From: Macrostomum lignano
Lineage: Eukaryota
Reading direction: 5' to 3'
Assembly: GCA_002269645.1 (NCBI GenBank)
Contig: NIVC01001682.1
Location: 1 to 26,770, forward strand
DNA: 26,770 bases
Shown here: one piece after another, positions 1 through 26,770 of the stretch
How the letters are laid out: each line of letters starts with the position of its first letter
How positions within the stretch are numbered: the first letter of the stretch is position 1
Notes under the pieces: generated by a model
What the model was told of the DNA's origin: nothing
The model's database searches: none
Seen by the model: only the letters and a program-made list of their open reading frames with translations
Position numbers and translations under genes: made by a program

Positions 1-368
<368 letters not shown>

Positions 369-704
369 GTATTTAGTACAGCAAAAAAACTCCTGTCTTA
401 AGTATCCATAAGCCTTTAAAAGGCATACTGCACCAATGTATACGAGTGTAATTGTAACTTCGATTTCTAAGAGCAAAAGAGACCTTCTGAGTGCTGAAAA
501 AAGCCACGAGTCATTTCATTAAATGGACTTCGAAGCCGCCATTCTTCTTTTGATGCTATTTTTGCAAGCTCACTTACCAAGCTGGGTGAGCCAGGCTTCC
601 GCAAGAGCACTACGCTCGTAGCAACTCAGGCCCTGAAATAAGAAGTTCGTCTTGCCTGCCCTCCCATCGAACTGACTTACTCGTAGCCCTGCCCTTCCCT
701 GGTA

Positions 705-1183
705 TTCACTCCTGACCTAACTCATGAGAATCACTCCTGATCCTAGCCATGAGAATCACTCCTGACCCAACTCATGAGAATCACTCCTGACCCAACTCAT
801 AAGAATCACTCCTGATCCTAACCATGAGAATCACTCCTAATACTAGCCTTGAGAATCACTCCTGACCCAACTCATAGAATCACTCCTGATCCTAGCCATG
901 AGAATCACTCCTGACCCAACTCATGAGAATCACTCCTGATCCTAGCCATGAGAATCACTCCTGACCCAACTCATGAGAATCACTCCTGATCCTAGCCATG
1001 AGAATCGCTCCTAGCCATGAGAATCGCTCCTAGCCATGAGAATCGCTCCTAGCCATGAGAATCGCTCCTAGCCATGAGAATCGCTCCTAGCCATGAGAAT
1101 CGCTCCTAGCCATGAGAATCGCTCCTAGCCATGAGAATCGCTCCTAGCCATGAGAATCAATCCTGACCCTAGCATGAGAATCA
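705..1183. repeat. Compound minisatellite: 25-bp units followed by 19-bp units
   Basis: 25-mers CATGAGAATCACTCCTGA(CCCAACT/TCCTAGC) to about 1000, then exact 19-mers CATGAGAATCGCTCCTAGC to about 1158. Confidence 0.97.
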
Positions 1184-2169
1184 CATTCGATTCACTCTTG
1201 ACACGCCTTGAAGAAGGCCATGGGGATGGCAATCTGCCTGATCACACTTATGAGACTTAGTAAGCAATAATTTAAAGCAAGTATTTTGCTATGGATTGTA
1301 TTCGGTGTTCGAGCAAAGCAGCTTTTCTTCTGAATAGATAAGTATAAATCTGGCGCACTGGAGTAATCTAATGAAGTTTTGCGCCTATTCGATGGCTGCA
1401 CAAAAGTGAATTCGAGATTCCAGCGGCTTAAATGCACGGCTGCTGTTGTGCTCGGGACTTGTCTCGTCAATTCCAAGATTGGGAAACTGTGGGACTTTGA
1501 ATTTAGCAGCTCAGCTTCCCCCCTTCTCCCATTTCCCCAATCCATCTTTCCTTCTCTTTACCCACAACTCATTCCCTTACTCCCCTCCTCTTCTTCTCCA
1601 ATATCCTTTGCAAGTGAAGTCAAAGTAAATCGAGTTTTTTTTTCAGAGCAACTTCAGAAGAAGCAATGCAAAATGTCTTGATTTTCCCTTGCATGATTTT
1701 GAATTTAGGAAATTAAAAACTTCTCCATCAATCGGGATTAATATGATGGGGATATGCCTTTGATCTCCGCTCCCTCCTGCTCAATTTCACATCCTGTCTG
1801 GGCTATAACAAGAATTCGCTTTTTTCCCCAACTATCAGCAGACAACTTGTAGATTCATTCCTGCACTCTTGAATACCCTTATAAAGGGTGAACGAAGCGC
1901 GGCCATGGAGCTTTATATGTACCAAGGAGTTCTAGAGCAAAACTATCTGGAATGGAAACGGACTGGCTAAATTAAGCTTATTTATCAATTTTTCACCTGT
2001 ATGTTAAGAACTGCTGTCTATAAGCTCATTGAGAAAAATTGAGTTTGCCAATTGTTGTGACTGAATCAGCTGAGTGACCCACACGGATAAATCATAATTT
2101 CTAACTTACGTATTAAATATGACTCATGACGCAATGAATCAATACAGCTCGTAGGGACTTTTTAGTTTA

Positions 2170-2466
2170 GTTAGAGGCAGGGGCTGCGTGCTCCACAGAT
2201 TCTATATTACCTAGATGGGCCACTCCGGCGCGAAAACCCCGGGGTTTTGACCATAGACCATAGCTTTTGCTGCTCTCAAGACATTACGCTCGTAGCAGCA
2301 GCAGCTAGTGTCTGTGGCCCTAACCCTGAGGTTTTCGGGGCCTCAGAGGCGGCCGCTAAATGAGCAATGCTGGAGTGCCGCTTCTAGGTAAAATAGTATC
2401 TGTGGTGTACACCCTGCTGCACTTTAAGCGAAACTTTAAGTACACAGGGGTGTACAGCGGCCCTAA
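2170..2466. mobile_element. MITE-like element with imperfect inverted repeats of about 40 bp
   Basis: CTCCACAGATTCTATATTACCTAGATGGGCCACTCC (2191-2226) is the imperfect reverse complement of GGAGTGCCGCTTCTAGGTAAAATAGTATCTGTGGTG (2372-2407). No ORF and no clear TSD. Confidence 0.6.
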
Positions 2467-2582
2467 CTTCATTTATCGTTAGGTTTGTCGTTTATCGTCA
2501 CTGTGCCTTGGGGGTTGGCCCTCAAGGTTGTTAATTGCACGAGCAGAGCCAAGCCGAGATTCTAACTCAGGCCCAAATTAAT

Positions 2583-2656
2583 GAGACTGCACTTGGAATC
2601 GAGCCTGGGCCGCTGGCACATCAGAGCGCCGCGCCAGACCACTGGGCTACGGCCCC
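2583..2656 (-). mobile_element. tRNA-derived SINE head or tRNA pseudogene (74 nt)
   Basis: Minus strand GGGGCCG-TAGCCCAGTGG...GGCTCGATTCC. A box at positions 8-18 and B box at 52-62 (T54C) match canonical tRNA numbering. The acceptor stem is partly paired, the anticodon loop is only 6 nt and the T stem is mismatched, so it is not a functional tRNA. Confidence 0.7.
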
Positions 2657-3160
2657 TTGTCCGTCGCGGCTTACAGAGCTGTGAAAGTTTTTTTAATTAA
2701 AAAATCCTGCTTTTATTTTTATTTCACACTAAGAAACTAACTTCAATTTTCAAAAGCAATAAAAGTTTCACTTCACCAAGCTAATAATTTGGCTAGCTTT
2801 GCCATATTGCGCAGGAAAAAACCAAAGAACATATTCAAGCGAGCTTGCATCAATGTAACCGAGTTCTATGAATTAAACTACCGTTTATTCCTGCTTAATC
2901 TTCTCATATTTACAGTAACTTTAATAAAATTCTATTTTGAACCATCAGTACCGAGTCTTAGTGATTTTCTACACGTACTCTAAATAGAAAAAAAATTGAA
3001 TTTCCAATTTATTTTTTACTCCTATTAATAATTGAAGCTTAACTATGTGGAGCAACTAACTAGCATCGATATGGAATTCACTGCAGCATTTTCGACGTTT
3101 TCTAAGAAGCAAACAATACATAATGGATATTACGAACAGACTTGTACAGCAAAGCATTGA

Positions 3161-3480
3161 AGGAGTGGGGTGGGCTACAGACACTGAGCGATAAGTTAAG
3201 TGAGCTAGCCAATGAGAGCTGCGGGAGTGGGGTGGGCTACAGACACGGCGATAAGTCAAGCGAGCTAGCCAATGAGAACTTTGGGAGTGGTGTGGGCCAC
3301 AGACACGGCGATAAGTCAAGCGAGCTAGCCAATGAGAACTTTGGGAGTGGGGTGGGCTACAGACACGGCGATAAGTCAAGCGAGCTAGCCAATGAGAACT
3401 TTGGGAGTGGGGTGGGCTACAGACACGGCGATAAGTCAAGCGAGCTAGCCAATGAGAACTGTAGGAGTGGTGTGGGCATC
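3161..3480. repeat. 60-bp tandem repeat, about 5.3 copies
   Basis: Unit AGACACGGCGATAAGTCAAGCGAGCTAGCCAATGAGAACTTTGGGAGTGGGGTGGGCTAC; consecutive 60-nt lines align almost exactly. Confidence 0.98.
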
Positions 3481-4041
3481 ACACAGTGAAAGAAAATACA
3501 TGCAAGCCAACCAATCAGCACTGAGGGAGCTAGAATCGTTTAAAGCAGGTTTTAATATCGATAGCTTAGTTTTTCAAAACAAAAAGGAATATCAACTGTA
3601 CCAAGAATTGTTATACACTCGTTACAGTAAGTCGTTACAGGATGTTACAGGAAATAAACAGCGTAATGAATAACAGGAATTCTTCAGACATTCGTAGACA
3701 CAACACTAAAATCGGGACACAAATATTGGCTAACGCAGAAAAAAATCTTTTTTTTGTTTTGTCGTTTCGATTTAACTAACTCAATTAACCAAACAGCAAG
3801 AGGTGCAAAGAGACAAAGTAAAATTTAGAAATAATCGTTCAAAATGGATCTGTGAGCATCTGTGGATGGGATGGCCCCAGACTATAATGCGCTAAGTCAG
3901 CCAGACATTAGCTTGGCTCTCTAAAAAGCAGCTATGAACTACAACGAAAGTTTATTATCGATAACCAAATGACAACTAAAAAAAGAAACACATTAAAACA
4001 CTCGATTACAGTTATGCAAAGACCAAGAGTCATACAAAACA

Positions 4042-4529
4042 GGGGGGGGGTTTCACAAACTCGAAATTTCACAACGTCGAAAGCACATTCTTTCACAAGA
4101 TCGAAATTTCACAAGGTCGAAATTTCATAACATCGAAAACTCAAATAGCAACCACTTTCACAAGGTTGAAACTTCACAAGGTCGAAACTTCACAAGGTCG
4201 AAATTTCACAACATCGAAAACTTTAGCAAGGGACTTCATAAGGTCGAAACTTCACAAGGTCGAAATTTCATAACATCGAAAACTCAAATAGCAGCCATTT
4301 TCACAAGGTCGAAATTTCACAACGTAAAAAACTACTGCATAGTTCTTGTTATATTAAATTTTCGACGTTGTAAAATTTCGAGCTTATGAAGCTTCGACCT
4401 TGTGAAAGTGGCTGCTATTTGATGTTGTGAAATTTCGACCTTGCAAAGTTTCGACCTTGTGAAAGTGGCTGTTATTTGAGTTTTCTACGTTGTGAAATTT
4501 CGACCTTATGAAGTCTCTTGCCATAGTTT
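4042..4529. mobile_element. Foldback-like element with modular inverted arms and a candidate 10-bp TSD
   Basis: The left arm (about 4050-4325) is built of TTTCACAAGGTCGAAA modules and the right arm (about 4356-4529) of their reverse complement. ATACAAAACA occurs at 4032-4041 and 4530-4539. Confidence 0.7.
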
Positions 4530-4699
4530 ATACAAAACATGCGCCACGGATACGAAAAAGTATTTTTATTGCCAGAAAACCAAAAGGAAACAAAAGTGAA
4601 GCTCGAAATTAGCGCAATCGCAGACAAACATGGCCCTCACGAATCTCATTCTTTATTCTAGCGCATCAAATCGAAACAGTCTTTATTTAGCAGCAATAA

Positions 4700-5125
4700 A
4701 CATAATCAATCTTGGACGCTCCTCCCGGGGACACTTTGCCATAGACATAATCAATCTTGCACGCTCCTCCCGGGGACACTTTGCCATAGACATAATCAAT
4801 CCTGGACGCTCCTCTCCTCCCGGGGCACTTTGCCATAGACATAATCAATCCTGGACGCTCCTCCCGGGGACACTTTGCCATAGACATAATCAATCTTGCA
4901 CGCTCCTCCCGGGGACACTTTGCCATAGACATAATCAATCTTGCACGCTCCTCCCGGGGACACTTTGCCATAGACATAATCAATCTTGCACGCTCCTCCC
5001 GGGGACACTTTGCCATAGACATAATCAATCTTGCACGCTCCTCCCGGGAACACTTTGCCATAGACATAATCAATCCTGGACGCTCCTCTCCTCCCGGGGC
5101 ACTTTGCCATAGACATAATCAATCC
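4700..5125. repeat. 45-bp minisatellite, about 9.4 copies (two 48-bp variants)
   Basis: Unit ACATAATCAATCTTGCACGCTCCTCCCGGGGACACTTTGCCATAG. It accounts for the repetitive ORFs 4630-5112, 4687-5073 and 4796-5209. Confidence 0.98.
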
Positions 5126-5196
5126 CAAAGATTGATTATCACTTAAAACGAAGTTTCGCGTCCATCTACTTAAGTCGTCCTTGGTCCATGCCGGCT

Positions 5197-6339
5197 TCAG
5201 CCGCACCAACAGGCGGCCCGAAAGCGGCGAGCAAATTCACGTCGGAATTTCTTAGCCACCAGGCAGTAGAGAAAGAAATTAGCAGAATGATTGGCGTACA
5301 TCAGCAGCTCTGTACAGGCCAGGCCGAGCTGGTAGCGAGCATAGAACACAGTGTCGTTGTTCGTCTCGAAGTTGATCACGGACGACAGGGAGCTGAGCAC
5401 CTTTAGCACAGTGATGGGCAGCGAGGTGAAGATGAAGAAGAACGACACCAGCAAGAGCATCAGCGTCACCTGGTTGACGCTCCGGCCGAGACCAGACGAC
5501 TGGTAGCTGAACAGTGGGCGCCGATTAGCGTTGGTGATTGAGTTCAGCGAGCGCTGCGGCCTCTCGGACGCTGCCAGCACGCAGGTGGAGCCGCCAGCAG
5601 TCTGCGTGTCGGCTGCCGCCACCGGCCGGAGCCGCACCGACTCGCTGGCGGCGTTCAACTGGCCGGAGTAGAGCTTCTTGGAGATGTACAGCTTGCGGAT
5701 GATGAGGATATTGCACACCACCAGAATGGAGATGGGAATCAGGGAGTAGAGGGAAAAATCCAGCCAGGCGAGCGGCTGCTTCAACGAGGCGAATCTCGGG
5801 CGCAGGTCGCAGATTCGATGGGTCCGGTTCGACCCCGGCCGCCAGTGAAAGTCGTAGACGTCCAGCACGAAGAACCAGTGGGCGTTGAGCAGCAGGCAGA
5901 CAATCAGGAGGGCGCCGATGATGCGACGGGTGCGCTCAACCGCCGTGTTGGGCGTCGGCAGCTGGGACAGCAGGACGAACACCCGTTCGAGAGTTACGGC
6001 CGCGATGAGAAACACGCTGAAGTAGGTGGCCATGGTGGACAGGAAGTTGCCGCCGATGCACAGCTCCACGCTGATGAGGGAGCAATCGTAGCCAAGCAGG
6101 CAGGAGATCCAGGACTTGAACAGGCCAGACAACAGGGTCACCTGGTCCGCTATGCTCAGCACTAACAGGTAATTGTGCGTGCCATTTCTTTTCACGTGGT
6201 TCTTCAGTATCCAGACAGACAGGCAGTTGGCAACGGACCCGACCAGGAGGAGCAGCGGACTGCCGGCCCAGCAGAGCCACTTGGCTGCCCGGAATTCCCA
6301 GTGCCGAGTGTAGAGCAGCAGGTCCTGATCGGATTGCAT
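5197..6339 (-). CDS. Class A (rhodopsin-like) GPCR, FMRFamide/neuropeptide-receptor-like orphan, 380 aa, uninterrupted CDS
   Basis: Seven hydrophobic segments: TM1 VGSVANCLSV, TM2 LSIAD, TM3 Cys and TLERV, TM4 LLNAHWFF, ECL2 Cys (HRIC), TM5 YSLIP...N, TM6 FFFIFTSLP, TM7 NHSANFFLY, helix 8 KKFRREF. First ATG at 6339; the ORF-track start at 6393 is a GTG upstream of a splice acceptor at 6386-6385. Confidence 0.93.
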   Translation of the reverse strand: MQSDQDLLLYTRHWEFRAAKWLCWAGSPLLLLVGSVANCLSVWILKNHVKRNGTHNYLLVLSIADQVTLLSGLFKSWISCLLGYDCSLISVELCIGGNFLSTMATYFSVFLIAAVTLERVFVLLSQLPTPNTAVERTRRIIGALLIVCLLLNAHWFFVLDVYDFHWRPGSNRTHRICDLRPRFASLKQPLAWLDFSLYSLIPISILVVCNILIIRKLYISKKLYSGQLNAASESVRLRPVAAADTQTAGGSTCVLAASERPQRSLNSITNANRRPLFSYQSSGLGRSVNQVTLMLLLVSFFFIFTSLPITVLKVLSSLSSVINFETNNDTVFYARYQLGLACTELLMYANHSANFFLYCLVAKKFRREFARRFRAACWCG

Positions 6340-7588
6340 GGCTGGGAGCGGAGGGCAGGTGGTGCGAACTCTAATACCAGCTACCTGAGACACAAGGTGT
6401 CATTTGGCAATTTCATAACGTAAAGATTTTCAGCCCCCCCCCCAGCTCTGTTTACGTGTAGAGCAAGACTTACATGTACGGAGTGAGAGGTATCAACCCA
6501 AGAAATCACTCTATTGAGAAATATCACCCAAGAGATTGCCTTCCCCTGGGAGATACCACTAAAGACATGCGTGATACGATGAGCTAGGAGATCGACATTA
6601 TGCTAAAATAAATTGTTTCTTTGATATTGCAAAGCCGCGATTAGCATACTAATTAAACTATTCAGCAGAAGACGCTGATGCAATTAAAACAACTTTACAA
6701 GAGAATATTGTACGAATCTATATATACGAGCGTACTCAGTAAGCATTAATAGAAACTTACTTGAGCCAAGCTTTTTTGACAACAAATGTCAAGCGGTAGA
6801 GTGAGGAGGATCCTTGGGATTCTTGGCTGCTTGACCGAGGAATAGTAAGCGATAAGAATTTGAGGGGAGGAGTGAGCAGTTTTATCTACTAACTCAACGA
6901 CTTGCAAAGCTTATCCTGATATTTGAGCAGCCAATGACAGTCAGTCAGTCAGTCAGCAGTTCATAGATGTCCTAAACTATAAATCTGGACAATAAGCAAA
7001 GCTCTGACAGTCATTTTTATTCAAACTTCACGGACTAAAACCGCGATAGTTAATCAGCATCCAGTTAAACAGCTTTGCAACACAGAAACTTACATTGAGG
7101 ATCCGTAGCACTTTATTGTCATGGAATTCTTATTTAAAATAATTAATATTATTATATATATATTGCTTTTCTCAGCCAAGTTCAGCCAACAAGTTGTGAA
7201 TTCCCAGTTGGCAGCAGTACAGTAGATTTGGTAGTAGACTTCCATGCAGTAAAGATCAGAATTACCTGCTTGATTTCCCTCTCCGTCTGTGTCTATGGAC
7301 AAGACCAAATCTACTGTTGCCAAATGGCTCGATCAACTTGATTTGCTCAAAACCTCTTCAAGACGGTGGAAATATTCGCCACTCTCCGTTTCAGTTGGAT
7401 GAGTCAAATTCGGGCTATAGACACAAATTTCTGCTCAACCCCTGTATCCCCATTCCAGTCGGAAGGATCATAGAGGGAAAGATTTTGTACGAGCTACATA
7501 CACGTATGCCTGTGTCCTCTGAGTTTCTGTCACAGACAGTAAAGTGCTTTATTTTAATCCGCAACTTACCAAAAGTTTTTCAAAAGTC

Positions 7589-8610
7589 ATGGCTTCGAGA
7601 ACAGCTCCACCTAGACAGGCTTTATTGGCTGAAATCAACAACAGCGCTGACTTGGACTCCGAGGATGAGGTCAATTTGGAATCTGCCGGATCAAGCCGAT
7701 GAAAATGAGTCTTTTTTCGTCAAAAAGTTCTTGACAGGTAACATTTTTCAGCGTCTTTCGGACTGGAAAAATGCGAGAGCCTGGAAGGAGTTCATGAATG
7801 TACAGGAAAGAGCCGGATGTGCCACCCAGGCTAGTTCAGTGGAAGGACTGTAGACCAAATGAGATTTGTGGCCATTGTAGTCTACTTGGGACTAAACAAG
7901 AAGCCTGAATCGAACAGTTACTGGTCGAAAGATTTGTTCTATCACATCTCATACCTAAGCCAGTCTTTCTGCCTTACTCGCAATCGGTTTAAGAGTATCA
8001 TGGGCTTCATATGCAATTATACGACTGCAATGCGAGGTTTGCGAGGAACAGCAATGCTTAAAGGCGTGCAAGTTTGTCGACAAAAAAGCAGAGCGGAACA
8101 AAGATTGTCTACGTGATTGACACTCAGGGCGAGGCAGGCAAGCTGTGTCAACGTTACTCGAATTCGCCGAGGCGACGTGGAAGAAGTAATCCAAAAGCCG
8201 GTTTGCATCGCCAACTATTCATCTTTTATGGGCGGCGTAGATTGACTAGACAGTGGACTCCAGCCGTATACCATCCGAACAGAAAGACGCAAAAATGGTT
8301 TCAGAAGCTCGGTTTTCATGTCATCCTTCTTCTGGTAGGCAATGCTTGCATCGTTTACCAGAATGCTGAAGGAACAAAGAGCTTCCTCAGCTTCTTAGAA
8401 GTTGCGATCAAGGATTTGACTGAACAGTCTGGGCCAGGCAGACGGTGCGTTTTGGATCGAGTCGGCCGGGCACAATCCAAGCAAGTCAGGCCAGGTTGTT
8501 GGGCAAAATCGACCGAGTGTCAAAAAAGACAGGGTACGTCTGCTCGCAGTGTCCAGGCACCCCGTCCCTGTGTCTTGTGAACTCCTTTGGCACGTGGCAC
8601 AGTAAAAAAT
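7589..8610 (+). mobile_element. Degenerate, internally deleted piggyBac-family (PGBD4-like) transposase
   Basis: Fragments in shifting frames: acidic N-terminus MASRTAPPRQALLAEINNSADLDSEDE; FVAIVVYLGLNKKPESNSYWS...RNRFKSIMGFI; KPVCIANYSSFMGGVD* (8228-8245); RKTQKWFQKLGFH...NACIVY; Cys-rich tail KKTGYVCSQCPGTPSLCL...WH. Multiple frameshifts and stops; termini not found. Confidence 0.88.
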
Positions 8611-8699
8611 CAAAGAACCATTGCCATCTTCTAAAATGTTGCTTTAGAAATTCGAATAAGCGAATGACAAATAGTGTGAAAGTAGAGTTTCAAACTCTA

Positions 8700-8780
8700 C
8701 TACTAGTTTACTAGAGTTAGTTACTCTAGTTTACTAGAGTAAACTAGTTAATAGTTTACTCTATTATTAGAGTAAACTAC
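8700..8780. repeat. AT-rich tandem hairpins
   Basis: CTAGTTTACT-ag-AGTAAACTAG (8726-8747) and TAGTTTACTCT-attatt-AGAGTAAACTA (8752-8779). Confidence 0.8.
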
Positions 8781-8879
8781 TTCAAATCCTTTAGAGCTAC
8801 TTCACATATTATTTTATATTCCAATATACAAATATCTTTGCAAAGTTTGTTTGCTTTACTTCTATTATTGGTCGAGTTC

Positions 8880-9317
8880 GACCCAGAGCCGACTGGAGCG
8901 GTAGGAAGGGACATTCATGTGCTGGTCATGCATGTAACTATTTTGAACTGCCCTGCTTGGACTCAACCGCAGGGACAATAGGGCGGTGACCATGGCCCTC
9001 TCGGGTCATGGCTGCTTTGCCAGGCATCGCTACCTCCAGGGAAAAATCCGCAGTGAGGAATGCCCTTTCTGCCTCTCCGGTGTCGAGAATGCGGAGCACT
9101 TCATCTGTGAATGCCCGCCTTTACTCAGGACAGGCTCACCTACCTCGGCCCAAACCCGGACCTCTCCGACGTTTTCAGGCCCGAGAATCTCTGCCAGCTC
9201 GTCCGCTACCCAAGGGCTACCGGGCGAGCGACAATCCACCTCCTGGACTCTCCGGAGGGGGACCGCGCTGCGGACACCAGCGCCACCGGAACTCCCTGCG
9301 CGACACCGCAGCACTAG
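8880..9317 (+). mobile_element. 5'-truncated non-LTR retrotransposon (R1/LOA/I-group) ORF2 C-terminus, frameshifted
   Basis: LLGLNRRDNRAVTMALSGHGCFARH...[19 protein letters not shown](P) gives the TGH-type motif plus a CX2CX8HX4C zinc knuckle. After a frameshift near 9117 it continues [12 protein letters not shown] to a stop at 9317. The 3' UTR probably extends further. Confidence 0.85.
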
Positions 9318-11312
9318 CTGCCCGTGGTCGCCAGGGGCTAGCGAAATGGGCGGCAACGCCTCCTCGCTGTTTCCGGACGCACGGAGCTCCTGCAGCTAAG
9401 TCAAGTATTTTGAACCGACTGCGCTGGGGAGTTAAAATTAGTGGTCGAAAACAACTTTCCAGACTTCTCAAGGTTATGGTTAACCTCGTATCAACTTGGC
9501 TACTAGAGACGATAGCGATAGCTACATACGAGTAATACATCTATACTGTATATCATATAGATCATAGTACATTATAGGTCATTCTTTGGTTACACCCAAG
9601 CGAAACGCGCGGAACGCACAGGCCCCAGGCCAATTTTTGTTCACGAGCCCCCAATTAATGTGGCCGCTCACGGAACCTGGGTACTTGATAGCTACTCAGA
9701 CATATCAGTTGCGCCGCCCCTCCCGTGCATTAAGTCTGAGTTCTGTATTCAGCTTGAAGTTATCCGTGCTTTATTAGCCAGACCCTCCGCCCTATATTGC
9801 CTGGCAGAGCGAGGCGAAAAGAATGGAATAAGAAGGAATTGGAAGTTTCTCCAACCCGAATAATCCCTTCCTATGATGCCTTCACTTAAAACCTTTCAGT
9901 TCGCCAGTTTGCAGAAATAGTTTGTTCTAGCTTTCGTCTCCGAATCTCGTTTGGTTTTAGTGTCTGATCTTGATCCTATCTACCTGTGCTAGGCCTCAGA
10001 AAGCAGTTGTACCTTATAACGGGTTGCCCTTATATTCTCAGCAGCCGGGATTATACGCGGTCAGCTAATCCGAGCGAAGATCTGAGCAAATCTAGCGTAG
10101 GGCGCGGAGACACAGGAAATTATCCCGTGTCAGAAGCTCCTCGCATTTATTATTGGGATTTAACAGCCGCTCTGTAGAAAAATGTGTGGCAGACGGCGAG
10201 AGGTCGCTCGCCGAAAGTTTTAGGATGCAGCAGCAATTAGCTGCTAAAAATGCAGATGGCTGTTGTCGCTTCAGTGACATCATCCCGCAGTCAGTCGGTG
10301 CTGTTAGAAGTCGCGTGATGGATTTCACGCAACTCCAAACAGTACACAGAAAGATCAGTTGCTCACTTGAGATCAATTCAAATCACCGCATGGTTGCTCT
10401 ATAAGTTAAAGATTGCTCAAATCGGTGTTAAAATGGGTCTGAATCAACTGCACACTGATTTTGACACCGAGCAGTGTCAAAATTGAAAGAGAAAAGTTTT
10501 CATGTTCTTCCACAGACAGAGATAGAAAATATAGTTTAAAGCTGAATATCAAAAACAAATGAAAATAGTCATTATTGCTTGGTTCTTGTCAAGTTCGCTA
10601 ATTTACCTTTGTTTAATACGATTCTGAAAGTGTTTCACAAGGAAACGATTGCTACTAAAATTAGGAGCTCATTGATTTTATCATTGAAGCATGCGCAGAC
10701 GTCCTCAAATCCGACTATTGAATCCCTTGTTTACGCCTTCTACGCCAAGAAATCAATGAATAGACTAAATTCGTCAAGAAATGTGTACTTATAGGAATCA
10801 TTTGACGATAGACCCTAGACTAGGAGTATAATAATTAAAAGATCCATATTTCTTTGTACTGATTGTTGGGCCAAATTAATCAAAGTCTACGAGCGTACCC
10901 CAGAGTTGGCTGGTCAATTCGCTGACTAGCCAAGTACCGGCGTAGTTAAGAAACGGAATTATAGCTCGTAGCTTAGTAAGCTCATTCTAGATTAATTTAC
11001 AGTTAGTACCCACCTAGGACAATGGTTGACGGAATTTATAACATGCCATACGACGCTCCGATAGAGGTTTGTCAACGAAAATTTCCTGCGCTTACTCAAC
11101 TATGTTGTTGCTTGTGATTATTAAGTTACAACTCAGCGATATTAAAAGCCGCCACTATAGACTGTGTACCTGAGCAAGAGGTTAAAATGATTCCTTTGAA
11201 GTGTAGTGAATTGAAGTCGAACGTTTCCCCTTCGCTCTATAGGCAACGTTGACGGTCTTTTAATTTTGCTGAGTACATCTTAAGACTTAAGTCCTTAGCT
11301 TAAGATTCTTAG

Positions 11313-11554
11313 ATGGTGCTGTTCCAAAATTTTGTGCGCCCGAGTGGCAATATAAATAATTACCCGATACTACTAAAATTCTTTTCCAACCAGTTGATTC
11401 AACTCTGGATTGACGACATCTCTCAAGGCCGACCCAACCTGGTCCAAGTGAAGAACAATGTTCCGCCTCAGGTCCTACTGTATCACGTGCTTATCTTTAT
11501 TTTCGGAGTGCTACTATTACTGTTGATGGCCGTTCTCGCAACTATTGAGGCAAG
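11313..11554 (+). CDS. Putative exon of a membrane protein (one TM helix), weakly similar to the iGluR/IR S2-M4 region
   Basis: Acceptor ttcttag at 11312 (alternative ttccaaccag at 11393) and strong donor AG|GTAAGG at 11554/11555 in phase 2. Peptide ...NNYPILLKFFSNQLIQLWIDD...LLYHVLIFIFGVLLLLLMAVLATIEAR. Confidence 0.5.
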
Positions 11555-11949
11555 GTAAGGCTCGGGCATTGTTTAGCCTGTTTCAATCCATTTCTAGGTT
11601 TTTGTTGAATCCAATTCAATTGGTTTCTGCACGAATTACAGTGCTTTTTTGCACAAAATGCATTTGATGCTTCTTAAAGTGAATAAATGAGCCGAATTAT
11701 GAGTGCATGGGCAAACAAAGCACTCTAGTCAACCAGACCAACGCCTGCAAAATACACATGACCAGCTGCCTCAAGGGATGACGGAAAGCAGCCTACTTAG
11801 CTTTGTACTAACCACGGCCACCTCTGCTTAACTTGCAAGATAACTGGCAGCAAATACGTTGCGCTCTTGTTATCATCGCTCATGCTCCCCTTGCTGCATA
11901 CAACTCACTAACATCTATTTAACTATGCTTGCCAACAATATTTAAACAG

Positions 11950-12139
11950 ATACGGCATCGCCCTTCATATACTGCTGCCTCTAGTCACCCGGGTCATCGA
12001 CGTTGCACAGCTTTTTGATCTCACTCCGCTGCCGCAGTCTAAGCGCATATCATTTGGCGTAGAGGCGCAGAACAGCACGAACTACAATCGAGCCCTCACT
12101 GATGCCTTGCTGAATCCAGGAGCGCAGCTTCATACTTGA
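11950..12139 (+). CDS. Putative terminal exon joined to 11313-11554
   Basis: Branch-like CACTAAC near 11906 and acceptor tttaaacag at 11949. Phase 2 matches the upstream donor. Reads (R)YGIALHILLPLVTRVIDVAQLFDL...GAQLHT*, 62 codons to TGA at 12137-12139. Missed by the ORF track because it has no start codon. Confidence 0.55.
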
Positions 12140-12210
12140 CAGCATATTTGAGCTAATAGCATGACCGCTGGACTGCGCTGAGTTGCTTGGTTTCAATTCC
12201 TAGTTCCAAT

Positions 12211-13184
12211 GATTGATCTATCCACCTCACAGATCCTCAGATTGATCTATCCACCTCACAGATCCTGATTGATCTATCCACCTCACAGGTCCTCAGATTG
12301 ATCTATCCACCTCACAGGTCCTCAGATTGATTTATCCACCTCACAGATCCTCAGATTGATCTATCCACCTCACAGATCCTCAGATTGATCTATCCACCTC
12401 ACAGGTCCTCAGATTGATCTATCCACCTCACAGATCCTCAGATTGATCTATCCACCTCACAGGTCCTCAGATTGATCTATCCACCTCACAGATCCTGATT
12501 GATCTATCCACCTCACAGGTCCTCAGATTGATCTATCCACCTCACAGGTCCTCAGATTGATCTATCCACCTCACAGATCCTCAGATTGATCTATCCACCT
12601 CACAGATCCTCAGATTGATCTATCCACCTCACAGATCCTCAGATTGATCTATCCACCTCACAGATCCTCAGATTGATCTATCCACCTCAAAGATCCTCCT
12701 CAGATTGATCTGTATCTATCCACCTTAAAGATCCTCCTCAGATTGATCTATTGAACACTTCAAAGATCCTCAGATTGATCTATCCACCTTAAAGATTCTC
12801 CTCAGATTGATCTATATCTATCCACCTCAAAGATCCTCCTTAGATTGATCTATCCACCTTAAAGATTCTCCTCAGATTGATCTATATCTATCCACCTCAC
12901 AGATCCTCAGATTGATCTATCCACCTCAAAGATCCTCCTCAGATTGATCTGTATCTATCCACCTTAAAGATCCTCCTCAGATTGATCTATTGAACACTTC
13001 AAAGATCCTCAGATTGATCTATCCACCTTAAAGATTCTCCTCAGATTGATCGGTATCTATCCACCTTATAGATTCTCCTCAGATTGATCTATATCTATCC
13101 ACCTCAAAGATCCTCCTTAGATTGATCTATCCACCTTAAAGATCCTCCTCAGTTTGATCTATTGACCACTTCAAGGATCCTCAG
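12211..13184. repeat. 29-bp satellite with 26/32/38-bp variants and a 239-bp higher-order duplication
   Basis: Unit GATTGATCTATCCACCTCACAGATCCTCA; the block from 12662 is repeated from 12901. Confidence 0.97.
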
Positions 13185-13668
13185 TCCACATCCCAAAAAC
13201 TCAGATTGAAATACTTTTCTCAAAAATTCTCTCAAGTCGATCTTATCAATCCATGAACCTCGAAAATGATTTAATGCCGCACAGTTAATCAAATTTTAAC
13301 AAAACTTGAAGCAGTGTTTATATAATGGACTCATGTCTCGTTCTTTGTCATCCATCCGTATAAAAAGATGAATAAATAATAAGCGAACAGTAGCATGCTA
13401 GAACTCAGCTTCGTGTATAATTAACTCGGCAATATCTGCTTTCAATTAGCTAAAATACTCGTACTTTCGAATAGGCTCTCTAATAACGCACATTCAAAGC
13501 CAGTAAATTGATCAAGAATCTCGCAATTATATGGCAAAGAACGAATAAAGGTGCATAATAAATACAGGCAAAAAATCCATACGCAGATTTTTTATAGAAT
13601 TCGCTATTGTCCCAAGAAAATCATTTTGCAGCTATAGGGATCAGGCTAAAGGTGACAATTGTAGGCTC

Positions 13669-13876
13669 CTAGGCTCGCTTGGCCTCGCCGAACTCCAGCA
13701 CGCCGAGGCCGCGGACGGCAGCGCGGCTTCGACGATTTGGCCAGCTGACGCAGCCGATGAAAGCGAAGGAGCCCCGGCCGCGGCTGCACCAGGCGTCGGC
13801 TGTGGCGGACGCCAGCTTGCGGATGGCGGCGCTGAGCAGGTCCGTCTGGTTGCCAACGTCAACGATAACTAGAGAC
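13669..13876 (-). CDS. MSH4: MSH4-like exon 6 (Walker B region to stop)
   Basis: cccgctgcag|G TCT CTA GTT ATC GTT GAC in phase 2 gives (R)SLVIVDVGNQTD...SFAFIGC...EAKRA*. The ORF track shows a different frame here. Confidence 0.8.
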
Positions 13877-16800
13877 CTGCAGCGGGGAGGGGTCGTGCAA
13901 GGGGTCTTGATTATTTGTTATTACTTTTATTTAGGGAATTAGGGAATATATAGATATAGGTCTAATCTAATACTTTTAGGGATTCTGGAATGCAAGCCAA
14001 ATACGAGTACCATAGGAATTTCGGTGGCAATTCGAGATATTCTGAGAGAGGGTCGGTATTTTGGGGGCTGGATAGATAAGCAGATGAAATTTATGTGTGA
14101 ACTGTCAAGTCTCTAAGTCTTCAGATGCAAAGAGCTTACCAGATCCCACTGAAGGGTTAAAATGCTGACAAACTAACCGGAGAATCGAGGGAGATTAGCG
14201 ATTGAAAGACAGATTTGAGAAGACTCAACAAAACTGCAAAAAATGAGTTTTAATTGGCCTGTTTCAAAAACTCACCTGCTAGTGAGCCCGTTGCACAGAC
14301 CGCTCAGCTGATCGAATAGAGCGCCAGATCCTTCCGTGTTCCAATCCGCGCTTTCCGCGGCGCCCCCAGCGGAGTCTGGCACCTCGTCGATCGGCGCCAG
14401 ACGCAGTGCGATAAGCCGATCGCACAGGCGGAACGAGGCCTGCAAAGCGGGCACGTCCGAGCCGGCCTGGGCCATGACCTGCATCAGGCCGATCTGCCGA
14501 AGGAAGTCGCGCCTGTCCTGGCCGGCGCCGCCGCACACGGCCAGCAGGGAGCAGGCCCGCGAGGCGAACGCGTGCCGCCCGGGCCCGCCGCCGCAGACCG
14601 ATCGGCGCCGTGTCGGACAGGCGAGCGGCGGCGGCAGCGGGTGGCGGCCGCAGCGAATGGCGAGCCGGTCGCCGAACTCCGGCCTGGTGTAGCCGCGCTG
14701 CACGCTGGCCAGAGCTAGGGAGCTGAGCAGATCGGCATTGCTAACGGCATCAATGCATTTGAATAGCTGCATGGCGTGGGCTGGCAGCGACTCAAATAGC
14801 AGCTCAAATATCTGCAGCGTCAGCTTGTAGACGTTCTCGACGCTGACCTCGATGTCGGCGTTCAGAGCCGCCAGCTGGCTAGTGGTGAAGCTGCAGCACC
14901 GGCGGCCAATTGTCAGGTTGAGAAGCTCAGGCGCCAGACGGCTAGCTGTCTCCAGCAGGGTTGGCGGCCTCCGCTGCTCCCGGCGCCGCTGCTGAGGTGC
15001 TTGGCAATCTAGCTCGCTGCTGCACCAGCTGCTGCTGCTGCCGTAGGTGTTGCCGTTGCCGGCTGAGCTTGCAGACGACTTGGAAATAGCAGCGGCAGCA
15101 GCACCAGAGATATTGTCGTGAGGACTCACTAGTAGGGAGCTGAGTGTCTCATCGTCATTAGCGTCGCCGTCCTATTGAGAAGCAGAAAAAGTAGTTAAAG
15201 CTGTTACAGCTGATTTCAAGGCACCCAAGCGGGCTGCTTGCCAACAAAGAAGACGATTTCAGCCAAGCCTGTATTTGAGCGCTAAGGAAACCACCTGGAA
15301 GAGAGGCCTATAAACTTTGCGTTTATTGTTCAACTGCATTAGGCAGAAACCAGCTTGGTGAAAGCTCAGACCCGAGCCCGTTAATCTATAATCGAAGCGG
15401 CAGGCAAAAATTGATTAAAAGCTTTCCATTTCTTTTCAAGAAAATTATTTATCGCTTTTTTATAATTTGATGGCCTGGATTCGTCTTTGAAAACAAAAGA
15501 ACAACCTCGGCAGCAAAGAGGGCTAAGCGGATTATCTATGGAAGAAAAAACGTATCAATTTATTCAGTCAAGGCAAACAGGCCATTAAAGTGATTGGAAT
15601 CGAATTAACCAGAAGCTGCGAATTATATTAGAATCCTACTCTAACAGATTAGCTTCCGTATCATGATCACATGAAATGGAGAATTAATTAGCATAGGCTT
15701 ATCCAAGATCTGCTCAGACAAATAAGATATAGTATAAGATGCTCTTGTTTAAAGACTTTTTTTACCCTCTACATGACACTTACAGTTCAAGGCTGTTATG
15801 CGTCTGGGGCTTGCGGCTTGTCGTCTGATCCGCAGAAATGAGGGCAACAGCTAAAGCACAGAGTGTATTCATAACTGACAATGAGACAGCTAGGGCTGCT
15901 GTAAACCCTGTGTGAGTGAGCAGCTAGGGCTGCTGTAAACCCTGTGTGAGTGAGCAGCTAGGGCTGCTGTACATCCTTGAGAGTGAGCAGCCACTCTCAC
16001 TCATACATGCGCAACCTCCAAAATTCGGTCGGCCGTGCGACTTAGTTTTAACAAAAATGCGACGTAGTTTTTGGCCAAAAATGCGACTTGCATGTAAAAA
16101 AACCGTAAAGCAAAATTAACGCAAGTTTGGGTAAACGGCAGGAGTAACTATGACTCTCTTATTAAGCCAAAATGCTTCGTCAGCTACTTAGTACTACTAC
16201 TAGGGTGTTTTTTGAGTGGGCATTTTTGCGACTTCCTTGGTTGGTCGCCAAATCGGTCGGCCGGATCGGCCGACTCGGCCGACTGTTGCGCATGTATGCT
16301 CTCACTGAATCTGAGCAGCCACTCTCACTGAATCTGAGCAGCCACTCTCACTGAATCTGAGCAGCCACTCTCACTGAATCTGAGCAGCCACTCTCACTGA
16401 ATCTGAGCAGCCACTCTCACTGAATCTGAGCAGCCACTCTCACTGAATCTGAGCAGCCACTCTCACTGAATCTAAACAGCCACCCTCACTGAATCTAAGC
16501 AGTGAGCAGTCACTCTCACTAAATCTGAGCAGCCACTCTCACTAAATCTGAGCAGTCACTCTCACTGAATCTGAGCAGCCACTCTCACTGAATCTGAGCA
16601 GCCACTCTCACTGAATCTAAACAGCCACTCTCACTAAATCTGAGCAGTCACTCTCACTTAATCTAAGCAGCCACTCTCACTGAATCTGAGCAGCCACTCT
16701 CACTAAATCTAAACAGCCACCCTCACTGAATCTAAGCAGTCACTCTCACTAAATCTGAGCAGCCACTCTCACTGAATCTGAGCAGTCACTCTCACTAAAT

Positions 16801-19800
16801 CTGAGCAGCCACTCTCACTGAATCTGAGCAGTCACTCACTGAATTTAAACAGCCACCCTCACTGAATCTGAGCAGCCACTCTCACTGAATCTGAGCAGCC
16901 ACTCTCACTGAATCTGAGCAGTCACTCTCACTAAATCTGAGCAGTCACTCTCACTGAATCTGAGCAGCCACTCTCACTGAATCTGAGAAGCCACTCTCAC
17001 TGAATCTAAACAGCCACTCTCACTAAATCTGAGCAGTCACTCTCACTGAATCTGAGCAGCCACTCTCACCGAATCTGAGCAGTCACTCTCACTAAATCTG
17101 AGCAGCCACTCTCACTGAATCTGAGCAGTCACTCACTGAATTTAAACAGCCACCCTCACTGAATCTGAGCAGCCACTCTCACTGAATCTGAGCAGCCACT
17201 CTCACTGAATCTGAGCAGTCACTCTCACTAAATCTGAGCAGTCACTCTCACTGAATCTGAGCAGCCACTCTCACTGAATCTGAGAAGCCACTCTCACTGA
17301 ATCTAAACAGCCACTCTCACTAAATCTGAGCAGTCACTCTCACTGAATCTGAGCAGCCACTCTCACTGAATCTGAGCAGCCACTCTCACTGAATCTAAAC
17401 AGCCACTCTCACTAAATCTGAGCAGCCACTCTCACTGAATCTGAGCAGCCACTCTCACTGAATCTGAGCAGCCACTCTCACTGAATCTGAGCAGTCACTC
17501 TCACTAAATCTGAGCAGCCACTCTCACTGAATCTGAGCAGCCACTCTCACTGAATCTGAGCAGCCACTCTCACTGAATCTAAACAGCCACCCTCACTGAA
17601 TCTAAGCAGTGAGCAGTCACTCTCACTAAATCTGAGCAGCCACTCTCACTAAATCTGAGCAGTCACTCTCACTGAATCTGAGCAGCCACTCTCACTGAAT
17701 CTGAGCAGCCACTCTCACTGAATCTAAACAGCCACTCTCACTAAATCTGAGCAGTCACTCTCACTTAATCTAAGCAGCCACTCTCACTGAATCTGAGCAG
17801 CCACTCTCACTAAATCTGAGCAGTCACTCTCACTGAATCTGAGCAGCCACTCTCACTGAATCTAAACAGCCACTCTCACTAAATCTGAGCAGTCACTCTC
17901 ACTGAATCTGAGCAGCCACTCTCACCGAATCTGAGCAGTCACTCTCACTAAATCTGAGCAGCCACTCTCACTGAATCTGAGCAGTCACTCACTGAATTTA
18001 AACAGCCACCCTCACTGAATCTGAGCAGCCACTCTCACTGAATCTGAGCAGCCACTCTCACTGAATCTGAGCAGTCACTCTCACTAAATCTGAGCAGTCA
18101 CTCTCACTGAATCTGAGCAGCCACTCTCACTGAATCTGAGAAGCCACTCTCACTGAATCTAAACAGCCACTCTCACTAAATCTGAGCAGTCACTCTCACT
18201 GAATCTGAGCAGCCACTCTCACTGAATCTGAGCAGCCACTCTCACTGAATCTAAACAGCCACTCTCACTAAATCTGAGCAGCCACTCTCACTGAATCTGA
18301 GCAGCCACTCTCACTGAATCTGAGCAGCCACTCTCACTGAATCTGAGCAGTCACTCTCACTAAATCTGAGCAGCCACTCTCACTGAATCTGAGCAGCCAC
18401 TCTCACTGAATCTGAGCAGCCACTCTCACTGAATCTAAACAGCCACCCTCACTGAATCTAAGCAGTGAGCAGTCACTCTCACTAAATCTGAGCAGCCACT
18501 CTCACTAAATCTGAGCAGTCACTCTCACTGAATCTGAGCAGCCACTCTCACTGAATCTGAGCAGCCACTCTCACTGAATCTAAACAGCCACTCTCACTAA
18601 ATCTGAGCAGTCACTCTCACTTAATCTAAGCAGCCACTCTCACTGAATCTGAGCAGCCACTCTCACTGAATCTGAGCAGCCACTCTCACTGAATCTAAGC
18701 AGTGAGCAGTCACTCTCACTAAATCTGAGCAGCCACTCTCACTGAATCTGAGCAGCCACTCTCACTGAATATGAGCAGCCACTCTCACTGAATCTGAGCA
18801 GCCACTCTCACTGAATCTGAGCAGCCACTCTCACTGAATCTGAGCAGCCACTCTCACTGAATCTGAGCAGCCACTCTCACTGAATCTGAGCTACTTGACT
18901 AAATCGGGCTAATCTCATTAAATATATAACAAGGCTGTGATAATACTCAACTATTTGCTTTCGTCGCTCGGTGAGAAATTGGCCCAGCGCTTGCCGGCTG
19001 CACTGCGCATGGAAGCCGCGTAGTTTTGAGTGCGCAAGCGCAGCCTCGAGGCCCAGCCGGCCAGCCAGGTCGGCAACCAGCCGCTCCGCCGCCGCCACCT
19101 GGCTGGCGTACAGCTGGCGAGCTCGATCTAGGGAGTCGTTGACGCCGGGCCTGACAGCGCCGATGCGTTGCGCGTGCATAGTTAAGCGGCCGCGCGAATA
19201 GCGCATGTCCGGGTTGGCCAGCACTTCGAAGTGAGCGCGCAGCCGCGGCAGAGCTGGCTCGTCCAGGGCCCGGCGGAAATTGGCGAACAATGGATGCCGA
19301 AGGGGGGCGAGGGCCTGGCTGAGCGGGTCCAGGCGGCCCAGCATGTGGTGCAGGTAGATGATGCGGTTAATTCGGGTGCGAGCCACGTTGATTGTCGGCG
19401 GCATGCGAGACCGGCGTCGGCACAGCGAGTTGATGCAGTTGAAGTACGAGAACTCCGCCAACTGGGCGCGCAATGACTGAGATAAATATGAGCAAAAAGA
19501 AATTAGATTGACTTTTGCTATCTGCACTACTGTCAGTAGGGGAGATAAAAGCGCTGTGACAAACAGAAAATGTCACGTCTTTGAAAGTTTTTTTAAATAG
19601 GAAATTTCACAGAAAGCTATTAAAAAGTTAAAACTAGTTTATAAAAAATGAGAAAATGACAGTGAACAGGTGGAAAAGGGAAGGAGAAGTCCAACTGCCA
19701 GTCTACAAAGAGAAGGAAGGGAGCCCGACGTTAACTGCCGAAAATAGGGTTAAGGTCTAGGGTTTAGGTTAGGGTCAGAGTCGGCAGTCGTGGAGCTATA

Positions 19801-22771
19801 GGGGATAGGGAAAGGGAAGACTGGGGTTAGTAGGCGAGCTAGATTTCGCCTTGACATTCACCTGTAGTACAGCCGGATTCGTTCGCAGCTCCTCTACGCA
19901 GTCCTGCCTAGTGCGAATCGAATCCAAATCGGTTAGCGGCTGCAGCAGCGACATTCGGAGCAGCCGGGCCCCGCCACCAGTCAGAGTGTAGTTGAGCACG
20001 GCGAACAGATGGCCTCCGCTGCGGCCATCCAGCGATTCCACCAGTTCGAGCTGTCTGAAGTGTCGGAATTTAGCAGGGCAGCACATCGAGCTGTTGCTAA
20101 CAGGCAGAAAAATATGATAATAAAAGTGGCAAAGCGGCGAAAATAACACGGAAAAATTAATTAAAGTGTTTGATTGAAAGTGCCATCAATCACACTTGCT
20201 GCATAGCTGCGCATATTTCGCTAATCTGTGAGAAAATGTGAGAAAGAGGAAAATCTCAAAACTCTAGTTCTCGCTTAACTCTGGCGCTAGGCCGCAAAAC
20301 GTTGCCATTGCAAAGCACTCTCTTTCTCTCCACCGAGCCCGCGACTCCACCAGCGGGGCCCACCACCCCGAAAAAGCGGCAGATGCCGCACGCGTCGTTG
20401 AGGTCGAGGGGTTGCCTCCGCTCGGTGCGCTACATCTGCTGCCGCTACTGCGGCTGAATGATTTCAGATAGCTTGCCAGATCAGACGGAGTTCGCTCCTG
20501 TGCTATGTGCTGCAGACTGTCTCTATTTATGAGCTGTTTTGCACAACTTTATAATGAATTAAATATAACCAGCTGATGGGATAAGAAACTACCAACAGAA
20601 AGAAAAATATACACATGATTTGCAGCAAATAACGGGTGCCTAATGATTTGCCTAATGATAATTGGAACGCCACATTTGGCTTCTTACTTCTCCACTACAA
20701 GTCAGCGATCTCTTCCCTTCCCCTTATTGCAACCTAGCTAATTTGCAATTGGCAAGCGAGACATATTTTAAACGTATATTGCTTATTGTTTCATATGGAT
20801 ATTTTCTAATATACATTATTTATATATACAAGCAAGCAATGTCTTTAATCTTTTAATATTATAAATGTAAGGCATAATACTCATAAATTGTCATGTTTAT
20901 TTAAATATTTATTAAACTTCATTAATATAATTTATTTAGGCTCTTCTAGCTGTTGGACAAGCAACATGTCGCAGATCGTCGATACCAAACACCAAAAAGG
21001 CACGAGATGGGTACCAGGTACCAGGGCCTACCTTCGGCAATTTCTAAATACGATATTAATTGAGATCTCCGGCTAGCATTGCCCACGAAGTAAAGACAAA
21101 GTGTTTATGGAGAGCGTGGCTGACCAACGGATTTGAAAGGACTAATGCACCATGTGAATAACTTAAACACAAATTTTCTGTACAGCATAGATGCTGGACC
21201 TGCCAACAAAGCATTTCTATAAGGCGTCTAACAACAAGTAAGCAGGATACGTGTATCACTTCTGCTTATCAAAAATGATTTCATTGGTTTACAAAAGAGC
21301 CCAAATTAGACACGCACCGAGCCGTGCCGTAGTCCATAATGAGCGACGCAGAATGGGCATTGTAAGCCAGTCGAACGCTGGCATCGCCGAACACGGTGTC
21401 CAATTGAAGTTCGGCGAATGCCTGCAGCACAGCGCAAGAATAGAATATGAAATTGCACACTGGCAGCTGCTGCAGCACTGGCTGACTGTCCGGGTGGCAG
21501 ACTCGGCGAACGAATGCTCGTCCATCGGCTTCGTTAAACAGTATTCTCGGGGCCGACACGATTCGGCAGGCGGGGAATTTCACAGCCAGCAGGCGGAATA
21601 GTTCGTAAATTTCCGAGTTGCACAGCGTGTCAGGCAGTAGTACAATCGCCGGATCAAACCAACAAACCAAACTGAGGGTTTTCTGATAGGCCAGGCAGTC
21701 AGTCAGTTTTACAATGTCCAACCGATCCGAGTCTAGGTCCAGTACAGCGATAGCCAGGTCACGTGACTTGGTGCCGCGGCCTTCGCTAATTGCCATGCAG
21801 CGCGCGGGATCAGTTAGAGGCATTGTCCGCCTCTGTTGGCTCTGACGAGACTGCGACGAGCTTTGCCGACCTAGGAAATCAAGTGGCACTTGCAATTAGC
21901 TGATTAGGTTTGTGGCTGAAGAGGGCCACTTTTGATGAGCTCTGGAGGGTAATTACGCAATTTTTGAAGGGAGGGTTTATAGAGGGAATCGCAATGGACA
22001 AGGCCTCACGATGAGGTTATGGAGGGCTACTTCCCATCTGGCTTATAGAGGGAATCTAAATGGGGCTTACAGAAGTAATTTTAATGGGTTTTATAGAGGA
22101 GCTCTCAATGGGGTTCAAAAGACTCTCAATGGGATCATATATGACAATCAATGGGATTCGTAGGACTCTAGCACTTCATAGGACTGGGTTTCATAGAACT
22201 CTCAGTGCGGATTAAAGCAAGACTTTTAACGCTGATCATAGAAGGACACTCAATGAGGCTTACGGAGGGACTATCAGGTGGGGTTAAAAGAGGGGTTCTA
22301 AATGAGGTTAGTAATATGACACTATAAACTGCAGTTTTAGTGACCCCAGATCTGATTAAAACTTGCGGTTGTACTTCTATTTATTAATAAAAAATTTAAT
22401 AACAAAATTCCATCTATTTAGCAACGTTAAAGCTGTTAGTTCTGTGTCAAGGTATGGCTGGCAGCCATGCTAAAAAATCAATTACCAGTAGCAGCCGAAG
22501 GTGGCATGAATTTGAAGATGCTGCCATCAGCTGCGGCAGGTGGCGGCCCTGGCGCAGCAGCAAAGCTTGGATGGGCGTGTCTATCCAGGGGACGTTGGTG
22601 GACGCTGCTTCTACTCGAGCCCACTGTTCCACTAGAAACAGTTGCAGCCGAGCGCAGCGGAGTCAAGATGCTGCTGTACTGGCTGGACTGCTGGTGACTG
22701 CCACTATGTCCACTGGAGCCTGTGTAAGCTGACTCTGCTGATGAAGCCAGAAAATGGTGGCCCCGCTTCAT
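13669..22771 (-). CDS. MSH4: MutS homolog 4 (MSH4)-like, six exons, 892 aa; ATPase motifs degenerate
   Basis: join(complement) 22771-22486, 21888-21318, 20054-19862, 19476-18952, 15171-14276, 13876-13669 totals 2679 nt. All introns are GT-AG with matching phases 1,2,0,0,2. MSH4-type blocks: AISEGRG, FNEADG, LELV...LFAVLNYTLTGGGARLLR, RGF, YTRPEF..LAIRCGRHP, FLRQIGLMQVMAQAGSDVPA, SLVIVD. Confidence 0.88.
14276..15171 (-). CDS. MSH4: MSH4-like exon 5 (insertion, lever, ATPase N-half)
   Basis: ttctcaatag|GAC phase 0; CCSFTTSQL...DAVSNADLLSSLA...GYTRPEFGDRLAIRCGRHP...FLRQIGLMQVMAQAGSDVPA; donor AG|GTGAGT. Confidence 0.92.
15887..15990. repeat. 34-bp minisatellite, 3 copies (MSH4-like intron 4)
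   Basis: CAGCTAGGGCTGCTGTAAACCCTGTGTGAGTGAG starting at 15887, 15921 and 15955. Confidence 0.93.
16002..16298. mobile_element. 297-bp MITE, perfect 14-bp TIR, 8-bp TSD (hAT- or P-type)
   Basis: TIR CATACATGCGCAAC / GTTGCGCATGTATG; TSD CTCTCACT at 15994-16001 and 16299-16306; subterminal GTCGGCC repeats. The superfamily is inferred only from TSD length and CA...TG ends. Confidence 0.9.
16299..18891. repeat. 23-bp satellite, about 112 copies, with 297-bp and 856-bp higher-order repeats
   Basis: Unit CTCTCACTGAATCTGAGCAGCCA. The diagnostic GAGAAG variant occurs at 16985, 17282 and 18138 (spacings 297 and 856). Confidence 0.99.
18952..19476 (-). CDS. MSH4: MSH4-like exon 4 (lever/clamp)
   Basis: tatctcag|TCA; INRIIYLHHML...HAQRIGAVRPGVNDSLDRARQLY...KLRGFHAQ parallels MSH4 ITNLIYLKHTL...[23 protein letters not shown]...ARGFFIQ. 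The 3' boundary (ATA|GTTGAG) is the least certain. Confidence 0.85.
19862..20054 (-). CDS. MSH4: MSH4-like exon 3 (lever domain start)
   Basis: cacttcag|A CAG CTC GAA gives QLELVESLDGRSGGHLFAVLNYTLTGGGARLLRMSLLQPLTDLDSIRTRQDCVEEL; donor CAG|GTGAAT. Confidence 0.93.
21318..21888 (-). CDS. MSH4: MSH4-like exon 2 (connector domain)
   Basis: MAISEGRGTKSRDLAIAVLDL...FNEADGRAFV...IMDYGTAR matches the MSH4 AVVEGRG...FNETKG...IDSSSAQNLEL region. Acceptor ttgcaag (weak); donor CG|GTGCGT. Confidence 0.88.
21970..22310. repeat. Highly degenerate minisatellite of about 24 bp (MSH4-like intron 1)
   Basis: Recurrent TTATAGAGGGA...CAATGGG-like modules with variable spacing. Confidence 0.55.
22486..22771 (-). 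CDS. MSH4: MSH4-like exon 1 (Ser/Ala-rich low-complexity N-terminus)
   Basis: ATG at 22771 with an in-frame TAG just upstream; donor G|GTAATT in phase 1 fits the exon 2 acceptor. There is no homology evidence, only phase and composition. Confidence 0.6.
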
Positions 22772-23413
22772 TGGCTACTTGGGGGTGCTGAATATTTGTT
22801 CTGAAGTTATGGGAAATGGGTAATTAATATGAACTAAGCCGTTATTAGAACTGTCTCAATAAGCTAATTTCACTTAAATTTTGATTTAAAATTCTAGAAA
22901 CTCGTAACAAGCAATAACTTTCCAACAAATGCTTCTCATATATTAGTACAAGCACAAAAGTATCTCAAACTAAATGGAAAAAGCCTCTAGCCTACACTTG
23001 GTTTAATAAAGTTAAAAAGTCCATTGATAGTAAAACAAACAGCTATTTTAAATATCTAAGATTGATCTATCTATAAAACTATAGAGAAATACTATTCAAT
23101 ACCACAGAAGATACATTCTCAACAATAAAATTAAGGACTGAGGGAGGTGGCTTCATATACAAAGATGAAGGGCAGAATCATACCCTTCGTAGTCTACCTA
23201 AAAGAAAATGGGAGTGGTGTGCTGTGCTATAATATAGGATTCAATACTTGGTTTTGAGTGTCTAGGTCACCAGTGTGGGCGAAGCACATGAGTGCCATAG
23301 ACATTTAAGCAAGAAAAACCAAGTATTGAGTAGTATTGTGACAGGATATATATTTCTTGTGCATTAAATGACTCTAGCCAATACACGATCACAAGCCATT
23401 TAAGCATTCTATA

Positions 23414-24933
23414 TGCATCAAAATATAGAAATAGTACCATTTGATTCCATGAACCATGGACACAATCAGCCTATTTTTTTAATTTTCTACATAGTTCAGA
23501 TACGAGTTGAGAATGCTTTTAGCATTAAATGCACAATTTTACACATTTATATTGTGTTACAATATATCTATGGCAAGTGCCATTCTTAAAGCCATCTTGG
23601 ATAGACAAACCAGTAACAAATGGCAAAGAATTAGCAAAGTGCCATTCAGCCTACTTATTTTTTTCTTCACAATAAGAGTAGCTAATATAGAATATAATTC
23701 TTGTGAAAGAATTTTTTGAAATTGGTGATTGAATATTCTGTGTATATTCTGTATTCAATGCTTTTAAAAGTATTTAAAACCTTTTATTTAGAATATTATA
23801 GTTAAAAATACTTGCACTACACTTAAAATATCTATTGACCTATATAGTAGCAATCAATAAGATATTTCCATGCTAAATATAGATTTTATCTATTAATAGT
23901 TTGAATATAAGTTGAAAAAACAGGCATAAGTTTGTTATGCTAAGCTGTTTATTTACTTAATTAATAAGTTAAAATAGTTAGTTATATGTTCTTGTTTTTA
24001 AATATAATTGTATACTAATATTTTAAAAGCATACTAACCACTAGAGCTAGGCCTACATTTTTTAAAAGAGTGAGCTTAGTTACTTGCTCCTAAAGTGCAT
24101 TAAGCACTAGCATGTTTTTGCCAAGTGCCCTAGATAGGCCTTGTATCTACCAAAATGGGGGTTGGCTACAATAAAGTCATCCAACTTAGCTACTCTAACT
24201 TATATTATAATTTATCTTCATCATATTAGACCTAGATTTTAAACCAAATAGGCTTACTATCAATAAAAATATGTGTGGTAAAAGCCCTTGTGTTGATATA
24301 GCTATATACATGTGCAATATACAGCCAAGCCAGCCAATCCAGTTGGCTAGCAAAGGGACGAGCCAAGGTAGGCCTAAGTCACAAAAATTTCCACCCAAAA
24401 AATACAAAGCAGTACTAATTAGATTATGAGGCATTTAGTCTTAATAATACAGTCAAAGTAGGCCTAACTTTGCCATTTACTCAAAATATTAATTTTTGCT
24501 TAGGTTTCTCTTATAGGTAAGCAATTGTTTGCCTAAAAGTAAGTCACATGGCCACTGTAACTCAGGCGGTTTTGCGCACATGTTGGTGTAGCTTACAAGA
24601 TTAAGATAATTCAAAATATAAGCTTAGTAGAACATTTTGCAGTAGCTAGGTTTAACAGACTGTCATAGGCCCTAACAAAACAGCAAAACTCATTAATGTA
24701 ATGTAATTATGACCCTAAATTTCAAATACTCGAATGGTAGGCCTAACTTTCGTAATCGACAAGTCTACGACTACTAAGCTTTAAAAAACCAATGAGCACT
24801 TAAAAAATAGTAACTAGAGTCTGAAGACAAACTTGCATCAAAATATAGAAATAGTACCATTTGATTCCATGAACCATGGACACGATCAGCCTATTTTTTT
24901 AATCTTCCACATAGTTCAGATACGAGTTGAGAA
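23414..24933. repeat. 100-bp direct repeat pair (23414-23513 and 24834-24933)
   Basis: TGCATCAAAATATAGAAATAG...CAGATACGAGTTGAGAA occurs twice, with 3 mismatches and an offset of 1420 bp. Confidence 0.95.
24305..24586 (-). mobile_element. Old, CpG-decayed copy of the 16002-16298 MITE family in opposite orientation
   Basis: Terminus TATACATGTGCAAT versus CATACATGCGCAAC. Internal blocks align (GGCCATGTGACTTA vs GGCCGTGCGACTTA; TTATTAAGACTAAATGC vs TTATTAAGCCAAAATGC). Decayed TSD TATAGCTA (24297-24304) / TGTAGCTT (24587-24594). Confidence 0.82.
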
Positions 24934-25250
24934 ACACGTGCGCATACACAGATAGGAGCCGCCACGAACCAACACAGCAGTACACGCGACGCAATGAGAG
25001 AAGCAGCGCGATCAGTACGTATTAAGTTTAATTGGCCCACAGGGTAAAATTTTAAATTTGTTCCAGGTGATAAGGTGTGTCTAAATTAACAAATAAATTA
25101 CTAATTTGAAAAATCAAGGTAAAAAATGAAAACAGCTAAACTTTTATTTACTAAAGCAAACTTGAGAAAAATAAGCAAATTGACCTTTTTGTAAAACGTC
25201 TCAAACAAAACACAAACACTACTACTAGCTGTCCTCCATGTAAGAGAGAG

Positions 25251-25447
25251 AGAGAATTTGGCTCGGCAATTAGCCTGTTTGGCCAATATATTATAGAGCT
25301 ATGTATTTGGAAAAGTTTTCGAAATAGAAGTTTATAAAGACGATTTGCCGCGAGTTAGTAGTAGTAAGAGTTAGAGTTAGAGTTAGAGAGTAAGAGAGTA
25401 GTAAGAGAATTTGGCTCAGGCAATTAGCCTGTTTGGCCAATATATTA
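25251..25447. repeat. 43/44-bp direct repeat pair separated by a GA/TAG-rich tract
   Basis: AGAGAATTTGGCTC(A)GGCAATTAGCCTGTTTGGCCAATATATTA at 25251-25293 and 25404-25447. Confidence 0.9.
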
Positions 25448-26770
25448 GCAATGTAGCCATGTAGCAATGGGCCGGGTCTGGACCAGCGCATGGTCCACTC
25501 CACATGCATTAGGTAGCATAGGATAGGGTGAAACCCGGTATTCTACCTTGAAAACTCTTCAAAACCATTTGATTTTTTGAAAAAATCAAGCGCACTGGCC
25601 TACCAGGGATTCTACTATCTAATCATATAGTAATATAATACTATTAAATAGAAATAAGTGTGTATGTACAGTGGTGTAGATCGCTAGACTGACCAGACCT
25701 GTCCTAGGCCTATTATGTCAGCCAACCTCAACTTGGTTGACAAATTTACAAAAGTAAATATTTTGCTGCAATGAAAATGATAGGCCTAATAGATAAGAAT
25801 AAAGGTAAAGCTTGCAATAAAATAAAACTTAATTTTAATGTAAATTCTTTAAGGTTCTATTTTATCTTCCTTCATTTTAAGTTTATTTATTTTAAATGAG
25901 TCTAGTTTCACTATATTTGAAGTTTTATAGGGCCTAAAAAGAGAATTAGATAGTTTTTTTAATAAATATTTTTATACTTTAGTCAAACTAGATGTTTAAT
26001 AGGCCTAACATTTATTTTTTGCTATCTTGTAGAATATCTTGTATCAAAAATATATATAATATATATATATTTTTATATTTTTATATATATTTTTTTTAAC
26101 TTTAAACTAACCTAATACAAGGTTGAATATATGGAAGTTTTTTTAAATTGTATGCCTATAATATGATGAATCAAAGTTATTTATTTTAGGCCTATGCTAT
26201 GAGAGTATGAGGCTATGCCTATGTTATGCCTATATATTATTCTAATAATCCTAATTAAATTACTATTTAATGCTTGATATAGTACAAGCTAATAATTTTT
26301 TGGTTATCTGTAAGACCTTCCTTGGTCTCTAGCTATTCTTCTTAGTACTTTGGTCTAGTAAATGGATCTAAGCTATTTTACTCTAGGAGCCTTAAAGGAC
26401 TTATATAAATAAAAATTGCTAGGCCCTACTTGGTTGTTCTCTTTTTGTTCTTGTACCTTTAGCACAAATAACAAGTATGATTTCAAGGATTAGAATAGAC
26501 TACAAATGGAGCTAGACTATAAATTAAGTCTAAGCAGGAGTGCACACTTAGGAAGCCAAGGCCATATCTATTTAATAGATTTTGTTAGGCGCCTATATGT
26601 TAAGATATAGCCAAAGGAGGGGGACACTAGGGACATGTCTCCCTAGAAAGCAATTTTTTTGCCTTTGTATTTTGCTTCTATTGCTTCCATTGGAAATGGA
26701 TTTGTCTTTGTCCTCTTTCCTAATATGAATCTCAGCTATGCACCTAGTTATATATCATCTTCTAGGCCTC

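What the first reader, a model, noticed from the sequence alone, without database searches (positions are those of the whole stretch)
13669..15171. MSH4-like protein with all ATPase motifs destroyed but an intact frame: candidate pseudo-ATPase MutS-gamma subunit
Seen: aligned by eye to canonical MSH4, Walker A GPNMSGKST reads GGAGQDRRD with the same spacing (GKS to DRR). The signature STFxxEM reads SGALFDQL, Walker B IDELGRGT reads IVDVGNQT (catalytic Glu to Val), and the H-loop FATH reads FIGC. Flanking scaffold residues (FLRQIGL, MAQAGSDVPA, SLVIVD) and the connector/lever/clamp are kept, with no stops or frameshifts across six phase-consistent exons. Known: MutS dimers form composite ABC sites in which the signature motif acts on the partner's nucleotide, and MSH4-MSH5 uses ATP binding to form sliding clamps on recombination intermediates. 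Inference: focal loss of all four motifs in an open 892-codon frame looks like a selected non-catalytic scaffold rather than random decay. It might also weaken the partner's site, implying an ATP-independent meiotic role or a repurposed paralog.
Basis: partly seen in the sequence, partly recalled or inferred. Interest (0 to 1): 0.85.

Follow-up and report, generated by a model that had tools for sequence, protein, structure and literature searches.

The report
Flatworm MSH4 with erased ATPase
This is the meiotic crossover gene MSH4 of the flatworm Macrostomum lignano: its frame is open and its DNA-clamp half is conserved, but every ATP-binding and ATP-hydrolysis motif is gone, and parasitic flatworms carry a milder, conserved version of the same loss.

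Summary
The window is contig NIVC01001682.1 of Macrostomum lignano. It is identical to the RNA-seq-derived annotation BOX15_Mlig008393g1.

Its closest relatives in an exhaustive HMMER search are named MSH4. Aligned to them:
- Walker A TGPNMSGKST reads CGGAGQDRRD.
- The signature is replaced by a disordered insert.
- Walker B DELGRGT reads D-VGNQT.
- The H-loop ATHF reads FIGC.
- About 130-180 C-terminal residues, including the dimerisation helix-turn-helix, are missing.

Three genomic copies share these states, so assembly error is excluded. Two copies are intact and one has two 1-bp deletions.

Between copies, the connector/lever/clamp (aa 95-509) has 0 nonsynonymous and 10 synonymous changes. 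The ATPase remnant has 7 and 2 (omega about 0.9). The gene is therefore alive, but selection acts on domains II-IV, not on the ATPase remnant.

All 13 trematode and 3 cestode MSH4 sequences examined lack the Walker B glutamate and H-loop histidine but keep the P-loop lysine. Molluscs, annelids and a nemertean are canonical.

The MSH5 partner, gonad expression and a possible canonical paralogue could not be checked.

The parts
22486..22771 (-). Exon 0: start codon (ATG at 22771-22769) and the Ser/Gln-rich N-terminal tail (aa 1-96). Predicted disordered.
   Evidence: tblastn and translation. pLDDT below 50 for residues 1-83. omega 0.97 between copies.
21318..21870 (-). Exon 1: MutS domain II (connector), beginning at the MSH4-type AISEGRG motif (21773-21793). 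There is no domain I.
   Evidence: weak MutS_II hit, no MutS_I. Alignment A1. GTGCGT donor at 21317.
19862..20054 (-). Exon 2: start of MutS domain III (lever), with LFAVLNYTLTGGGARLLR.
   Evidence: Pfam MutS_III E = 4.8e-18 for this exon. Splice sites.
18952..19476 (-). Exon 3: the rest of the outgoing lever and the first half of domain IV (clamp).
   Evidence: Alignments A1 and A2. pLDDT 80-94. No nonsynonymous change among the three copies.
16299..18891 (.). 23-bp minisatellite (about 112 copies) inside the 3.8-kb intron 3. Array length differs between the three gene copies.
   Evidence: TRF. (array about 1 kb in L001, about 3.2 kb in L003).
14276..15171 (-). Exon 4, in order:
- low-complexity insert (aa 520-596, window 14941-15171)
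- end of the clamp and the return lever helix
- GRHP (14638-14649)
- Walker A remnant CGGAGQDRRD (14506-14535)
- conserved FLRQIGLMQVMAQAGSDVPA (14446-14505)
- disordered insert replacing the signature motif (14305-14397)
   Evidence: MutS_V scores only 24-25 bits, below the 30.2 cutoff.
13669..13876 (-). Exon 5:
- Walker B remnant SLVIVD-VGNQT (13843-13875)
- H-loop remnant FAFIGC (13750-13767)
- 26 further residues
- TAG stop (13671-13669)

The C-terminal helix-turn-helix part of domain V is absent.
   Evidence: No relic of the missing C-terminus anywhere downstream in the window.

Best explanation
This is the Macrostomum lignano orthologue of MSH4, the MutS-gamma subunit that promotes class I meiotic crossovers. 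It is a live, transcribed gene.

Shown:
- Its product keeps a constrained connector-lever-clamp module (MutS domains II-IV).
- The ABC ATPase domain has been reduced to a catalytically impossible remnant. There is no P-loop lysine, no adenine-loop Asn, no signature Ser, no Walker B Glu and no H-loop His. The C-terminal dimerisation helix-turn-helix is also gone.

Inferred: the protein works as a non-catalytic junction-embracing or scaffolding subunit. Whatever it does (pairing with MSH5, binding recombination intermediates, recruiting MutL-gamma/EXO1-type partners) is carried by domains II-IV. It does not use an ATP-driven clamp cycle on the MSH4 side. Its missing signature motif would also leave MSH5's composite site incomplete.

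Shown: it is the extreme end of a flatworm-wide trend. In all trematodes and cestodes examined, MSH4 keeps ATP-binding residues and the signature. It has nonetheless stably lost the catalytic Glu, the GRGT Arg and the H-loop His.
For: Identity and gene model
- The window is NIVC01001682.1. My model is identical to PAA65101.1.
- The GenBank annotation is built from StringTie/TACO RNA-seq assemblies (PMC5730564).

MSH4 assignment
- An exhaustive HMMER search gives best hits at E = 1e-79 to 1e-50. All that carry a family name are named MSH4 or MutS protein 4: lamprey, locust, ant, barnacle, Trichinella, moths, fungi.
- There is no domain I.
- The domain IV insert sits at the same position as in neodermatan MSH4.

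Motif loss
- Shown in alignments A1 and A2.
- A census of about 150 relatives shows intact motifs in nearly all full-length MSH4s.

Not an artefact
- Three genomic copies have the same motif-coding DNA.

Selection
- Whole-gene omega is 0.37.
- aa 95-509 has 0 nonsynonymous and 10 synonymous changes among the three copies. Against neutrality p = 1.4e-6.
- The ATPase region has 7 nonsynonymous and 2 synonymous. Fisher p = 7e-4 for the contrast.
- The two intact copies differ by no 1-bp indel in 2.66 kb of CDS. Introns carry about 1.1 per kb.

Focal loss
- Nucleotide-site columns are retained 0/12. Other conserved domain V columns are retained 18/22.

Structure
- The AF2 model has pLDDT 74-94 in domains II-IV and 56-88 in the remnant's beta-alpha core.
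- Foldseek matches MutS, MSH2 and MSH3 at E about 1e-28.

Phylum context
- 13 trematode sequences all read GRNI / GK[ST] / SSFxxE / IDGLCQxT / ATQ or ATN.
- 3 cestodes read IDD[LF]GLxT and TSS or ATA.
- Other lophotrochozoans are canonical.
- Within Neodermata, domain V is as conserved as domains II-IV or more so.

Precedent
- In yeast, msh4-R676W (predicted hydrolysis defect) keeps wild-type spore viability. The matched msh5-R685W is null.
- Human MSH4 is reported to bind ATP weakly (PMC2928781).
Against: - The ATPase remnant evolves at omega about 0.9, and the third copy (L003) carries two frameshifts in exon 4. Part of the gene is therefore decaying. The selection signal rests on only 31-40 substitutions among near-identical copies of one species.
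- In yeast the Walker A mutant msh4-G639A is null, so loss of ATP binding is not tolerated everywhere.
- Loss of the helix-turn-helix and the signature makes heterodimerisation with MSH5 uncertain.
- No tissue-level expression table could be found.
- MSH5 and a possible second MSH4 in M. lignano were not examined.
- An NJ tree places the protein inside MSH4 relative to bacterial MutS, but on the longest branch. Support for grouping with other flatworms is only 31%.
Confidence: 0.6

Rival explanations
1. The gene is on its way to loss. M. lignano no longer uses MutS-gamma, as in Drosophila or some fungi. This MSH4 is an early-stage, still-transcribed pseudogene, and its N-terminal conservation is residual.
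For: - ATPase remnant omega is about 0.9, and the N-terminal tail and insert are about 0.8-1.0.
- The C-terminal part of domain V is deleted with no relic.
- One of three copies has two frameshifts.
- MutS_V scores below the Pfam threshold.
- It is the longest branch among MSH4s.
- Independent MSH4/MSH5 pseudogenisations are documented in fungi (bioRxiv 10.1101/750497, listed).
- Authors suspect error-prone meiosis in this species (PMC5068713).
Against: - 0 nonsynonymous versus 10 synonymous changes in 415 codons of domains II-IV is incompatible with neutrality (p = 1.4e-6).
- Two copies keep an 886-889 codon frame with no 1-bp indels, while introns carry about 1.1 per kb.
- Motif loss is focal, with the flanking MAQxGxxVPA, GRHP and SLVxxD kept. 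Uniform decay would not leave that pattern.
- Related flatworms have kept a hydrolysis-dead MSH4 across whole classes.
Confidence: 0.2
2. It is a repurposed or subfunctionalised MSH4 paralogue. A canonical MSH4 exists elsewhere in the M. lignano genome and does the MutS-gamma job. This copy has taken a different, ATP-independent role.
For: - M. lignano is a recent hidden polyploid with extensive duplication (PMC5704211; PMC5730564).
- I could not query the genome directly.
- Only 30 of the 150 best exhaustive hits could be named.
Against: - No Macrostomum protein other than the three near-identical copies appeared in the word-index searches.
- None appeared among the named top hits. The two GC-rich unnamed candidates I looked up come from unrelated Logan or metagenome contigs.
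- None of the other top-150 hits has a flatworm as its nearest relative, apart from the five neodermatan MSH4s.
- The neodermatan orthologues are also degenerate and appear as one gene per species in the hit list. Degeneracy therefore does not need a canonical back-up copy.
Confidence: 0.13
3. Assembly or annotation artefact: sequencing errors or a mis-joined model create the degenerate motifs or the early stop.
For: - The assembly is PacBio/Canu with Pilon polishing in a highly duplicated genome.
- The third copy's two 1-bp deletions could be errors of this kind.
Against: - Three independently assembled contigs have identical DNA across the Walker A, signature, Walker B and H-loop regions and the stop codon.
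- The changes are substitutions over dozens of codons, not indels.
- The other two reading frames hide no canonical motifs.
- The exon structure comes from RNA-seq.
Confidence: 0.02

Closest known systems
MSH4 (MutS homolog 4, the MutS-gamma subunit with MSH5) of other animals and fungi
   Same: - It is the best-scoring family in an exhaustive search.
- It has no domain I, and starts with the MSH4-type xxEGRG motif.
- Conserved MSH4 columns in domains II-IV are retained 32/38.
- GRHP and LRQxxxxQxMAQxGxxVPA are kept.
   Different: - Walker A, the adenine-loop Asn, the signature, Walker B Glu and Arg, and the H-loop are all lost.
- The C-terminal 130-180 residues, including the helix-turn-helix, are missing.
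- There is an insert of about 80-95 residues in domain IV and a 12-residue insert at the signature.
- Pfam MutS_V scores below threshold and MutS_IV is not detected.
Neodermatan (trematode and cestode) MSH4, e.g. Schistosoma mansoni A0A5K4F0U3, Paragonimus westermani, Taenia solium
   Same: - Same phylum.
- Walker B Glu, the GRGT Arg and the H-loop His are lost.
- The insert in domain IV is at the same alignment position.
   Different: - Neodermatan proteins keep the P-loop Lys (one has Arg), the signature SxFxxE and the full C-terminal domain.
- Their domain V is as conserved as domains II-IV or more so.
- They look like ATP-binding, hydrolysis-dead subunits. The Macrostomum protein cannot bind nucleotide at all.
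- A shared origin of the two losses is not resolved (31% bootstrap).
Asymmetric ABC dimers with one degenerate nucleotide site (e.g. CFTR, TAP1/TAP2), and the known MSH2-MSH6 and Msh4-Msh5 ATPase asymmetry
   Same: One subunit of a composite two-site ABC dimer tolerates loss of catalysis. Yeast msh4-R676W is viable while msh5-R685W is null (PMC2928781).
   Different: In those systems the degenerate site still binds ATP and the signature motifs are kept. Here the site, the trans-acting signature and the dimerisation helix-turn-helix are all gone. This comparison rests on general knowledge of ABC proteins and was not tested here.
Loss or replacement of MutS-gamma (Drosophila mei-MCM; pseudogenised Msh4/Msh5 in Eurotiomycete fungi)
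   Same: A lineage in which canonical MutS-gamma ATPase function has been abandoned.
   Different: Here the gene is retained, open, transcribed and constrained over domains II-IV, rather than deleted or riddled with stops.

Membership tests
MSH4 (MutS-gamma subunit) | Closest sequence relatives are MSH4 orthologues, not MSH2/3/5/6 or bacterial MutS | tested here: met
   Exhaustive HMMER: 141 hits with E < 1e-30. Every looked-up hit that carries a family name is called MSH4 or MutS protein 4. PDB MutS, MSH2, MSH3 and MSH6 match only at 1e-16 to 1e-3. No MSH5 sequence was available for a direct tree.
MSH4 (MutS-gamma subunit) | Lacks the N-terminal mismatch-binding domain I; the architecture starts at domain II | tested here: met
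   No MutS_I hit. The alignment starts at the AISEGRG motif, after a disordered tail.
MSH4 (MutS-gamma subunit) | Domains II, III and IV (connector, lever, clamp) present | tested here: met
   MutS_III E = 1.7e-25, MutS_II weak, MutS_IV not detected by Pfam. However, 32/38 conserved MSH4 columns are retained, and the AF2 model with pLDDT 74-94 superposes on MutS.
MSH4 (MutS-gamma subunit) | Functional ABC ATPase domain V (Walker A GKS/T, signature STFxxE, Walker B DE, H-loop TH) | tested here: not met
   The four motifs read CGGAGQDRRD, a disordered insert, D-VGNQT and FIGC. Nucleotide-site columns are retained 0/12. MutS_V scores 24 bits against a 30.2 cutoff.
MSH4 (MutS-gamma subunit) | C-terminal helix-turn-helix part of domain V used for dimer contacts | tested here: not met
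   The protein ends 26 residues after the H-loop position, whereas orthologues continue for 130-300 residues. There is no relic downstream.
MSH4 (MutS-gamma subunit) | Heterodimer with MSH5; meiotic expression; pro-crossover function | not testable with these tools
   M. lignano MSH5 could not be retrieved. No expression table mentions Mlig008393 or Mlig032607.
Pseudoenzyme (pseudo-ATPase) | Catalytic residues lost while the gene stays open, expressed and under purifying selection | tested here: met
   The frame is open in 2 of 3 copies. Whole-gene omega is 0.37. Domains II-IV have 0 nonsynonymous and 10 synonymous changes. The gene model is RNA-seq-derived.
Pseudoenzyme (pseudo-ATPase) | The dead catalytic domain itself is conserved as a fold or binding module | tested here: inconclusive
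   For: focal loss, with 18/22 non-catalytic conserved columns kept and a moderate-confidence beta-alpha core. Against: omega about 0.9 with 7 nonsynonymous and 2 synonymous changes, the C-terminal truncation, and T829M in one copy.
Unprocessed pseudogene | Frame disruptions and neutral evolution over the whole gene | tested here: not met
   There are no stops or frameshifts in the window copy or in L001. Domains II-IV are strongly constrained. This is met only for the third copy, L003, which has two 1-bp deletions.

The most novel reading that the evidence does not exclude
Flatworm meiosis may run on a MutS-gamma whose MSH4 subunit needs no ATP chemistry. Hydrolysis was given up early and stably in the phylum, as seen across trematodes and cestodes. 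In Macrostomum the ATPase domain has become a dispensable vestige. The connector-lever-clamp module alone would then carry the pro-crossover or scaffolding function, possibly even without a classical ABC-type dimer with MSH5. If so, the ATP-driven sliding-clamp step, at least on the MSH4 side, is not a universal requirement for MutS-gamma function. It would also give a candidate link to the error-prone chromosome transmission of M. lignano.
Probability: 0.35. Interest if true: 0.8.

Novelty: new variant of a known kind. Interest (0 to 1): 0.62.

Why it matters
MutS-gamma is thought to stabilise crossover intermediates by ATP-dependent conversion into a sliding clamp. Which subunit's ATP binding and hydrolysis is actually needed is known only from point mutants in yeast and mouse.

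Flatworms appear to offer a graded natural experiment:
- Neodermata have a hydrolysis-dead but ATP-binding MSH4.
- Macrostomum has an MSH4 with no nucleotide site, no signature and no dimerisation helix-turn-helix, yet a strongly constrained clamp module.

M. lignano has RNAi and transgenesis and is transparent, so the question can be tested directly. The finding may also bear on the karyotype instability of this hidden polyploid. It also flags that MSH4 of medically important schistosomes and tapeworms departs from the canonical enzyme. I found no paper in the searchable library that describes this.

Tried and rejected
- **Profile search with a flatworm alignment (A3).** It returned only the Macrostomum cluster and bacterial MutS, so it gave no information on paralogues or planarians.
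- **Finding a canonical second MSH4 among unnamed top hits.** Nearest-neighbour BLAST and GC-rich composition gave two candidates. Both turned out to be intronless Logan or metagenome contigs unrelated to Macrostomum. P0033, also from Logan, is a canonical metazoan MSH4 closest to Nematostella and is not Macrostomum-like.
- **Expression evidence.** Supplement searches of four M. lignano papers for Mlig008393, Mlig032607 or MSH4 found nothing. An exact-protein look-up found no transcript contigs, only the genome contig.
- **NJ phylogeny.** The protein falls inside MSH4 relative to bacterial MutS, but flatworm monophyly has only 31% bootstrap. Long-branch effects are likely, so I treat this as inconclusive. 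An earlier attempt timed out.
- **Compensating frameshifts as the cause of the motif scrambling.** Rejected, because the other two frames of the motif regions contain no canonical motifs.
- **A missed downstream exon encoding the C-terminus.** Rejected for this window, because tblastn with 76 MSH4 C-termini found nothing below 13669. The RNA-based annotation ends at the same stop in all copies.
Full report
**What is in the window**

The window is GC-poor with GC-rich islands. Stop-to-stop scanning shows a chain of long open segments on the minus strand between 13.6 and 22.8 kb. Pfam assigns these segments to MutS domains II, III and, weakly, V.

Reading the boundaries on the minus strand gives six exons joined by five GT-AG introns in consistent phase:
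- E0 22771-22486, with the ATG at 22771
- E1 21870-21318
- E2 20054-19862
- E3 19476-18952
- E4 15171-14276
- E5 13876-13669, ending in TAG

The product is 886 residues. The finding's coordinates (13669-15171) are exactly E4 plus E5, the ATPase half.

**Origin**

[quoted passage not shown] The cluster holds PAA65101.1 (BOX15_Mlig008393g1), an 886-aa protein on a contig of 26,770 bp. That protein is letter-for-letter my model. The exact look-up places the gene at 13669-22771 of NIVC01001682.1. The window is therefore that whole contig.

The GenBank annotation of this assembly is derived from genome-guided RNA-seq assemblies (StringTie and TACO plus a de novo transcriptome), not from ab initio prediction (PMC5730564). 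The exon structure and the early stop are therefore transcript-supported. That is indirect evidence of expression. I found no tissue-level table that lists the gene.

**Which MutS homologue**

An exhaustive HMMER scan of 1.84 billion representatives gives 141 hits below 1e-30. The best are at 1e-79 to 1e-50 and match residues about 110-500 plus a second stretch in the C-terminal half.

I looked up 30 of these. Every one that carries a family name is MSH4 or 'MutS protein 4': lamprey, locust, ant, barnacle, shrimp, spider, Trichinella, moths, mosquito and several fungi. Solved MutS, MSH2, MSH3 and MSH6 chains match far more weakly.

The protein has no domain I and begins, after a disordered tail, with the MSH4-type AISEGRG motif. 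I therefore file it as the MSH4 orthologue by similarity ranking.

A quick NJ tree puts it inside MSH4 relative to bacterial MutS, but on the longest branch. Support for grouping with other flatworms is only 31%, so its position within MSH4 is unresolved. No MSH5 sequence was available for a direct test.

**The observation**

In alignments with lamprey, locust, ant, Nematostella, barnacle, Chromosphaera, a mucoromycete and a green alga (A1; A2) the following holds:
- Walker A TGPNMSGKST is CGGAGQDRRD, with no indel.
- The next twenty residues are almost unchanged: YLRQIALLQVMAQIGSYVPA against FLRQIGLMQVMAQAGSDVPA.
- The signature NxSTFxxEM region is replaced by a longer segment (APIDEVPDSAGGAAESADWNTEGSGALFDQL). 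AlphaFold2 leaves it disordered.
- Walker B SLVIIDELGRGT is SLVIVD-VGNQT. The Glu position is a gap.
- The H-loop FATHF is FIGC.

- The protein ends 26 residues after the H-loop position. Orthologues continue for 130-300 residues, including the helix-turn-helix that makes MutS dimer contacts.
- An insert of about 80-95 low-complexity residues sits in domain IV.

tblastn with 76 MSH4 C-termini finds no relic of the missing part downstream in the window. The alternative reading frames of the motif regions hide no canonical motifs.

**Is it more than chance or decay?**

I took the 79 alignment columns that are at least 80% conserved among 77 canonical MSH4 proteins.
- In domains II-IV plus the lever, the Macrostomum protein keeps 32 of 38.
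- In domain V it keeps 20 of 41.
- Within the part of domain V that is present, the nucleotide-site columns are kept 0 of 12. These are the adenine-loop Asn, GPN-M-GK, signature S and F, Walker B E-L-R, and T-H.
- Other conserved domain V columns are kept 18 of 22 (Fisher p = 3e-6).

A census over the 150 best relatives shows intact motifs in essentially every full-length MSH4. The exceptions are a small set discussed under 'The phylum context'.

**Three copies and what selection sees**

The Mlig_3_7 assembly holds three collinear copies that are 96-98% identical, including in their introns:
- the window
- L001 (NIVC01002432, Mlig032607g1)
- L003 (NIVC01000995, Mlig008393g2)

These appear. Three copies fit the known recent whole-genome duplication and the extra large chromosomes of the DV1 line (PMC5704211; PMC5730564).

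All three have identical DNA over the four motif remnants and the stop. This excludes sequencing error and dates the degeneration before the copies diverged.

The window and L001 are intact. L003 has two 1-bp deletions in exon 4 and is annotated as a 606-aa truncated product. These are either real or polishing errors.

Introns differ by 2.2% and carry about 1.1 single-base indels per kb. The two intact coding sequences differ by 1.2% and by no single-base indel.

Nei-Gojobori estimates between the two intact copies give dS 0.022, dN 0.008 and omega 0.37. The average hides a sharp contrast:

| Region | Window vs L001 | Across all three copies |
|---|---|---|
| aa 95-509 (connector, lever, clamp) | 0 nonsynonymous / 8 synonymous | 0 / 10 |
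| aa 690-886 (ATPase remnant) | 5 / 2, omega 0.92 | 7 / 2, including T829M at a conserved column |
| N-terminal tail | omega 0.97 | not computed |
| Domain IV insert | omega 0.78 | not computed |

The core departs from neutrality at p = 1.4e-6. It differs from the ATPase region at p = 7e-4.

The numbers are small and come from one species. Still, they say that the gene is alive and that what is being preserved now is domains II-IV. The ATPase remnant is at best weakly constrained.

The focal pattern against distant orthologues suggests the remnant's core was maintained for some time after the catalytic residues went. I cannot decide between 'weakly constrained fold' and 'recently released vestige'.

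**Structure**

AlphaFold2 with a shallow alignment gives mean pLDDT 66 and pTM 0.65.
- pLDDT is 74-94 through domains II-IV.
- pLDDT is 56-88 in a beta-alpha-beta core of the remnant. This covers strands 718-732, helix 736-755, strands 763-776, the Walker B strand 819-824 and strand 855-860.
- pLDDT is below 50 in residues 1-116, 534-585, 700-716, 779-801 and 861-886.

Foldseek against the PDB returns E. coli and Taq MutS and human MSH2 and MSH3 at about 1e-28. This is consistent with a MutS-shaped protein. It is not an independent test of foldability.

**The phylum context**

The few relatives with damaged motifs in the census turned out to be parasitic flatworms. A search seeded with the Paragonimus protein recovered many more.

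| Group | GRHP motif | P-loop | Signature | Walker B | H-loop |
|---|---|---|---|---|---|
| 13 trematode sequences (Paragonimus, Opisthorchis, Clonorchis, Calicophoron, six Schistosoma species, Heterobilharzia) | GRNI | Lys kept, GK[ST]; one GRT | SSFxxE kept | IDGLCQ(S/N)T | ATQ or ATN |
| 3 cestodes (Taenia, Anoplocephala, Schistocephalus) | GRHM or GRHP | Lys kept, GK[ST] | STFxxE kept | IDD(L/F)GLxT | TSS or ATA |
| Molluscs, annelids, a nemertean | canonical (GRHP; single-residue variants in two) | canonical | canonical | IDELGRGT | (A/V)THF |

The neodermatan proteins keep the full C-terminus. Their domain V is as conserved between families as domains II-IV or more so (58-76% against 57-63%).

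A hydrolysis-dead but probably ATP-binding MSH4 is therefore a stable, selected state across Neodermata.

They also carry an insert in domain IV at the same alignment position as the Macrostomum insert.

I cannot tell whether the Macrostomum and neodermatan losses share one origin. The replacement residues differ (Glu becomes Gly in trematodes, Asp in cestodes, and a gap in Macrostomum), and no planarian, polyclad or catenulid sequence was recovered.

**How it most likely works**

Shown: nucleotide binding and hydrolysis by this subunit are impossible on any known ABC mechanism, and the constrained part is the connector-lever-clamp.

From established knowledge of MutS and ABC dimers: each nucleotide site is completed in trans by the partner's signature motif. 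The missing signature would therefore also leave MSH5's site incomplete. The missing helix-turn-helix removes a major dimer contact.

Inferred: the protein serves as a non-catalytic subunit or scaffold. Its clamp and lever embrace or mark recombination intermediates and recruit partners. Any ATP-dependent step is left to MSH5 or abandoned.

Genetic precedent for asymmetry exists. In yeast, the predicted hydrolysis mutant msh4-R676W has wild-type spore viability while msh5-R685W is null. Human MSH4 is reported to bind ATP poorly. On the other hand the Walker A mutant msh4-G639A is null (PMC2928781). The Macrostomum state therefore goes beyond what yeast tolerates.

Authors working on M. lignano karyotypes suspect error-prone meiosis and note that its meiosis has not been described (PMC5068713). 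A link to this gene is speculation.

**Rivals**

- Ongoing gene loss fits the neutral-looking ATPase half, the truncation and the frameshifted third copy. It does not fit the 0/10 pattern in domains II-IV or the absence of indels in two copies.
- A repurposed paralogue with a canonical MSH4 elsewhere cannot be excluded, because I could not search the genome. Nothing of that kind surfaced.
- An artefact is excluded by three concordant copies.

**Verdict**

This is a new variant of a known kind: an MSH4 orthologue reduced to a constrained clamp module plus a dead, truncated ATPase remnant. It sits at the extreme of a flatworm-wide, previously undescribed (as far as the searchable literature shows) erosion of MSH4 catalysis.

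Noticed in passing
L003 17938-18837 (exon 4 of the third copy, NIVC01000995.1): The third genomic copy of the gene has two separate 1-bp deletions in exon 4. It is annotated as a 606-aa product (Mlig008393g2) that ends before the ATPase remnant. This is either a real pseudogenised or truncated copy, or a polishing error in a duplicated region.
   Followed up: partly
window 13669-22771 versus L001 and L003: Variant sites show a mosaic pattern. L003 matches the window in exons 0, 2 and 3 but matches L001 at blocks of sites in exons 1, 4 and 5. This suggests recombination or gene conversion among the copies or alleles.
   Followed up: partly
window 16299-18891: A 23-bp minisatellite (CTCTCACTGAATCTGAGCAGCCA, about 112 copies, strong GC skew) fills most of intron 3. 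The array is about 1 kb in L001 and about 3.2 kb in L003.
   Followed up: partly
window 12211-13184: A 29-bp minisatellite (about 27 copies, with higher-order periods of 87-239 bp) lies just downstream of the gene's 3' end.
   Followed up: no
window 5200-6399 (-): An intronless 400-codon open frame encodes a rhodopsin-family GPCR (Pfam 7tm_1, E = 6e-16). It is GC-rich like the MSH4 exons.
   Followed up: partly
window 4-371; 706-1158; 3162-3477; 4696-5124: Further tandem arrays: (TAG)n of about 123 copies at the contig end, 19/25/50-bp repeats, a 60-bp x5 array and a 45-bp x9 array. These fit the repeat-rich genome and probably explain why the contig ends here.
   Followed up: no
window about 11669-12139 (+): The public annotation places a 131-residue gene with no Pfam hit just downstream of MSH4 on the opposite strand (seen in L006 and L003). 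I did not examine it.
   Followed up: no
P0229-P0247 (trematode and cestode MSH4 proteins): In trematodes the otherwise near-invariant GRHP motif ahead of the P-loop is GRNI in all 13 sequences. The GPN of Walker A is GPS or GPP in most. The degenerate Walker B sequence IDGLCQxT is itself conserved across families.
   Followed up: partly
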